Positions 1-64,000 of a DNA stretch of 64,000 nt are shown here, in pieces. The position numbers were made by a program, and so were the translations under genes. The notes beneath the pieces are model-generated. The model was not told the origin of the DNA, did no database searches, and saw only the letters and a program-made list of their open reading frames with translations. Position 1 is the stretch's first letter. Each line of letters opens with the position of its first letter. Origin of the DNA: an uncultured Chloroflexia bacterium (GTDB lineage Bacteria; Chloroflexota; Limnocylindria; Limnocylindrales; CSP1-4); NCBI GenBank assembly GCA_963748625.1, contig CAVVJT010000004.1, positions 512,001 through 576,000 of the forward strand, in the 5' to 3' direction.

Positions 1-599
1 AGCACGTGCGACGAGAAGAACACCGTCCGGCCGGCTGCCCGCAGGTCGCCCAGGATGTCGTAGAAGGCGCGCTGCATCAGCGGGTCCAGGCCCTCGGATG
101 GCTCGTCGAGGATCGCGAGCTCCGGGTCGTGCTGGAGGGCCTGCACGATGCCGATCTTCTGGCGCATGCCGCGCGAGTAGTCGCGGATGGGCCGGCGCAG
201 GGTCCGATCCGGGAGCTCGAGCGCGTCGCACAGGGCTGCCCGTCGGACGGGCGCCTTCCCCGAGAGCGCCGCGAGGTCGTCGAGATGCCGGATCGCGGTC
301 AGGTTGTCGTCGAGCGCGATGCCGCCAGGCAGGTAGCCGATCCGTCCCCGGATGGCCACCGACGACTTGACGATGTCGAGCCCGAGGACCGTGGCCGAGC
401 CTGCCGTCGGGTGGAGGTGGCCCAGCAGCAGCCGGATGAACGTGCTCTTGCCGGCGCCGTTGGGGCCCAGGAAGCCGAAGATCTCGCCCGCACGCACCTC
501 GAGCGTGAGGTCGCTCAGGGCGTGGACGGAGCCGTAGTGCTTGGTGAGCCCGCGGGCGGCGATGGCAGGCGCGTTCGTGGAAGGGGTGTCGGCGGTCAC
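1..599 (-). CDS. ABC transporter ATP-binding protein (runs off the window edge)
   Basis: Manual translation from GTG 599: MTADTPSTNAPAIAARGLTKHYGSVHALSDLTLEVRAGEIFGFLGPNGAGKSTF. Walker A present, with signature YSRGMRQK and Walker B LDEP near the edge. Missing from the ORF track because it is open-ended. Confidence 0.9.
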   Translation of the reverse strand, partial: MTADTPSTNAPAIAARGLTKHYGSVHALSDLTLEVRAGEIFGFLGPNGAGKSTFIRLLLGHLHPTAGSATVLGLDIVKSSVAIRGRIGYLPGGIALDDNLTAIRHLDDLAALSGKAPVRRAALCDALELPDRTLRRPIRDYSRGMRQKIGIVQALQHDPELAILDEPSEGLDPLMQRAFYDILGDLRAAGRTVFFSSHV

Positions 600-601
600 G
601 G

Positions 602-1141
602 TCAGACGAATGCCCCCACGATCCAGCCGACCATGCGGGCGACCAGCACGATGCCCAGCCAGGCGAGACCCACGAACACCGCAACAAGGCCCAGCACGAA
701 CGCCCACTGGCCGCTCGTGTCCTCGCCCGGATCGAGCGCGTACCTGTGGAACAGCTCCAGGTTCATGCGGTTGCCCTTGAACCCGAAGTCAAGGATGTCG
801 CCCAGGAACGGGATCAGGCCGATCACGAAGTCCACGAACGTGTTGAGGATCATCCGGACCATGACGATGCCCGGCACCTTGAAGCGGGCCGCCTCGAGGA
901 CGATCCACGCGCCCACGGCGGCTGCGACCAGGTCGCCGACGACCGGGATCAGGCCGATGATCGGGTCAAGGCCGACGCGGCTGTTGGTGCCCGGCACGGT
1001 CACCAGGTCGTCGAGGACGTGCGCGACGGCGGCGATCCTGCGCTCGGCGGCGAGCACCGCGGCGGTGCGCCGGGGAGTGCGGGGGCCAAGGCCGGGATCG
1101 GGACCCTGGGCCTGTCGACCGCGGGCGCGGGGCGATTGCAT
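602..1141 (-). CDS. DUF4112 family membrane protein
   Basis: C-terminal part of ORF 602..2203: LDDLVTVPGTNSRVGLDPIIGLIPVVGD...IPFLGDILDFGFKGNRMN, a typical DUF4112 pattern. ATG at 1141. Confidence 0.85.
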   Translation of the reverse strand: MQSPRARGRQAQGPDPGLGPRTPRRTAAVLAAERRIAAVAHVLDDLVTVPGTNSRVGLDPIIGLIPVVGDLVAAAVGAWIVLEAARFKVPGIVMVRMILNTFVDFVIGLIPFLGDILDFGFKGNRMNLELFHRYALDPGEDTSGQWAFVLGLVAVFVGLAWLGIVLVARMVGWIVGAFV

Positions 1142-1198
1142 GGGGGGATCATCGCCTGAGTCGCACGGACGTGCCGCCTGAGAGTAGATTCCACGGCG

Positions 1199-1840
1199 AT
1201 GCTGTACCGCGCCGACCCCTGGCTCCATGTGATCGCCGGCTGCATGTCGTCGGGCAAGACCGACGAGCTGCTGCGCCTGCTCCGCCGTGCGGAGATCGCC
1301 AAGCGGCGGATCCTGCTCGTGCGCCCGGACGTGGACGACCGCACGCCCGGCGAGTACGCGGAGAGCCGCAGCAAGGCGCGCTTTCCGTCGGTGCTGGTCC
1401 CCAAGAGTGAGCCCGTGGGCATCCTGTCCCTGGCCCGGGAGCGGGACGTGGACCTCGTGGGCATCGAGGAGGCGCAGTTCTTCGACGCATCGCTCTCGAG
1501 CGTGGCGGACACGCTTCGCCAGAGCGGGCGGCACGTCATCGCCAGCGGCCTCAACACGGACTTCGCGGGGCGCCCGTTCGGCGCGATGCCCACGATGCTC
1601 GCGATGGCCGATCAGATCACGATGCTCACCGCGATCTGCGTGGTGTGCGGTGAGACGGCAACGCGCACCCAGCGCCTGGTCGGCGGCCGGCCGGCTGCCC
1701 TTGACGACCCGCTCATCGTGATCGGCGGCTTCGACGGCCGCGCAGTTGAAACGTACGAGGCCCGATGCCTGCGCCACCACGAGATCGCGCCAGCCCGATC
1801 GGCCCGCGGCGTGGTTGCCGAGGAGTCCTCTCTGGCCTGA
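1199..1840 (+). CDS. tdk: Thymidine kinase (type II)
   Basis: GCMSSGKTDEL P-loop, EEAQFF, GLNTDFAGRPF, Zn ligands CVVC and CLRH, lasso IGG...YEARC. Confidence 0.92.
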   Translation: MLYRADPWLHVIAGCMSSGKTDELLRLLRRAEIAKRRILLVRPDVDDRTPGEYAESRSKARFPSVLVPKSEPVGILSLARERDVDLVGIEEAQFFDASLSSVADTLRQSGRHVIASGLNTDFAGRPFGAMPTMLAMADQITMLTAICVVCGETATRTQRLVGGRPAALDDPLIVIGGFDGRAVETYEARCLRHHEIAPARSARGVVAEESSLA

Positions 1841-1888
1841 TCCCAGCTCGCCGCGGTGGCCCACCCCGCGGCGCCCGCCCAGCGGGCA

Positions 1889-2172
1889 CTGCGCGCAGAG
1901 TTCTGCACACCCCGCCCGCCCTGCGGCACGATTGGCCCGATTCCGGTCCTTCGGAGCCTCCTCTACCCGCCTGGCGGCACATCTTCGCGGGATCCTGCAC
2001 GCAGCGCCCGCCACGCGGCAGGCGGGCCGGGGTCGAGCGCGGGATCCTGCACGCAGAGCCCGCCACGCGGCAGGCGGGCCGGGGTCGAGCGTGGCCGGGG
2101 TCCAGGCCGGTGGCGCAGCCAACCCTGGCCGACGCCGGCAGCCGAGGTCGAGCGTGGCGGGGTCGAGCGTGG
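1889..2172. repeat. Degenerate 116-bp inverted-repeat element, a 52-bp tandem duplication of its right end, and short GGTCGAGCGTGGC repeats
   Basis: 1889-1906 CTGCGCGCAGAGTTCTGC vs revcomp of 1987-2004 CTGCGTGCAGGATCCCGC (13/18). Units 1987-2038 and 2039-2090 differ at one base. Confidence 0.7.
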
Positions 2173-2193
2173 CCGGCCCCGGCCGGCCAACAA

Positions 2194-2282
2194 CTGTCCA
2201 CAATTCGGGGCCGGGTCCCGCGAATCGTGGACAACTCCCCGCCCCAGCCGGCGAATCTCGTGGATAAGCCCGTTGTGGACCC
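2194..2282. promoter_or_regulatory. Cluster of DnaA-box-like 9-mers
   Basis: CTGTCCACA 2194-2202 (+). On the minus strand: TTGTCCACG 2226-2234, TTATCCACG 2259-2267, GGGTCCACA 2274-2282. Each is 1-2 mismatches from TT(A/G)TCCACA. Confidence 0.55.
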
Positions 2283-2302
2283 CTGGGCTGCGCCCATATG
2301 GT
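2275..2302 (+). promoter_or_regulatory. Putative sigma70-type promoter of the candidate ncRNA
   Basis: -10 TATGGT at 2297-2302, 7 nt before G2310, and GTGGAC at 2275-2280 as a weak -35. Same TANNNT-to-start geometry as many genes in the window. Confidence 0.5.
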
Positions 2303-2309
2303 TCGTCTT

Positions 2310-2492
2310 GCCCGAAGGGGCCGCTAGCACTGACACCGGACCGGGGAGCAATCGCCGGAACGGGTCACCGGACCCGCTACCACGTATGGCCGCAAGGCTG
2401 AATGAGGTGGCAGTGGACTGGAGCCGCGGCGACAGGGCCGAGCTTGCTCGGCCGTGTGGCAGGCGAGTTGGTGCGGTACGGTTCCTTCGGGC
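2310..2492 (+). ncRNA. Candidate structured ncRNA, 183 nt, 6S/Ms1-like size and end-paired architecture, family unassigned
   Basis: GCCCGAAGG (2310-2318) pairs with CCTTCGGGC (2484-2492), and GCACTGAC (2327-2334) pairs with GTTGGTGC (2467-2474). Three internal arms are capped by GCAA (2348-2351), GCAA (2392-2395) and G-CTTG-C (2443-2446). Followed by GCTTTCGT. Confidence 0.7.
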
Positions 2493-2537
2493 GCTTTCGT
2501 GTGCGCCGAAACCGCGAAACCCGCAGCTCCCGGAGCC

Positions 2538-3005
2538 ATGGCCAAGCTCTCGTCTGGACTCCTGCTCTACCGTCACGTCGGCGACGAGATCCAGGTCCTG
2601 ATCGCCCACCCGGGCGGACCGATCTGGTCACGCCGCGACCTCGGCGCGTGGTCCCTGCCCAAGGGCGCCATCGACGCCGGCGAGGTGCCGCTCGAGGCGG
2701 CGCGACGCGAGTTCCACGAGGAGACCGGCCACGAGGCGCCCGACGGCGAGGTGCTCGACCTGGGTGTGGTCAGGATGCGCTCGGGCAAGGTGGTGCACGG
2801 CTTCGCGATCGAGGGCGACCTTGACCCAGCCCAGTTGAGGAGCATGCGGGTCGACGTGGAGTGGCCGCCCCGGACCGGCCGCCTGCTCAACGTCCCCGAG
2901 ATCGACCGGGTGCTCTGGGCCAACCCCGCCGAGGCGCGCCGCCGGCTCAATCCCGCCCAGGCCTCGTTCGTGGATCGCCTCCTCGAGACCCTCGGGCGGC
3001 CATAG
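2538..3005 (+). CDS. NUDIX hydrolase
   Basis: MAKLSSGLLLYR...AHPGGP...WSLPKGAIDAGEVPLEAARREFHEETG Nudix box. ATG 2538 follows GGAG. Confidence 0.9.
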   Translation: MAKLSSGLLLYRHVGDEIQVLIAHPGGPIWSRRDLGAWSLPKGAIDAGEVPLEAARREFHEETGHEAPDGEVLDLGVVRMRSGKVVHGFAIEGDLDPAQLRSMRVDVEWPPRTGRLLNVPEIDRVLWANPAEARRRLNPAQASFVDRLLETLGRP

Positions 3006-3059
3006 GGTTCCAGGTCCGCGGCCAGCACGATCGCGCGAAGCACCGCACACTCTGCCCCG

Positions 3060-5882
3060 ATGACGTACGACGGCCGCCCCCTCGAACCAGCGCCCTCGCC
3101 AGCTCGCGGCCGCCGCAAGGCCCGCCGGGGCATCGGGCTTGCCGCCGTCATGGGCCTGCTCCTGTTCGGAGCCATGGCCCTGCTCGGCCTGACCGGCGCG
3201 GTGTTCGCCGTCACCACGTACACCTCGCTCACCCAGGGCCTCCCCGAGCCATCCAGTCTCGAGCGGATCGAGCTGCCCGAGCAGTCCGTCGTCTACGACC
3301 GGACCGGCACCGTGGAGCTCGCGCGCTTCGGCGAGTTCAACCGCAAGGTCGTCACGTTCGACCAGATCCCCGCGGTGCTCTCGGATGCCACCACGGCCAT
3401 CGAGGACCGCACGTTCTGGGAGAACGCCGGGTTCGACCCGGTCGCCATCGCGGCCGCCGGCCTGGACGCCATCCGCGGCCGCCCGCGCGGCGCCTCCACG
3501 ATCACCCAGCAGCTCGTCCGCCAGCGGCTGCTCACCACCGACGGGGTCGCCCAGACCGAGCTCACCGCAACCCGCAAGCTCAAGGAGATCGTCCAGTCGA
3601 TCCGCGTCACCCAGGCCTTCCCGGGCCCTGAGGGCAAGGAGCGGATCATCGCGGCCTACCTGAATCAGAACTACTACGGCAACGAGTCGTACGGCGTGGC
3701 CGCCGCCGCCCAGGCCTACTTCGGCGTCGAGCTCAAGGACCTCACCCTCGCCCAGGCCGCGATCCTGGCCGCGCTGCCCAAGGCGCCCTCGTCCTACGAC
3801 CTGGTCCAGAACGCCATCCTCGAATGCATCGACCCGGCCGCGGACGAGGAGACCTGTGAGACCCAGCTGGTCGTCCCGGCGGACACCACGATCGTCGCGC
3901 GGCGCAACCAGGTGCTCGCCGCGATGGCGCAGGGCAACACGCCGCTGACCGGTGACACGTTCACCCAGGCCGATTTCGACGCGGCCATGGCGGAGAACGT
4001 GGTGCTCGCCCCGCAGCGCACGAACCTCTGGAAGCTGCCGCAGTTCGTGTGGCAGGTGCGGCGCGAGCTGACCACCCGCCTGTGCGGCGAGGAGGTCGAG
4101 ACCTGCACCATCCTCGAGCGGGGCGGCCTCGCGATCACGAGCACCATCGACCTGCGCCTCCAGCGCCTGGCCGAGAAGTGGGTCAAGGCGGCGGCCATCG
4201 TCCCGCACGCCAAGGATCCTGAAGCGGCCGCCAAGGCACTCGGGCTCAAGTACCAGGACTGGATGCGGAACCTGGAGGACAAGAAACTCCGCAACGGTGC
4301 CTTGATCTCGATGGACTACGTCACCGGCGAGGTGCTCGCCTACCAGGGCTCCGCCGACCCGACGGCCACCAGGGCGACCAAGCGCTTCCAGCCCCGCTAT
4401 GACGTCCTCGCCGACGGCTGGCTCCAGCCCGGGTCCGCCTTCAAGCCGATCGTGTACGCCGCCGGCATCGACAACAAGACGATCACCGCGGGCACGATGT
4501 TCATGGACGTCGTCACGGACTTCGGTGGCGGCTACATCCCGACCGACGCGGACAACCTCGAGCGCGGTCCCGTGCGCGTGCGCGACGCCCTGCGCTTCTC
4601 GCTCAACATCCCGGCCGTCAAGGCGACCGAGGTGATCGGCAACGACACCATCGAGACCACCGCCGAGGCGATGGGCATCCGCTTCCGCGGCGGCGAGACC
4701 GATGCCGGCCTCACGCTGGGCCTTGGCGTGGAAGAGGTCCACCCCAAGGACCTGGTGCGCGCCTACGGCACGCTCGCCAACAAGGGCATCCTGGTCCCGC
4801 AGACCGTGATCATCAAGGTGGAGAGCAATGACGGGGCGGTCCTGATCGACGCGAGCACCAACCCCGACAAGGGCCAGCGGGCGCTCGACAACCAGACGGC
4901 GGGGATCGTCACCGACATCCTGGCCGGCAACACGGACCCCGACGAGAACCCGTACTGGGGCAAGTTCAGGGTCATGTCCGGCGGTGAGCGCAGGCCCGCC
5001 ACCCTCAAGACCGGCACCAACAACGACGCCAAGGACCTCAACGCCTACGGCTACATCGCAGCCCCGACCGAGCAGGGCCGCGCCGACGGCGAGTACGCCC
5101 TGGTCGTGGGCGCCTGGAACGGCAATTCCGACAACTCGTTCCTGAGCACCGCTGCCGACCCGCTGTTCTCGATCGACGTGACGACCTACGTCTGGGCGGG
5201 CTTCCTCAAGGATGCGACCAAGGGCTGGGCGATCAACGACTTCTCGCTCCCGGGCTCGCTGTCGGAGCGGGCGGTCGACCCGTGGACCGGCCTCGCGGCC
5301 GTCGGCGGCAAGCGCGTCAGCGAGTGGTTCCGGCCCGGCACCGAGCCCGCCGAGAACCTGCCCGCGGACCAGCGCTGCGGCACAGCCGTGCTGGGCACCG
5401 CCGGCTTCGAGGACGAGTACCCGGCGTGGATGGCCGCGAACGACGGCTGGATGCGGCGCGCCGCGAAGGGCCCCGGTGTCCGCGGAGGCCCCCAGCGCAC
5501 CGCCACGTCCTACTTCTACAACTTCGGCTTCAATCCGTACGGCAAGTCCTGGGGTCCCCTGATGGGCACGGGCGCCGGGTGCGCCGCGCCGTCCGAGAGC
5601 CCGTCGGTGGACCCGTGCGCCTCGTTTGATCCGCTCGCGTCGGTGGATCCGTCGGCCTCGCCGGTGGTCTGCCCGTCGCCCTCCGGGTCGCCGTCCGAGT
5701 CGCCGTCCGCATCCCCGTCCGAGGCACCAACGCCAGAGCCGACCATCGAGCCGACGCTGGAGCCGACCCTGCCGCCAACACCAGCGCCCACGCCGGAGCC
5801 GACGCTGCCCCCGACACCAGGTCCCACGCCGGAGCCGACGCCCGCACCGACTCCGCCCGTCGACCCCTCCGTGACCCCCTGA
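3060..5882 (+). CDS. Class A penicillin-binding protein (transglycosylase/transpeptidase) with a Pro/Thr/Ser-rich tail
   Basis: N-terminal TM helix. TG motifs EDRTFW, GASTITQQL, RKLKE, YLNQNYYG. TP motifs SAFK, SLN, KTGT. C-terminal EPT/PTP repeats. Confidence 0.93.
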   Translation: MTYDGRPLEPAPSPARGRRKARRGIGLAAVMGLLLFGAMALLGLTGAVFAVTTYTSLTQGLPEPSSLERIELPEQSVVYDRTGTVELARFGEFNRKVVTFDQIPAVLSDATTAIEDRTFWENAGFDPVAIAAAGLDAIRGRPRGASTITQQLVRQRLLTTDGVAQTELTATRKLKEIVQSIRVTQAFPGPEGKERIIAAYLNQNYYGNESYGVAAAAQAYFGVELKDLTLAQAAILAALPKAPSSYDLVQNAILECIDPAADEETCETQLVVPADTTIVARRNQVLAAMAQGNTPLTGDTFTQADFDAAMAENVVLAPQRTNLWKLPQFVWQVRRELTTRLCGEEVETCTILERGGLAITSTIDLRLQRLAEKWVKAAAIVPHAKDPEAAAKALGLKYQDWMRNLEDKKLRNGALISMDYVTGEVLAYQGSADPTATRATKRFQPRYDVLADGWLQPGSAFKPIVYAAGIDNKTITAGTMFMDVVTDFGGGYIPTDADNLERGPVRVRDALRFSLNIPAVKATEVIGNDTIETTAEAMGIRFRGGETDAGLTLGLGVEEVHPKDLVRAYGTLANKGILVPQTVIIKVESNDGAVLIDASTNPDKGQRALDNQTAGIVTDILAGNTDPDENPYWGKFRVMSGGERRPATLKTGTNNDAKDLNAYGYIAAPTEQGRADGEYALVVGAWNGNSDNSFLSTAADPLFSIDVTTYVWAGFLKDATKGWAINDFSLPGSLSERAVDPWTGLAAVGGKRVSEWFRPGTEPAENLPADQRCGTAVLGTAGFEDEYPAWMAANDGWMRRAAKGPGVRGGPQRTATSYFYNFGFNPYGKSWGPLMGTGAGCAAPSESPSVDPCASFDPLASVDPSASPVVCPSPSGSPSESPSASPSEAPTPEPTIEPTLEPTLPPTPAPTPEPTLPPTPGPTPEPTPAPTPPVDPSVTP

Positions 5883-5922
5883 CCAGATCCAACCGGGTCC
5901 ATTCCGCGAAGGGATGTTGACA

Positions 5923-7491
5923 ATGCATGACCTTGCCCCTCCCTCTGGTATCGAGCCGGTCGCACCCGGCGTCCCCACACGCGGCCAGGCAGCGCTCGCG
6001 GGTGCCGTCGCGGCCGGCGCGGCCCTGGCGGTCGGCGAGCTGGTTGCGGCGCTGCTTCCCGGCGCGCCAAGCCCCCTTGCCGCCGTGGGAGCCGTCGTCA
6101 TCGACGCCGCCCCGCCCGGGACCAAGGAGGTCGTGGTCGGCCTCTTCGGCACCGCCGACAAGCCCGCGCTGGCCATCGCGATCACTCTCGTCGTCCTCCT
6201 CATCGGCGCCGGGATCGGCATCGTGGCGCGGCGCAGCACACCCCTTGCCGCGGCAGGCGTCTTCGGCCTCGTCGCGGTGGGCGCCCTGGCTTCAATGCAA
6301 GATCCCACCGCGACCCTGACCACCGTGGTCCTGTCGGCGGCGCTCCAGGCCGGCATCGGCTTCCAGGCCCTCGTGGTGCTGCTGGGCTGGGCGGCGCCCG
6401 CGGGCGGACCCACCAGCGCGTCCCGTCGCCGCTTCCTCGCGGGGACCGGGGCGCTCGGCCTCGCTGCCGTGGCCGGCGGTGTGCTCGGACGGTGGCTCAC
6501 CGAGGGACGGGCTGAGGGTGCCGGAACTGCGGCCGTGACGATCCCAGGCTCCGTCGAGCCAGCGCCGAGCGTGGGCCCTGACGCCGCCTTCGCCCTCGCG
6601 GGCATCACACCCATCGTGACCCCGAACGACGACTTCTACCGCATCGACACCGCCCTCGTCGTGCCCACGGTCGATGTGGCCGAGTGGCGACTGCGCGTGC
6701 ACGGACTGGTGGACCAGGAGGTCTCCCTCTCCTTCGACGAGCTCGTGGCCCTTCCCCTCGTGGACCAGTTCGTGACCATCGCCTGCGTCAGCAACGAGGT
6801 CGGCGGCGACCTCATCGGCAACGCCAAGTGGACGGGCGTCCGCCTCACGGACGTGCTCGACATGGCCGGCGTCAAGCCCGAGGCCACCCAGGTGGTGCCG
6901 CGCTCGGTGGACGGCTGGGCCGCGGGCTTCCCCACAGCCTGGGTCACGGACCCCGGCCTCCCGCGCGACGCGCTGATCGCGGTCAAGATGAACGACGTCC
7001 CGCTCCCGGTGGCGCATGGCTTCCCCGCCCGCCTCATCGTCCCGGGCCTGTACGGCTACGTCTCCGCGACCAAGTGGCTCTCCGAGATCGAGCTGACCAC
7101 GTGGGAGGCCTTCGACTCCTACTGGGTCCCGCGAGGTTGGGCCAAGGAGGCGCCGATCCTGACCCAGTCCCGCATCGACACCCCGCGCAACGGGGCCACG
7201 TTCAAGGCGGGCACGGTCCCCCTGGGCGGTGTCGCATGGGCGCCCGACCGCGGCATCACCGGGGTGGAGGTCCGCGTGGACGATGGCCCGTGGCAGCCGG
7301 CCCGCCTCGCCGAGGCCATCGGCCCGCAGACCTGGGTCCAGTGGCGGTTCGACGCCACCCTCGATCCAGGGGCCCACAACCTCTACGTCCGTGCGACCGA
7401 CGGGACCGGCACCGTCCAGGAGGAGCGGCGGACCGCGCCGGCACCCGATGGAGCCCGCGGCTACCACGGGATCCTGGTGCAGGTCTCGTGA
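5923..7491 (+). CDS. Membrane-anchored molybdopterin-dependent oxidoreductase (sulfite oxidase family)
   Basis: Several N-terminal TM helices, internal SRRRFL twin-arginine motif, FYRIDTAL, Mo-ligand IACVSN, HGFPARLIVPGLYGYVSATKW. Confidence 0.9.
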   Translation: MHDLAPPSGIEPVAPGVPTRGQAALAGAVAAGAALAVGELVAALLPGAPSPLAAVGAVVIDAAPPGTKEVVVGLFGTADKPALAIAITLVVLLIGAGIGIVARRSTPLAAAGVFGLVAVGALASMQDPTATLTTVVLSAALQAGIGFQALVVLLGWAAPAGGPTSASRRRFLAGTGALGLAAVAGGVLGRWLTEGRAEGAGTAAVTIPGSVEPAPSVGPDAAFALAGITPIVTPNDDFYRIDTALVVPTVDVAEWRLRVHGLVDQEVSLSFDELVALPLVDQFVTIACVSNEVGGDLIGNAKWTGVRLTDVLDMAGVKPEATQVVPRSVDGWAAGFPTAWVTDPGLPRDALIAVKMNDVPLPVAHGFPARLIVPGLYGYVSATKWLSEIELTTWEAFDSYWVPRGWAKEAPILTQSRIDTPRNGATFKAGTVPLGGVAWAPDRGITGVEVRVDDGPWQPARLAEAIGPQTWVQWRFDATLDPGAHNLYVRATDGTGTVQEERRTAPAPDGARGYHGILVQVS

Positions 7492-7570
7492 GCGCAGCGG
7501 CCTCAGGGAGTCCTGTGGTCCCCGTGAGTGGGGCCGTCCCCGGCCGGGCTGCGGTACCCTCGGTCCCCTG

Positions 7571-8143
7571 ATGCCTCGACGACGCTTCCTCTTCGACATT
7601 CCCGACCGCTTCATCACCGGCACCGTCGGCCAGCCCGGCAACCGAGTCTTCTTCCTGCAGGCCAGGTCCGGCAACCGGATCGTGTCCGTCGCCCTGGAGA
7701 AGGTGCAGGTCGCGGCGCTGGTTGACCGCCTGGGTGACCTCCTCGATGAGCTGGTCCGGCGGGAGGTGGACGGATCCGAAGAGGTGCCGGGGGCCGTCGG
7801 CGACACGGGCTCGCTCGACGAGCCGGTGATCGAGGCGTTCCGGGCCGGCACGCTCTCGCTCGGCTGGGATCTCACCGACAACCTCGTGGTGCTCGAGGCG
7901 CGTGCATTCGACGAGGACGACGATGAGCCCGAGGCTGACGAGGAGCCGGTCGAGGACGACGACGAGGACGAGGACGGCCCGGACTTCCTGCGCGTGCGGC
8001 TCACCCCGGCCTACGCCCGCGAGTTCATCGCGCGGGCGCTGCGCGTGGTCGCCTCGGGCCGCCCGCCGTGTCCCCTGTGCGGCCAGCCGCTCGACCCGCA
8101 GGGCCATCTCTGCCCCAGGCGCAACGGGCACCTCCTGAACTAG
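7571..8143 (+). CDS. DUF3090 family protein
   Basis: FITGTVGQPGNRVFFLQAR...LEKVQV...GRPPCPLCGQPLDPQGHLCPRRNGH. ATG 7571. Confidence 0.9.
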   Translation: MPRRRFLFDIPDRFITGTVGQPGNRVFFLQARSGNRIVSVALEKVQVAALVDRLGDLLDELVRREVDGSEEVPGAVGDTGSLDEPVIEAFRAGTLSLGWDLTDNLVVLEARAFDEDDDEPEADEEPVEDDDEDEDGPDFLRVRLTPAYAREFIARALRVVASGRPPCPLCGQPLDPQGHLCPRRNGHLLN

Positions 8144-8164
8144 CCCCCGGAGGGCAGCGCGTCC

Positions 8165-9181
8165 GTGTCCGAACCCGTGCCCGTGCCCCGGTCCTCAGGC
8201 GAGGCCGACCGCCGCCCCGACATCGAGGGCGACGCGCGCGATCCGTCTGCGGCGCCCGACCCCCGCGAGCACCCCGCCGATCCCCTGCGATTCCGGGCCG
8301 ACATCGAGGCCGAGATCGCCGCAGAAGTGGACGAGGGCGAGGCGGTGGTCGCCGCGGACGACGAGGACACCTGGACCGACGACGACCTCGGCGAGGGCGA
8401 CGGCGTCGATGGCGACGACGACGGTGACGGGGCCACGTCCATCGCCGACCTTGGCCTGCCGATGCCCGTACTCCCCGAGCATGCGGCTCTGGAGCTCCTG
8501 CGCAGCGGCGAGCTCGAGATCGTCGGCCGCCTGTGGGCGTCCACCAACAACGCCATGCTGGGCACCGTCCGCCTGGGCGACCTCGTGGCCACCTGCATCT
8601 ACAAGCCGGTCGCCGGCGAGCGGCCCCTGGCGGACTTCCCCGACGGCACGCTGGCCCGGCGCGAGGTGGCGGCGTTCGAGGTGTCCCGCTTCGCCGGCTT
8701 CGGCATCGTCCCGCCGACGATCCTGCGCGACGGACCCTACGGCGAGGGCATGCTCCAGCTCTGGATCCGTGCCGACGACGCGGCTGATCCGGTCGAGATG
8801 GTCATCGGCGAGGACGCGCGCCTGCGATCCGTCGCGGTGTTCGACGCCGCGGTCAACAACACCGACCGCAAGGCGGGCCACCTGGTGGTCGTGCCGGGTG
8901 GCCACGTGTACGGCGTGGACCACGGGGTGACGTTCTCGCCCGTGCCGAAGCTGCGCACGGTGCTCTGGGCCTGGCGCGGAGAGACATTCAGCGCCGAGGA
9001 GCTGGAGCGGCTCGGCACCATCCGTGATGGGCTGGCGGGGGACCTTGGCGGCACGCTGCGGGCGCTCCTCGACCCGATCGAGGTCAATGCGACGGCACGC
9101 CGGATCGACCGCCTGCTCGAGGCGGGCACGTTCCCCCACCCCGACCCGCGTCGGCCCGCCCTGCCCTGGCCACCAGTCTGA
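8165..9181 (+). CDS. SCO1664 family protein (PI3/4-kinase-like)
   Basis: YKPVAGERPLADFPDGTLARREVAA, NNTDRKAGH, GVDHGVTF, KLRTVLW, PWPPV, plus an acidic N-terminal extension. Confidence 0.9.
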   Translation: MSEPVPVPRSSGEADRRPDIEGDARDPSAAPDPREHPADPLRFRADIEAEIAAEVDEGEAVVAADDEDTWTDDDLGEGDGVDGDDDGDGATSIADLGLPMPVLPEHAALELLRSGELEIVGRLWASTNNAMLGTVRLGDLVATCIYKPVAGERPLADFPDGTLARREVAAFEVSRFAGFGIVPPTILRDGPYGEGMLQLWIRADDAADPVEMVIGEDARLRSVAVFDAAVNNTDRKAGHLVVVPGGHVYGVDHGVTFSPVPKLRTVLWAWRGETFSAEELERLGTIRDGLAGDLGGTLRALLDPIEVNATARRIDRLLEAGTFPHPDPRRPALPWPPV

Positions 9182-9208
9182 CCTCGCGGCGTGCCGATCC
9201 GGGCGCTG

Positions 9209-9910
9209 CTAGGCCATGACCACCCGCCCGATCAGGACTCCGGAAAGCGCGGCCGCTCCCGCGATCCCCATCGTCTGGAGCGCGGTGCGGTAGACCGGCT
9301 CATGACCGATCCGCCCACGGGCGACCCCGAGCAGCGCCATGAGCACCCCCGTCACCACCAGCGAGACGAACCTCGCCGTCTCGATCGGAAAGAGCGCAAA
9401 AGGGATGACCGGGACACTCGCGGCGAACAGGTCCGCCACGAACATCCAGATCGCGTGGCTCCAGGGTGCGGAGCCCGCGCCGGGGGCCACGCCCAGGTCG
9501 AACGCCGAGACATACGCGAGGTGCGCCTCGGGATTGCGGGCAAAGGCGGCGATGACGCCCGCTGCCTCAGCCTCGGTGAAACCCGCCGCGGCGAGCTGCA
9601 CGCCGACGTGTGCCTGGGCGGCGGCCGGGTCGGCGGCGATCGAGTCGCGCGCCTTCGTCACGAGACCTGTCGACCTGCTGTGCTCCGAGTGCACGTCAAG
9701 ATAGGTGCCGGCCATCATCGACACGGCGCCCGAGATGGCGCCCGCGGCGCCGGCGAGCAGGACGATCCGGCTGTCGTTCGTGCTTGCCGCGACACCGAAG
9801 ACGAGTCCCGCCACTGAGACCGCGCCGTCCTCCATCCCGAAGGTGACGTCGCCAATGGACTCTTCCAGGGACGCGCGGATCCGCGAGAGGGTCCCGTCTG
9901 ACTGCGCCAC
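9209..9910 (-). CDS. VIT1/CCC1 family Fe/Mn transporter
   Basis: FGMEDGAVS...GAISGAVSMMAGTYL motif and about 5 TM helices. Confidence 0.88.
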   Translation of the reverse strand: MAQSDGTLSRIRASLEESIGDVTFGMEDGAVSVAGLVFGVAASTNDSRIVLLAGAAGAISGAVSMMAGTYLDVHSEHSRSTGLVTKARDSIAADPAAAQAHVGVQLAAAGFTEAEAAGVIAAFARNPEAHLAYVSAFDLGVAPGAGSAPWSHAIWMFVADLFAASVPVIPFALFPIETARFVSLVVTGVLMALLGVARGRIGHEPVYRTALQTMGIAGAAALSGVLIGRVVMA

Positions 9911-9974
9911 TGCTCAGGCTCCTTCCTGCTCGCCCACGACGGCCGAGTGTACCGGCCCGCCGACCCGCGTCTGG

Positions 9975-10438
9975 TCAGCCCCGAGCGAGGCGCATGATGC
10001 GGTCCGCGTGCGCAGGATGCACATCGGCGAGGGCCGCGCCGCCCTCGAACGTCACTGCGTCATCCGTGTAGGGCGGCGCCATGAACGTCGAGACCAGCGT
10101 CCAGGCGCCGAAGGACTCGCACGCCTGCCACGTGTCAGCCTCCACGATCACCTGGGGTCGCTCGCCGGCCTGCAGGTCCGGGCCCAGCACGGGCTCCGTG
10201 AGCGTCCCGTCCGGCGCGACCAGCAGGAACCGTGCCGGGGTCACCCGCGTGCCACGCCCAGATCTCCATGTGGGTCAGCCGGTGCAGATCCGGATGCCTC
10301 TGGCGCCGCCATCAGGTAGTGGATCGCCGACGATTGCCCGTCGTTCCACGTCTGGCCAGCCACGGCCGCCCTCGGGCTCGAGCGGCACGAGGCCGAGGAG
10401 CTCGGTGATGCGCTCGGGGGTGAGATCTGGTCAGCCAT
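9975..10438 (-). pseudogene. Cupin (DUF985/Cupin_5-like) gene broken by several frameshifts; pseudogene or sequencing errors
   Basis: Fragments in different frames: LTPERITELLGLVPLEPEGG / QTWNDGQSSAIHYLM / LHRLTHMEIWAWHAGDP / LLVAPDG...LGPDLQAGERPQVIVEADTWQA...TLVSTFMAPPY. Confidence 0.75.
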
Positions 10439-10539
10439 CGATCGATGCTACCGCCGACCCGGGCGCGACCGGCCACGGCGTCGCGCGACGGGCATGCCGG
10501 CGTGGCGTTCGTCGCCGAGAGGGACGGCGCGGCGCGCGA

Positions 10540-10651
10540 TCCCCCAGTCGGGCGTGGATTGCCCTCGTGGCCTCGTGGCTCACATGCCAACTCGACATTC
10601 GGGGCGCTGAGCTCCTCGTGCAACGCGGCGAGACGCCCCAATGCTGGGGGA
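10540..10651. repeat. 112-bp segment bounded by imperfect inverted repeats
   Basis: TCCCCCAGTCGGGCGT (10540-10555) vs revcomp of 10633-10651, TCCCCCAGCATTGGGGCGT. Confidence 0.45.
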
Positions 10652-10707
10652 CCGGGCACGAGCGCCGGGCGCACACGCCGAGTCCCGCGTTCGGGCACGA
10701 TGGGCGC

Positions 10708-12328
10708 ATGCGACGCTGGAACGGCTGGGGCGATGAGGCGGAGACCGCACACCTGGGCGACGGGCCGCGCGCGTGGCTGGAGCGTCGGGTCGGGCCCGGC
10801 ACCCCGCCGACCGACGCGACGCTCGCCGACGTGGTGGCCGATGTGCCACCCTCACGCCTCGACGCCGCCGGCGCCCCGGACGACGCCCGCCTCGACCTCG
10901 ACCCGGAGGCCCGCGTCCGCCATGCACGCGGCCAGTCCTTTCCAGATCTGATCGCCCTGCGCTCCGGACGCCTGGGCGCCGTGCCCGACGCGGTCGCCCG
11001 CCCGCAGTCGGCAGAGGGGGTCAGGTCCGTCATCGATCTCGCACGGGAGCGCGGCGCCCGCCTCGTCCCGTACGGCGGCGGCACCAGCGTGGTCGGCGGC
11101 ATCACCGTCCGCCCGATGCCCGACCCCGTGATCTCGGTGGACCTCTCGGACCTCGCCGGCGTCTCCGCCCTCGACGAGCGCAGCGGCCTCGTCACATGCG
11201 GCTCCGGCACCACTGGTCCCGCCCTCGCGGCACACCTGGCGCCATTCGGGCTCACCGTCGGCCACGAGCCCCAGTCATTCGAGCTGGCCACGGTGGGCGG
11301 CTGGGTGGCGGCGCGGGGCTCCGGGCTGCGCTCCTTCGGTCTCGGGCGGATCGAGGGTCTGTACGCGGGCGGCGGCCTCGAGGCACCGGCTGGGACGATG
11401 CGGATGCCGCCGTTCCCGGCATCGGCCGCCGGCCCTGACCTGCGCCAGATCGTGCTGGGCTCGGAGGGCCGACTCGGGATCCTGACCGATGTCGTGCTGC
11501 GCACCTCCCCGCTGCCCGAGGTGGACCGGTTCGAGGCCTGGGCGCTGCCGGGCTGGGATGCGGCGATGGACGCGGCCCGGAGCATCGCCCGCGAGCGCGT
11601 CCCGCTCACGACCCTCCGCGTGTCCACCCCGGCCGAGACGGCCACCCTGCTCGCCTTCGCCGACAAGGGCGACCCAGACCGATGCGCTGCGCGCGCTGCT
11701 GCGCCTCAAGCGCCAGCCCAGGCGCTGGTCGCTCCTGCTCACGGGCGCGTCGGGGCGCAAGCGCGTGGCCAAGGCCGCCCGCGACGAGGCTGCGTCGATC
11801 ATCCGCAGGCACGGCGGCACCGGCGTGCCCGGCATCGCGAGCGCCTGGTCGCGCACCCGCTTCCGCTCGCCCTACCTGCGCACCACCCTCTGGACGAAGG
11901 GCTACGCGTCCGACACGCTCGAGACGGCCACAGACTGGACCCGGGTGCCCGGTCTCCTGGCGCGCCTGGAGGCCGCCGTTTCCCATGCGCTGATCCCGGC
12001 CACCGGGGAGCGGGTGCACGTGTTCACGCACCTGTCGCACCTCTACCCCACCGGCTCGAGCCTGTACCTCACCTTCATCTTCCGGCTCGCCGCCGACCCG
12101 GACGCCACCCTGGAGCGCTGGCAGACGATCAAGGCGGCGGCCTCGGCCGTGATCGCGGCCGAGCAGGCGACCATCACCCATCACCACGGTGTGGGCCACG
12201 ATCACGCGCCGTACCTGGCAGCCGAGAAGGGGCCGCTCGGGATGGCCGCGCTCGAGGCGGTCGCCCGGACGTTCGACCCCGACGGGATCATGAACCCGGG
12301 CGTGCTCCTCACGGACGAAGGCCGGTGA
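10708..12328 (+). CDS. FAD-binding oxidoreductase, alkyl-DHAP synthase (AGPS)-like; +1 frameshift near 11667-11669
   Basis: MRRWNGWG, PYGGGTSVVGG, GHEPQSFELATVGGW, GSEGRLG in the first frame. TLETATDW, HLSHLYPTGSSLY, ITHHHGVG, DPDGIMNPG in the second. Removing one G from GGG joins them. Confidence 0.85.
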
Positions 12329-12350
12329 CCGCCGCACCGGGTGGCCGACG

Positions 12351-13913
12351 GTGACCGCCGACCGGATCCTGGCCCTCGACGTTGGGACCCAGAGCGTCCG
12401 GGCCATGGTCGTCGACGCGGCCGGCAACCTCCTCGCCAGGACCAAGGTCCCCATCGAGGCCTACGTCCCGGGCGAGCCGGGTGTGTGCGAGCAGGACCCG
12501 CAGGTGTACTGGGACGCGCTCGCCGAGGCCTGCCGCCGCCTCTGGGAGCACCCGGAGGCCCGACGGGACGCCCTGGCCGGCGTCGCCCTGACCACGCAGC
12601 GGGGCACGGTGGTGATCACCGACGAAGCCGGCCGGCCGCTGCGCAGGGCCATGGTCTGGCTGGACCGCCGCCGCGTCGAGGGCCTGCCGCGGATGGGCGG
12701 CAAGTGGGGTCTCGCGTTCCGGGCGCTCGGCGTCACCGAGACGGTCGCCACGTTCCGCGCCGAAGCCGAGGCCAACCTGCTCGCCCGGGACGAGCCGGCC
12801 ACGTGGGCCCGGACGAGGCACTTCCTGTTCCTGTCGGGCTACCTCGTCCACGGTCTGACGGGCCGCTTCGTGGACTCGGTGGCGTCGCAGGTGGGCTACG
12901 TCCCGTTCGACTACAAGGCACAGGCGTGGGCGAAGGGCGGCGACTGGAAGTGGGAGGCGATCCCGGTCGATCCGGCCTGGCTGCCCGAGCTGGTGCCGCC
13001 GGGGCAGGTCCTGGGCACGATCACCAAGCACGCAGCGGCGATGACGGGCATCCCCGAGGGGCTGCCGCTCCTGGCGACGGCCGGCGACAAGGCGTGCGAG
13101 GTGCTGGGCTCCGGTGCGCTGGACCCCCATGTCGGCGCGGTGTCGCTGGGCACGACCGCCTCGTTCAACACGACACACGAGCGGTACGTCGAGGTCATCC
13201 CGATGGTCCCGCCATACCCGGCCGCGGTGCCCGGCCGCTACAGCCTCGAGGTGAACGTCTACCGCGGCTACTGGATGATCGAGTGGTTCAAGCGCGAGTT
13301 CGGGAGCTCCGAGGTAGCCCGGGCGCGGGAGCTGGGCGTGGACGCGGAGTCCCTCTTCGACGAGCTGGTCGCAGCGACGCCACCCGGCTCGATGGGCCTC
13401 GTGCTGCAGCCGTACTGGTCGCCCGGCGTGCGCATCCCCGGCCCCGAGGCGAAGGGTGCCGTCATCGGCTGGGGTGACGTCCACACCCGCGCCCACCTGT
13501 ACCGCGCCATCCTCGAGGGCCTTGCGTATGCGCTGCGCGACGGCGCCGAGCGCACGGTGCGACGCACGAAGGTGCCCGTGACTGAGGTTCGCGTGTCAGG
13601 CGGCGGGTCGCAGAGTCCGGCGGCCGTCCAGCTCACCGCCGACATCTTCGGCCTGCCCGCATCGCGCCCGCACACGCACGAGACCTCCGGGCTGGGTGCG
13701 GCCATCGATGCCGCCGTCGGACTGGGGCTGCATCCGACGTTCGAAGCGGCCGTCACAGCCATGACGCGCGTGGCCGAGACGCGCGATCCCGACTCGGCGA
13801 ACCATGCGATCTACGAGGACCTCTACCGCAACGTCTACCTGCGGATGTACGAGCGGTTGCGCCCGCTGTACGAGGAGATCCGTCGGATCACGGGCTACCC
13901 GCCGGAGGTTTGA
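12351..13913 (+). CDS. FGGY-family carbohydrate kinase
   Basis: LALDVGTQSVRA, TTQRGT, GDKACEVLG, SLGTT, RAILEG, SGGGSQS. Confidence 0.9.
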   Translation: MTADRILALDVGTQSVRAMVVDAAGNLLARTKVPIEAYVPGEPGVCEQDPQVYWDALAEACRRLWEHPEARRDALAGVALTTQRGTVVITDEAGRPLRRAMVWLDRRRVEGLPRMGGKWGLAFRALGVTETVATFRAEAEANLLARDEPATWARTRHFLFLSGYLVHGLTGRFVDSVASQVGYVPFDYKAQAWAKGGDWKWEAIPVDPAWLPELVPPGQVLGTITKHAAAMTGIPEGLPLLATAGDKACEVLGSGALDPHVGAVSLGTTASFNTTHERYVEVIPMVPPYPAAVPGRYSLEVNVYRGYWMIEWFKREFGSSEVARARELGVDAESLFDELVAATPPGSMGLVLQPYWSPGVRIPGPEAKGAVIGWGDVHTRAHLYRAILEGLAYALRDGAERTVRRTKVPVTEVRVSGGGSQSPAAVQLTADIFGLPASRPHTHETSGLGAAIDAAVGLGLHPTFEAAVTAMTRVAETRDPDSANHAIYEDLYRNVYLRMYERLRPLYEEIRRITGYPPEV

Positions 13914-13993
13914 GACGACTGCCCCCGACACCTGCACGGTGGCCCGGTGGTGGAATCGCAACACGACCCGAACAGGCTGCTAACCGGGTGTGG

Positions 13994-14022
13994 TTGACAG
14001 GATCTGCGCTGGGGCTGATGAT
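13994..14022 (+). promoter_or_regulatory. sigma70-type promoter
   Basis: Perfect TTGACA (13994-13999), 17-bp spacer, GATGAT (14017-14022). Confidence 0.65.
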
Positions 14023-14197
14023 TCCGGCATCGCCCGATGACACGCGGCCGCCAGGTCGACGCTCAACACGCGCAACCGCCGCCGCGCCGGGTCCATCAAG
14101 TTCGCCACTCCGGCCTCCGTTCAGATTCGGGCCGTTGGAGTGGCAGGGATCGCCCGTCCCAACCCGACGGACGCCCGGAAAGGAAACCGCACCACTC

Positions 14198-14386
14198 ATG
14201 TTGTCCCGCGCCACCACGAATGCCGTGGCGCATCGCGCATCCTCCATGCGCCGCATGCGCCGCCGTACCACCACGGCGACCCGGCTCTACTGCGCCACCA
14301 ACGGCTGCACCACCTACCTTGTCGTCGATGACTTCGGCCAGGTCGCCTACTGCGAGATCTGCGGCTACACCCGCAAGCTCGCCTGA
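14198..14386 (+). CDS. Small basic Zn-ribbon protein (62 aa)
   Basis: GAAAGGAA RBS upstream. MLSRATTN...MRRMRRR...YCATNGC...YCEICGYTRKLA. Has its own promoter and terminator. Confidence 0.7.
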   Translation: MLSRATTNAVAHRASSMRRMRRRTTTATRLYCATNGCTTYLVVDDFGQVAYCEICGYTRKLA

Positions 14387-14465
14387 GCGACTGCCAACCA
14401 CATCCGCGACAACCAACCAGACTCGGCTCCGCGGCCGGAGCGTCCCGCCTCTCGCCCGAGCCTCC

Positions 14466-14500
14466 AGCGGCCGGTCCCTCCGGGGGCCGGCCGCTTCTTC
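14466..14500 (+). terminator. Intrinsic terminator
   Basis: 13-bp stem AGCGGCCGGTCCC/GGGGCCGGCCGCT with a TCCG loop, followed by TCTTC. Confidence 0.65.
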
Positions 14501-14618
14501 GTGCTGTCCTCCAATCCGCCGCGCGCCGGACCCCGAAGTAGAGGGCAGGAGTCGACACCCACCCATCGGTCACCCGAGCGACCGGACAGCCCCCGTCACG
14601 TCCCATGGAGACTGCCTG

Positions 14619-15437
14619 ATGCGCACCTCTCGCCTCGCCGGACTCGTTGCTGCCGGAGCCCTTGCCCTCGTCACCGCGATCCCTGTCTCGGCCGCGGACA
14701 CCACCATGGTCCGGGTCCTCCATGCCTCGCCGGATGCTCCGGCCGTCGACATCTGGGTCGACGGGGACCTCACCCTCGAAGACGTGCCCTTCAAGACCCT
14801 CAGCAACTACCTGAAGCTCCCGGCCGGCGAGCACCAGATCGTCGTCGTCGTGGCCGGCACCACCGAGCCCGCGGTCATCGACGCAAGCCCGACGTTCGAG
14901 GCCGGCAAGAAGTACACGGTTGCTGCAACGGGCTTCGTCGCCGACATCAAGCCTGAGGTCTTCGTCGACAACGGCAAGGCCATTGACGGCTCCTCCAAGC
15001 TCCGCGTTGTCCACCTCTCGCCCGATGCACCCGCTGTTGACGTCGCCGTCAAGGGCCAGACCCCGGACCAGGCTCCGGTCCAGGATCTCGTGTTCCCCGA
15101 GGCCACCGGCTACCTCAAGCTCGCTCCGGCCACCTATGACTTCGAGGTCCGCCTCGCGGGCACGGAGACCGTCGCCCTCCAGCTCGACGGCGTCAAGCTC
15201 GAGAGCGGCAAGAACTACTCGGTCTTCGCCGTCGGCAGCGCGTCCGCGGAAGCCCCTGATGGACAGGAGCTGACCGTGGTGGTTGGCGTCGACGGTGTTG
15301 CTGCGCCGGCCACGGACACCATCGGCACGGAGACCGCCCCCGCCGGCAACGGCCTGGCGCTGGTCGCCCTCGTGGTCGCCGCGATCGCCGGCCTCGCCCT
15401 GTCAGTCCGCTTCGCACCGGCGCGCGCCCGCCGCTGA
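14619..15437 (+). CDS. Secreted DUF4397 domain protein with a C-terminal sorting-signal-like tail
   Basis: Signal peptide, two VRVLHASPDAPAVD-type repeats, then APATDT + spacer + TM helix + ARARR. GGAG RBS. Confidence 0.88.
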   Translation: MRTSRLAGLVAAGALALVTAIPVSAADTTMVRVLHASPDAPAVDIWVDGDLTLEDVPFKTLSNYLKLPAGEHQIVVVVAGTTEPAVIDASPTFEAGKKYTVAATGFVADIKPEVFVDNGKAIDGSSKLRVVHLSPDAPAVDVAVKGQTPDQAPVQDLVFPEATGYLKLAPATYDFEVRLAGTETVALQLDGVKLESGKNYSVFAVGSASAEAPDGQELTVVVGVDGVAAPATDTIGTETAPAGNGLALVALVVAAIAGLALSVRFAPARARR

Positions 15438-15457
15438 TCTCCAGCTCCCTCCTCGCT

Positions 15458-15493
15458 CCGAACGCCCCGGGTCGCCCGACCCGGGGCGTTCGG
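15458..15493 (+). terminator. Strong hairpin terminator
   Basis: 17-bp perfect inverted repeat CCGAACGCCCCGGGTCG/CGACCCGGGGCGTTCGG, 20 nt after the stop codon. Confidence 0.7.
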
Positions 15494-15641
15494 CTGTCCG
15501 GCGTCCTCCGGTCGCGGGGTAACCGGGTGTCGCTCGCACGTCGGCCCGCGACGCGCGACGGCCTCCCGCGGGCCACCACGGCGCGGCATCATCGTCGCCA
15601 CACGAGCCGGCCGGCGTGCAGGCCGGAGAGGAGACCACGCG

Positions 15642-17003
15642 ATGAGCCCGCGCACCCTTGACCGCGCCCGCCTGGAGCGGCTGATGGCCGACGAGATGGC
15701 CGCCTTCGAAGCCGGCAACCCACGCTCCCGCGAGCTGTACCAGCGCGCGCAGGACTCGCTGCTCGACGGCGTCCCGATGAACTGGATGATCAAGTGGGCG
15801 GGTGCCTATCCCCTGTTCGTCGAGGAGGCGTGGGGCGCCCGGTTCCGCGACGTGGACGGCCACGAGTACGTCGACTTCTGCCTGGGCGACACGGGTGCGA
15901 TGGCGGGGCATGGCCCTGAGGCCACGCGCCTTGCCGTCGAGGCCCAGATGCGCAAGGGCATCACCCACATGCTGCCCACCGAGGACGCGATCGTCGCCGC
16001 CGATGAGCTGCGCCGCAGGTTCGGCGTCCGCTACTGGCAGTTCACGCTCACGGCCACGGACGCCAACCGGTTCGTGATCCGGCTCGCCCGCCACATCACT
16101 GGCCGCTCCAAGGTCCTCGTCCACAACCACTGCTACCACGGGTCGGTGGACGAGACATTCGCCGTCATCGACACCGACGGCGGTGTCATCGCGCGGCCCG
16201 GCAACATCGGCAAGCCCGTGGCGCTCGCCGAGACCACGCGGGTCGTGGAGATCAACGATCTCGAAGGCCTCGAGCGCGAGCTCAGCAAGGGCGATGTCGC
16301 AGTCTGCCTCTTCGAGCCTGCCCTCACCAACGTGGGCATCGTGCTGCCGGATCCCGGCTACCACGAGGCCGTCCGAGCGCTGACCCGCAAGTACGGGACA
16401 CTCCTCGTCAACGACGAGACCCACACGATCTGCGCGGGTCCCGGCGGCTACACCGGCGCCTACGACCTCCAGCCCGACATCGTGACGATCGGCAAGACCA
16501 TCGGCGGCGGCATCCCCTCGGCGGCGTACGGCTTCACGGACGAGGTCGCGGCGCGGGTGTCGGCATCGATCGAGCGGGAGGACTGCGACGTCGGCGGCAT
16601 CGGCGGGACCCTCGCCGGGAATGCGCTCTCGCTCGCGGCCGTGCGCGCGACGCTCACCCAGGTGCTCACGGACGAGGCATTCGAGCGGATGATCCCGCTC
16701 GCCGAGCGCTTCGAGGCCGGCGTGAACGACGTCCTGGCCCGCCACGACGTCCCCTGGCACGTCACCCGCCTGGGCTGCCGCGCGGAGTACCACTTCCTCC
16801 CGGACAAGCCGCGCAACGGCTCCGACCTGCACGATGCGATGGACCCCGAGCTGGAGCGGTTCCTGCACCTGTGGGCGATGAACCGGGGCATCCTCATGAC
16901 GCCGTTCCACAACATGGCCCTGATGTCGCCCGCGACCACCGAGGCCGACGTGGACCGCCACACCGAGGTGTTCGAGGCAGCCGTGAGGGCGCTCTTCGAC
17001 TGA
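15642..17003 (+). CDS. Class III PLP-dependent aminotransferase (GSA aminomutase-like)
   Basis: DVDGHEYVDFCLGD, CYHGSVD, FEPALTNVG, NDETHT, TIGKTIGGG (PLP lysine), GGTLAGN. Confidence 0.9.
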   Translation: MSPRTLDRARLERLMADEMAAFEAGNPRSRELYQRAQDSLLDGVPMNWMIKWAGAYPLFVEEAWGARFRDVDGHEYVDFCLGDTGAMAGHGPEATRLAVEAQMRKGITHMLPTEDAIVAADELRRRFGVRYWQFTLTATDANRFVIRLARHITGRSKVLVHNHCYHGSVDETFAVIDTDGGVIARPGNIGKPVALAETTRVVEINDLEGLERELSKGDVAVCLFEPALTNVGIVLPDPGYHEAVRALTRKYGTLLVNDETHTICAGPGGYTGAYDLQPDIVTIGKTIGGGIPSAAYGFTDEVAARVSASIEREDCDVGGIGGTLAGNALSLAAVRATLTQVLTDEAFERMIPLAERFEAGVNDVLARHDVPWHVTRLGCRAEYHFLPDKPRNGSDLHDAMDPELERFLHLWAMNRGILMTPFHNMALMSPATTEADVDRHTEVFEAAVRALFD

Positions 17004-17417
17004 TCGTCACCGGGCGCCGGGGGCCCGCTGGGTCACCGTGCCGGCACACGAGCCGCCGTTCCCGGGTCCTGTCGCCCTCCGGCTGCGCGCCAGACGGTCA
17101 CACGGTGCAGCCGGAGCGCTCGATGCGCGGCTCGTGCGCAGGTCGTGCCGTCGGGACCTTGCCGGAGCGCACGGGCGGCGCGCCAGGCGCACAACAAGCG
17201 ACGTCACCGCTCCGTGTGCGCGGCTGTTGCGCACGGCAGCGGTCGCCGTGGGAGACGCCCGGTGCTACCGCTCGCGATCAGCGCCATCAACCTAGTTGGT
17301 GACGGACTCCTCGTTGTCACCAACGTCGCGGGAGGCCGGTGCCAGGCATGGCGGCACGAGACACTCGTGCCGTATCGCCACAGATCTGTGTCGCCACGCC
17401 CGGCGTGGCCCCAAGGG

Positions 17418-18320
17418 TCAGCGGAGGTCGTCGCCTGACCCTGGCACCGGCCACTCGACGCCCATCTCGGCCATGAACGCCGCGGTCTCCGGGTCGAGCA
17501 GCAGCTCGTCGAGACCGCGTGGATCGTCCATCGCGCCGACCTGCTCTTCGGACATCCTGATCACGGTCAGCCGATACCCCACGGCGCGACTGCGGATCTC
17601 GGTCAGGCGGGCCTGGCGCACGAGCGCCGCCTCGGCGATGCATGCCGCATCCACGAGGGCAGCGACGACGGCCGCGAGCACGTCGAGCGCCGGCGCATCG
17701 AGCGGCATCTCGCCGGTCTCGAGCACCAGCTCCACCGCCACCGGCGTGGACCACGCGCCCCTCTGCCCGCGGAGCTCCGCGCGGACACCAGCGATCAAGG
17801 CAGCGCGCGCTGCCACGTCTGCTTGCGTCATCGATCCGGGGCGCGAGGGCGGGATGGTCTCGAACGCGAGCTCGATCCGACGGTTCTGCCAGCTCTCATC
17901 ACCTGCGGCGTCGGCAGCATCTCCGGCGTGGCTCGTGTCGGCATGGGGATCTCGGTCCGCCGGGTCGGACTCGGCGATCGCCTGGATGCGGCTCCAGATC
18001 GACGCGGGCATGCCCTGGCGCCAGACCGTTGCGAGCGCCCGCCGGAGGCGGGGGTTGACCGCGGCCTCGGCCTCCACCGCATCGATCACGCGGGCGCCGT
18101 GCCGGGCAAGGTAGTCCTCGAGCGGGCCCGCGGCGAGGCCGGCCAGGTTGGCATCAGGCGTGCGACGGACCAGCGTGAGCAGGACCGGCCACGCGACGTC
18201 CGGCCGGCCTTCGACCAGGGCCTCGACCACATTCCACGCCCAGTGGTTCTCGCCGGCCCAGCCATCCAGCTGGGCGAGGTAGCCGTCGATCACCAGGCTG
18301 GCGAGCGTGTCGTTGGTCAC
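17418..18320 (-). CDS. DUF6869-like N-terminal domain fused to an uncharacterised C-terminal domain
   Basis: GTG 18320 overlaps the GNAT stop (GTGA). LAAGPLEDYLARHG...IDAVEAEA...RLRRALATVW motif. Confidence 0.7.
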   Translation of the reverse strand: MTNDTLASLVIDGYLAQLDGWAGENHWAWNVVEALVEGRPDVAWPVLLTLVRRTPDANLAGLAAGPLEDYLARHGARVIDAVEAEAAVNPRLRRALATVWRQGMPASIWSRIQAIAESDPADRDPHADTSHAGDAADAAGDESWQNRRIELAFETIPPSRPGSMTQADVAARAALIAGVRAELRGQRGAWSTPVAVELVLETGEMPLDAPALDVLAAVVAALVDAACIAEAALVRQARLTEIRSRAVGYRLTVIRMSEEQVGAMDDPRGLDELLLDPETAAFMAEMGVEWPVPGSGDDLR

Positions 18321-18871
18321 AGGTTCGTCGCCTCCTGGTCGGCTGGCACCACGTCGTCGAAGAGGCCTGGCGGCCGCCACCACCAGCGGCGCTCCTGGAT
18401 CGGCTTGCCGGCGATCTCCTCCACCAGCTCGTCGCCCGGTTCGAAGCCGCGGGCCACATAGAAGGGTTCGCCGAGGACGTTGCCGATCAGCACATCGGCG
18501 GCGAGGTCGCGGTCCGGATTGCGAGCCAGCACTGCTTCGAGAAGGGCGCTGCCCAGACCTCGGCCACGCGCGTCCGGCAGGGTGTAGATCGCCACGAGCT
18601 GGACATGGTCCCCGTGGTCGACCGTCTCGGCAAAGGCCGCCGCTGGCCCGTCGTCGGCGAAGGCTGCCACCAGCACGTCGTGGCGCTCGAGGCGGACGGC
18701 GATCCGCTCCGGGGCATACGCCGTGGCCAGGAACCGCTCGATCGCGTCGGCGTCGATCAGGGCCGCGTACGTCGCCCGCCACGCGGCGGCTGCGATCGCA
18801 CGGATCGCCTCCACGTCGTCCGGTGCGGCGGGCCGGACGATCACGCGTGTCGGAGCGCCTGGAGTGGTCAC
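18317..18871 (-). CDS. GNAT N-acetyltransferase
   Basis: IVRPAAPDD...AWRATYAALI...IYTLPDARGRGLGSALL...FYVARGF. Confidence 0.88.
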   Translation of the reverse strand: MTTPGAPTRVIVRPAAPDDVEAIRAIAAAAWRATYAALIDADAIERFLATAYAPERIAVRLERHDVLVAAFADDGPAAAFAETVDHGDHVQLVAIYTLPDARGRGLGSALLEAVLARNPDRDLAADVLIGNVLGEPFYVARGFEPGDELVEEIAGKPIQERRWWWRPPGLFDDVVPADQEATNL

Positions 18872-18969
18872 GCCGGGAGTCTACGAGGCATGCCCGCGAC
18901 GCGCCGCACCCGATCGCACGCAGCACCCGTGCCATACAGGTGGCACGCACCGCCCATACGATGGCCGCG

Positions 18970-21900
18970 ATGCAGACCATCGACGGCAAGCCGGTTTTCG
19001 CGGCCACGGACCTCGTGGGCTACCTCGCGTGCGAGCACCGCCTTGCGCTCGAGCGTGCCGCGCTGGCGAAGCTCGTCAAGAAGCCCGTCCGCAACGATCC
19101 GAACATCGAGATCGTGGCCAAGCGCGGCATCGAGCACGAGCACCGCTACCTCGAGTCGCTGCGCGCCGCAGGCAAGCGGATCGTCGAGATTGCGATGGAC
19201 GGGTCGAAGGTGGCGCCGCTCGAGATCGCCGGCACCGAGGGCGAGGCGCTCCCGCCGGACCCGGGTGTCGAGTTGCGCGCTGCGCAGGCTGAGACCATCG
19301 CCGCAATGGGCGCGGGCGCGGATGTTGTCTACCAGGCCACCTTCTTCAACGGGACCTGGCGCGGCCACGCGGACTTCCTGGTCAAGGTCGACCATCGCAC
19401 CGGCGAGCCGGACTCGGCGTTCGGGCCCTGGCACTACGAGGTCGCCGATACCAAGCTTGCCCGCCACGTGAAGGCGTCGGCCATCCTGCAGATCTGCTCG
19501 TACGTGGAGCAGCTGACCGCGATCCAGGGCATCCAGCCGGAGTTCCTCCACGTGGCACTGGGCGGCAGCGCCCGGACCACGGAGCGGCTGCGCGTGAACG
19601 ACTTCATGGCGTACTACCGGCGGGTCAAGGCGGACTTCGAGGCCGCGGTGGGGCTGCGCGGGCCGGGCATTCCGGTGGTCTATCCGCCGGTCGGGACGTA
19701 CCCGGAGCCCGTGGACCACTGCGACGTCTGCCGCTGGGCGCCGGACTGCCGGGCGAAGCGGCGCGCGGACGATCATCTCTCGCTCGTGGCCGGGGCCAGC
19801 CGCCGGCAGCGGGACGCGCTCGTCGCGCGCGACGTGCCGACGCGGCGCGGGCTCGCCGTTCTCCCACTCCCCATGGAGCCCGCGCTCGAGGGCGTGAGCG
19901 CAGAAGCCCTCCATCGCGTCCGCGAGCAGGCCCGCCTCCAGGTGGAGTCAGTTGGCCTCAAGGTGCCCAAGTTCGAACTGCTGCCGCTCGACCGGGACGG
20001 CGACGGCGCCCTCGTCCCGGAACGCGGCCTCCTCGGGCTGCCGGAGCCGAGCCCGGGTGACCTGTACCTCGACTTGGAGGGCGATCCATACGCGCTCGAT
20101 GACGGCGTCGACTACCTGTTCGGCATCCTGGAGCCCGCCGTGGCCGAGGACGACGAACGGTGGATGGACGCCTCGACCGAGGGGATGGACCTGCCGCATG
20201 TGCCCAAATTCCACGCGTTCTGGAGCCTGGACGCGGACGGCAAGGTCACGCCGGGCGGCGAGCGCGCGGCCTTCGAGCAGGCGATCGACCTGATCATGGC
20301 CCGCCGGGAGGTGGATCCGAACCTGCACGTCTACCACTACGCGCCCTACGAGCCCACGGCGCTGGGGCGCATCGCCCAGCGGTACGGCACCCGCGAGGAG
20401 GAGGTGGACCGCCTGCTGCGCGCGGACGTGCTGGTGGACCTGTACCGCGTGGTGCGCCAGGGCATCCGGGTTGGCGTGGAGAGCTACTCGATCAAGAAGC
20501 TCGAGCCGCTGTACGGCCTCGTCCGCGAGATCGACCTCAAGGACGCGGGCTCGTCCATCGTGGAGTTCGAGCGCTGGCTGGAACTCGGCGGCCAGGAGGC
20601 CGTGACGGACGGGCCGAGGATCCTCGCCCAGATCGCCGACTACAACCGTGATGACGTCGTCTCCACGCTCCGCCTCAGGGACTGGCTGGAGCTGCGTCGC
20701 GCGGAGCTCGCCGCGCAGGAGGGGCTCACGCTCCCCCGCCCCGTCCCGGACCCCGAGCACGGCTCCGAGGAGTCGCTCGCCGAGCGGACGGCCGTCCAGG
20801 AGCTGGTGGTCCGCCTGACCGAGGGCACCTCGGACGACCCGGCCGTCCGCTCCGAGCACCCCGACGAGGCCGCGCGCTGGCTGCTCGCGCAGCTGCTCGA
20901 ATGGCACCGCCGCGAGGACAAGGCGAGCTGGTGGCGCTTCTTCGACCTCATGGAGATGAACGAGGAGCAGCTGCTCGAGGCGCGCGAACCGCTCACGGGC
21001 CTCGTCTTCACCGGTGAGGCCGAGATCAAGCCGGGCGGCAACGGGACGTGGACGTTCAGGTACCCGGAGCAGGAGCACGGACTTGACGCCGGCACCGAGG
21101 GCTGGGACCCGCTGACCCGCAAGGACACGCGCCTCGCCGCTGGCAAGGTCAGCGAGATCGACGAGGCCGCGCGGACCCTCAAGCTGTACCGGACGAAGAG
21201 CCAGGCCCTGCTCCCGCTGCCGGCGTCGCTCGTGCCCAACGGGATCATCCCCACGGGTGGTCTCGCGAAGAGCCTCCAGCGGACCGGTGCGTGGGTCGCG
21301 GACCATGGCGCTGGCGCGGCGGACCCCGCGCTCGCGGCGGCACGCGCGCTGCTCCTGCGGCGACCCCCGGCGTCGGGTTTTGGCCCGGGCACCAGCCTGC
21401 GGCGCGACGGCGAGGCGACGATCGACGCGGCGGTGCGGCTCGCGCTCGAGCTCGATGGGGACGTGCTCGCCATCCAGGGCCCGCCCGGGTCCGGCAAGAC
21501 GTTCACGGGCGCGCACATGATCGTGGCCCTTGCGCGGGCAGGGAAGAAGGTCGGCGTGACCGCCAACAGTCACAAGGTCATCGGCAATCTGCTCGACAAC
21601 GTCGCGGCGGTGGACGCGAAGACACGGGACGCGGGCACAGCGCCGGTGCGCATCGGCCAGAAGCCCAAGGACGGCCAGCGGCCGGCAAGCGAGGCCGCCG
21701 CCGCCGTTGCAACGACGCCTGATGTCGCCGCCCGCCTGGCCGGCGATGAGCTCGATGTCGTGGGGGCCGTGGCCTGGACCTGGTGCGCCGAGTCCATGGC
21801 CGGCCCGGAACCGGTGCTCGATGTCCTCGTCGTGGACGAGGCGGGCCAGATGAGCCTTGCGAATGTGCTCGCCTGCGCGCCCGCCGCCCGCTCGATCGTG

Positions 21901-22710
21901 CTTCTCGGCGATCCACAACAGTTGGACCAGCCCACGCGGGGGACGCATCCGCCGGGCGCCGGCCGGAGCGCCCTCGGGCACCTGCTCGCCGACCCGGCGG
22001 GCCTCGGGCCGGACCGGGCGACCATCGCACCGCACGAGGGCCTGTTCCTGGACCGGACGTGGCGGCTCCACCCGGAGATCTGCGACTACACGTCCGCGGC
22101 CTTCTACGAGGGGCGGCTGGACACCGTCGATGGCCTTGAGAACCAGCTCGTCACGGGCGGCGCCGCGCTGTCTGGGACGGGCATCCGGCTCGTCACCGTG
22201 GACCACGAGGGGAACGACACCTCGTCCAAGGAGGAGGCGGCGCGCATCGTGGAGCTCGTCCGCGAGGTGCTCGGGACGGATGCCGCCTGGCGCGATATGG
22301 AGGGCGGCAGCCGGCTCTTGCGAGCCCAGGACGTGATCATCGTGGCGCCGTACAACAACCACGTCGCCGAGATCGAGCGCGCGCTGGCTGCGGCAGGGCT
22401 CGCCGGCGTGGCGGTAGGGACGGTCGACAAGTTCCAGGGCCAGGAGCGGCCGGTCAGCATCTACGCGATGGGGACCTCGTCGCCGGAGCTCGCGCCGCGC
22501 GGCCTCGAGTTCCTCTACTCGGGCAACCGCCTCAACGTCGCCACGTCACGGGCGAGGGCGGTTGCAGCCGTCGTGTGCTCGCCGTCGCTGCTCCGCGTCG
22601 CCTGCCACACGCCGCGCCAGATGCGCCTCGCCAACGGCCTGTGCCTGGCGGTCGAGGCGGCAGAGCGGACTCCGGGACGGATCCCGGAGGGGATATCGTC
22701 GGGGGCGTGA
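18970..22710 (+). CDS. TM0106-family RecB-like nuclease / RNase H-like / SF1 helicase fusion
   Basis: ATDLVGYLACEH, GHADFL...YEVADTKLA (PD-(D/E)xK), YLDLEGDP, YSIKKLE, YNRDDV, QGPPGSGKT, DEAGQ, GDPQQL, TVDKFQGQE, RLNVATSRA. Start taken at ATG 18970, 7 nt after TACGAT. Confidence 0.92.
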   Translation: MQTIDGKPVFAATDLVGYLACEHRLALERAALAKLVKKPVRNDPNIEIVAKRGIEHEHRYLESLRAAGKRIVEIAMDGSKVAPLEIAGTEGEALPPDPGVELRAAQAETIAAMGAGADVVYQATFFNGTWRGHADFLVKVDHRTGEPDSAFGPWHYEVADTKLARHVKASAILQICSYVEQLTAIQGIQPEFLHVALGGSARTTERLRVNDFMAYYRRVKADFEAAVGLRGPGIPVVYPPVGTYPEPVDHCDVCRWAPDCRAKRRADDHLSLVAGASRRQRDALVARDVPTRRGLAVLPLPMEPALEGVSAEALHRVREQARLQVESVGLKVPKFELLPLDRDGDGALVPERGLLGLPEPSPGDLYLDLEGDPYALDDGVDYLFGILEPAVAEDDERWMDASTEGMDLPHVPKFHAFWSLDADGKVTPGGERAAFEQAIDLIMARREVDPNLHVYHYAPYEPTALGRIAQRYGTREEEVDRLLRADVLVDLYRVVRQGIRVGVESYSIKKLEPLYGLVREIDLKDAGSSIVEFERWLELGGQEAVTDGPRILAQIADYNRDDVVSTLRLRDWLELRRAELAAQEGLTLPRPVPDPEHGSEESLAERTAVQELVVRLTEGTSDDPAVRSEHPDEAARWLLAQLLEWHRREDKASWWRFFDLMEMNEEQLLEAREPLTGLVFTGEAEIKPGGNGTWTFRYPEQEHGLDAGTEGWDPLTRKDTRLAAGKVSEIDEAARTLKLYRTKSQALLPLPASLVPNGIIPTGGLAKSLQRTGAWVADHGAGAADPALAAARALLLRRPPASGFGPGTSLRRDGEATIDAAVRLALELDGDVLAIQGPPGSGKTFTGAHMIVALARAGKKVGVTANSHKVIGNLLDNVAAVDAKTRDAGTAPVRIGQKPKDGQRPASEAAAAVATTPDVAARLAGDELDVVGAVAWTWCAESMAGPEPVLDVLVVDEAGQMSLANVLACAPAARSIVLLGDPQQLDQPTRGTHPPGAGRSALGHLLADPAGLGPDRATIAPHEGLFLDRTWRLHPEICDYTSAAFYEGRLDTVDGLENQLVTGGAALSGTGIRLVTVDHEGNDTSSKEEAARIVELVREVLGTDAAWRDMEGGSRLLRAQDVIIVAPYNNHVAEIERALAAAGLAGVAVGTVDKFQGQERPVSIYAMGTSSPELAPRGLEFLYSGNRLNVATSRARAVAAVVCSPSLLRVACHTPRQMRLANGLCLAVEAAERTPGRIPEGISSGA

Positions 22711-24077
22711 CCCATCCCGCCGCACTGCGGCCACTGGACCTGAGCCCCGCCGACCTCGCCTCCGGGCGGAAACGCGCCCGCGCGACCCTCGTGACCGGCG
22801 TCGCCCTCGGGAGCACTGGCCACATCGCCGCGGTCACGGTCGCCACGCTCGTCGCGGAGGACCTTCTCGGGTCCACGACGTTCGCGGGCGCCCCGGGCGC
22901 GACCGTGGTCCTGGGTGCGGCCCTTGGCGCGGTACTGCTGTCGGCCCTGATGTCCCAGCGCGGCCGACGGATGGGCCTGACCCTGGGTTACGCGGTTGGC
23001 GTCGGCGGGGCGCTCCTGGCGACGCTCGCCGTCTTCGGCCGCTCGTTCCCGCTCCTGCTGCTGGGGACGCTGTTCATCGGCTTCGGCAACTCCTCGAACC
23101 AGCTCTCACGCTACGCGTCGTCGGACATGTCGCCCGCGGCCAAGCGGGCGTCCGCCATCGGCCTCGTGGTCTGGGCGTCCACCGTGGGCTCGGTCATCGG
23201 CCCGTGGCTGGTGCCGATCGCGGGCGCCATGGCGATGCAGGCGGGCCTGCCGATGCTTGCCGGACCCTATCTCGTCCCCGTGCTGTTCGTGGGGACGGCG
23301 GCCGTCGCCACGTTCGTGTTCCTGCGCCCCGACCCGTACGAGCTCGCCGACGAGGATTCGGTCACCCCCGAGGACCTTGTCGTCTCGAAGGATCCCGTCC
23401 GCGAGATCCTCCGCCGGCCCGGCGTGGGGGCCGCGATCGTCGCCCTGATCGCGGGCCAGTTCGTGATGACGCTGATCATGACGATGACCCCGCTCCACAT
23501 GACCCAGCACGGCCACGACCTGGGTGCCGTGGGCCTCGTCCTCTCCGGCCACACCCTGGGGATGTTCGCCCTGTCCCCCATCTCCGGCCGGCTCACCGAG
23601 CGGTTCGGCTCGGTGAGGACGATCCTGGCCGGGTCGGTCGTATTGGGCGTGTCGGCGGTGATGGCGGCGATGGCCCCGCCCGACGGTGGCGTGATGCTGT
23701 TCGTCGCCCTGTTCCTCCTGGGCTACGGCTGGAACCTCGGCTTCGTGGCGGGCTCCACCATGCTCTCCGAGCGCCTGGAGATCCACGAGCGCACGCGCAT
23801 CCAGGGCCTCGCCGATGCCCTGATCTGGTCGGCCGCCGCGGCCGCGAGCCTCGGATCCGGGATCGTCATGGCGGTCGCGGGCTACACGGCCCTCGCGATC
23901 CTGGGCATGGGCGCGGTCGTCGTGATGGCCGCGGTGATGAGGAACTACCGGCGCGAGGCCACGCGCGACCTCCAGCACGGCCATGGGGATGCCGGCGAAC
24001 GCCTGGATCTCGAGGGCTCGGACGGCGTGATGCCGCACATCCACCCGGAGCCCGAGCCGCCCCCGGACATCGTCTGA
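22707..24077 (+). CDS. MFS transporter
   Basis: About 12 TM helices, motif-A-like SQRGRR and GRLTERFG. GTG overlaps the upstream TGA. Confidence 0.88.
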   Translation: MTHPAALRPLDLSPADLASGRKRARATLVTGVALGSTGHIAAVTVATLVAEDLLGSTTFAGAPGATVVLGAALGAVLLSALMSQRGRRMGLTLGYAVGVGGALLATLAVFGRSFPLLLLGTLFIGFGNSSNQLSRYASSDMSPAAKRASAIGLVVWASTVGSVIGPWLVPIAGAMAMQAGLPMLAGPYLVPVLFVGTAAVATFVFLRPDPYELADEDSVTPEDLVVSKDPVREILRRPGVGAAIVALIAGQFVMTLIMTMTPLHMTQHGHDLGAVGLVLSGHTLGMFALSPISGRLTERFGSVRTILAGSVVLGVSAVMAAMAPPDGGVMLFVALFLLGYGWNLGFVAGSTMLSERLEIHERTRIQGLADALIWSAAAAASLGSGIVMAVAGYTALAILGMGAVVVMAAVMRNYRREATRDLQHGHGDAGERLDLEGSDGVMPHIHPEPEPPPDIV

Positions 24078-24090
24078 GCGGAACCCCCGA

Positions 24091-25374
24091 TCAGGCGCCC
24101 AGCTCGTCCGCCACCCAGGCCGCGAGCACCCGCGCACAGGTCTCGACCTCGGCGAGCGGCACGCGCTCGTCCGATGCATGTGCCAGGCGCACGTCGCCCG
24201 GGCCGTAGATCACGCACGGCGTGGCGCCGGGCCCGATGAACAGGCGCATGTCGGCCCCGTACGGCACCCCCAGGACGGCGGGTGCGCGTCCCGTGACCGC
24301 AGTCGCCATCCTGCCCAGGCGCACCGGCAGCGGGTGGTTGGCGGCAACGCGGGACGAGGCGAACTCGGCCCCGTAGACCTCCACCGTCGCCGGGTGGTCC
24401 CGCAGGAACGGGTCCGCCGCGCAGGCAGCCTCGATGCAGGCCCGCAGCTCGGCGGCAGCTTCGGCGGGATCCTGGCCCAGCCGGACGCCGTACCGTCCGT
24501 CCGCAACGACCTTGTCCATCACGGTGGACGCCCACTCCCCGCCCGCCACCTTGCCCACGATCGTGGGGTACGGCAGCCCGATGGCGGTCATGAGCGGGTC
24601 CTTCTCCGCGGCATTGCGGAGGGCCTCGTCGGCCTCGAGCGCGCGGACGAGCGTGTGGAGGTTGTCGAGTGCGGACACGCCCTCGGTCCTGCGGCTCGCG
24701 TGCGCGGCCCTGCCGGGGACCGTGAGCCGGAAGGTGATGGCACCCGCGTGGGCCACGACCATGTCGAGATTGGACGGCTCGGTGATCACGCACATGTCAC
24801 CGACCGCGCCCGCCCGTATAGCCGCAAGCGACCCCTGGCCGCCGTCCTCCTCGGACGGCACGAGCGCCACGACAAGCTCGCCGCGGAGACGCGTGAGCGC
24901 GCCACACGCACCCAACGCCCGTACCGCGCCCAGGATCGAGGCCACACCGCCCTTCATGTCGCAGGCCCCGCGACCGTACATTGCGCCGTCACGGATCTCA
25001 GCGCCCCACGGGTCCGCCGTCCAGGTATCCGGGTCGCCGATCGGGACCACGTCGATGTGGCCCGACAGCACGATCCGCGCCATTCCACGGACGCCCGCGC
25101 GGCCGATGACCACCGGCAGGGCGGACCGCTCCACTTCCTCGCCCGGCCAGTCGGGGTCGTCGCGGACGGCGGCGGGATCGGGATGGAAGATCTCCACCTC
25201 AAGGCCGAGGGCCTCGAGGTGGTCGGCGAGCTTGACGGCGATCGCGCCCTCGTTGCCCGTGATGCTCGGGATGCGGATGAGCGCGGCGAGGTCCTCGGCG
25301 AGAGCGACAGGGTCGACGGCATCGGCGGCGATCGCCGCGCCCACCGGGAGCTTGGGCCTGCGGACCGGGCTCAT
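24091..25374 (-). CDS. M20 family ArgE/DapE-like deacylase
   Basis: LSGHIDVVP, YGRGACDMKGG, SEEDGG, TEPS, GADM, AHASDE. Confidence 0.9.
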   Translation of the reverse strand: MSPVRRPKLPVGAAIAADAVDPVALAEDLAALIRIPSITGNEGAIAVKLADHLEALGLEVEIFHPDPAAVRDDPDWPGEEVERSALPVVIGRAGVRGMARIVLSGHIDVVPIGDPDTWTADPWGAEIRDGAMYGRGACDMKGGVASILGAVRALGACGALTRLRGELVVALVPSEEDGGQGSLAAIRAGAVGDMCVITEPSNLDMVVAHAGAITFRLTVPGRAAHASRRTEGVSALDNLHTLVRALEADEALRNAAEKDPLMTAIGLPYPTIVGKVAGGEWASTVMDKVVADGRYGVRLGQDPAEAAAELRACIEAACAADPFLRDHPATVEVYGAEFASSRVAANHPLPVRLGRMATAVTGRAPAVLGVPYGADMRLFIGPGATPCVIYGPGDVRLAHASDERVPLAEVETCARVLAAWVADELGA

Positions 25375-26243
25375 GCGCGCAGCACCGGGCGCGTCAGGCA
25401 GGTGACCCCGCCCGAACCGTTCTCGCCCACCTCGCGCAGCGGGATCGCGTGGACCTCAACTCCCGCCGCCTCCATGCCCCGCCGTGTCGCGGGGTTGCCC
25501 TCGGCGACGATGACGACGCCGGGCCGGACCGCGAGGACGTTGCAGCCAAGCGTGGGGTACTCCTCCTCGGGGACATCCACGAGGCGCAAGCCGAGGTCGG
25601 TGACGAGCTCGAACAGCCCCGCAGGCAGCAGCGGGCGGAACACGACGGCCACGTCGTCCGCAACCGGCGAGATCACCGAGAGCAGGTGCACCAGCTCCGC
25701 AGGGCCCTTCCAGTACGGGACATCGAAGATGCGGGCGTCGCCGCCGGCGATCCGGGCCAGCTGCCGGGCACCGTCGTCGTTGGTGCGCAGTGTCCGCCCG
25801 ATGCACAGCAAGTCCGGGCGCAGCCAGAACGTGTCGCCACCCTCGACCGTGCCGCGGCCTTCGATCCGGCCCAGCGTCGGGATGCCGTGCGCCTGGGTCC
25901 ATGCCTCCAGCACGTCGGGCTCCCCGCGGCGGTTCGGCTTGCCGGGCGCGAGGGGGATGGCGCCGCCGTCCGCGATCACCATCGGGTCGAAGACGTAGAC
26001 GAGGTCCGGATCGGCCGTCTCCGCGTCCAGGACGTGGACCGTCGTGCCCAGCCGCTCCAGCGTCTCCACGAGGCCCGCATGCTCGCGGCGGGCACCCTCG
26101 AGGTCCACTGGCCGCAGGAAGCCCACCTCCGGGCGCTCGAAGGCGGCCCCGAACGCCGGACCGGGCGCCTTGACGAGGACCTCGCGCAGCGGGGCCGTCA
26201 TGGACTGGGCGCCCCAGGCGCGGGTGCTCGTCGTCTCGGTCAT
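25371..26243 (-). CDS. Pentein (DDAH/amidinotransferase/arginine deiminase superfamily) protein
   Basis: DLVYVFDP, RRGE, EGGD, RTN, HLL, C-terminal GSGGVTCLTRP with the catalytic Cys. Confidence 0.88.
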   Translation of the reverse strand: MTETTSTRAWGAQSMTAPLREVLVKAPGPAFGAAFERPEVGFLRPVDLEGARREHAGLVETLERLGTTVHVLDAETADPDLVYVFDPMVIADGGAIPLAPGKPNRRGEPDVLEAWTQAHGIPTLGRIEGRGTVEGGDTFWLRPDLLCIGRTLRTNDDGARQLARIAGGDARIFDVPYWKGPAELVHLLSVISPVADDVAVVFRPLLPAGLFELVTDLGLRLVDVPEEEYPTLGCNVLAVRPGVVIVAEGNPATRRGMEAAGVEVHAIPLREVGENGSGGVTCLTRPVLRA

Positions 26244-26330
26244 GGCGCGAGGATACGGCGCCGGTCGACAGATCGCCGGGCATGGCGCACGATCTGGGGC
26301 AGCCCGCCCCGCTCCGCAGGAGGCCCCGTG

Positions 26331-27569
26331 ATGCCCCGACCCTCCATCACCACGCAGCCGTCACCGCGCAGGCTCGCCGGCCTCGTGACCGCGGCGATCA
26401 TGCTGGCCGGACTCCTGCCCGCCACCGCGTCGGCCGCGATCGCCCCCATGCCCATCACGGATGGCTCGACCGCCGCCGCGCCCACGAACATGACGGTGAT
26501 CCTGTCCAAGGTCACCGACGCGAACTCACCGGTCCTCGCGATCGGCGCCGGCGACGGGTCAGGCCGCCTGTTCATCGTGGAAAAGGGTGGTCGGATCCGC
26601 ATCCACAAGAACGGCAACCTCCTGGCCACGCCGTTCCTGGACATCTCGGGCTCCGTGTCGCGGGGCGGCGAGCAGGGCCTGCTCGGCCTCGCCTTCCACC
26701 CTTCCTTCGCCACCAACCGCAAGTTCTACGTGAACTTCACGAACGCCGGCGGCGATACCGTGATCCGCGAGTACAAGGCCTCGTCCAGCAACCCTGACCG
26801 CGTCGCGTCCGGCTCCGGGCGCACCATCCTCAAGATCGATCAGCCGTACGCGAACCACAACGGCGGCATGCTCGCCTTCGGGCGCGACGGCTACCTCTAC
26901 ATCGGCACGGGCGACGGCGGCAGTGCGGGTGACCCGGGCAACCGGGCCCAGAACGTGAAGCGCCTGCTGGGCAAGATGCTCCGGATCGACGTCAACGGCA
27001 CCACTGCCACCAAGGCCTACCGGATCCCCCGCTCGAACCCGTACGTGGGCCGGACCGGCCGCGACGAGATCTGGCAGCGGGGGCTGCGCAACCCGTGGCG
27101 GTTCTCATTCGACCGGGCGAACGGCAACCTGTGGATCGGCGACGTCGGCCAGGGCACCTGGGAGGAGGTGGACCGCGCGGTCCGCACCTCGAGCGGCCCG
27201 GGCAAGGGCGTGAACTGGGGCTGGCGCGTCATGGAGGGCCGTCACTGCTACAACCCGTCGAGTGGGTGCACCACCAGCGGCAAGAAGAAGCCGCTCACGG
27301 AGTACAAGCACGCGAGCGGGCGGTGCTCCATCAGCGGCGGCTATGTCTACCGCGGGTCTGCGATCCCCGCACTCCGCGGCTACTACCTCTACGCCGACTA
27401 CTGCACGGGCGAGGTGTGGGCGGTGGCCTCCGGGGCATCGGCGCCGGCCGCCGGCATCCGTCTCCTCGACACGGAGCACATGATCAGCGGCTTCGGGCAG
27501 GACGACAGAGGCGAGCTCTACGTGTGCGACATCTCCAGCGGCGCCGTCTACAAGGTCGTGGCGCGGTAG
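26331..27569 (+). CDS. Secreted PQQ-dependent glucose/sorbosone dehydrogenase family protein
   Basis: Signal peptide, EQGLLGLAFHP, QPYANHNGG, GDGG, GLRNPWR, GDVGQ, GWRVMEG. Confidence 0.9.
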   Translation: MPRPSITTQPSPRRLAGLVTAAIMLAGLLPATASAAIAPMPITDGSTAAAPTNMTVILSKVTDANSPVLAIGAGDGSGRLFIVEKGGRIRIHKNGNLLATPFLDISGSVSRGGEQGLLGLAFHPSFATNRKFYVNFTNAGGDTVIREYKASSSNPDRVASGSGRTILKIDQPYANHNGGMLAFGRDGYLYIGTGDGGSAGDPGNRAQNVKRLLGKMLRIDVNGTTATKAYRIPRSNPYVGRTGRDEIWQRGLRNPWRFSFDRANGNLWIGDVGQGTWEEVDRAVRTSSGPGKGVNWGWRVMEGRHCYNPSSGCTTSGKKKPLTEYKHASGRCSISGGYVYRGSAIPALRGYYLYADYCTGEVWAVASGASAPAAGIRLLDTEHMISGFGQDDRGELYVCDISSGAVYKVVAR

Positions 27570-27573
27570 AGCG

Positions 27574-28833
27574 TCAGCGGGCGGCGATCGCCCCAAGCTC
27601 GGCGAGGAGGCGGTCCACCTCGTCGTCCGTGTTGTAGTGGGTCAGGCCGATCCGTAGCACGCCCTCAGGCTCCAGGCCCAGGGACTCGGTCACGCCCTTC
27701 GCGTAGAAGTTGCCGGCCCAGGTGGCGATCCCCCGCCGGCCGAGCTCCGCCGACACGTCGCCCGCGGTGTGGCCGGCGATCGTGACCGCTGCCGTCGGCG
27801 TGCGCTCGTCCATGCGCGCCCGGTCGGTGATGCCCCAGACGCGCCCACCCGGGATCGCCTCGAGGCCGTCCAGCAGCCGCGCGAGCAGCGGCATCTCGTA
27901 CGCGCGGATCGCGGCCATGCCCGCGTGCATGGCGAGGCGGCGTCCTTCCATGCCCGGGAAGCCAGCGGCGTGGTCGGCGCCGTAGGTCCGGCCCACCTCG
28001 GCGATGTACTCCACAGCCGCGAGCGCGCCCGCCCAACTCTCGAAGTTGCCGGTGCCGGTCTCGTAGCGATCGTCGGCCACGCGCAGCTTGTACGTGGGCA
28101 GCGCGTCGAGCGCATCCCGGCGCCCGTAGAGCACGCCCACGTGCGGCCCGAAGAACTTGTAGGCCGAACAGGCGAGGAAGTCGGTCTCCACGGCCTGGAC
28201 GTCGATCGGCAGGTGCGGCGCGGCGTGGACCGCGTCCACGTAGGTCATCGCACCGGCCTCGTGGGCGCGCCGGACCAGCTCGGCCACCGGGTTGATGGTG
28301 CCGACGGCGTTCGATGCCCAGCCGAAGGCGACGAGCTTCGGGCGCTCGTGGAGGATGCGGTCGAAGCCCTCGATGTCCAGCGTGACATCGTCCGGACGGA
28401 TGCCCACCGTGTGGACGGTGACGCCCCGGTCTGCGGCGGCGCTGCGCCACGGGCCGACGTTCGCCTCGTGGTCGAGCGACGTCACCACCACGCTGTCGCC
28501 GGGCTCCAGTGAGGCCATGACCGATCGTGCGAAGTGCATCGTGAGCGACGTCATGTTCGCGCCGAACTTGATCTCAGCCGGATCCGCGGCATTGAGGAAG
28601 TCGGCGAGGCCGGCGTGTGCTTCCTCGACGACGGCGTCGCTCCGCTGTGAGGTGAGGAAGTCGCCGCCGTGGTTGGCGTTCGACGTCCGGTAGTAGGCGC
28701 TGATCGCCTCGACGACGGTATCGGTCACCTGGGTGCCGCCGGGGCCGTCGAACAGGGCCACGGGCCGTCCGTCCTGCTCGATGGCGAGACCGGGGAAGCG
28801 GGTGCGGAGCGCCGCGACATCAAGCTGGGGCAT
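27574..28833 (-). CDS. Cysteine desulfurase-like protein (class V aminotransferase)
   Basis: FDGPGGTQV, DHEANVGPW, VDAVH, CSAYKFFGPHVG, ETGT. Confidence 0.9.
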   Translation of the reverse strand: MPQLDVAALRTRFPGLAIEQDGRPVALFDGPGGTQVTDTVVEAISAYYRTSNANHGGDFLTSQRSDAVVEEAHAGLADFLNAADPAEIKFGANMTSLTMHFARSVMASLEPGDSVVVTSLDHEANVGPWRSAAADRGVTVHTVGIRPDDVTLDIEGFDRILHERPKLVAFGWASNAVGTINPVAELVRRAHEAGAMTYVDAVHAAPHLPIDVQAVETDFLACSAYKFFGPHVGVLYGRRDALDALPTYKLRVADDRYETGTGNFESWAGALAAVEYIAEVGRTYGADHAAGFPGMEGRRLAMHAGMAAIRAYEMPLLARLLDGLEAIPGGRVWGITDRARMDERTPTAAVTIAGHTAGDVSAELGRRGIATWAGNFYAKGVTESLGLEPEGVLRIGLTHYNTDDEVDRLLAELGAIAAR

Positions 28834-28960
28834 GGGATCCTCGTGCTGGCTTCGCGACCGATGCTAGCGCGGCCCGGGTGACGACGGAGACCCGGCCGAC
28901 ACGACCACTCCGTTGTCGTGACGGGCGCCATCGGTCGGGCCCGGGCGGCCGACATGCAGA

Positions 28961-28990
28961 CGCCCCGATGGCGGGACGACCATCGGGGCG
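28961..28990 (-). terminator. Hairpin terminator downstream of the YceI gene
   Basis: CGCCCCGATGG/CCATCGGGGCG 11-bp inverted repeat. Confidence 0.55.
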
Positions 28991-29042
28991 CGACTGCGGA
29001 ATGCGGAGGCGGTGCCGGGCAACGAGGCGCCCGAGCGCGGGA

Positions 29043-29615
29043 TCAGGCGGATGCGGCCACGGCGCCGGACTCGGCGGCCACGGCGACAGCCTCCTCGACG
29101 GCGATGTCGAGCTCAAGCTTGATCTCCTTGCCGACGAGCCACCCGCCGGACTCGAGAGCGACGTTCCACGTCAGCCCGAAGTCCTCGCGGTTGATCTTCG
29201 CCTCAGCGTGGAGGCCCACCCGGCGGTTGCCGCTCATGCCGGTGTAGACGCCCAGGACCTCAGCGTCGAAGGTGACCGGGCGGGTGGTGCCGCGGATGGT
29301 GAGGTCGCCGGTGACCTTGTAGTCGCTGCCACCCTTCGGCTCGACGCGCGTGGAGACGAAGGTCGCGGTCGGGAAGCTGTCGACGTCGAAGAAGTCGGCC
29401 GAGCGCAGGTGCCCGTCGCGCTGCTCCACGCCGGTGTTGAGCGATGCGATGTCGATCGTGAAGGTGCCCTTGGCGGTTGTCGGATCCTGCGGGTCAGCCT
29501 CGATGGAGCCGTCGACCGAGGCGAACTTGCCGCGGACGTTGGTGACCATCATGTGCTTGGCGGAGAAGAGGACGTCGGTGTGGGTGGGGTCGATTGTCCA
29601 GGTGCTCGTGGCCAT
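29043..29615 (-). CDS. YceI family protein
   Basis: WTIDPTHT...KHMMVTNVRGKF...RDGHLRSADFF...GDLTIRG...REDFGLTWN. Confidence 0.92.
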   Translation of the reverse strand: MATSTWTIDPTHTDVLFSAKHMMVTNVRGKFASVDGSIEADPQDPTTAKGTFTIDIASLNTGVEQRDGHLRSADFFDVDSFPTATFVSTRVEPKGGSDYKVTGDLTIRGTTRPVTFDAEVLGVYTGMSGNRRVGLHAEAKINREDFGLTWNVALESGGWLVGKEIKLELDIAVEEAVAVAAESGAVAASA

Positions 29616-29672
29616 GGTGCGTGTGGTTCCTCCGGTGCCGCCGGCCGGGTTCACCGGGGCGGCGTGGCGATG

Positions 29673-29719
29673 TAGTTGCTGGCGCAACTATATGGGGTGA
29701 GTAGTTGCGTTGTCAACAA
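29673..29719. promoter_or_regulatory. Two palindromic operators between divergent yceI and marR
   Basis: TAGTTGC-TGGC-GCAACTA (29673-29690, perfect) and TAGTTGC-GTTG-TCAACAA (29702-29719). Confidence 0.7.
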
Positions 29720-29746
29720 CACTCCGGATCGGGTACGATGCCCGGC

Positions 29747-30310
29747 ATGACGACCGTGCATGCTGCCGGCCCTGCGCCCCTGACCGCGAATGACCCGCGC
29801 CTGCCCACCTGGCGGGACTTCCTTCACGCCCATGCCCGGCTGCTGCGCCGCATGGACGAGGAGCTGCAGGCCAACCACGGCCTCTCCATGGCTGAGTACG
29901 ACGCCCTGCTGCAGCTGGCCAACGCGCCCGGCAGGCGCCTCCGGATGTCGGCGCTGGCCGATCGTGTGCTGCTGTCGCGCTCGGGGATCACCCGCCTCGT
30001 GGACCGCCTGGTCGCGTCGGGGATGGTCGAACGGACCACCTGCAGCACCGATGCCCGTGGGGCGGAGGCAGCCCTGACCCCATCCGGCCTGGATCGTCTC
30101 CGGGCCGCGTCGCGAACCCACCTCAACGGTGTCGATACGTGGTTCCTCGGCGTGATCGACGAGGCTGACCGCGTCGCGGTACAACGCGCCCTGGACGCGG
30201 TTCTCGACCACCTCGACGACCATGGAGCTCCGACGGTCGGCGCACCGGTCTGCGCGTCCGAGGCCACGCCGGCGGCTGCGACGCTGGTCACGACCCGGGA
30301 TCGCGCCTGA
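29747..30310 (+). CDS. MarR family transcriptional regulator
   Basis: HGLSMAEYDALLQL...LRMSALA...LSRSGITRLVDRL...DARG...LTPSG. Leaderless ATG 7 nt after TACGAT. Confidence 0.9.
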   Translation: MTTVHAAGPAPLTANDPRLPTWRDFLHAHARLLRRMDEELQANHGLSMAEYDALLQLANAPGRRLRMSALADRVLLSRSGITRLVDRLVASGMVERTTCSTDARGAEAALTPSGLDRLRAASRTHLNGVDTWFLGVIDEADRVAVQRALDAVLDHLDDHGAPTVGAPVCASEATPAAATLVTTRDRA

Positions 30311-31050
30311 CGGGCGGCAGCGTCGGGCGGGTCCTCGCCGGGACGAGCGGCTTCGCCTATCCAGGATGGGCGCCCCGCTTCTATCCGGCAGGCCTGCGCT
30401 CCCGCGACCTGCTCCCCCACTACGCCGCGCGCCTGCCCGCCTGCGAGCTGAACAACACGTTCTACGCGCGTCCGAAGCCGAGCACGATCGCCGGCTGGAC
30501 GGGCGCGGTTCCCGAGTCCTTCCGGTTCGTGGTCAAGGCGCAGCGGGGAGCGTCGGTGCGGGCGCTGTACGCGGATGCCGCGGAGTCGGTGGGTTGGCTG
30601 ACCGAGCCGCTGCCGGCATTCGGGGAGCGCCTGGGTGCGGTTCTCTTCCGCGTGGGCAATGAGATCCCGCGCGACCAGGGCCGCCTGGACCGCATGCTGG
30701 CCGCGTGGCCGCGATCGATCCCGCTGGTGCTCGAGGCGCAGCATCCGTCCTGGATCCGCGATGAGACGTTCTGGGCGCTCCGGGACGCGGGCGCCATCTG
30801 GTGCACCACCGACCTCGACGACCAGGTCGACGTGCCCGACATCCGCCGGACGGGCCCATTCCTCTACCTGCGCCTACGCCGGTCGGCGTATTCGGACGCA
30901 GAGCTCGACCACTGGGCTCGCAGGCTGGTGCCGTTCCTCGAGGACGCCATGGATGCCTTCGTGCTGTTCCGCCACGATGAGGACGGCACCAGCGCGCTGC
31001 ACGCCGAGGAGTTCGCGGCGCGAGTCGAACGGGTGCGCGCCGGGGGCTGA
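30307..31050 (+). CDS. DUF72 family protein (start probably non-canonical CTG)
   Basis: In frame upstream of ORF 30529: AGTSGFAYPGWAPRFYP...ELNNTFYARP. Later YLRLRR. CTG 30307 overlaps the marR TGA. Confidence 0.82.
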   Translation: MTGGSVGRVLAGTSGFAYPGWAPRFYPAGLRSRDLLPHYAARLPACELNNTFYARPKPSTIAGWTGAVPESFRFVVKAQRGASVRALYADAAESVGWLTEPLPAFGERLGAVLFRVGNEIPRDQGRLDRMLAAWPRSIPLVLEAQHPSWIRDETFWALRDAGAIWCTTDLDDQVDVPDIRRTGPFLYLRLRRSAYSDAELDHWARRLVPFLEDAMDAFVLFRHDEDGTSALHAEEFAARVERVRAGG

Positions 31051-31097
31051 CCAGGCTCGCGGGGGCTGGTGCAACTCAGGGGTACCCTACCCGCACC

Positions 31098-32375
31098 ATG
31101 TCCCTACGCCACCCCGCCCTCGCGGCCCTGCTCGGAATCATCGTGCTCACCGGCGGCTGCGCGTCGCCCGCCCCGAGCCAGGCGCCCGAACCGGAGGCCT
31201 CCACGTCCACGGTCGTCACACCCCGACCTCCGTCGCCCACGGCTGGCGCGCGGACTCCTGCCCCGGGCGCCCAGCGGCCGGACCTGGCCGCGGCAGCGGC
31301 AGGGATCGAGGAGATCGCCAGCGGCCTTGACCAGCCGCTATGGGTCACCGTCTCGGGCGCCGGTGACGGCCGCCTGTACATCGCCGAGCAGCCCGGCCGC
31401 ATCCGCGTGCTCGAGCCGGGGGGCGGGCTGGCGGCGGAGCCCTTCCTCGACATCACGGACAGGGTCGGGAGCGGTGGCGAGCGAGGCCTGCTCGGGTTTG
31501 CATTCCCACCGGACTTCGGGCCGTCGAACGCCGTCGCCTACGTCCATTACAGCAACCGCGACGGGGACACCACCCTGTCGGCGTTCTCCCTGGACCCGCA
31601 TGCCATCATGCAACTCGACCCGGCAACCGAGAAGGTCCTGCTCACGGTGGAGCAGCCCTACGCCAACCACAACGGCGGCTGGGTGGGCTTCGATGCCGAC
31701 GGCATGCTCCTGCTCGCGTTGGGAGACGGCGGCGCCGGCGGCGATCCCGAGAACCGGGCGTCGAACACGGGCGAGCTGCTGGGCAAGATGCTCCGGCTGG
31801 ACGTCTCGGGCGCGTCGGGTGGCAAGGCGTACTCGATCCCTGCCGACAATCCCTTCGCCGACGGTCAGGGCGGTCGTCCCGAGATCCTGCACCTGGGCCT
31901 GCGCAACCCCTTCCGCGCCTCGGTGGACCCGGTGACCGGCGACCTGTGGATCGGCGACGTCGGCCAGAACGAGTGGGAGGAGGTCGATGTCGCCCCCGCA
32001 GGCGCCCGCGGCCTGGACTTCGGCTGGCGGCGCTGGGAGGGCCGGCACTGCTATGACCCGAGTCCTTCGTCGGACTGCTCCGATGCCGGCGTGACGATGC
32101 CGGTCACCGAGTACCAGCACGGAGCCGGCTGCTCGGTCATCGGCGGCGTGGTCTACCGCGGCGACGCGATCCCGGCCCTGCGTGGCGCGTACCTCTTCTC
32201 GGACTACTGCTCCGGAACCCTGTGGGCGATCGATGCCGGCCTCGATGCGGCGCAGGCCCCGGTGACGCTGCTCGAGACCGGCAGGCAGATCAGCGCCATC
32301 GGCACGGACGACACGGGCGAGGTGGTGATGACCGATCTTGGCGGTTCAGTGCTGCGCCTGGTGCCCGCCGGCTGA
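31098..32375 (+). CDS. PQQ-dependent glucose/sorbosone dehydrogenase family lipoprotein
   Basis: Lipobox-like LTGGC, ERGLLG, QPYANHNGG, GLRNPFR, GDVGQ. Paralog of 26331..27569. Confidence 0.9.
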   Translation: MSLRHPALAALLGIIVLTGGCASPAPSQAPEPEASTSTVVTPRPPSPTAGARTPAPGAQRPDLAAAAAGIEEIASGLDQPLWVTVSGAGDGRLYIAEQPGRIRVLEPGGGLAAEPFLDITDRVGSGGERGLLGFAFPPDFGPSNAVAYVHYSNRDGDTTLSAFSLDPHAIMQLDPATEKVLLTVEQPYANHNGGWVGFDADGMLLLALGDGGAGGDPENRASNTGELLGKMLRLDVSGASGGKAYSIPADNPFADGQGGRPEILHLGLRNPFRASVDPVTGDLWIGDVGQNEWEEVDVAPAGARGLDFGWRRWEGRHCYDPSPSSDCSDAGVTMPVTEYQHGAGCSVIGGVVYRGDAIPALRGAYLFSDYCSGTLWAIDAGLDAAQAPVTLLETGRQISAIGTDDTGEVVMTDLGGSVLRLVPAG

Positions 32376-32399
32376 TCTGGCCACCACAGGACCGACCGG

Positions 32400-33302
32400 T
32401 CAGGCGGCCGGAGCGCCCGTGCCGGCCTCCACTCGGGCAGCCTGCGCGGCCTTGGGTGTGACCGGACGCAGGTACAGGAACAGCACGATCCCCACGTAGG
32501 CGATCCAGGTGACGAAGGTGATGAGCTCGGGCTGCGAGGTGTAGCCGAACAGCGCCCTCAGGAACTGTCCGCCCAGCAGGGCGATCCCGTCCGGAGCGCC
32601 CGCGATCTCCTTGTGCGGGAGGACGGCGGAGATGTCGAAGATCGCCTGGGTGCCGATCGTGATCACGCCGATCTCCACGAGCTCATGGACGGCGCGCGAC
32701 AGCAGCCCCGCCGCGATGAAGATGAGGGCGACCCCGGTCCACCGGAAGAAGGTCCGCAGGTTGATGACGCGTGCGCCTCGGTAGAAGCCGACACCGATGA
32801 GCACCGAGAGGCCCAAACCTACGAGAGCGCCGAGCAGCACGCTCAGGGCCGCGCCTTCGGCGGACGCCGCCTGGCCCACGAGGAACACGGCTGTCTCCAG
32901 GCCTTCCCGGATGACCGCGGTGAAGGCCAGGACCGCCAGGCCGATCGCGCTGCCCTCGGTGAGCGCCCGGTCAACCGAGACCTGGAGCCCGCTCTTGACC
33001 GACATCGCCTGCCGGCGCATCCAGAACAGCATCCACGTCACGACGCCCGCTGCCACCAGCATCGTGATCGCCTCGAAGATCTGCTCGTACGGCTCCTCGA
33101 AACCGCCGATGGTCACGAACAGGCCGGTGCCGACGGCCAGGCTCACCACGACGGCCGCGATGGTTCCCGCGTAGATCTTGGAGAAGTGGCGGCGGTTCCC
33201 GGTCTTGGCGAGGTAGGCCAGGATGATGCTGACGATCAGCGCCGCCTCGACGCCTTCTCGCAGGCCGGTCAGCAGACCGCTTGTGAACGAGCCGAAATCC
33301 AC
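32400..33302 (-). CDS. FTR1/EfeU family iron permease
   Basis: Two REGxE motifs (LREGVEAA, IREGLETA) and about 7 TM helices. GTG 33302 follows GGAG. Confidence 0.92.
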   Translation of the reverse strand: MDFGSFTSGLLTGLREGVEAALIVSIILAYLAKTGNRRHFSKIYAGTIAAVVVSLAVGTGLFVTIGGFEEPYEQIFEAITMLVAAGVVTWMLFWMRRQAMSVKSGLQVSVDRALTEGSAIGLAVLAFTAVIREGLETAVFLVGQAASAEGAALSVLLGALVGLGLSVLIGVGFYRGARVINLRTFFRWTGVALIFIAAGLLSRAVHELVEIGVITIGTQAIFDISAVLPHKEIAGAPDGIALLGGQFLRALFGYTSQPELITFVTWIAYVGIVLFLYLRPVTPKAAQAARVEAGTGAPAA

Positions 33303-33372
33303 CGTTGAGCTCCAGGACGCGGGGCTTGGCAGGTCCGGGCAGTGGCCTGCTGGACGGGAGCGCGATGGCGGG

Positions 33373-33434
33373 ATGGTAGTGCGCCGCGCAACGACCGTCA
33401 AGCAGCCTTGATGTTCACTACAAGGCCGCCCTGA
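33373..33434 (-). promoter_or_regulatory. sigma70 promoter of the iron permease with an adjacent inverted-repeat operator
   Basis: Minus strand TTGACG (33396-33401), 17 bp, TACCAT (33373-33378). Dyad GCAGCCTTG-N10-CAAGGCCGC immediately upstream of the -35. Confidence 0.55.
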
Positions 33435-33653
33435 TATCCCTTGCCAAGGCACCGCGGGACCGCTCGCCCGGGATGGCGCGTCCGCCCCCCGGATGCACCC
33501 TCACCGTGCCAACGCCACAGATCGGGAAGCGCGATGTGGCACGCCGGACAGACCGAAACGACAGGGCACCCGCTGGTTGGCCCGCTGGCCGAGCATTGGG
33601 CCCGCGCGTTTGGTGACCCCCATCGACCGGCTGGGTCCGCCGTCACGACCGAT

Positions 33654-33811
33654 TGCATCCGCGGCAATAGATTCCGCCAGTGATGTCGCGACGATGCCCG
33701 ACAGACACGAGAGCGACCGACCCGGTACTCTCCGCGCCCGTGATCCTGTCGTCCCCGTGCGCGATGGGCAACACGACGACAAGCGGGGCCAAAGGTGTTG
33801 CCTGGCGTGCA
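33654..33811. repeat. 158-bp degenerate-dyad element, copy A
   Basis: Ungapped alignment with 57978-58135 (90/158 identical by hand count, first 19 nt 18/19). Ends TGCATCCGCGGCAATAG...TGTTGCCTGGCGTGCA. Confidence 0.7.
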
Positions 33812-34055
33812 CGCGTCGCAATTGGCCCGCTGCCCGCGCGCTGCGCCGGCTGTTATGCAACTGCAACGTCACCGGTCGTGCAGCAGGCGCGGCGTTCGCA
33901 CGTGCTGGTCTAGGCTGGATCACGACGCAGCAGCCAGGTGCCAATCCCGCGCGCGATCGAGCCTGTGACGGAGCCGGTCGCGCGAGACAGCGCCGCACGA
34001 TCCGGTCCCCTCCCGGGTCGTGCGGCGCTCGTTGTCGTGCCGGGACCGCAGGCTC

Positions 34056-36738
34056 CTAGGTCTGCAGCGGGTCGCCCCCCTCGGGGTCGATCCCGAGCTC
34101 GAGGATCGCGGCAGCGGCCGCTGCGGGGTCGTAGGCGCCCGCACGGGCGAGGCCCGAGAGCGCGGCCGCCACGATGCTCGGCGTGTCGATCTCGAAGTGC
34201 GCCCGGAGCGCCTCGCGCGTGTCGCTGCGCCCGTACCCATCGGTGCCCAGCACCAGGTACGGGGCCTCGATCCACGGCGCCACGAGGTCGGGCAGCGTCT
34301 TCATCCAGTCGGTCGAGACGATCACCGGACCGCCCGTCGGGACCCAGCACCTGCGCCACGTACGGGACGCGGGCCGGCTTGTCGGGGTTGAGCCGGTTCC
34401 AGCGCTCCACCCCGAGCGCGTCAGCCCGGAGCATCCCGAACGAGGTTGCCGAGTAGACCTCAGCGGCGATCGTGTACTGCTCGGCAAGCCGGTCCCGGGC
34501 CGCAAGGACCTGCTGCATGATCGAGCCCGAGCCCACGAGCCGGACCCTGCCCTTCGCATCGGGCAGCTCGGGCGCCTCGAGGAACCGGTACAGGCCGCGG
34601 ACGATGCCCTCGTCCACGCCTTCGGGCTTGGCGGGCTGCGTGTGGTTCTCGTTGTAGACGGTGACGTAGTAGAAGACGTCCTCGCCCTGGCCGTACATGC
34701 GGTTGATGCCGTCGCGCACGATGGCCGCCAGCTCGTACGCGAACGCCGGGTCGTACCCGCGGACGGCCGGCACCGTGGACGCGAGCACATGCGTGTGCCC
34801 GTCGTTGTGCTGCAGGCCCTCGCCCGCCAGCGTTGTCCGCCCGGCCGTGGCGCCGATCATGAACCCGCGCCCTCGCTGGTCGCCGAACGCCCATGCCTGG
34901 TCGCCGGTCCGCTGGAACCCGAACATCGAGTAGAACATGTAGAACGGGATCATCGGCAGGCCGTGGGTGGCGTACGCAGTGCCCGCGGCCTGGAGGCTGG
35001 CCATCGATCCAGCCTCGTTGATGCCCTCCTCCAGCACCTGGCCATCGGTGGCCTCGCGGTACGAGAGCAGCAGCTCCGAGTCCACCGGGGTGTACCGCTG
35101 GCCGTGCGCGGCGTAGATGCCCACCTCCTTGAAGAGGGGGTCCAGGCCGAACGTGCGGGCCTCGTCAGGGACGATCGGCACGATGCGCTTGCCCAGGACG
35201 GGATCACGCAGCAGGTTGCGCAGGATCCGGCCGAAGACCATGGTCGTCGAGACCTCGGTCTTGCTGCCGCCCGCGAACTCGGCATCCACTTCGGGGACCG
35301 GTGCCGGCAGGGGTGCCGCGCGCACGACGCGCCGGGGCACGGAGCCGCCCAGCGACGCCCGTCGCTCGATCATGTACTCGACCTCCGGCGACCCGGAACC
35401 CGGGTGGAAGTACGGGTACTCGCTGAGCTGGTCGTCGGGGATCGGCAGCTCCAGGCGATCTCGGAAGACCCGCAGCTCGTCCTCGCGCATCTTCTTGGCC
35501 TGGTGGGTGTAGTTGCGGCTCTCGATGCCCTTGCCCAGGGTCCAGCCCTTCACCGTCTTGGCGATGATGACCGTCGGCGCGCCCTTGAACTCCGTCGCGG
35601 CCTTGTAGGCGGCATGCACCTTGCGGTAGTCGTGGCCACCGCGCCGGAGGTGCTCGATGTCGCGGTCGGAAAGGTGGGCGACCATGCGCTGCAGGCGCGG
35701 GTCCGGGCCGAAGAAGTTCTCGCGAACGTAGAGCCCGGTGGAGGTCGAGAACTTCTGGAACTCGCCGTCCACGGTGGTGTTCATCTTCTCGACAAGCACG
35801 CCGTCCGAGTCACGGGCGAGCAGGTCGTCCCACTCGCGGCCCCAGATCACCTTGATGACGTTCCAGCCTGCGCCGCGGTAGACGCCCTCGAGCTCCTGGA
35901 TGATCTTGCCGTTGCCACGCACCGGACCGTCGAGGCGCTGCAGGTTGGCGTTGATGACGAAGGTCAGGTTGTCCAGCCCCTCGCGCGCCGCCAGGGCGAT
36001 GCCGCTGATCGACTCGGGCTCGTCCGTCTCGCCGTCGCCCAGGTAGGCCCAGACACGCTGCTGGCTGGTGTCCTTGAGGCCGCGGTTGTGCAGGTAGCGG
36101 TTGAAGCGGGCCTGGTACACGGCGGCCAGGGGCCCAAGGCCCATGGAGACCGTCGGGAACTCCCAGAAGTCCGGCATGAGCCGGGGATGCGGGTAGGACG
36201 AGAGGCCCCCCGGCCCGCCGGTCTCGCGGCGGTACCGGTCGAGGTCCGCCTCGCTGAGCCTGCCCTCCAGGAACGCGCGTGCGTAGATGCCCGGAGCCGC
36301 GTGACCCTGGAAGAAGATGGAGTCGCCCCCGCCCGGATGGTCCTTGCCCCGGAAGAAGTGGTTGAAGCCCACCTCGTACAGGGTCGCCGCCGATGCGTAC
36401 GTGGACATGTGCCCGCCGATGCCCGGGAACCGCGTGTTCGCCCGGAGCACCATCGCCACCGCGTTCCAGCGGATCAGGCGCCGGATCCGAAGCTCCAGGC
36501 CCTCGTCGCCCGGGAAGTACGGCTCCTGCTCGGGGCTGATCGTGTTGATGTAGCGCGTCTGCGTCAGCGCCGGCACGCCGATCTGGAGCTGGCGGGCGCG
36601 CTTGAGCAGCTTGTACATCAGGAAGCGGGCGCGGTTCTCACCCTCCTGGTCGAGGACCTGGTCGAGGGACTCGACCCACTCGCGGGTCTCGGCCTCATCG
36701 ATGTCGGGGAGCTGCTGCTTGAAGTCGTCGATGTACAT
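34056..36738 (-). CDS. aceE: Pyruvate dehydrogenase E1 (homodimeric type); +1 frameshift near 34333-34335
   Basis: DIDEAETREW, GGHMSTYAS, YPHPRLMPDFWEFPTVSMGLG, GDGETDEPES, DEARTFG, GEGLQH. The C-terminus LGTDGYGRSDTREALR is in the shifted frame (ORF 34056..34790). Confidence 0.93.
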
Positions 36739-36921
36739 CGGGGCTCCGGAGGTGGACGCGGGCGGGTGCTGCGCGGGGACGCTGGGCACCACAAGCGTAG
36801 CCCCGTTCGGGTGCGAATGCCTGCGGCGAAGCCGGGGACAGCACGTGTCCGCGACCTGCAACGGTGGTGTAATGGGCCTGCAACCCTCGCTTCACCACCG
36901 CGCCGCGCAAGGAGGTGTCCG

Positions 36922-37686
36922 GTGAGCACCCAGCCGCTGGTCCTCGTCGCCGACGACGAGCCCCGGATCACGAAAGTCGTCTCCCTCGTGCTGTCCGCGG
37001 AGGGATTCCGCGTCGTGACCGCGACCAGCGGTGAGGAGGCGCTCGTGCGGGCGGAGGAGGTTCGCCCCGACATCGTCCTGCTCGACATCGTGATGCCCGA
37101 CCTCGATGGGATCGAGGTGATGCGCCGGCTCCGGGAGCGGCGGCCGGTCCCGGTGATCCTGCTCACGGCCAAGGGCTCCACGGCCGACAAGGCGAAGGGC
37201 CTGGACCTCGGCGCCGATGACTACATCGCCAAGCCCTTCCACCCCGACGAGCTCGCGGCGCGGGTCCGCGCGGTGATCCGGCGGTCCTCCGGCATGCAGC
37301 CCGGCGGCGGGGTGCTGCGCTTCGACGACGTCGAGATCGACCTGGAACGGCGCATGGTGACCCGCGGCGGGGAGCTGGTCCAGCTGTCGCGCACGGAGTG
37401 GCTGCTGCTGCAGCACCTCGCGGTCAACGCGGGCAAGGTGGTCCTCCACACCGAGCTGCTCACCAAGGTCTGGGGTCCTGAGTACCGCGACGACCTCCAG
37501 TACCTGCGGGTCTGGATCTCGCGCGTGCGCCGCAAGCTGGGCGCCAAGCCTGGCGAGCCCGGCCGGATCCGCACCTTCCAGGGCATCGGCTACCTGCTCG
37601 ACGTCGAAGGTGAGGCGCCGTCGCCCGGGGGCACCCAGGACGGCGAGCCCGACGCCGAGCCCGGCGAGGACGGGGGTGCTTCTTGA
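36922..37686 (+). CDS. OmpR/KdpE-type response regulator
   Basis: VLVADDE, LLDIVMP, LTAK, GADDYIAKPF, winged helix YLRVWISRVRRKL...IRTFQGIGY. GTG 36922 follows AGGAGG. Confidence 0.92.
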   Translation: MSTQPLVLVADDEPRITKVVSLVLSAEGFRVVTATSGEEALVRAEEVRPDIVLLDIVMPDLDGIEVMRRLRERRPVPVILLTAKGSTADKAKGLDLGADDYIAKPFHPDELAARVRAVIRRSSGMQPGGGVLRFDDVEIDLERRMVTRGGELVQLSRTEWLLLQHLAVNAGKVVLHTELLTKVWGPEYRDDLQYLRVWISRVRRKLGAKPGEPGRIRTFQGIGYLLDVEGEAPSPGGTQDGEPDAEPGEDGGAS

Positions 37687-37757
37687 TGCCCGATCACCCT
37701 CCCGTCGGGGGCCGTCGGGCGGTCGCAATATCCTGCGCGGGGCGGTAGGTTAGGCCC

Positions 37758-38363
37758 ATGCTCGAGTACCAGCCAGGCACCGCGCTCATCGTGGTCGACG
37801 TCCAGAACGACTTCGCCGACCCGAAGGGGAGCCTTGCCGTCGGCGGTGCGGGTCCCATCATCGGGGTGATCAACCGCGAGGTGGCGCGGGCGCTGGCCGG
37901 ACGCGCCTTCGTCGTCTGCAGCCAGGACTGGCACCCGCACCACACGCCGCACTTCAAGCGCGACGGCGGGATCTGGCCCAACCACTGCGTGGTGGACACG
38001 TGGGGCGCCGAGCTTCATCCGGACCTCGATGTGCCCGTGGGCACGGCGATCGTGCGCAAGGGCAGCAACGGCGAGGATGGCTACTCGGCGTTCACCATGC
38101 TCGACAAGCAGACCGGCAGGACGGTGCCCACCATGCTGGAGCCCCTGCTCCAGACAGCGGGGGTGCGGACGGTCGTGATCGTGGGCCTGGCCACCGACTA
38201 CTGCGTCCGACACACCGCGCTCGATGCCATCCGGCTCGGCTTTGCGACCATCGTGCTCACGGACGGCATCGCCGCCGTGGACCTGGCGCCGGGCGACGGC
38301 GCGAAAGCACTCGCCGAGCTCCATGCCGCGGGTGCCACCCTCCTCACCTCCCAAGGCTCCTGA
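37758..38363 (+). CDS. pncA: Nicotinamidase/pyrazinamidase
   Basis: VDVQNDF, QDWHP, WPNHCV, RKG...YSAF, GLATDYCV. Confidence 0.88.
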   Translation: MLEYQPGTALIVVDVQNDFADPKGSLAVGGAGPIIGVINREVARALAGRAFVVCSQDWHPHHTPHFKRDGGIWPNHCVVDTWGAELHPDLDVPVGTAIVRKGSNGEDGYSAFTMLDKQTGRTVPTMLEPLLQTAGVRTVVIVGLATDYCVRHTALDAIRLGFATIVLTDGIAAVDLAPGDGAKALAELHAAGATLLTSQGS

Positions 38364-38373
38364 GGCTCCAACG

Positions 38374-38922
38374 ATGACCCGTCTGTTCACCCGCCTTGCC
38401 CTGTTCGCCGCGCTCGTCGCCGTCAAGGCGGTTGTCTGGGACCGGCTCATCGGGCTGTGGCGTGCCGGTGAGGGGCCCGCGCCGCTGCGCATGCTGGAGG
38501 TGATCGACGCGCCGGTGGACCGTGTCTGGGCGGTGGCCACGGACATCCCGCTCCAGGTGGAGTGGATGCGCGAGATGAAGAGCGTCACCATCACCACGCC
38601 GGGTCCCGTGCGCGTGGGCACGACGGGTGAGGCGACGGTACGCATCATGGGGATCTCCGTCACCGACCCGGTCGAGGTGACGGTGGTGGATCCGCCGCAC
38701 ACCTATGCGATCCGCCACCACGGCCTGTTCCAGGGCGGTGGGGTGATCACGCTCGAAGCCGGTGCCGACGGGACCACGACGGTGGTCCGCTGGGCGGAAA
38801 CCCTCATCCCGCCGTGCCTGCCGCACTTGCTCGGCATCCTGCAGGCTCCGATCCTGCAGCGGATCTTCCAGGACGACCTGCGCAGCCTCAAGCGCCTGGT
38901 CGAGACCGGCTCCGCCGACTGA
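38374..38922 (+). CDS. SRPBCC/polyketide cyclase-like protein with an N-terminal hydrophobic segment
   Basis: IDAPVDRVWAVATD...EWM...C-terminal DDLRSLKRLVE helix. Confidence 0.8.
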   Translation: MTRLFTRLALFAALVAVKAVVWDRLIGLWRAGEGPAPLRMLEVIDAPVDRVWAVATDIPLQVEWMREMKSVTITTPGPVRVGTTGEATVRIMGISVTDPVEVTVVDPPHTYAIRHHGLFQGGGVITLEAGADGTTTVVRWAETLIPPCLPHLLGILQAPILQRIFQDDLRSLKRLVETGSAD

Positions 38923-39005
38923 CAACCCGGCCTTGCCGCCCGGCCGGGCCCGGCCCACCGATTCCTGGCCGAACCCGGCCCGGCCCACCCGCACGCGAGC
39001 GTCTC

Positions 39006-39899
39006 ATGCAGCTGCACCTCGTCGACGCCACCTACGAGCTCTTTCGGGCCCATTTCTCGCCGCGCCCGCCGGTCCGCGGCCGGGACGGGATGCTCCTCTC
39101 GGGCGTCAGCGGCCTGGTGGAACAGTTGCTCGTGCTGCTGCGCGAGCAGGGTGCCACCCACATCGGGTGCGCGCACGACCGCGTGATCGAGTCCTTCCGC
39201 AACGACCTGTACCCGGGCTACAAGACGGGCGAGGGCGTTGACCCGGAGCTGCTGCTCCAGTTCCCCATCGCCGAGGCGGCCATCGAGGCGTTGGGGCTGG
39301 TGCTCTGGCCGATGGTCGAGTTCGAGGCGGACGATGCGATCGCCGCCGCGGCCGATCGGTTCGCCGCCGACCCGCGAGTCGAGCGGATCCTGATCTGCAC
39401 GCCTGACAAGGACATGGCCCAGTGCGTGCGCGGCGAGCGCGTCGTGTTGTGGGACCGCCGGCGCGACGCCATCTACGACGATGCGGGCGTGCGCGCGAAG
39501 TGGGGCGTGCCCCCGGCGAGTGTGGCGGACCGGCTCGCCCTGGTGGGCGACGCGGCCGACGGGTTCCCGGGTCTCCCGGGCTGGGGCGACAAGTCCGCGT
39601 CAGCGGTGCTGGCGCGGTACGGGACGCTCGAGGCGATCCCGGCCGATTCGGGCGCTTGGGACGTGCCCGTCCGCGGGGCGCCGGCGCTTGCGGCAACGCT
39701 CCGCGACCGGATGGCCGACGCGCTGCTCTTCCGGGACCTCGCCCGGCTCCGCACGGCGGCGGATGGCGTGCCGATCCCGCAGGTGGACGTGGACGAACTG
39801 CGCTGGCCGGGCGCGGACCGGGAGCGCTGGACCGCGTTCTGCGACCGGTGGGGCCTGCCCCGGCTGCGCGACCGGCCGCACCGCTGGCGTGACGGCTGA
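39006..39899 (+). CDS. Stand-alone 5'-3' exonuclease / flap endonuclease
   Basis: HLVDATYELFRAHF, SFRNDLYPGYK, FEADDAI, PDKDMAQ, LVGDAADGFPGLPGWGDKSA (H3TH). Confidence 0.92.
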   Translation: MQLHLVDATYELFRAHFSPRPPVRGRDGMLLSGVSGLVEQLLVLLREQGATHIGCAHDRVIESFRNDLYPGYKTGEGVDPELLLQFPIAEAAIEALGLVLWPMVEFEADDAIAAAADRFAADPRVERILICTPDKDMAQCVRGERVVLWDRRRDAIYDDAGVRAKWGVPPASVADRLALVGDAADGFPGLPGWGDKSASAVLARYGTLEAIPADSGAWDVPVRGAPALAATLRDRMADALLFRDLARLRTAADGVPIPQVDVDELRWPGADRERWTAFCDRWGLPRLRDRPHRWRDG

Positions 39900-39943
39900 T
39901 CGCGGCCGCCTCCGGCGCCCGTCGTCGTCCGGCGCCCCGGGCG

Positions 39944-40747
39944 TCAGGAGCGCGCGGCCTCGCGTGATGCGCGGACCAGCTCCGCGTGATGGGCGGCCGG
40001 CGCCGCCACGATCCCGAACGTCTGCGTGGACTGGTCCACGTCGAACCACGGGCCGCCGTTCGCGTCGGTCACGAGCGCACCTGCTCGCTCGGCGATGAGA
40101 CCCGCCGCCGCGATGTCCCAGGCGGACATCCCCGCCGACTGCAGGAACGCGTCGAACCGTCCCTTGCCCACGTAGGAGAGGGCCAGCGCCGCCGACCCGG
40201 TGTTCCGCGACGCCCGAACGAGCTTGCGGACCGCCCTGGCCCGCGTCGCCACGGCCCGCCCGCCGAGCGCCATCGACACCACGTAGTCCAACGCGCGCTC
40301 CTTGCGCGACGCATGGATCTCGCGCTCGCCGAGGTACGCGGGACCGTCGGCGGTGGCCCAGAACGTCTCGTTCCGCATCGGATCGTGCACCGCGCCGACG
40401 GCCGGACGGCCATCGACCACCAGCGCGACCGACACGCAGAAGTACGGAATCCCGTTCGCGTAGTTGATCGTGCCGTCGAGCGGGTCCACGATCCAGGTGC
40501 GGCCGTGCGCGAGGGAGCGATCCACTCCACCGGCATGGGCTCCGGACTCCTCGGCGAGGATCCCGTCGCCCGGGAACGTCTCGCGGATCGCGCCCATGAT
40601 CAGCGCCTCGGACAGGTGGTCCACCTCGGTGACCACGTCCCGGGCGGACTTGTGGTCGATCACCTCCACCCGCTCGTACCGTTCGAGCAGGATCTGCCCG
40701 GCCGCCTCGGCGATCTCGCGGGCGAAGGCGGCGTCGCGGGTCCACAT
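39944..40747 (-). CDS. Inositol monophosphatase family protein
   Basis: VTEVD, AEES, WIVDPLDGTINY, GSAA, WDIAAAGLI. Confidence 0.92.
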   Translation of the reverse strand: MWTRDAAFAREIAEAAGQILLERYERVEVIDHKSARDVVTEVDHLSEALIMGAIRETFPGDGILAEESGAHAGGVDRSLAHGRTWIVDPLDGTINYANGIPYFCVSVALVVDGRPAVGAVHDPMRNETFWATADGPAYLGEREIHASRKERALDYVVSMALGGRAVATRARAVRKLVRASRNTGSAALALSYVGKGRFDAFLQSAGMSAWDIAAAGLIAERAGALVTDANGGPWFDVDQSTQTFGIVAAPAAHHAELVRASREAARS

Positions 40748-40752
40748 CGGCG

Positions 40753-41604
40753 CTAGAGACCCGTCTCGAACAGGCGGATGTCGGCGGGTCCGGCGGCGTG
40801 GCCGTCGCCCCGGGTGTGCTTGAGCGCGTCGCGGGCGCCCAGGGCGTCAAGGTCGGCCGGGAAGCGCCCGATCATGTCCAGCACCACCTTGCGGATGCGG
40901 TCCGCGTTCTGCTGGAACACCTCGAGCACATCGTGCGCGGTGACGGCGCTCGTCCCCTCGAGGACACCCGCGTCGTAGTCCGTGATCAGCGAGATGTTCA
41001 CGACCGCCATGCCCAGCTCCCGGCACAGGTAGGCCTCCGGGTACTGGGTCATGTTGATGACCTCCCAGCCGGCGTCGCTGAACCACTTGCTCTCGGACTT
41101 GGTGGAGAAGCGCGGACCCTGGATCACCACCACCGTGCCGCCGTCGTGGACGGTGATGCCGTGCTCGCGGATGACGTCGAGCGCGATCCCGCGGAGGGTG
41201 GGGTCGTAGATCTCGGCCGACGAGACGTGGGACACGATCGGGCCGTCGAAGAAGGTGTCGGCGCGGCCGCTGGTCCTATCGACGAACTGGTCGGCCACCA
41301 CGAAGTGCCCGGGCTCCACGGCCAGCTGCAGCGACCCAGCTGCGCACGGGCTGATGACGGCCTTGACGCCCAGCGAGCGCATCGCCCACACGTTGGCCCG
41401 GTAGTTGACCTTGTGCGGCGGGATCGAGTGGCTGCGGCCGTGGCGGGGCAGGAACGCGACCCTGCGCCCGGCCACCGTGGCCAGGAAGAAGGCGTCCGAC
41501 GGCGGGCCGTAGGGTGTGTCGATCTTCGCCTCGCGCACATCCTGGAGCAGCGAGTAGAACCCCGATCCCCCGAAGACCCCGATCTCCGCCGTGTCTGCCG
41601 CCAT
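40753..41604 (-). CDS. mtnP: S-methyl-5'-thioadenosine phosphorylase
   Basis: IGVFGGSGFY, TPYGPPSD, FLPRHG, NYRAN, GPRFSTKSES, NMTQYPEA, TDYD. Confidence 0.9.
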   Translation of the reverse strand: MAADTAEIGVFGGSGFYSLLQDVREAKIDTPYGPPSDAFFLATVAGRRVAFLPRHGRSHSIPPHKVNYRANVWAMRSLGVKAVISPCAAGSLQLAVEPGHFVVADQFVDRTSGRADTFFDGPIVSHVSSAEIYDPTLRGIALDVIREHGITVHDGGTVVVIQGPRFSTKSESKWFSDAGWEVINMTQYPEAYLCRELGMAVVNISLITDYDAGVLEGTSAVTAHDVLEVFQQNADRIRKVVLDMIGRFPADLDALGARDALKHTRGDGHAAGPADIRLFETGL

Positions 41605-41702
41605 GCCTGACCTCCTGCGTGTCCGTCCCCGCATTCTCGCATCCGCGATACTGCACGCGCGATCCCGGATCAACCGACCCTCGCCCCCAGGGAGCCCGAC
41701 CC

Positions 41703-42086
41703 ATGACCGACACCTCCGGCTGGAGTCCCGCCGGCATCGTCTCGCTCATCGCCATCGTCGCCGGCATCGTGCTGCTCGTCGTGTACGCCGTGCGGCGCGG
41801 CATGTTCGGCCGCGAGCTCGACGGCACCGACGAGGAGGCTGCCGCCCAGGCCGCCGACGATCCGACGGCTCCCCGGGCGCCCGCACCTGCACGCCGTGTC
41901 AAGGCAGGCCGACCGCTGGGCATCCTCGGCGCCGTGCTCCTTGTCATCGGCCTCGCGCTCGGGATCATGGTCGCGACCGGCACCTGGGGCTCCGGTGGCG
42001 GGACCACGCCGCCGGCCGGGACGTCGGGCCAGGACGACTGCGCAGCCGGCTGGGAAGGCTGCCCGAAGGCCACCCCGCAGCAGTGA
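41703..42086 (+). CDS. Small two-TM hypothetical membrane protein
   Basis: GGAG RBS, two hydrophobic segments, C-terminal CAAGWEGCP. Confidence 0.65.
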   Translation: MTDTSGWSPAGIVSLIAIVAGIVLLVVYAVRRGMFGRELDGTDEEAAAQAADDPTAPRAPAPARRVKAGRPLGILGAVLLVIGLALGIMVATGTWGSGGGTTPPAGTSGQDDCAAGWEGCPKATPQQ

Positions 42087-42134
42087 CCGTCCGGGGCGCC
42101 ACCCCGCGGCCGTGAGGCCCGATACCATCGGCCC

Positions 42135-42566
42135 ATGCCTGACACCCTCGCCCTCACCGACGCCCAGCGCGCCTTCCTCGCGGCCCCCAAGCGCTTCGCC
42201 GCGCTCGCCACCACCGACGAGGACGGCACTCCCCGCCAGACCGTTGTCTGGTACCGCCTTCTCGACGACGGGCGCATCCTTGTGAACGGGCGCCTGCCGC
42301 GCCGCTGGTGCGCCAATCTGGATCGGACCGGGCGTGCAGCCATCGCGATTCAGGACGGCACCGACGGCTACCGGTGGCTGGGCCTCGCGTGCGCGCTGGA
42401 CGAGCGCCCGGAGGACCTGGACGCGGCCCGCGACGACATCGTCGGCCTGGCGAACCTCTACCACGACGGCCACCCCGATCCGGGACTTGTCGCCGCGTTC
42501 CGCTCGCAGCCCCGGATCACGTACATCCTCACAGTCAGCGCCATCCACGACCACCTCGCGGACTAG
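42135..42566 (+). CDS. PPOX-class (split beta-barrel) putative F420-dependent oxidoreductase
   Basis: AALATTDEDGTPRQTVVWY...NLDRTGR, lying directly upstream of cofD. Confidence 0.8.
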   Translation: MPDTLALTDAQRAFLAAPKRFAALATTDEDGTPRQTVVWYRLLDDGRILVNGRLPRRWCANLDRTGRAAIAIQDGTDGYRWLGLACALDERPEDLDAARDDIVGLANLYHDGHPDPGLVAAFRSQPRITYILTVSAIHDHLAD

Positions 42567-42570
42567 GCGC

Positions 42571-43524
42571 GTGACCGGGAGCGGGCCGCGGGTCGTGGCG
42601 CTCGCGGGCGGCGTGGGCGGGGCCAAGCTGGCCGAGGGCCTCCAGGCGCACCTCGGCGCCCGCCTGGCCGTCGTCGTCAACACCGGGGATGACTGCGTCC
42701 GCCATGGCCTCCTCGTCATGCCCGACCACGACACCGTCCTGTACAACCTCGCGGGCATCGAGCAGACCGGCCTGGGCTGGGGCATCGAGGGTGACACCTT
42801 CGCCGTGATGGACCAGTTGGGCGCATACGGCGAGGAGACGTGGTTCCGGCTGGGCGACCGCGACCTCGCGCTGCACGCGGTGCGGACCGCACGCCTGCGG
42901 GCGGGCCTGCGCCTGACCGAGGTCTGCGTGCAGGTCCAGGAGGCGCTGGGCGTCGCCGCCCGGATCCTGCCCATGGCCGACTCCGTCGTGGCAACCGAGG
43001 TCCGCACGGACGACGGCTGGCTCGAGTTCCAGGACTACTTCGTCCGCCAGCGCCAGGCGCCCGAGGTGCGCGAGCTGCGGTTCGCGGGCGCGGACGCCGC
43101 CGAACCCACGCCGGAGGTCCTCGAGGCCCTCGACCTGGCCGACGCGGTGGTCATCGCCCCGTCCAACCCGCTCGTCTCGATCGCGCCGATCCTCGCGGTG
43201 CCCGGGATGCGGGATGCCATTCTCGCCGCCCGGGAGCGGGGCGCGCCCGTCATCGCTGTGAGCCCGATCATCGGCGGGCGCGCCCTCAAGGGCCCCGCAG
43301 ACCGGATGCTCGCAAGCCTTGGCTATGACGCGACCGCCGTGGGCGTGGCGCGCCTGTACGCGGGGCTGTGCGACATCCTCGTGCTCGACCGGGAGGACGT
43401 TGCGCTCGTGACCGACGTGGAGGCGCTCGGGATGCGGGCGCTCGTCACCGACACGATCATGACCGACGATGCCGCCCGCGCCCGACTCGCCGCGGAGGTG
43501 CTGGCCGGCGCCGGCCTCGCCTGA
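42571..43524 (+). CDS. cofD: 2-phospho-L-lactate/PEP transferase (F420 biosynthesis, CofD/FbiA)
   Basis: LAGGVGGAKL, VNTGDD, PDHDTVLYNL, WFRLGDRDLALH, FQDYFV, PSNPLVSI, KGPADRML. Confidence 0.93.
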   Translation: MTGSGPRVVALAGGVGGAKLAEGLQAHLGARLAVVVNTGDDCVRHGLLVMPDHDTVLYNLAGIEQTGLGWGIEGDTFAVMDQLGAYGEETWFRLGDRDLALHAVRTARLRAGLRLTEVCVQVQEALGVAARILPMADSVVATEVRTDDGWLEFQDYFVRQRQAPEVRELRFAGADAAEPTPEVLEALDLADAVVIAPSNPLVSIAPILAVPGMRDAILAARERGAPVIAVSPIIGGRALKGPADRMLASLGYDATAVGVARLYAGLCDILVLDREDVALVTDVEALGMRALVTDTIMTDDAARARLAAEVLAGAGLA

Positions 43525-43535
43525 CCAAGCAGGCC

Positions 43536-44528
43536 TCAGGCCGCCTTCGATCCCGGTGCCGCCTTCGTCGTGCCGGCGGCCGTCGCCGCACGCTCCCGCC
43601 ACCAGGCCACGGTCGTCGCCAACGCCTCGTCGAACGGGGTCCGCTCGAACGGACCGAATGCCGCCTCGAACGCCGACCAGTCAGACACGAACGGCAGCGT
43701 CCACTGGTACAGGACGACATTCACCTCGCGGACCATCGGCACGAACAGCCCGACCAACTTCATCATCGCCGGCCCGTCCACGCGCGCCCGCGGCGGCACG
43801 CCGGCCACCACGCACGCCCGCTCGATGAAGGCTCGGACCGTCATCGGGTCCATCACCGGGAGGTGCCACGCCCGCCCGGCGGCCGCGTCACGGTCGCCCA
43901 GGGCCACCATCGCCCGCGCGAGATCCGGCAGGTACGAGAGCGAGTGCGGCTGGTCGATGGAGCCAGCCCCGGCTGCCGTCTTCCCGGCCACGATCGACCC
44001 GAACACCCGCTCCCCTGCCCCGGTGTTCTCGCCCCACGGACCGAAGTAGTCCGACGACCGCCCGATGACCACCTCGAGCTCCCCGCGCTCATGCCGGGCG
44101 AGGAGGTCGGCGGCAAGCCGGATGCGGAGCGCGCCCTTGCGGTCGGTCGCGCGCTGCGGGGTGTCCTCGCGCATCGGCGAGGCGCCCGGACCGTACATGT
44201 AGAGATTGTCCGCGAAGACGAGCCGGGCGCCGGCGCCCGCCACGGCATCCCCGACCGACGCGTTGAGCCGCTCGAAGTTGCCGGCCCAGGCCCCGTACGC
44301 GGGCTGTGCGGCATGGAAGACAACCGCAGCACCGGCAACGGCCCGCACAGCCTCGGCGGGGTCGTACAGGTCGGCGCGAACGTGCTCCACCCCTGCCGGC
44401 AGCGTGGGAACCGAACCGCGGCTCACTGCCCGCACCCTGCGACCCTGCTGCACCAGCTCGTCCACGATCGACCGGCCCGTCCCGCCCGACGCCCCGAGCA
44501 CCACCTGTAGTCCGTCCTTGCGCTCCAT
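43536..44528 (-). CDS. NAD-dependent epimerase/dehydratase (atypical SDR)
   Basis: VLGASGGTG, FADNLYMYG, KGALR, RSSDYFGP, YLPDLARA. Confidence 0.88.
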   Translation of the reverse strand: MERKDGLQVVLGASGGTGRSIVDELVQQGRRVRAVSRGSVPTLPAGVEHVRADLYDPAEAVRAVAGAAVVFHAAQPAYGAWAGNFERLNASVGDAVAGAGARLVFADNLYMYGPGASPMREDTPQRATDRKGALRIRLAADLLARHERGELEVVIGRSSDYFGPWGENTGAGERVFGSIVAGKTAAGAGSIDQPHSLSYLPDLARAMVALGDRDAAAGRAWHLPVMDPMTVRAFIERACVVAGVPPRARVDGPAMMKLVGLFVPMVREVNVVLYQWTLPFVSDWSAFEAAFGPFERTPFDEALATTVAWWRERAATAAGTTKAAPGSKAA

Positions 44529-44569
44529 CGATCCCGTCCTCCGGCCGTTCCGGCCCGCTCCGCTCTTGC

Positions 44570-44641
44570 TGAATGAATGTTCATTTACTACACTGCCGCG
44601 GGACAGGGCGGCTGTCAAGACCTAAAATGAACGGACTTTCA
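44570..44641. promoter_or_regulatory. Two TGAA-N6-TTCA palindromes, likely TetR operators
   Basis: TGAATGAATGTTCA (44570-44583) and TGAACGGACTTTCA (44628-44641) between the divergent SDR and tetR genes. Confidence 0.6.
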
Positions 44642-44655
44642 GCAAAGGAGATGCG

Positions 44656-45285
44656 ATGCCCAGGCGACCCGCGGCCCACGCCGAGGCCATGCGCGAGCGC
44701 ATCCTCGAGGGTGGCCGGCGTGCCTTCATCGCGGGCGGCTTCCGCGGCACGAGCGTCCCGTCGATCGCCGCCGAAGCGGGCGTGTCGGTCGGCCTGATCT
44801 ACCGCTACTTCCCGAGCAAGGAGGAGCTGTTCCTCGAGCTCTGCATCTCGGGGACGCCATCCGAGCTCGACGAGCTCGCTGAGGCGATCGCCCCGATCCC
44901 GGATCCGGCCGAGCGGCTCACGGTGGCCATCGACTCCTACTTCGACGCCATGGGGGCCGCCATCGGCGCTCCTCTCGTGCTCCAGGCCCTCGCCGCCGCC
45001 CCGTCCGACGAGCGCATCCGGGCCTCACTCCGTCGTCGCGGCGACGACCTGCGCGGCTTCGGCGTCCGGTTCGTCCGCGACGCGATCGGTCGCGGCGAGC
45101 TGGATCCCACCACCGACGTGGACGAGCTCGCCGCCGCGACGACCATGCTGCTCGACGGCGCCCTCGTGGCCTTCGCGGAGCAGGGCGAGGCGCTGGACCG
45201 CACGGCCCTCCGGGACCGGATCGTGCGCACGGTGGTGGCGGCGTCCGGCCTGCGGCCGGCCGGTCTGCACCGCTCTGACGCCTGA
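44656..45285 (+). CDS. TetR/AcrR family transcriptional regulator
   Basis: RERILEGG...GFRGTSV..IAAEAGVSVGLIYRYFPSKEELF helix-turn-helix. Confidence 0.92.
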   Translation: MPRRPAAHAEAMRERILEGGRRAFIAGGFRGTSVPSIAAEAGVSVGLIYRYFPSKEELFLELCISGTPSELDELAEAIAPIPDPAERLTVAIDSYFDAMGAAIGAPLVLQALAAAPSDERIRASLRRRGDDLRGFGVRFVRDAIGRGELDPTTDVDELAAATTMLLDGALVAFAEQGEALDRTALRDRIVRTVVAASGLRPAGLHRSDA

Positions 45286-45302
45286 CGCGCTACGCTCGCG
45301 CC

Positions 45303-46199
45303 ATGAAGGTCGGCCTGCAGATCAGCTCGTTCACCTGGCCCGGCGGCGACGCCGCCATCGGCCCCACCCTGGCCCGCATCGTGCGCGATGCGGACGAGGC
45401 CGGGTTCGACTCCATCTGGGTGATGGACCACTTCTTCCAGATCCGGGGCGTCGGACGGCCCGAGGAGCCGATGCTCGAGGGCTGGACGGCACTCGGCTAC
45501 ATGGCGGCGCTCACGCAGCGGGCGCGCCTGGGCCTCATGGTCGGCGGCGTGCACTACCGCCAGGCGGGGCTGTGGGCGAAGGCCGCGACGACACTGGACG
45601 TGCTCTCGGGCGGGCGTGCGTGGCTGGGCATCGGTGCCGCGTGGAACGAGGACGAGAGCCGGGGCCTCGGTTTCCCCTTCCCGCCCCTGCGCGAGCGCTT
45701 CGAGATGCTCGAGGAGACCCTGCAGATCACGCTGGGGATGTGGGAGGGCGAGCGCGGTTCGGGCGCGGCGTTCGACGGACGCCACTACCAGGCGATGCGC
45801 CTCCTCAACTCCCCGCAGGCGCTCAGCCGGCCACACCCCCCGATCATGATCGGCGGCGGTGGCGAGCAGAAGACGCTACGCCTGGTGGCCCAGTACGGCG
45901 ACGCGTGCAACGTCTTCGGCGGAGCGGACATCCTGCGCCACAAGTACGAGGTACTGCGCGGCCACTGCGACGCGCTCGGCCGCGACTACGACAGCATCGA
46001 GCGGTCCACGCTCCAGAGCGTCCGTCTCGCCCACGGCGAACGGGATGGCGACACGCCCGGCAAGGTCGTCGGCGTGCTCGGCCACCTCGCGCGAGCGGGC
46101 GCCCAGCACGTGATCCTGGGCGTCCGCGACATCCACGAGCCCGGGGTGATGGAGATCATGGCCAGGGACGTGGTGCCGGCCCTCCACGCGTTCGGGTGA
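45303..46199 (+). CDS. LLM-class F420-dependent oxidoreductase
   Basis: GFDSIWVMDHFFQI, MLEGWT, TLDVLSGGR..LGIGAAW, IMIGGGGEQKTLRLVAQYGDACN. Confidence 0.9.
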   Translation: MKVGLQISSFTWPGGDAAIGPTLARIVRDADEAGFDSIWVMDHFFQIRGVGRPEEPMLEGWTALGYMAALTQRARLGLMVGGVHYRQAGLWAKAATTLDVLSGGRAWLGIGAAWNEDESRGLGFPFPPLRERFEMLEETLQITLGMWEGERGSGAAFDGRHYQAMRLLNSPQALSRPHPPIMIGGGGEQKTLRLVAQYGDACNVFGGADILRHKYEVLRGHCDALGRDYDSIERSTLQSVRLAHGERDGDTPGKVVGVLGHLARAGAQHVILGVRDIHEPGVMEIMARDVVPALHAFG

Positions 46200-46861
46200 G
46201 GACGACGGCCATCCGTCCCGCCAGCGTCGTCATTCCGGTGCGCACGCTCGACGGCGGCAAGTCCCGGCTGGGCGCCGTCCTGGACGCCGAGGAGCGTTAC
46301 GAGCTGGTCGCGATGCTCCTGCGCGAGATCACGGCCACCGCGCTGGCAACGCCCGGCCTGGCCGAGGTGCTGGTCGTCTCGCCTGATCCGGACGTGCTCG
46401 CGATCGCCATCGACGCCGGTGCGCGCGCCATCCCCCAGACATCGCGCGGCCTCAACCCGGCGCTGGTGGAGGCACGTGCCGAGGTCACCAGCAGCCGCAT
46501 GCTCATCGTGCCCGGCGACCTGTCCGCCGTCACCCCCGACGACCTCGCGTCGATGCTCGCCGCCGGTGACGCCGCGGGCAGCCCGTCCGTCGTCCTCGCC
46601 CCCGACCGCCACGGCCGCGGCACCAACGCCCTCCTGCTGGACCCGCCCGACGTCATCGACCCGGCGTTCGGTGGCGGCTCCCGCGAGGGCCACGCCTGGC
46701 TCGCCCGGTGCGCGGGAATCCCGTACGTGGAGATCACCGGCCGCCCGGGTCTCGAGCACGACCTCGACATGCCCGAGGACCTGCTCCTGGCCGAAGCCCT
46801 CCGGGGCGAGAGATCGACGAGCGAGACACCGCGAGCCGAGGAGACCACGAGTGTCGATTGA
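46196..46861 (+). CDS. cofC: 2-phospho-L-lactate/PEP guanylyltransferase (CofC/FbiD)
   Basis: VIPVR...GKSRL, GLNPAL, VPGDL, APDRHGRGTNAL, DLDMPEDL. GTG overlaps the upstream TGA. Confidence 0.9.
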   Translation: MRTTAIRPASVVIPVRTLDGGKSRLGAVLDAEERYELVAMLLREITATALATPGLAEVLVVSPDPDVLAIAIDAGARAIPQTSRGLNPALVEARAEVTSSRMLIVPGDLSAVTPDDLASMLAAGDAAGSPSVVLAPDRHGRGTNALLLDPPDVIDPAFGGGSREGHAWLARCAGIPYVEITGRPGLEHDLDMPEDLLLAEALRGERSTSETPRAEETTSVD

Positions 46862-47630
46862 ACCCGGCCGCGTCGAGATCACCGCGCTTGCAGGCCTGCC
46901 CGAGATCCGCGAGCTCGACGACCTCGCGACCCTCGTCGGCGACGCGCTCGAGGCCACGCCGGGGCTGCTTCCACTCCAGCCTGGCGACGTCCTCGTCGTC
47001 ACCCAGAAGATCGTGTCCAAGGCCGAGGGCGCCGTCGTGGACCTGCGCACCGTGGAGCCGCGCCCTGAGGCTGTCGAATGGGCGCAGCGCTGGAGCCGCG
47101 ACCCGCGCCAGATCGAGGTGGTCCTCCGCGAGGCGCGCCGCGTCGTGCGCCAGGCCAACGGCGTGCTCATCACCGAGACGCCCCACGGCTTCGTGTGCGC
47201 GAATGGCGGCGTGGACGCGTCCAACGTGGGCCCGGAGAGCGGCGATCTCGTCACCCTGCTGCCCGTGGACCCGGACGCCTCCGCGCGCGCCATCCGCGAC
47301 GCGCTCGCGGCGAGGTTCGACGCCCCGGACCTCGCCGTCATCGTCTCGGACAGCTTCGGCCGGCCCTGGCGCTGGGGCATCACCGACGTCGCTCTCGGCG
47401 TGGCCGGCCTCCACCCGCTCGAGGACCTCCGGGGCTCCGCCGACGCCGACGGGCGCGTGATGCAGTCCACGGTCCGCGCCGTCGCCGACGAGATCGCCTC
47501 GGCCGCGGAGCTCGCGCTGGGCAAGACCGCGGGTCGTCCGGTGGCGCTGGTGCGCGGCGCGAACCCGCCCCTCGGTGACGGCTCGATCAAGGAGCTGCTG
47601 ATCCCGTCGGAGAACGACCTCTTCCGCTGA
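46851..47630 (+). CDS. cofE: Coenzyme F420-0:L-glutamate ligase (single-domain CofE)
   Basis: GLPEI, GDVLVVTQKIVSKAEG, CANGGVDASN, LLPVDPDASA, SDSFGRPWRWG, ADEIASAA, DLFR. Confidence 0.93.
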   Translation: MSIEPGRVEITALAGLPEIRELDDLATLVGDALEATPGLLPLQPGDVLVVTQKIVSKAEGAVVDLRTVEPRPEAVEWAQRWSRDPRQIEVVLREARRVVRQANGVLITETPHGFVCANGGVDASNVGPESGDLVTLLPVDPDASARAIRDALAARFDAPDLAVIVSDSFGRPWRWGITDVALGVAGLHPLEDLRGSADADGRVMQSTVRAVADEIASAAELALGKTAGRPVALVRGANPPLGDGSIKELLIPSENDLFR

Positions 47631-47634
47631 GGCG

Positions 47635-50600
47635 TCAGGCCTCGTCCGGAGCCTCCGCGCCGATGAGCGGGCCCTCGGCGACCACCCGGTCCAGGAGCAC
47701 GAGGTACGGGCGGCAGCCCAGGCTGCGGAGCACCTCACGACCGTGGTCGATCCAGCCCTCACGCTCCGGGTCGCCGGCGCCGAGCACCCGGGCGATCTCG
47801 ATGGCGAACAGCGCCTCGTCCCAGCGGAGACCCAGCTCCCGGTAGGCCGCTGCCGCCGCGCGGTACCCGGCCATGGCCGCAGCGAGGTCGCCGTCGAGCG
47901 CGGCCACGCCCGCGCGGATCATCGTCCGGTCGGCGTCGGTCACCCGCCCGCGCACCGCGAGCTGCTCCATCCGCTCCAGCGCGTTGGCCGCGATCCCGCG
48001 ATCGCCGGCGCACGTGGCGGCGCGGCCCGCCTTCGGGTACAGGTACGGGGCGTTGTACTCGCTCGCGAGCGCGGCCTGCACGGTGACGTCCGCGGCCTCC
48101 TGCCACCGCGCCTCCAGGAGGGCGGCGATCGCGCGCATGTCGATCACGCTGGCCGCCAGCTCGGGGTCGCTCAGCTCCGCCATGGCTGCTTCGAGCGCCT
48201 CGAGCCCGCCGGGCGCGAGGTCGCCCTGCGCCTGGCGGAAGTAGTTGCGCGCCACCTCCACCTGCAGGTGGGTGCCGTGGTCGAGGTCCAGGCCGAACAG
48301 GCCGTCCAGCTCGCCGATCGCCCAGTCCCAGTCCCCTGACCGGCGGGCGTCCTCCGAGGAGTTGGTGATCGTGAGCACCTCGAGGGGCCGGTTTCCCAGG
48401 CGCCGTGCCAGCGCGATCGAGTCCTTCTCGAGGACGAGGGTCTGGGCCGGGTTGTCAAGCGCGGTCATCGTGGCGAGGAACTGCATCGCCCGGAGGACCC
48501 CGTTGGGCAGGCCCGCCTCGCGGAACAGGTCCAACGCGCCCTGGACCAGGGCCCGGCCCTCCCAGGTCCGCCCCTCCCGGAAGGCGACCATCCCCTTGGT
48601 GTGGAGCGCCTCGGCAGCGAGCTCCGCGAGGCTGAGCCGTTCGGCGGCCGCGAGCTGCCGCGACGCGATGGCGCGTGCGTCGTCCAGGTCCCCGACGAGG
48701 GCGAGGTTCGCAGACAGGTGGCGCATGAGGAACACGAGATCCGGGTCGCCGTCGCCGAGGTCCTCGAACTCCGCGAACGCGGCCCGCAGCGAGGCGAGGG
48801 ACTCGTCGCGCCGCCGTGCCAGGCTCAACGTCGCGCCCACCCAGCCGCTGAGCCTCGCAACCCCGGACCGGTCGCCGAGCTCCCGCCGGATGGTGATGGC
48901 CGCCTCGAGGTGCGCCAGCGCCACCGGATGGCGTGCCGCCAGCGTCGCCGCAATCCCGGCTCGCTCCTGGAGCTCGGCCCGCTCCGGCTCGCTGCCCGCG
49001 ACCTCGATCGCCTGCTCCAGGAACTGGACCGCCTGCTCCATCGACCCCAGCGCCGACGCACGATCCGCCGCTGCCTTGAGGGCGATGCGGGCCTGGGCCG
49101 CCAGTGCCTCGCCCTCCGGGCCGTCGGCCGAGGCCTTGTACGCCGCGAGGTAGTGCGCTGCGAGCGCGCCGACGGTGTCCTCGTCGGGCAGCGCCTCGAA
49201 GTGGCGCGCCGCAGCGAGGTGCCGGGAGCGGCGGTCGCGCAGGGAGAGCGTGGAGTACGCGACCTCGCGGATCAGCGCCTGGACGAAGGCGTACTGGCCC
49301 CGCTCAGGTGACCGGGGATCCATCTCCACCCGCAGCAGGTCCGCGCGGGCGAGCTTGTCCAGCCGCGGCAGGAGCGCCTCGACGGGAATCCCGCAGACAT
49401 CCGCCAGGGCGTCGGCGCGGAATGACTGGCCCAGCACGGCGCCATCCTGCAGGAGCGCGCGATCCGCGGCGTCCAGGCCGTCGAGGCGCGCCGCGATCAG
49501 GGCGTGGAGCGTGTTCGGGACCGCCAGCTCCCCCAGCTCGCCGGCGGGCTCGTAGGTGCCGGCGGCATCCTCGACCAGGCGCCCGTCCGCAATGAGCATG
49601 CGGATGGTCTCGACCGCGTAGAGCGGGATGCCCTCGGCACGGCCCACGATCGCTCGGACCGTGGCCTCCGGCAGCCCGGGAACGAGCCCGGCGAGGAGCT
49701 CGCGCATCGAACCCTCGTCGAGCGGCTGCAAGTCGAGCGCGAGGAAGGCGCGCTTGCCGGCGCCCCAGCCGGGCCGGCGGTCCAGCAGGTCGGGCCGGGC
49801 CAGGGTCACGATCAGGATCGGGACGTTGCGGCTCCACTCCACCATGTGCTCGATGAAGTCCAGCGTGCCGGCGTCGGCCCACTGGAGGTCCTCGAAGAGC
49901 AGCGCGACCACGCCGTCGGCCGAGAGGCGCTCGAAGAACGTCCGCCATGCCCAGAACAGCTCGGGCGCCCCGCCGGCAGGCGGATCGCCCACGCCCAGCA
50001 AGGCGAGCAGCGCAGGCTCGATCCGGTCGCGCTCCCCCTAGTCCGGTACGAAGCGGTCCAGCATCTCGCCGACGCGCTGGCGCTGGGTCGCCGGGTCGTC
50101 GCCTTCGAGCAGCTTCGCCCGGGAGCGGATCATCTCGCCCAAGGCCCAGAAGGTGATCCCCTCGCCGTACGATGGCGAGCGGCCCTCGTGCCACCAGACG
50201 CCTTCGACCACGCCGTCGACGTACTTGAGGAACTCCCAGGCGAGTCGGCTCTTGCCGATCCCTGCCTGGCCGGTGATCGACACGAGGCGGACCCGGCGCT
50301 CTCGAGCGCTCGCGTGGAACAGGTCCTTGAGCAGGCGGACCTCGGCGTCGCGCCCGACGAAGGGCGCCTCGAGGCGATCGTCCCGCCCGCGGCCACCGCG
50401 CTCCGCCACGACGCGCAGCGCGCGCCAGGCGGCGACCGGCAGGGCCTTGCCCTTGAGGTCGTGTGTGCCCGCGTGCTCATAGGCGATGGACGTGGCGGTC
50501 GCGTGCTGGGTGTCATCGCCCACCAGAACGGTGCCGGGAACCGCCGCGGCCTGCAGCCGTGCGGCCGTGTTGACCAGGTCGCCGGCCACCATGCCCTGGT

Positions 50601-51165
50601 CCCGGGCGCCCAACGTGACCGCGGCCTCGCCCGTCAGCACGCCACAGCGGGCCTGGATGCCGGGCCCGAGGTCGCGCACCCCTTCCACGAGGTCGAGGGC
50701 GGCCCGGACGGCGCGCTCGGCGTCGTCCTCGTGGGCGGTCGGCGCGCCCCACAGGGCCATCACCGCGTCGCCGATGAACTTCTCCACTATGCCGCCATAC
50801 CGGCGGACCACTTCAGAGGCCAGGTCGAAGTAGCGGGAGAGGAGCTCGCGCACCGCCTCGGGATCGCGGCCCTCGGCAAGCGTGGTGAAGCCGACGAGGT
50901 CCGCGAACAGCACGGTGACCAGCCGCCGCTCGGCCACCGGGGCGGGAAGACTCCCCGCCGTTCGGGGGGTCGTGGACGCCTGGGTCGCCACCGTCGCAGG
51001 CACGCCGGCCCCCGTCGCGAGCACACTGCCGCACTCCCCACAGAACCGCACGGAGGGCGGGTTCGCCGTTCCACACGACGGACAGGTGGCCGCCAGCCGC
51101 CCACCGCATTCCCCGCAGAACTTGCGGCCGGTCTCGTTCGACGTGCCGCAGGCCGGACAGATCAA
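47635..51165 (-). CDS. Double Zn-ribbon + adenylate/guanylate cyclase + AAA ATPase + TPR protein, interrupted by an in-frame TAG at 50038-50040
   Basis: CPAC..CGEC..CPSC..CGEC, ERRLVTVLFADLVGFT, KFIGDAVMA, GDLVNTAARLQ, GQAGIGKSRL, EDLQWAD. ORFs 50038..51165 and 47635..50001 share one frame. Confidence 0.88.
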
Positions 51166-51220
51166 GACGCCGTTCCCTCTCGTGGTGAACCTGCAGCGTC
51201 GCGCCTGCGACGCGACGGGG

Positions 51221-52480
51221 TCAGCCTGTTCCGGGTGACGCGTGCCCGGTCAGGCGCGCCCGGCGCACGTCGGGCAGCAGGCCGAACCCGGCGGCAACCA
51301 CGAGCATCGCCACGCCCATGATCACCAGGGTCGTGTCACCGCCGACGGCGTCGAGCGCGATCCCGGCCACGAGCGAGCCGACCGGCATCAGCCCCACCGA
51401 CATCGTCCTCGCGGTCGCGCCCACGCGACCCAGCAGGGCATCGGGCGAGAGCAGCGTACGCAGCGAGATGTAGGCCACCATGGTGTTGGCGCTGAGGATC
51501 CCGGTGAGGAAGGCGACCCCCGCCATCACCGGCACGGGTGGCCCGAGTGCCACGATAAGGAGCGAAAGGCCCTCGCCCACCGCGCCGAGCAGCATCACCC
51601 GCCCTACTGACCGCACCGCGAGCCGCGCCGCGATCAGCGCGCCCACGAGCGAGCCCACCGCGAACGCCGACAGGATGATCCCGACGGCCGCGGTGCCGAG
51701 GTCCTGGTCCACGGTCGTGTAGAAGATGAGGGCGGCGGTGAGGCCCGCGAGGATCACCTGCATCGACGTCCAGAGCAGGATCACCGCGCGCAGGGTCCGC
51801 TGTCCGGCGACGAACCGGATTCCTTCGCGGACGTCCTCCAGGATGTGTGTCGGCTCGGCGCGCCGCTCCGCGCGCAGGGGCCTCCGGATGAGGAGGATGG
51901 CGCCCGCCGAGATCAGGAACGTGAGGGCGTCAATGGCGATGGTCGGGCCCGGGCCGATGGTCTGCGCGAGGATGCCGGCCAGTGCCGGCCCCACGATCCA
52001 GCCGATGTTGAAGACGGCCTCGAAGACGCCGCTCGCGCGCGGCACGTGCGGCCGACCGACGAGCCCGGGCACGGCCGCCGTGTACGCCGCGAGCCAGAGC
52101 ACGCGCAGCACGTTGATCGGGAAGGCGACGATCAGGATCACCAGCATCGTGGGTCCGGCGAGCGCAACCGAGATGGGCACGAGGGCGGTGAGGAACGCGC
52201 GGCCCAGGTCGCCGAAGAACATCATCTTGCGGCGGTCCCAGCGGTCCGCGTACGCGCCCGCCGGCAGGCCGACGATCAGGTCCGGCAGCGTGGACAGCAC
52301 CCCCACGATGCCCATGGCGAAGCCTGATCCCGTGAGTGCGAGCACCAGAATCGGGAGCGCAGTATTCGAGATCGCGTCGCCGAACGAGCTGATCCCCTGT
52401 CCGAAGAGCACCACGAGGAAGTCGCGGTTGCGGCGCAGGGGAAGCTCGTCCGCCGGCACGAGTGGTTGCGGGACGGGCAT
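51221..52480 (-). CDS. MFS transporter (DHA3-like)
   Basis: LRRNRDF...GQGISSFGD...AGAYADRWDRRK, 12 TM helices. Confidence 0.9.
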   Translation of the reverse strand: MPVPQPLVPADELPLRRNRDFLVVLFGQGISSFGDAISNTALPILVLALTGSGFAMGIVGVLSTLPDLIVGLPAGAYADRWDRRKMMFFGDLGRAFLTALVPISVALAGPTMLVILIVAFPINVLRVLWLAAYTAAVPGLVGRPHVPRASGVFEAVFNIGWIVGPALAGILAQTIGPGPTIAIDALTFLISAGAILLIRRPLRAERRAEPTHILEDVREGIRFVAGQRTLRAVILLWTSMQVILAGLTAALIFYTTVDQDLGTAAVGIILSAFAVGSLVGALIAARLAVRSVGRVMLLGAVGEGLSLLIVALGPPVPVMAGVAFLTGILSANTMVAYISLRTLLSPDALLGRVGATARTMSVGLMPVGSLVAGIALDAVGGDTTLVIMGVAMLVVAAGFGLLPDVRRARLTGHASPGTG

Positions 52481-52610
52481 GACGGCGAGGGTAGCGCGAG
52501 CGGAGTCCGCGGCGCGTCGACGGATGGCGTAGATACCCCCCGGGGGTATGCGGGCAGCGTGCTACAGTTCGGGCAGGACACCCGCCAGCCCAAGGAACGA
52601 CAATCCACCG

Positions 52611-53768
52611 ATGACCGACAGCACCGACCGCGACACCCAGGCCGTCAACCCCCTCGCCGGCCTCTCCATCAAGCCCGTCGAGGCGCCCGCCGCAGCTCCC
52701 GCGGTCGCCGGCCTGTCGGCCCTGGCAGGCCTCGGCGGCATCGCGCCGATCGCCCCGATCGGCGACGTGGCTCCCGCGGACGCGGCGCCCGTGACTCCCG
52801 GCGCAGGCGGCGGCCGGACGGACAGCAAGGTGCTGATCATCGGTTCCGGGCCGGCCGGTCTCACCGCCGCCATCTACGCGGCGCGCGCGAACATGGAGCC
52901 GGTCGTCCTGGCGGGGTCGGCCCCCGGCGGCCAGCTGATGCTCACCTCCGAGATCGAGAACTACCCGGGCTTTCCCGACGGTATCGACGGCCCCGACCTG
53001 ATGGCCCGCTTCCGGGCCCAGGCGGAGCGCTTCGGCACCGTCTTCCACGATGTCGACATCGACAAGGTCGACCTGTCGTCCCGGCCGTTCCAGGCGTGGG
53101 CGCGCGGCATCAGGTACACGGGCCAGACGCTGATCATCGCCACGGGCGCGACGGCGCTGTGGCTGAACCTGGACTCCGAGCAGAAGCTCCGCGGCCGCGG
53201 CGTGTCGGCCTGCGCCACCTGTGACGGGTTCTTCTTCCGCGGCCGTGAGATCGCGGTGGTGGGCGGCGGCGACTCGGCGATGGAGGAGGCGAACTACCTC
53301 ACCCGCTTCGCCTCGAAGGTGCACCTGCTCCACCGGCGTGAGGGATTCCGGGCGTCGAAGATCATGATCGACCGGACGTACGCCAACCCCAAGATCGAGG
53401 TCCACACGAACACCGCGGTGGACGAGGTCCTGGGCGACGCCAAGGTGACCGGCCTGCGCCTGCGCAGCACCGTGGATGACTCGACCAGCGAGCTGCCGCT
53501 CGAGGGCCTGTTCATCGCCATCGGCCACAAGCCCAACACGGACGTGTTCAAGAACTGGCTCGAGACCGACGAGAAGGGCTACCTGCAGCAGCACGAGCAC
53601 ACGTACAGCCGGATCCCGGGCGTGTTCATCGCGGGCGACGTGGTGGACCACCGCTACCGCCAGGCGGTGACGGCCGCCGGCGATGGCGCACGGGCGGCGA
53701 TCGACGCCGAGCGCTGGCTGGAAGAGGTCGGCCTGGCCGAGCCGGAGCACGCAGCAACCGCCTCGTGA
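52611..53768 (+). CDS. trxB: Thioredoxin-disulfide reductase with a low-complexity N-terminal extension
   Basis: IIGSGPAGLTAAIYAAR, GGQL, ENYPGF, CATCDGFF, GGGDSA, HRR, RQAVTAAGDG. Confidence 0.93.
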   Translation: MTDSTDRDTQAVNPLAGLSIKPVEAPAAAPAVAGLSALAGLGGIAPIAPIGDVAPADAAPVTPGAGGGRTDSKVLIIGSGPAGLTAAIYAARANMEPVVLAGSAPGGQLMLTSEIENYPGFPDGIDGPDLMARFRAQAERFGTVFHDVDIDKVDLSSRPFQAWARGIRYTGQTLIIATGATALWLNLDSEQKLRGRGVSACATCDGFFFRGREIAVVGGGDSAMEEANYLTRFASKVHLLHRREGFRASKIMIDRTYANPKIEVHTNTAVDEVLGDAKVTGLRLRSTVDDSTSELPLEGLFIAIGHKPNTDVFKNWLETDEKGYLQQHEHTYSRIPGVFIAGDVVDHRYRQAVTAAGDGARAAIDAERWLEEVGLAEPEHAATAS

Positions 53769-55789
53769 CCGGCCGCACGGGGGGCATGCGGACCCTCGCG
53801 CGCGAGTCGGGCGCCTCCTCGTCGGGGCGGATGGGCCCACGGGGCTCGCGTGATTTCACGCCCGTGCCCAAGGAGCGGCGGGGTGCCACCATCCGGCGGA
53901 TCGCGGCGTTCTTCGGGCCGTACCGCGCGAAGGTCGCCGTCGTCTTCGTCGCGATCATCGCGAGCAGCCTGATCGGCCTGGTCAACCCGCTGCTGCTCAA
54001 GGTGCTCATCGACGACGTCATCGTGGGCGGCCAGTACGACAAGCTGCTGCCGTACGTGGCGCTCATGATCGTGCTGCCGATCATCACGGGCCTCATCGGC
54101 GTCGGGCAGACGTATCTCAACAACGTCATCGGCCAGAACGTGATGCAGGACCTGCGCAATGCGCTCTACGCGCACCTGCAGTCGATGCCGCTGCGGTTCT
54201 TCACGGCCACCCGGACCGGCGAGATCCAGAGCCGGCTCGCGAACGACGTGGGCGGCGTCCAGGCGGTGGTGACCGACACCGCGTCGTCGATCACGCAGAA
54301 CCTGGCGGTCTCGATCTCCACGATCATCGCGATGTTCCTGCTGAGCTGGCAGCTGACGCTGCTCTCGCTGGGGATCCTGCCCTTCTTCCTGTACCTCACC
54401 TACCGTGTGGGCAAGATCCGCCGCGAGGTCTCCACCGAGACGCAGAAGGCGCTCGCCGAGATGAGCGCAGTGACCGAGGAGACGCTCTCGGTGTCAGGGA
54501 TCCTGCTGGGCAAGACGTTCGGGGCGCAGGAGCGGTCGGTGCAGAAGTTCCGCGGCCTGAACCTGTCGCTCGCGAAGCTGCAGATCCGCCAGGCCATGGT
54601 GGGCCGCTGGTTCTTCGCGGTGATCGGAACGATCTTCGCGATCATGCCGGCGTTCGTGTACTGGCTTGCAGGCTCGATGGCGGCCGCGGGCAACCCGGCC
54701 GCGCCGACCGCGGGCGACATCGTGGCCTTCACGACGCTCCAGTCGCGGCTGTTCTTCCCGATGGGCCAGCTGCTCAACGTGCAGGTGGAGATCCAGGGAT
54801 CGCTCGCGCTGTTCGATCGGATCTTCGAGTATCTGGACCTGGATCCCGAGATCCGCGATGCGCCTGGAGCGGTGGTGCTGGAGCCCGCGGCCGTGGCGGG
54901 TGCGGTCGCGTTCGAGGGTGTCGCGTTCGCCTACCCGCCCGAGCCGGTGGGCGAGTCGCCGGCCGATGACACCGAGGACGACGTCGAAGGCGACTTGGCC
55001 GAAGCCGACGCTGATGCCGGCGCCGATGAGAACACCGAGGAGATCGCGGCCGCGGTGCCGATGCCCCCGCCGTCGCCCTTCAACCTCGAGGACGTCTCGT
55101 TCGAGGCGCGCCCGGGCGAGCTGGTGGCCCTGGTCGGGCCGTCGGGCGCGGGCAAGACCACGACCACCTACCTGATCCCCCGCCTGTACGACGTGACCGC
55201 GGGCCGCGTGACGGTGGACGGCCACGACGTGCGCCAGGTCACGCTGGAGTCCCTGGGCCGGCTCATCGGGTTCGTGACCCAGGAGACGTACCTGTTCCAT
55301 GCGTCCATCCGCGAGAACCTGCTGTTCGCCAAGCCGGACGCGACCGACGCCGAGTTGCTGGCCGCCACGCAGGCGGCCGCCATGGCCGACCGGATCGCGG
55401 AGCTGCCCGCAGGCCTGGACACCATCGTCGGCGAGCGCGGCTACAAGCTCTCGGGCGGCGAGAAGCAGCGGATCGCGATCGCCCGCGTGCTGCTCAAGGA
55501 CCCACGAATCCTCATCCTCGACGAGGCGACGTCCTCGCTGGACACCGTGTCCGAGCGGCTGATCCAAGCGGCGCTCGCCCGCCTCACCGAGGGGCGGACG
55601 ACCATCGCGATTGCCCACCGCCTGTCCACGATCCTGCGCGCGGACCGGATCCTGGTCTTCGAGCGCGGCCGGATCGCCGAGCGCGGCACCCACCGCGAGC
55701 TGCTCGCGGCCGGAGGGCTGTATGCACGCCTGTACCACGAGCAGTTCGAGGCCGAGGCGGCGCAGCTGGCTGACCTCGGCGCGGTCTGA
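53765..55789 (+). CDS. Type IV ABC exporter (TMD + NBD)
   Basis: Six-TM domain, GPSGAGKTT, LSGGEKQR, ILDEATS, IAHRL. Confidence 0.92.
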   Translation: MTGRTGGMRTLARESGASSSGRMGPRGSRDFTPVPKERRGATIRRIAAFFGPYRAKVAVVFVAIIASSLIGLVNPLLLKVLIDDVIVGGQYDKLLPYVALMIVLPIITGLIGVGQTYLNNVIGQNVMQDLRNALYAHLQSMPLRFFTATRTGEIQSRLANDVGGVQAVVTDTASSITQNLAVSISTIIAMFLLSWQLTLLSLGILPFFLYLTYRVGKIRREVSTETQKALAEMSAVTEETLSVSGILLGKTFGAQERSVQKFRGLNLSLAKLQIRQAMVGRWFFAVIGTIFAIMPAFVYWLAGSMAAAGNPAAPTAGDIVAFTTLQSRLFFPMGQLLNVQVEIQGSLALFDRIFEYLDLDPEIRDAPGAVVLEPAAVAGAVAFEGVAFAYPPEPVGESPADDTEDDVEGDLAEADADAGADENTEEIAAAVPMPPPSPFNLEDVSFEARPGELVALVGPSGAGKTTTTYLIPRLYDVTAGRVTVDGHDVRQVTLESLGRLIGFVTQETYLFHASIRENLLFAKPDATDAELLAATQAAAMADRIAELPAGLDTIVGERGYKLSGGEKQRIAIARVLLKDPRILILDEATSSLDTVSERLIQAALARLTEGRTTIAIAHRLSTILRADRILVFERGRIAERGTHRELLAAGGLYARLYHEQFEAEAAQLADLGAV

Positions 55790-55867
55790 TCCCCGGGTTG
55801 CCGCTGCCGCCTCGCCGGACGTCACGCCGGCCGGCATGGCCACGTCTCACCGCCAAGGAGGCATCGA

Positions 55868-57367
55868 ATGCGGTCGGCTGCCGTCATGCTTGTCCTCGCT
55901 GCGGTCATCGCCACCGGGTGCGGCGAGACTGGGAAGCCACTGCAGTCCACCGCGACGTCCGCCAGTTCCGGGACGCTGCCGACCGCACCGGCGCAGCCCT
56001 CCGGCCCCCCGGCGCCGGCTGCCACACACGACCCTGGCGCTCCCTCCTTGACACCGGCGGCTACCGCCACGCCGCCGGTGTCTGCCACGTTGCTTCCACG
56101 TGGCAGGCTGCCACTCACCGGCCCATGGCGCGGGATCGGAGCCATCATGCTCGCTGCCGCCGGCGACGGCGGTCTGATCGCCGCGATCCCCGGGAGGAAG
56201 GGCACCACCCTGGTCGCGCTCGATGCGACTGGTGCGCCGAGGGCTGGCTGGCCGGTCGTGCTGGAAGACGCGGCCTGGTGCCACCATGTCCTCCCGGCCC
56301 CGGACGGGTCGATCCGGGTCGTGTGCTGGCCAACCTCGCCAGATCCGCAAGGCCCCGGAGTGCGCGACCAGCTCGCGTATGCGCTGGGTGCCGACGGGCG
56401 CCTGCTCCCGGGCTGGCCCGTCACCGTGCCCTACCCGCAGGCGGCGCGCGTCGTTGGGCGTGACCTCGTGCTCGCCAACGAGCGCTGGAGCAAGGGCCCG
56501 GCGACCAGCGAGCTCGGCTACTTCGACGCCGGCGATGACCTCGAGACCGGGTTCACCACGCGGGTGTCACCCACCGGAGCAGTCAGCGTGGGAGAGGATG
56601 TGCCCCTGCCAGCCACGTACGGGTGGCAGGTTGGACCGGACGGCACGATCTTCGTCTCGTACCAGGCGGATGAGAGTGGTGTTCTCGCGTTCTCCGACGA
56701 CGGCCTGCTGTGGGACAGGCTCGTCGTGGCCGACGGCTGGGTGTCGCCGCCGACGGTCGCCCCCGACGGTCGAGTGGTGGTGACCGCCGGGTGGGCCCGG
56801 AGGCTGACCCAGCTGCTCGCGCTGGATCCCAGCGACGGTCGGATCCTCGACCAGTCGCCCGACCTCCGCGTCAGGTCCGTCTACCACGACAGCAATTCCT
56901 GCCGGGTGGAGCCCCCCGCTCCAGTCGTGTCTGGCGATGGAACCGTGTACCTCGTGCTGGGGATGCAGGTCTACGCGTTCGACGCGGTCCTGCGGCGCCT
57001 TGGCGGCAAGCCGATCGACCTTCCGTGGTACCCGGCATCGGTAGGACTTCCGAGCGACGGTGATGGCCTCAGCTGCGAGGGCGGTGTGCTGCCGAGCGCC
57101 GGCAGGACGACGCTCAACGTCGCGCTGGACTCGGGAGATGCTGGAGGTTCGGTGGTCGCGGTCGACCGGGCGGGCCTCGTACCCGGGCGATGGCCGGTCA
57201 CACTGCGCCAGGAGGGTGCCGAGTTCTGGATCGTCGAGCCGCTGGATGACGGCGCGGTCGCCGCCCTTGCGGTCGAGCCGGAGGCCAAGGGCCGCTACTC
57301 GGCGACGATCCTCGGCCTCAGCGCGGCCGGCAAGGTCCGATACCGGACCATCGTCCTCGACCCGTAG
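55868..57367 (+). CDS. Hypothetical lipoprotein, probable beta-propeller
   Basis: AGGAGG RBS, lipobox-like IATGC, Pro/Thr linker, repeated (P)GWPV / GRWPV and DG-V-V blade-like motifs. Confidence 0.7.
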   Translation: MRSAAVMLVLAAVIATGCGETGKPLQSTATSASSGTLPTAPAQPSGPPAPAATHDPGAPSLTPAATATPPVSATLLPRGRLPLTGPWRGIGAIMLAAAGDGGLIAAIPGRKGTTLVALDATGAPRAGWPVVLEDAAWCHHVLPAPDGSIRVVCWPTSPDPQGPGVRDQLAYALGADGRLLPGWPVTVPYPQAARVVGRDLVLANERWSKGPATSELGYFDAGDDLETGFTTRVSPTGAVSVGEDVPLPATYGWQVGPDGTIFVSYQADESGVLAFSDDGLLWDRLVVADGWVSPPTVAPDGRVVVTAGWARRLTQLLALDPSDGRILDQSPDLRVRSVYHDSNSCRVEPPAPVVSGDGTVYLVLGMQVYAFDAVLRRLGGKPIDLPWYPASVGLPSDGDGLSCEGGVLPSAGRTTLNVALDSGDAGGSVVAVDRAGLVPGRWPVTLRQEGAEFWIVEPLDDGAVAALAVEPEAKGRYSATILGLSAAGKVRYRTIVLDP

Positions 57368-57401
57368 GTCGGACCCACCGCCACCCTCGGGGCCACTCGG
57401 A

Positions 57402-57809
57402 TCAGCGGGCGCGCATCCGGTTGTTCTTCGGGTCGTGGGTGACCTCGGCGAGGCCGAGCGCCTCGAGCAGCGGCGGCATGTACACGCCGAAGCGGCCGCG
57501 GAAGCCCTTCTTGAGGCCGTACCAGCCGCCACGGGGGTTGTCGGCCGAGCGGCCCCAGGCCTCCACCGTCCCCTCGGCGGCCGGCTTCTGCTCGTCGGTG
57601 CCGCCGAGCGGAACCCAGTCGCCCTGCTCGCGCAGCCACGCGTGGAGCTCCACGATCGCGCGGGCGTCGTACAGGAGCTTCGTCGAGCCGACCTGGCAGA
57701 CGATGACCTGCGGATCGGCCGTGTCGTCGCGGAACATCGTGTACACGGACGTGCCGGGCGGCGTGGTGAGCTGCCAGGGGTCGTCCTTGGTGCCGGTGCC
57801 GGTGGCCAT
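57402..57809 (-). CDS. DUF6855-like protein
   Basis: GTKDDPWQLTTPPG...CQVGSTKLLY...GGWYGLKKGFRGRFG.YMPPLLEALGLAE...NNRMRA. GGAGG RBS. Confidence 0.8.
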   Translation of the reverse strand: MATGTGTKDDPWQLTTPPGTSVYTMFRDDTADPQVIVCQVGSTKLLYDARAIVELHAWLREQGDWVPLGGTDEQKPAAEGTVEAWGRSADNPRGGWYGLKKGFRGRFGVYMPPLLEALGLAEVTHDPKNNRMRAR

Positions 57810-57977
57810 GTGCGCTGCCTCCCCGTGTGACGCCCCGGGACGGGCGGCGTCATCCCGCGGACCTTGCCACGCGGCGGCGTGGATGGCAATGCCAACGACC
57901 CGCAAGGCAATGCCACCCGCCTCGGGCAACCCCGGCCCGCTTCGGTTGGTCTGAGGCTCCCTGCGGCCAGGGCACGG

Positions 57978-58135
57978 TGCATCCGCAGCAATAGATCGGG
58001 GCCGGAATGGAGCGGCGATGCCTGCCCGGCATCGGGACGATGTCCGCGAGCCGGTTTCGGCATCGGATTCCGCTGTCAGCGTGCTCGAGGCGCATCGAGG
58101 CAGCGTCAGGATGCGAGACTATTGCTTCGCGCGCA
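57978..58135. repeat. 158-bp degenerate-dyad element, copy B
   Basis: Ungapped homolog of 33654-33811. AGCAATAG near the left end is mirrored by CTATTGCT near the right end. Confidence 0.7.
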
Positions 58136-58160
58136 CGCCGCGCTGCCGCCCAACAATCTG

Positions 58161-58199
58161 CTTGCATGGTTATGCATTGATGCTGTATAGTCATCCAGT
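58161..58199 (+). promoter_or_regulatory. Tandem ARG boxes overlapping the arg operon promoter
   Basis: CTTGCATGGTTATGCATT (58161-58178), 3 bp, GCTGTATAGTCATCCAGT (58182-58199), the canonical ArgR tandem arrangement. TTGCAT as -35, TATAGT as -10. Confidence 0.85.
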
Positions 58200-58266
58200 G
58201 ACTTCGATCCGCCCGACCACCATGTGGTCCGTCCTGCCGCCGGAGAGCGGCCGAGCGCGCCAGTGA
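58198..58266 (+). CDS. Putative leaderless upstream ORF (22 aa) coupled to argC
   Basis: GTG 6 nt after TATAGT. MTSIRPTTMWSVLPPESGRARQ. The TGA overlaps the argC GTG (GTGA). Confidence 0.5.
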   Translation: MTSIRPTTMWSVLPPESGRARQ

Positions 58267-59378
58267 GCGCGGGAACGGACACCACGGCGGTCGCGGCGGA
58301 CCGGGGCGCCCGTGCCCTCGTCGGCGGCGGGAAGGTCAAGGTCGCCATCGTCGGGGCCACCGGCTATGTCGGTTCGGAGCTGATCCGGCTCCTGGCGCTC
58401 CACCCCCACGTCGAGATTCACGGTCTGGTCGGGCGCGAGCGCAAGGGCGACCCCATCGCGCACATCCACCCGCACCTCGCCACGCGCGATCTCGAGGTCT
58501 GGGACCACGTCCCCGACGACGCCGAGGCGGTGTTCCTGGCTCTCCCTCACGGTGCGGTCGCCGGCCGCGTGCAGGAGTTCCTCGACCGCGGGCAGACCAT
58601 CGTCGACCTGGGGCCGGACTTCCGCTTCCGCGATCCCGCCGACTACCCGGCCTGGTACCACTTCGACCACCCCCGGCCCGAGCTGCTCCCCGCCGCCGTC
58701 TACGGCCTGCCGGAGCTGCATCGCGAGGAGCTCAAAGCCCTGGGCACGAAGCCCAGCGCCATCATCGGCGCGCCCGGCTGCTACGCCACCACCACGATCC
58801 TCTCGCTCACCCCGCTCGCGCGCGCCGGCCTCATCGCCGACGTCGTCGTGGACGCGAAGAGCGGGGTCTCCGGCGCCGGTCGCGACCCCAAGGCGGACCT
58901 CCACTTCGGCGAGGTCAACGAGAGCGTCAAGGCGTACGGCGTGTTCACCCACCGCCACATCGGCGAGATCGAGCAAGAGCTGCGGGGCCAGGCGCCCGCC
59001 CCGGACGCCAATCCCGGCGCTACCGGCATCGACTTCCTGCCCCACCTGGTCCCGATGACCCGCGGGATCCTCGCCTCCTGCCACGTCCGCCCGACCCGGC
59101 CCGTGACCCAGGACGAGCTCGACGCGCTGTTCGAGCAGGCCTATGGCGACGAGGGCTTTGTCTCCATCGTCCAGCACCCGCCCGCCACCAAGCACGTCAT
59201 GGGCTCCAACGAGTTCCGGGTCTTCGCGAAGGTGGACGAGCGGACCGGCCGGATCCTTGTCCTGGGCGTGCTGGACAACCTGGTGAAGGGGGCCGCGGGC
59301 CAGGCGATCCAGGCCTTCAACCTCGTCCATGGCCTGCCGGAGTCCGCGGGCCTCCTGCAGCTGCCCCTCGCGCCCTGA
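58263..59378 (+). CDS. argC: N-acetyl-gamma-glutamyl-phosphate reductase
   Basis: IVGATGYVG, LALPHG, VYGLPE, PGCYATT, SGVSGAGR, HRH..EI, DNLVKGAAGQAIQ. Confidence 0.95.
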   Translation: MSAGTDTTAVAADRGARALVGGGKVKVAIVGATGYVGSELIRLLALHPHVEIHGLVGRERKGDPIAHIHPHLATRDLEVWDHVPDDAEAVFLALPHGAVAGRVQEFLDRGQTIVDLGPDFRFRDPADYPAWYHFDHPRPELLPAAVYGLPELHREELKALGTKPSAIIGAPGCYATTTILSLTPLARAGLIADVVVDAKSGVSGAGRDPKADLHFGEVNESVKAYGVFTHRHIGEIEQELRGQAPAPDANPGATGIDFLPHLVPMTRGILASCHVRPTRPVTQDELDALFEQAYGDEGFVSIVQHPPATKHVMGSNEFRVFAKVDERTGRILVLGVLDNLVKGAAGQAIQAFNLVHGLPESAGLLQLPLAP

Positions 59379-59436
59379 CCGCCCTGCCGCCCTGCCGACC
59401 GACTGACCGAACCCAGCCCCAGCCCAGAGGCCGCCC

Positions 59437-60807
59437 ATGACCCCTGCCGATCCCCTGCTCGCCTCCTTGCCGTCGGACCTCCCCGCCGTCGAGCGTGCCG
59501 CGCGCATCCCGACGGGCTTCGTGGCCGCCGGCGCCACGGCCGGCATCAAGGCATCGGGCAACCCGGATTTCGCGCTGGTCGCTACGTCCGGCGGGCCTGC
59601 CCCTGCATCGGCGGTGTTCACGCCCAATCGCGTGGCTGCGGCACCCGTCCGGCTCTCGCGCGCCAACCTTCAGGCGACGGGCGGCTCGCAGGCGGCGGCA
59701 GGCTACGTGAAGGCCGTGATCGCCACCTCCGGCTCGGCCAACGCCGCGACCGGCCCTGCGGGCGACGCCGACCAGACGCTCATCGGGGAGTCTGTGGCAG
59801 AGGCGATGGGCACCACCCCGGTCCACGTGCTCCACCTCTCGACCGGCGTCATCGGGACGCGCCTCCCGGTGGACAAGGTCACCGCCACGATCGCGCGGGT
59901 CGCCCCGCTGCTCGCGGCCACCGATGACGCCCTGGAGGCTGCCGCGGTCTCGCTACGCACCACCGACTCCACGACGAAGATGGCCACGGTCACCGTCGAC
60001 GCCCCGGCGACCGCCGGCGGCACCACCACGATCACGGTCACCGGCATCTGCAAGGGCGTCGGCATGATCCACCCGCGCATGGCCACGATGCTCTCGATCG
60101 TGCTGACCGACGCGACGGCCTCCCCCGCGACCTTGCGCGAGCTCCTCCGCGCAGCGGCCGCCACCACCTGGGACCAGCTCTCGGTGGACGGCGACACCAG
60201 CACGAACGACTCGGTGTTCCTGCTCGCATCGGGGGCTGCGGGCGCTGCCTCCGCCGACGACGACCCCGCCGCCCGCGCGGCACTCGCCCAGGCGCTCACG
60301 GCCGTCGCCCGGGACCTCGCCCGCCAGCAGGCGCGCGACGGCGAGGGCGCCACGAGCCTGGTCACCTGCCAGGTCAGCGGCGCCGCCGACGACGCCGACG
60401 CGAGGGCTGTGGCCCGCGCCGTGATCTCGAGCTCCCTCGTCAAGGCCGCCATCCACGGCCGCGACGCGAACTGGGGCCGGATCGCCGGGGCTGCCGGCAA
60501 CGCCGTCACCGCGGAGGCCGCCATCCTCGAGGCGGCCGGGCTCGAGCCGGCCGAGGCCCAGGCCCGCGCCTGCCAGCCTGCCCGGGTGGACCCGGCCACC
60601 ATGCGCATCGCCATCGCGGGGCTCCTCGCCTACGACGGCCCGGCCGGCGGTCCGTCCGGCATCGACAAGGTGGCTGCGCGCGCGGCCATGGACACCGACG
60701 ACGTGCGCATCCGCGTCGACCTCGGCATCGGGAGCGGCACGGGCGAGGCGTTCGGCTGTCCCCTCACCGAGGGCTACGTCAAGGAGAACTCGGAGTACAC
60801 CACGTGA
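59437..60807 (+). CDS. argJ: Ornithine acetyltransferase
   Basis: GIK, SGSANAATG, STGVIG, TTD, KGVGMIHPRMATML, DGDTSTND, DGEGAT, NWGRI, NSEYTT. Confidence 0.95.
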   Translation: MTPADPLLASLPSDLPAVERAARIPTGFVAAGATAGIKASGNPDFALVATSGGPAPASAVFTPNRVAAAPVRLSRANLQATGGSQAAAGYVKAVIATSGSANAATGPAGDADQTLIGESVAEAMGTTPVHVLHLSTGVIGTRLPVDKVTATIARVAPLLAATDDALEAAAVSLRTTDSTTKMATVTVDAPATAGGTTTITVTGICKGVGMIHPRMATMLSIVLTDATASPATLRELLRAAAATTWDQLSVDGDTSTNDSVFLLASGAAGAASADDDPAARAALAQALTAVARDLARQQARDGEGATSLVTCQVSGAADDADARAVARAVISSSLVKAAIHGRDANWGRIAGAAGNAVTAEAAILEAAGLEPAEAQARACQPARVDPATMRIAIAGLLAYDGPAGGPSGIDKVAARAAMDTDDVRIRVDLGIGSGTGEAFGCPLTEGYVKENSEYTT

Positions 60808-61580
60808 GCGAGATCGTCGTCGTCAAGCTCGGCGGCACCACGCTCGCCGACCAGCAGCAGGTCCTCACCGAGGTCGCGAAGGTCGCGCGCAAGCGCCCGA
60901 TCGTGCTCGTCCACGGTGGCGGCAAGCGCATCTCCGAGTGGCTGGAGCGCATGGGCATCGAGACCCGCTTCGAGAACGGGCTGCGCATCACCGATCCGGC
61001 GGCGCTCGAGGTGGCAGCTGCGGTCCTGCGGGGCGTCGTCAACAGCGAGCTCGTGGCCGCCCTGCGCGATGCCGGCTGCGACGCCGTGGGCCTGTCCGGC
61101 GTGGACGGCGGCCTGCTCATCGGCCAGCGCGTCCCCGATGTCGGCCTCGTCGCCACCGTCACCGGGATCCGGCGCGACCTGCTCGACAGCCTCATGGTGG
61201 GCGGCCAGGTGCCCGTGGTGGCGCCACTCGCCCGCGACGAGGACGGTGTCGTCTGCAACGTCAACGCGGACGATGCCGCGGCGGGCATCGCGGCGGGCCT
61301 CGGCGCCCGCCAGCTGGTGCTCATGACCGACGTGGACGGCATCCGCGACGCCGCCGGCAACAAGCTCGACTCCATCACGCCCGAGCAGGCCGAGGCGCTG
61401 ATCTCCGACGGGATCATCCGCGGCGGCATGATCCCCAAGGTCAAGGCCGCCCTGTCGGCGCTGGCCTGGGAGGGCACCGAGGCCATCATCTCGGACGGCT
61501 CGGCCCCCGACGCCCTCGAGCGAAGCCTGTCCGACCCGACCTTCGGAACCCGTGTCTCGGCCACCGCGGCCGGGCGCTGA
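60804..61580 (+). CDS. argB: Acetylglutamate kinase
   Basis: VVKLGG, VHGGG, GLRITD, NVNADDAA, TDVDG, GGMIPK. Confidence 0.95.
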   Translation: MSEIVVVKLGGTTLADQQQVLTEVAKVARKRPIVLVHGGGKRISEWLERMGIETRFENGLRITDPAALEVAAAVLRGVVNSELVAALRDAGCDAVGLSGVDGGLLIGQRVPDVGLVATVTGIRRDLLDSLMVGGQVPVVAPLARDEDGVVCNVNADDAAAGIAAGLGARQLVLMTDVDGIRDAAGNKLDSITPEQAEALISDGIIRGGMIPKVKAALSALAWEGTEAIISDGSAPDALERSLSDPTFGTRVSATAAGR

Positions 61581-61590
61581 CGGAGCGGCC

Positions 61591-62092
61591 GTGGACGCCA
61601 CGAAGCGCGATCGCCACGCCGCCATCCGGCGCCTGGTGGTCGATCACCCGGTCGCCAGCCAGGGCGATCTCGTTGCCGAGCTCTCGGCGCTCGGCTTCAA
61701 GGCAACCCAGGCCACCGTCTCGCGCGACATTGCCGAGCTGGGTCTTGCGAAGGTGTCGCGCGGCGAGCGCAGCGTGTACGTCGTCCCCGAGGCGATCGTG
61801 GCGCCGCGGCAGCGCAACGACGAACGGCTCCGCCGGATCCTGTCCGATATCCCTGTGACGGTGGGCCGCAGCGGCCTCATCCTCGTCCTGACCGGCCAGC
61901 CCGGTACCGCCAACGTCATCGGCCAGGCCATCGACGAGGCCACCGTGCAGGAGCAGGTGGGCACCGTCGCCGGCGACAACACACTCATCGTCCTGTTCCC
62001 CGACGAGCCCGCCCTCCTGCGCTGGCTTGCCTGGTTCGAAATCGATCCGCGCGTCGGCCCAGCCGGCGCTCGCCATGGAGAGTCCTCGATGA
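61591..62092 (+). CDS. argR: Arginine repressor (as sequenced, reads in frame into argG; likely +1 A at 62039-62041)
   Basis: SQGDL, ATQATVSRDIAELG, PGTAN, GTVAGDNT. Deleting one A gives ...FESIRASAQPALAMESPR* ending in an ATGA overlap with argG. Confidence 0.88.
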
Positions 62093-63369
62093 ACAAGGTC
62101 GTCCTCGCGTATTCGGGCGGTCTGGACACGTCCGTCGCCATCCCCTGGCTCAAGGAGCAGTACGGCGCAGAGGTCGTCACGCTCACCGTGGACCTGGGCG
62201 GGGGCTCGCTCAAGGAGGGCGTGGAGGCGCGGGCGCTGTCGGCCGGCGCCTCGAAGGCGTACGTGGTGGACGCGCGCGAGACGTTCGTGAGCCGCTACAT
62301 CTGGCGCGCGCTCCAGGCGAACGTCCTCTACCAGGGCGTCTACCCGCTGGCCACCGCGCTCGCCCGCCCGCTGCTCGCCCAGCTGCTCGTGGAGCTCGCC
62401 CAGAAGGAGGGTGCGGACACGGTCGCCCACGGCTGTACCGGCAAGGGCAACGACCAGGTCCGCTTCGATGTCGCGGTGCACGCGCTGGACCCGGGACTCC
62501 AGGTGATCGCGCCGATGCGCGTCGGCATGGGGCTGACGCGCGCGCAGACCGTGGACTACGCGGAGGCTCGGGGCATCGAGATCCCGGTGACCAAGGCCGC
62601 GCCCTGGTCGATCGACGTCAACCTGTGGGGCCGCTCGTGCGAGACGGGCCCGCTGGAGGACCCGTGGGCGACCCCGCCCGCCGATGCCTACGCATGGACG
62701 GTGGCCCCGTCCGACGCGCCCGAGCCCGTGGAGATCACGGTCGGCTTCGAGGGCGGCGTTCCGGTATCGGTGGACGGCGAGCGCATGTCCGGCGCGACGC
62801 TGGTGGAGGCGCTGCACGAGCTGGGCGGCCGCCACGGCGTGGGCCGGATCGATCATGTCGAGGACCGCCTCATCGGCATCAAGAGCCGCGAGATCTACGA
62901 GGCGCCGGCCGCGATCATCCTGCACACCGCGCACAAGGCGCTCGAGAGCCTGGTCCTGTCCAAGGAGCAGCTGCGGTTCAACCGCGCCATCGCCGACGAG
63001 CTGGGCCAGATCATCTACGACGGCCTCTGGTTCAGCGCCCTCTCGCGTGACCTGCGGGCGTACGTCATGAGCTCACAGCGGGTGGTGTCGGGCGAGGTCC
63101 GGCTGCGCCTGGACCACGGGCAGGCCTACGTCACGGGGCGCCGCTCCCCGATGAGCCTCTACGACCGCAACCTCGCCACGTACGAGGAGGGTGACGCGTT
63201 CGACCATGCGGCGGCCGTCGGCTTCATCGAGATCTTCGGGCTGCCGCTCCGCGTGGAGGCGGCCCGCCATGGCGCCGTCGGCAAGCACCACGGTGCGGCC
63301 TGGTCGTGGACGGACCCGCTGCTTGCGGACCTGCCGACCTCGGTGTCGGGGAGCGACACGGCGTCCTGA
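62089..63369 (+). CDS. argG: Argininosuccinate synthase
   Basis: KVVLAYSGGLDTS, HGCTGKGNDQVRF, NLWGRSCE, KSREIYEAP. Has its own GGAG RBS before ATG 62089. Confidence 0.95.
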   Translation: MNKVVLAYSGGLDTSVAIPWLKEQYGAEVVTLTVDLGGGSLKEGVEARALSAGASKAYVVDARETFVSRYIWRALQANVLYQGVYPLATALARPLLAQLLVELAQKEGADTVAHGCTGKGNDQVRFDVAVHALDPGLQVIAPMRVGMGLTRAQTVDYAEARGIEIPVTKAAPWSIDVNLWGRSCETGPLEDPWATPPADAYAWTVAPSDAPEPVEITVGFEGGVPVSVDGERMSGATLVEALHELGGRHGVGRIDHVEDRLIGIKSREIYEAPAAIILHTAHKALESLVLSKEQLRFNRAIADELGQIIYDGLWFSALSRDLRAYVMSSQRVVSGEVRLRLDHGQAYVTGRRSPMSLYDRNLATYEEGDAFDHAAAVGFIEIFGLPLRVEAARHGAVGKHHGAAWSWTDPLLADLPTSVSGSDTAS

Positions 63370-63472
63370 ACCGGGTCGTAGCGCCCGGACCGGGGGTCGT
63401 CGCGCCGTCGTCGCGCCCGCGCCGCGCCGTGAAATCGATGACAGGGAACGGGCGATGCCGTAGGGTTGCCGG

Positions 63473-64000
63473 GTGACGACGTCGCAGGAGCCCGAGACCG
63501 AGCCACGGTCAACCCGCGCGCGCGGAACGGCCGCCAGTTCGCGTGCAACCGCCACCGCCTCGTCGCGCCAGCTCGACCGGCTCGCATTCCTCCACGAGTT
63601 CGCGCAGCTCGCCACCCAGGCGCGGGACTGGGACGAGCTGATGCGCACGGTCGTGGACCGCACGACGGCCGCCATGAAGGTGGAGGTCTGCTCGCTGTAC
63701 CTGCTCGATCGTGACGGGGTCCGCCTGACGCTCGCCGCCACCAATGGGCTGGATGTGAGCCAGGTCGGCAAGGTGAGCCTGGCCATGGGCGAGGGCCTGA
63801 CCGGTCGGGCCGCGGCCACGCGCACGCCGGTGGCCACCCGCGATGTCTCGTCCGACCCGCGCTTCTCCTGGGTCCGTGGGTTCGACATCCGCGACCTGCG
63901 GGCGATGCTCTCGATGCCGCTGGTCTGGAACGAGTCGGTCGTGGGGGTGCTCAACGTCCAGGCCACCGATGACCGGGAGTTCGCCCCTGAGGACCTCGAG
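63473..64000 (+). CDS. GAF domain-containing protein (truncated by the window edge; possible sensor kinase)
   Basis: Manual translation from GTG 63473: ...LDRLAFLHEFAQ...EVCSLYLLDRDG..LTLAATNGL...GEGLTGRAA...DPRF...MLSMPL...VVGVLNVQ. Confidence 0.85.
   Translation, partial: MTTSQEPETEPRSTRARGTAASSRATATASSRQLDRLAFLHEFAQLATQARDWDELMRTVVDRTTAAMKVEVCSLYLLDRDGVRLTLAATNGLDVSQVGKVSLAMGEGLTGRAAATRTPVATRDVSSDPRFSWVRGFDIRDLRAMLSMPLVWNESVVGVLNVQATDDREFAPEDLE

What the first reader, a model, noticed from the sequence alone, without database searches (positions are those of the whole stretch)
2310..2492. Unannotated 183-nt multi-branched RNA with its own promoter (top candidate)
Seen: the two ends pair over roughly 20 bp (2310-2334 with 2467-2492) and enclose three arms. 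Each arm is capped by a stable tetraloop on the + strand only (GCAA, GCAA, G-CUUG-C). A TATGGT -10 sits 7 nt before the first paired base and a short T-rich run follows the last. No credible CDS covers it. Known: 6S RNA (about 180-200 nt) and actinobacterial Ms1 are end-paired RNA-polymerase-binding RNAs, and Ms1 carries side arms at its central bubble. Inference: an independently transcribed structured RNA, either a divergent 6S/Ms1 analogue of this lineage or a new class. I do not recognise RNase P, tmRNA, SRP or riboswitch signatures in it.
Basis: partly seen in the sequence, partly recalled or inferred. Interest (0 to 1): 0.8.

Follow-up and report, generated by a model that had tools for sequence, protein, structure and literature searches.

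The report
New abundant structured small RNA family
The flagged stretch is a real, highly expressed, tightly folded small non-coding RNA, one member of an undescribed RNA family in a group of uncultured soil and sediment Chloroflexota whose members share one promoter design and one invariant end-to-end helix but differ inside.

Summary
Window 2310-2492 (+) folds into a 14-bp closing helix plus three arms capped GCAA, GCAA and CUUG (z = -7.0). It matches no Rfam family. It is conserved in 29 of 30 same-genus genomes, with compensatory changes. Contigs from RNA libraries of three sediment studies lie on it at very high summed depth.

The new result is that it belongs to a family. I found 131 distinct RNAs of 73-276 nt. 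Named contigs that carry them are labelled Limnocylindrales or other Chloroflexota. The 3' motif occurs in 19 of 23 genomes of one family and at background rate elsewhere in the phylum.

All members share three things:
- a GTGGAYAA box about 42 nt upstream of the start;
- a TAnnnT -10 element;
- the invariant helix GCCCGAAGGGGC / GUUCCUUCGGGC.

Their interiors are built from different hairpin modules.

It is not a leader of the NUDIX gene, and it does not pass the 6S, Ms1 or Y RNA membership tests. My best reading is a trans-acting, very stable RNA that binds a protein or acts as a scaffold. That function is inferred, not shown.

The parts
2194..2202 (-). Reverse-oriented near-copy of the family's upstream box (CTGTCCACA, one mismatch to the reverse of GTGGAYAA), about -116 from the RNA start
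   Evidence: Read. About 40 of 130 family members carry an exact reverse box at -100 to -130.
2225..2234 (+). Distal box TCGTGGACAA, 33 nt upstream of the proximal box
   Evidence: 66 of 130 members have a second same-orientation box 33 or 41-42 nt upstream of the first. GACAACT is conserved here in the genus alignment.
2258..2267 (+). Proximal box TCGTGGATAA, a putative activator site that ends 42 nt before G2310
   Evidence: The core is invariant in the 25-sequence genus alignment. An exact GTGGAYAA ending 40-43 nt before the start is present in 125 of 132 rows.
2273..2278 (+). Weak -35-like hexamer TTGTGG, 18-nt spacer to the -10
   Evidence: This position is not conserved across the family, which suggests dependence on an activator (inference).
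2297..2302 (+). -10 element TATGGT (TAnnnT)
   Evidence: Hexamers at -13..-8 across the family: TACATT 29, TATCGT 28, TATGGT 19 of 132. The consensus promoter scan did not call it.
2303..2309 (+). Conserved discriminator-like TCGTCTT between the -10 and the first paired base
   Evidence: Family consensus gTTcGtctT.
2310..2492 (+). The mature RNA, about 183 nt: closing helix plus three arms
   Evidence: Fold, covariation, covariance-model score 171.7 bits, RNA-library contigs on 2316-2507.
2310..2323 (+). 5' strand of the invariant terminal helix (GCCCGAAGGGGCCG); pairs with 2479-2492, including two conserved G-U pairs
   Evidence: 12 pairs, 99.8% paired in 48 sequences. G-U at two positions in 48 of 48. 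Sequence shared by all 131 family members.
2332..2366 (+). Arm 1, capped by GCAA (2348-2351) with a conserved GA..UC closing
   Evidence: 7 of 9 pairs show compensatory changes across genera.
2368..2421 (+). Arm 2, capped by C-GCAA-G (2392-2395)
   Evidence: 3 of 5 tip pairs show compensatory changes across genera. Helices 4-6.
2422..2469 (+). Arm 3, capped by G-CUUG-C (2443-2446). Other genera carry a different hairpin module here
   Evidence: Helices 7-8 are 98.8-100% paired in the genus. Module swaps are seen.
2479..2492 (+). 3' strand of the terminal helix (CGGUUCCUUCGGGC)
   Evidence: Adapter-like loose ends lie directly behind 2490 and 2492 in run X19.
2493..2506 (+). Conserved U-containing tail GCTTTCGTGTGCGC, a presumed termination or trimming region that is not part of the mature RNA
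   Evidence: Family consensus GcTTtcgTGTgc. Conservation in the genus stops near 2508.

Best explanation
Window 2310-2492 (+) encodes a discrete, very abundant, trans-acting structured small RNA.

Shown:
- the fold, and its conservation with compensatory changes;
- a conserved upstream region;
- RNA-library contigs lying on exactly this element;
- membership of a family of at least 131 distinct RNAs confined, among the genomes searched, to one family of Limnocylindrales. I infer this to be CSP1-4, from passages of PMC13212565 on genome sizes and the sister family.

Every family member has the same cassette:
- one to three GTGGAYAA boxes, the proximal one ending 40-43 nt upstream;
- a non-conserved -35;
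- a TAnnnT -10;
- the initial sequence GCCCGAAGGGGC, which pairs with GUUCCUUCGGGC at the 3' end;
- a short U-containing tail.

The interior is built from one to four hairpin modules capped by GNRA, CUUG, UUUA or a GAUCACAUCAA-type loop.

Inferred:
- Transcription starts at or next to G2310 from an activator-dependent sigma-70-type promoter.
- The terminal helix plus tail terminates transcription.
- The tail is trimmed back to the blunt helix end at about 2492, which leaves both ends buried and the RNA long-lived.

Most likely function (my estimate about 0.35-0.4): the invariant helix is a common handle for one partner, either a protein or an end-protecting or processing factor. The variable arms then give each paralogue its specificity, so the RNA would act as a protein-binding decoy or scaffold. 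It would not act as an mRNA leader or a classic seed-pairing sRNA.
For: Fold and strand:
- z = -7.03 on + against -4.05 on -.
- The two G-U pairs in the terminal helix, and the GNRA and CUUG loops, exist only on the + strand.
- The covariance model scores 171.7 bits on +. Reverse-strand hits in relatives reach only 22-24 bits.

Conservation:
- 23 of 24 same-genus genomes by BLAST at 75-83% identity.
- 12 of 12 same-genus genomes by covariance model, 6 of them new, which gives 29 of 30 in all.
- Conservation spans about 2252-2508 and collapses before the NUDIX start codon.

Covariation:
- Genus alignment: 57 pairs, 98.7% of cells paired against 29-47% when partners are slid, 7 pairs with double changes, and 0 of 500 shuffles reach the score.
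- Cross-genus MAFFT alignment of 48 sequences: 96.7% paired, 10 pairs and 75 cells with double changes, 0 of 500 shuffles.

Family:
- 132 rows, 131 after dropping one coding chance match, share both end motifs.
- 125 of 132 have the exact box at a fixed distance.
- Own genome: the full 183-nt element is single-copy. Three paralogues with other interiors lie elsewhere: two with intact ends and one with a degenerate 3' strand.

Gene context varies, which argues for action in trans:
- tdk / NUDIX in the window's genus;
- Rieske / MFS in another genus;
- DnaB-like / pyrophosphatase in another;
- 30 of 52 short members lie downstream of an HflX-like gene.

RNA:
- In RNA libraries of three sediment studies, 325, 42 and 201 contigs lie on 2316-2507. 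Summed word depth reaches 154,340, 24,977 and 98,873. One contig comes from a riverine run.
- Loose ends that I recognise from recall as Illumina adapter lie directly before 2317 (three runs) and directly behind 2490 and 2492 (one run).

No family in Rfam 15 matches it or its paralogues.
Against: - No transcription start or 3' end was measured.
- The RNA runs were chosen because they hold words of this stretch, so their depth is not an unbiased expression level.
- The simple scans call neither a promoter nor a terminator here.
- The terminal helix hardly varies: 8 of 12 pairs never vary, and no pair shows a double change in the 48-sequence set. Its pairing therefore rests on complementarity and wobble changes. 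I saw one A-U to G-C double change by eye in a paralogue (L077).
- The invariance of the helix could instead reflect a constraint on the initially transcribed sequence of the promoter, with the 3' strand merely following. A partner is not required.
- No partner is known. Hfq, CsrA, ProQ and Ro60/TROVE were not found in the 98.3%-complete genome.
- All genomes are metagenome-assembled, and the window's genome has 7.74% contamination.
Confidence: 0.6

Rival explanations
1. It is this lineage's 6S- or Ms1-type RNA. It would be an abundant RNA that binds RNA polymerase (holoenzyme or core) and sequesters it.
For: - Its size (183 nt), paired ends, own promoter and very high apparent abundance resemble 6S.
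- No RF00013 6S match was found anywhere in the 98.3%-complete genome at E <= 1, so the 6S niche looks unfilled.
- Ms1 is described as structurally related to 6S and as binding core polymerase (abstract starts of PMC4191392 and PMC9130861, seen in the listing).
Against: - No 6S hit, and no hit to any other of Rfam's 4227 models, even at E <= 10.
- Covariation supports three arms on a tight four-way junction with about one unpaired junction nucleotide. There is no large central bubble to mimic an open promoter.
- The RNA has shorter paralogues (73-150 nt) with the same ends that are single hairpins or two-arm forms. A polymerase mimic does not predict these.
- The 6S control search rings in only 5 of 14 well-known genomes, so the missing 6S is weak evidence.
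Confidence: 0.12
2. It is a seed-pairing trans-acting sRNA, or the family is a set of such sRNAs. On this reading the shared helix only provides termination and stability, and the loops or junction pair with mRNAs.
For: - It has its own promoter and terminator-like end, a variable interior between paralogues, and unrelated gene neighbourhoods.
- From recall: families of sRNAs driven by one regulator are known, such as the CiaR-dependent csRNAs and the Qrr sRNAs.
Against: - Almost the whole molecule is paired. The exposed loops are 4-nt hyperstable tetraloops (GNRA, CUUG), which are too short for seeds.
- No Hfq or ProQ was found.
- The conserved positions are loop-closing and helix positions, not a single-stranded stretch.
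Confidence: 0.15
3. It is a cis-acting leader (riboswitch or attenuator) of the downstream NUDIX-PBP1A genes.
For: It lies 45 nt upstream of the NUDIX start codon on the same strand, and that arrangement is kept in the genus. Among the 77 long members, 30 sit at the genus locus (tdk-like gene upstream) and 22 of those have the NUDIX-like gene downstream.
Against: - Outside the genus, 0 of 24 loci examined have tdk or NUDIX within 1.5 kb.
- Paralogues with the same promoter and ends sit next to HflX, Rce1-like, Rieske, MFS, DnaB-like and other genes.
- There is no alternative terminator/antiterminator pair. The whole RNA is closed by one very stable helix.
- Sequence conservation stops before the ribosome-binding site.
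Confidence: 0.04
4. It is a repeated DNA element (MITE- or REP-like, with terminal inverted repeats), not a functional RNA.
For: - It is multi-copy, with ends that are near-inverted repeats of each other.
- Copy number and interior vary.
Against: - The two G-U pairs kept in 48 of 48 sequences would be mismatches in DNA.
- The loops are stable tetraloops on one strand only.
- A promoter-like region at fixed spacing accompanies 125 of 132 copies.
- Orthologous copies stay at one locus through a genus and change by compensatory substitutions.
- Only about four copies occur per genome.
- RNA-library contigs lie on it.
Confidence: 0.03

Closest known systems
6S RNA (Rfam RF00013)
   Same: It is about 180-200 nt and abundant. 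It is independently transcribed, and its 5' and 3' ends pair.
   Different: No model match. It has a four-way junction with three capped arms instead of a rod with a central bubble. It has short paralogues that share its ends.
Ms1 RNA of Actinobacteria
   Same: It is an abundant, end-paired RNA with side arms. Ms1 was found by synteny because its sequence is poorly conserved (abstract start of PMC9130861).
   Different: The phylum differs (Chloroflexota). From recall, Ms1 is about 300 nt against 183 nt here. No Rfam match of any kind. Polymerase binding was not tested.
Y RNAs / YrlA bound by Ro60 (Rsr) (recalled)
   Same: From recall, these are a family in which a conserved terminal helix formed by the two ends is the protein handle, while the rest of the RNA is a variable module. 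This is the nearest analogy for how the present family may work.
   Different: No TROVE/Ro60 gene was found in the genome. There is no Rfam Y RNA match, and the helix sequence is different.
Regulon-type sRNA families such as the CiaR-dependent csRNAs or the Qrr sRNAs (recalled)
   Same: Several paralogous sRNA genes per genome, each preceded by the same regulator box at a fixed distance from the -10.
   Different: From recall, those sRNAs act through exposed complementary stretches. Here nearly everything is paired, and the conserved part is a terminal helix.
Abundant structured RNAs of unknown function (raiA, OLE, ROOL, GOLLD)
   Same: It is highly structured and rich in GNRA loops. Abundance is near that of housekeeping RNAs and the function is unknown. 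raiA is described as comparably abundant to rRNA and tRNA, and ROOL, GOLLD and OLE as forming RNA-only oligomers (abstract starts of PMC12968392 and PMC12286853).
   Different: No match to those Rfam families. It is much smaller than OLE, ROOL and GOLLD. Its multi-paralogue design, with one shared helix and promoter, is not stated in the abstract starts I saw for them.

Membership tests
6S RNA | Match to the Rfam covariance model RF00013 | tested here: not met
   No match in the window at gathering score. None at E <= 10 in 1800-2900. None at E <= 1 in the whole genome. The control rings in only 5 of 14 reference genomes.
6S RNA | Rod-like fold with a large central bubble flanked by a closing stem and a terminal stem | tested here: not met
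   The minimum-free-energy fold and the covariation-supported fold are a closing helix plus three arms on a tight junction.
6S RNA | Binds sigma-70-type holoenzyme and templates product RNAs | not testable with these tools
   Needs biochemistry.
6S RNA | About 180-200 nt, abundant, stable | tested here: met
   183 nt. High summed depth of RNA-library contigs, with the caveats given for contigs.
Ms1 RNA | Sequence and structure homology to known Ms1, and actinobacterial synteny | tested here: not met
   No Rfam family of any name matches. I did not confirm that an Ms1 model is in the library. The host is Chloroflexota, and the synteny is tdk/NUDIX in one genus only.
Ms1 RNA | Binds RNA polymerase core | not testable with these tools
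   Needs biochemistry.
Y RNA / YrlA | Ro60 (TROVE) protein encoded in the genome, usually nearby | tested here: not met
   No PF05731 match in the 98.3%-complete genome.
Y RNA / YrlA | Conserved terminal helix made by the 5' and 3' ends, with a variable remainder | tested here: met
   The resemblance is in design only. The helix sequence differs and no Rfam model matches.
Riboswitch / cis leader | Kept upstream of the same gene class across lineages, with an alternative expression platform | tested here: not met
   0 of 24 non-genus loci have tdk or NUDIX nearby. Neighbours are heterogeneous. There is a single dominant closed fold.
tRNA / tmRNA | Detected by ARAGORN | tested here: not met
   0 genes in 1800-3000.
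MITE / REP-type repeat | DNA-level inverted repeats, many near-identical copies, no strand-specific RNA features | tested here: not met
   About four copies per genome with different interiors. G-U pairs and one-strand tetraloops. The promoter travels with the element.

The most novel reading that the evidence does not exclude
The family is a dedicated RNA 'cassette system'. One transcription factor, which reads the GTGGAYAA boxes, would drive a regulon made only of blunt-ended, hyperstable modular RNAs. Their invariant terminal helix would dock them to one unknown partner. Alternatively, the helix and the GNRA loops would let the paralogues assemble with each other into RNA-only or RNA-protein particles. 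That would be a small-module counterpart of the recently described ornate RNA assemblies. Because short members sit downstream of hflX, it might link to ribosome or replication status.
Probability: 0.15. Interest if true: 0.85.

Novelty: new variant of a known kind. Interest (0 to 1): 0.68.

Why it matters
Limnocylindria are abundant, uncultured Chloroflexota of soils, sediments and lakes, and I found nothing in print on their regulatory RNAs (searches; term search). This element defines an RNA family that is not in Rfam. Contigs from sediment RNA libraries lie on it at very high summed depth.

Its design is unusual. A fixed promoter box and a fixed 12-14-bp terminal helix are kept across more than 25 genera and several paralogues per genome, while the interior is rebuilt from interchangeable hairpin modules. 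This gives three things:
- a ready covariance-model seed for annotation;
- a natural example of an RNA stability or handle scaffold;
- a defined regulon (the GTGGAYAA box) through which a transcription factor and its signal could be found in an uncultured lineage.

The 3' end motif was also not found in the four genomes sampled from the genome-reduced freshwater sister family, and the covariance model of the long form found nothing in 42 of them. The family may therefore be one of the losses that went with genome streamlining.

Tried and rejected
Known RNA families:
- Rfam at gathering score on the whole window gave 0 matches.
- At E <= 10 on 1800-2900 there were three chance-level hits, none on the element.
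- At E <= 1 on ten loci with paralogues and distant members there were 0.
- At E <= 0.01 on three other loci with the box there were 0.
- The 6S model found nothing in the genome, and ARAGORN found nothing.

Candidate protein partners: TROVE/Ro60, Hfq, CsrA and ProQ were not found in the genome. The genome is 98.3% complete, so these are 'not found', not 'absent'.

DnaA-box idea:
- The GTGGAYAA box resembles, by recall, the complement of the DnaA box.
- No stretch of the genome holds four or more such boxes within 600 bp.
- No box within one mismatch of the recalled consensus lies within about 3 kb of dnaA at C7:1162392.
- GC-skew extremes were uninformative on this fragmented assembly.
- I therefore do not claim DnaA control.

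Phage origin: 30 viral contigs hold the 3' motif, and 0 of them have the 5' motif within 300 nt.

Uncovered flanks: no RNA-library contig lay on 2100-2315 or 2508-2675 in any of the four runs.

Alignment limit: the cross-genus MAFFT alignment misaligns the 3' half. Only the terminal helix and arms 1 and 2 could be tested across genera. Arm 3 and the inner helices are supported within the genus only.

Literature:
- 'Limnocylindria' plus 'noncoding RNA' returned 0 papers.
- A five-term search returned 3 irrelevant papers.
- A term search of PMC13212565 found 0 occurrences of sRNA, small RNA or 6S RNA.
- Supplements were not looked at.

Full report
OBSERVATION. The sequence at 2310-2492 folds on the + strand to -111.6 kcal/mol. 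Dinucleotide shuffles give -81 +/- 4.35, so z = -7.03, and 0 of 200 shuffles fold as well. The - strand is clearly worse (z = -4.05). In window coordinates the fold has these parts:
- a 14-bp closing helix, 2310-2323 / 2479-2492;
- a 3/4-nt internal loop;
- a 5-bp helix, 2327-2331 / 2470-2474;
- three arms that abut with about one unpaired junction nucleotide;
- loops GCAA (2348-2351), GCAA (2392-2395) and CUUG (2443-2446, closed by G-C).

TATGGT lies at 2297-2302, 7 nt before G2310. The tail after the helix is only GCTTTCGTGT, and the consensus scans call neither a promoter nor a terminator. The neighbours are thymidine kinase (1199-1840), a NUDIX protein (2538-3005) and a class A penicillin-binding protein (3060-5882).

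NOT A KNOWN FAMILY. Rfam 15 (4227 models) gives no match in the 64-kb window at gathering score. In 1800-2900 at E <= 10 it gives only three chance-level hits, all outside the element. The 6S model finds nothing in the whole 4.6-Mb genome at E <= 1, but its control rings in only 5 of 14 reference genomes. ARAGORN finds nothing.

CONSERVATION AND STRUCTURE.
- The genome holds one full-length copy.
- BLAST finds a full-length relative at 75-83% identity in 23 of 24 genomes of the same genus. The one miss is 69% complete. It finds none in 16 genomes of the sister family.
- A covariance model built on 25 sequences finds it in 12 of 12 genus genomes, six of them new, which makes 29 of 30 in all.
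- In the genus, conservation begins near 2252, upstream of the -35 region, and ends near 2508. The spacer to the NUDIX start codon is not conserved.
- Indels of 1 and 2 nt inside the element rule out a coding reading.
- On the genus alignment, 98.7% of 1368 cells form pairs, against 29-47% with slid partners. Seven pairs show double changes, and 0 of 500 shuffles reach the covariation score.
- On a structure-blind MAFFT alignment of 48 sequences from many genera, the terminal helix, arm 1 and the tip of arm 2 are 96.7% paired. Ten pairs and 75 cells show double changes, and 0 of 500 shuffles match this. The 3' half is misaligned there and could not be tested across genera.

THE RNA IS ONE MEMBER OF A FAMILY. 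Covariance-model hits in other genera (66 of 108 genomes of the family, 0 of 42 of the sister family) all begin GCCCGAAGGGGC and end GGTTCCTTCGGGC plus a GCTTTCGTGT-like tail. Their interiors differ in sequence, length (122-223 nt) and number of arms.
- Searching the window's own genome for the two end motifs gave three paralogues besides the window's copy:
  - C3:102438, 119 nt;
  - C10:1175143, 82 nt, with a canonical TTGACA-N17-TACGGT promoter and no box;
  - C7:279878 (-), longer, with a degenerate 3' strand.
Of the 80 loci listed, 34 also have the 5' motif 73-241 nt upstream.
  - Of these 34, 33 carry titles naming Limnocylindrales, Chloroflexia, Chloroflexota or Anaerolineae-type MAGs, and one is labelled Patescibacteria.
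  - The other 46 come from other phyla and have no 5' motif.
- Pooling all fetched loci gives 132 distinct rows, 131 after dropping one coding chance match, of 73-276 nt. Length classes lie near 82-86, 111-119, 145-148 and 177-186 nt.
- In an even sample of 401 genomes of the phylum, the 16-nt 3' motif occurs as follows:
  - 19 of 23 genomes of the window's family, plus the window's own;
  - 0 of 4 of the sister family;
  - 0 of 18 of the two other families of the class;
  - 9 of the remaining 355. The backwards-read control pattern hits 10 of the 401 genomes, about the same rate.
- Passages of PMC13212565 describe CSP1-4 (2.4-3.2 Mb, 68% GC) and the single-genus, 1.3-Mb Limnocylindraceae as sister families. 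This matches the two families seen here, so I infer that the window's family is CSP1-4.

A SHARED PROMOTER DESIGN.
- Of 132 rows, 125 have an exact GTGGAYAA that ends 40-43 nt (mostly 41-42) before the first G of the helix.
- The hexamer at -13..-8 is TAnnnT (TACATT 29, TATCGT 28, TATGGT 19).
- The -35 region is not conserved.
- The 7 nt before the start read gTTcGtctT.
- 66 of 130 members have a second box 33 or 41-42 nt further upstream, and about 40 have a reverse box near -110 to -120.
- The window has all three: 2258-2267, 2225-2234, and a one-mismatch reverse copy at 2194-2202.
- In the window's genome the 10-nt box is otherwise found mostly inside coding sequence. One promoter-like exception lies upstream of a gene that I read, unverified, as rsmG-like.
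- The weak -35 together with a fixed box suggests dependence on an activator. That is inference.
- The box resembles, by recall, a DnaA box. No cluster of such boxes exists anywhere in the genome, including near dnaA, so I do not adopt that reading.

IT ACTS IN TRANS.
- Outside the window's genus, 0 of 24 loci examined have tdk or NUDIX within 1.5 kb.
- Neighbour clustering over 129 members shows these contexts:
  - tdk upstream in 30, and NUDIX downstream in 22, of 77 long members. All 30 are at the genus locus;
  - a Rieske / MFS context for another genus;
  - a DnaB-like helicase / pyrophosphatase context for another;
  - an HflX-like GTPase gene upstream on the same strand for 30 of 52 short or mid-length members.
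- The window's own 119-nt paralogue lies between HflX-like and Rce1-like genes.

RNA EVIDENCE.
- Twenty public runs hold part of the stretch, six of them RNA libraries.
- I laid four RNA runs from four studies at 80% likeness:
  - 325, 42 and 201 contigs from the three sediment runs, and 1 from the riverine run, lie on 2316-2507;
  - summed word depths peak at 154,340, 24,977, 98,873 and 3.47;
  - 28, 11 and 14 contigs in the sediment runs are at least 99% alike to the window.
- Loose ends that I recognise, by recall, as Illumina adapter lie directly before 2317 in three runs and directly behind 2490 and 2492 in one. This fits library inserts that end at the ends of a discrete RNA whose last paired base is 2492.
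- These are contigs, so starts, ends, strand and level are hints only. The uncovered flanks are not used as evidence.
- The adapter before 2317 is, by recall, the read-2 type. In a dUTP library that would mean + strand RNA, but the library chemistry is not known to me.

WHAT IT MOST LIKELY DOES. Four features argue against a seed-pairing sRNA and against a polymerase mimic with an open bubble:
- the molecule is almost fully paired;
- its exposed loops are 4-nt hyperstable tetraloops;
- both ends are buried in a blunt helix;
- the only part shared by all paralogues and genera is that helix, which keeps two G-U pairs in 48 of 48 sequences.

Some paralogues carry several copies of one larger loop motif, GAUCRCAUCAA-like. 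It occurs in 17 of 129 members, and one member has four copies. This recalls multi-site protein sponges.

I therefore favour a stable RNA that binds a protein or acts as a scaffold, with the helix as a common handle (about 0.35-0.4). The alternative remains open: the helix sequence may be fixed because it is the initially transcribed sequence of a specialised promoter and doubles as terminator and end protection. No partner is known. Ro60, Hfq, CsrA and ProQ were not found. No viral contig carries a family member.

COMPARISON AND NOVELTY. The element fails the tested defining features of 6S, Ms1, Y RNA, riboswitch leaders, tRNA/tmRNA and MITE-type repeats (see the membership table). In design it is nearest to Y RNAs (conserved terminal helix, variable body) and to regulon-type sRNA families (one box, many sRNA genes). 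Both comparisons rest on recall. In abundance and structure it is nearest to orphan structured RNAs such as raiA (abstract starts).

I found nothing in print on small RNAs of this lineage.

I rate it a new RNA family, and a new variant of the known kind 'abundant structured regulatory RNA'. Its cassette architecture is unusual and worth following up experimentally.

Noticed in passing
window 1986-2091 (and on to about 2180): A 52-bp unit repeated twice in tandem (98% matches) lies in the tdk-RNA spacer. It is followed by further GGGGTCGAGCGTGG-type repeats. The genus alignment starts downstream of it, so its conservation in relatives was not examined.
   Followed up: no
G000:C3:102438-102556 (L002 1520-1638), G000:C10:1175143-1175224, G000:C7:279878 downwards (-): These are three paralogues of the RNA in the same genome. 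The first is 119 nt with two CUUG-capped arms, between HflX-like and Rce1-like genes. The second is 82 nt with an AU-richer interior and a canonical TTGACA-N17-TACGGT promoter without the box. The third is longer and its 3' helix strand has three mismatches.
   Followed up: partly
loci L002, L027, L029, L031, L077, L087, L110 and others (25 loci): 30 of 52 short or mid-length family members lie 221-1290 nt downstream of an HflX-like GTPase gene on the same strand. The RNA at that locus varies from about 80 to 276 nt between genomes.
   Followed up: partly
L133 5280-5658, L144 1502-1824, L154 7066-7431, L089 6282-6723: Two family members of about 80-83 nt lie in tandem 240-360 nt apart. In L133, L144 and L154 the pair is one GCCTGAAGGGGC type and one GCTCGAAGGGGC type, each with its own box and -10.
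   Followed up: no
L076 1501-1713, L090 2661-2808, L078 1511-1656, L063-L067 arm 3: A recurring hairpin-loop motif, GAGAUCACAUCAAGG-like, replaces the CUUG hairpin in some genera. It occurs in 17 of 129 members, with four copies in L076. It could be a protein site or a tertiary-contact motif.
   Followed up: partly
G000:C7:1232748-1232790 (L204, - strand): Upstream of a gene that looks like rsmG/gidB (my reading of the translation, not checked against Pfam) lie a perfect TTATCCACA, a TCGTGGACAA box, and a TTGACG-N17-TAAATT promoter-like site.
   Followed up: partly
L007 and L026 (genome G008, two contigs): One relative holds two full-length copies of the 183-nt-class RNA on different contigs, both with the tdk-side flank. 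This may reflect two strains binned together; the genome's contamination is 3%.
   Followed up: no
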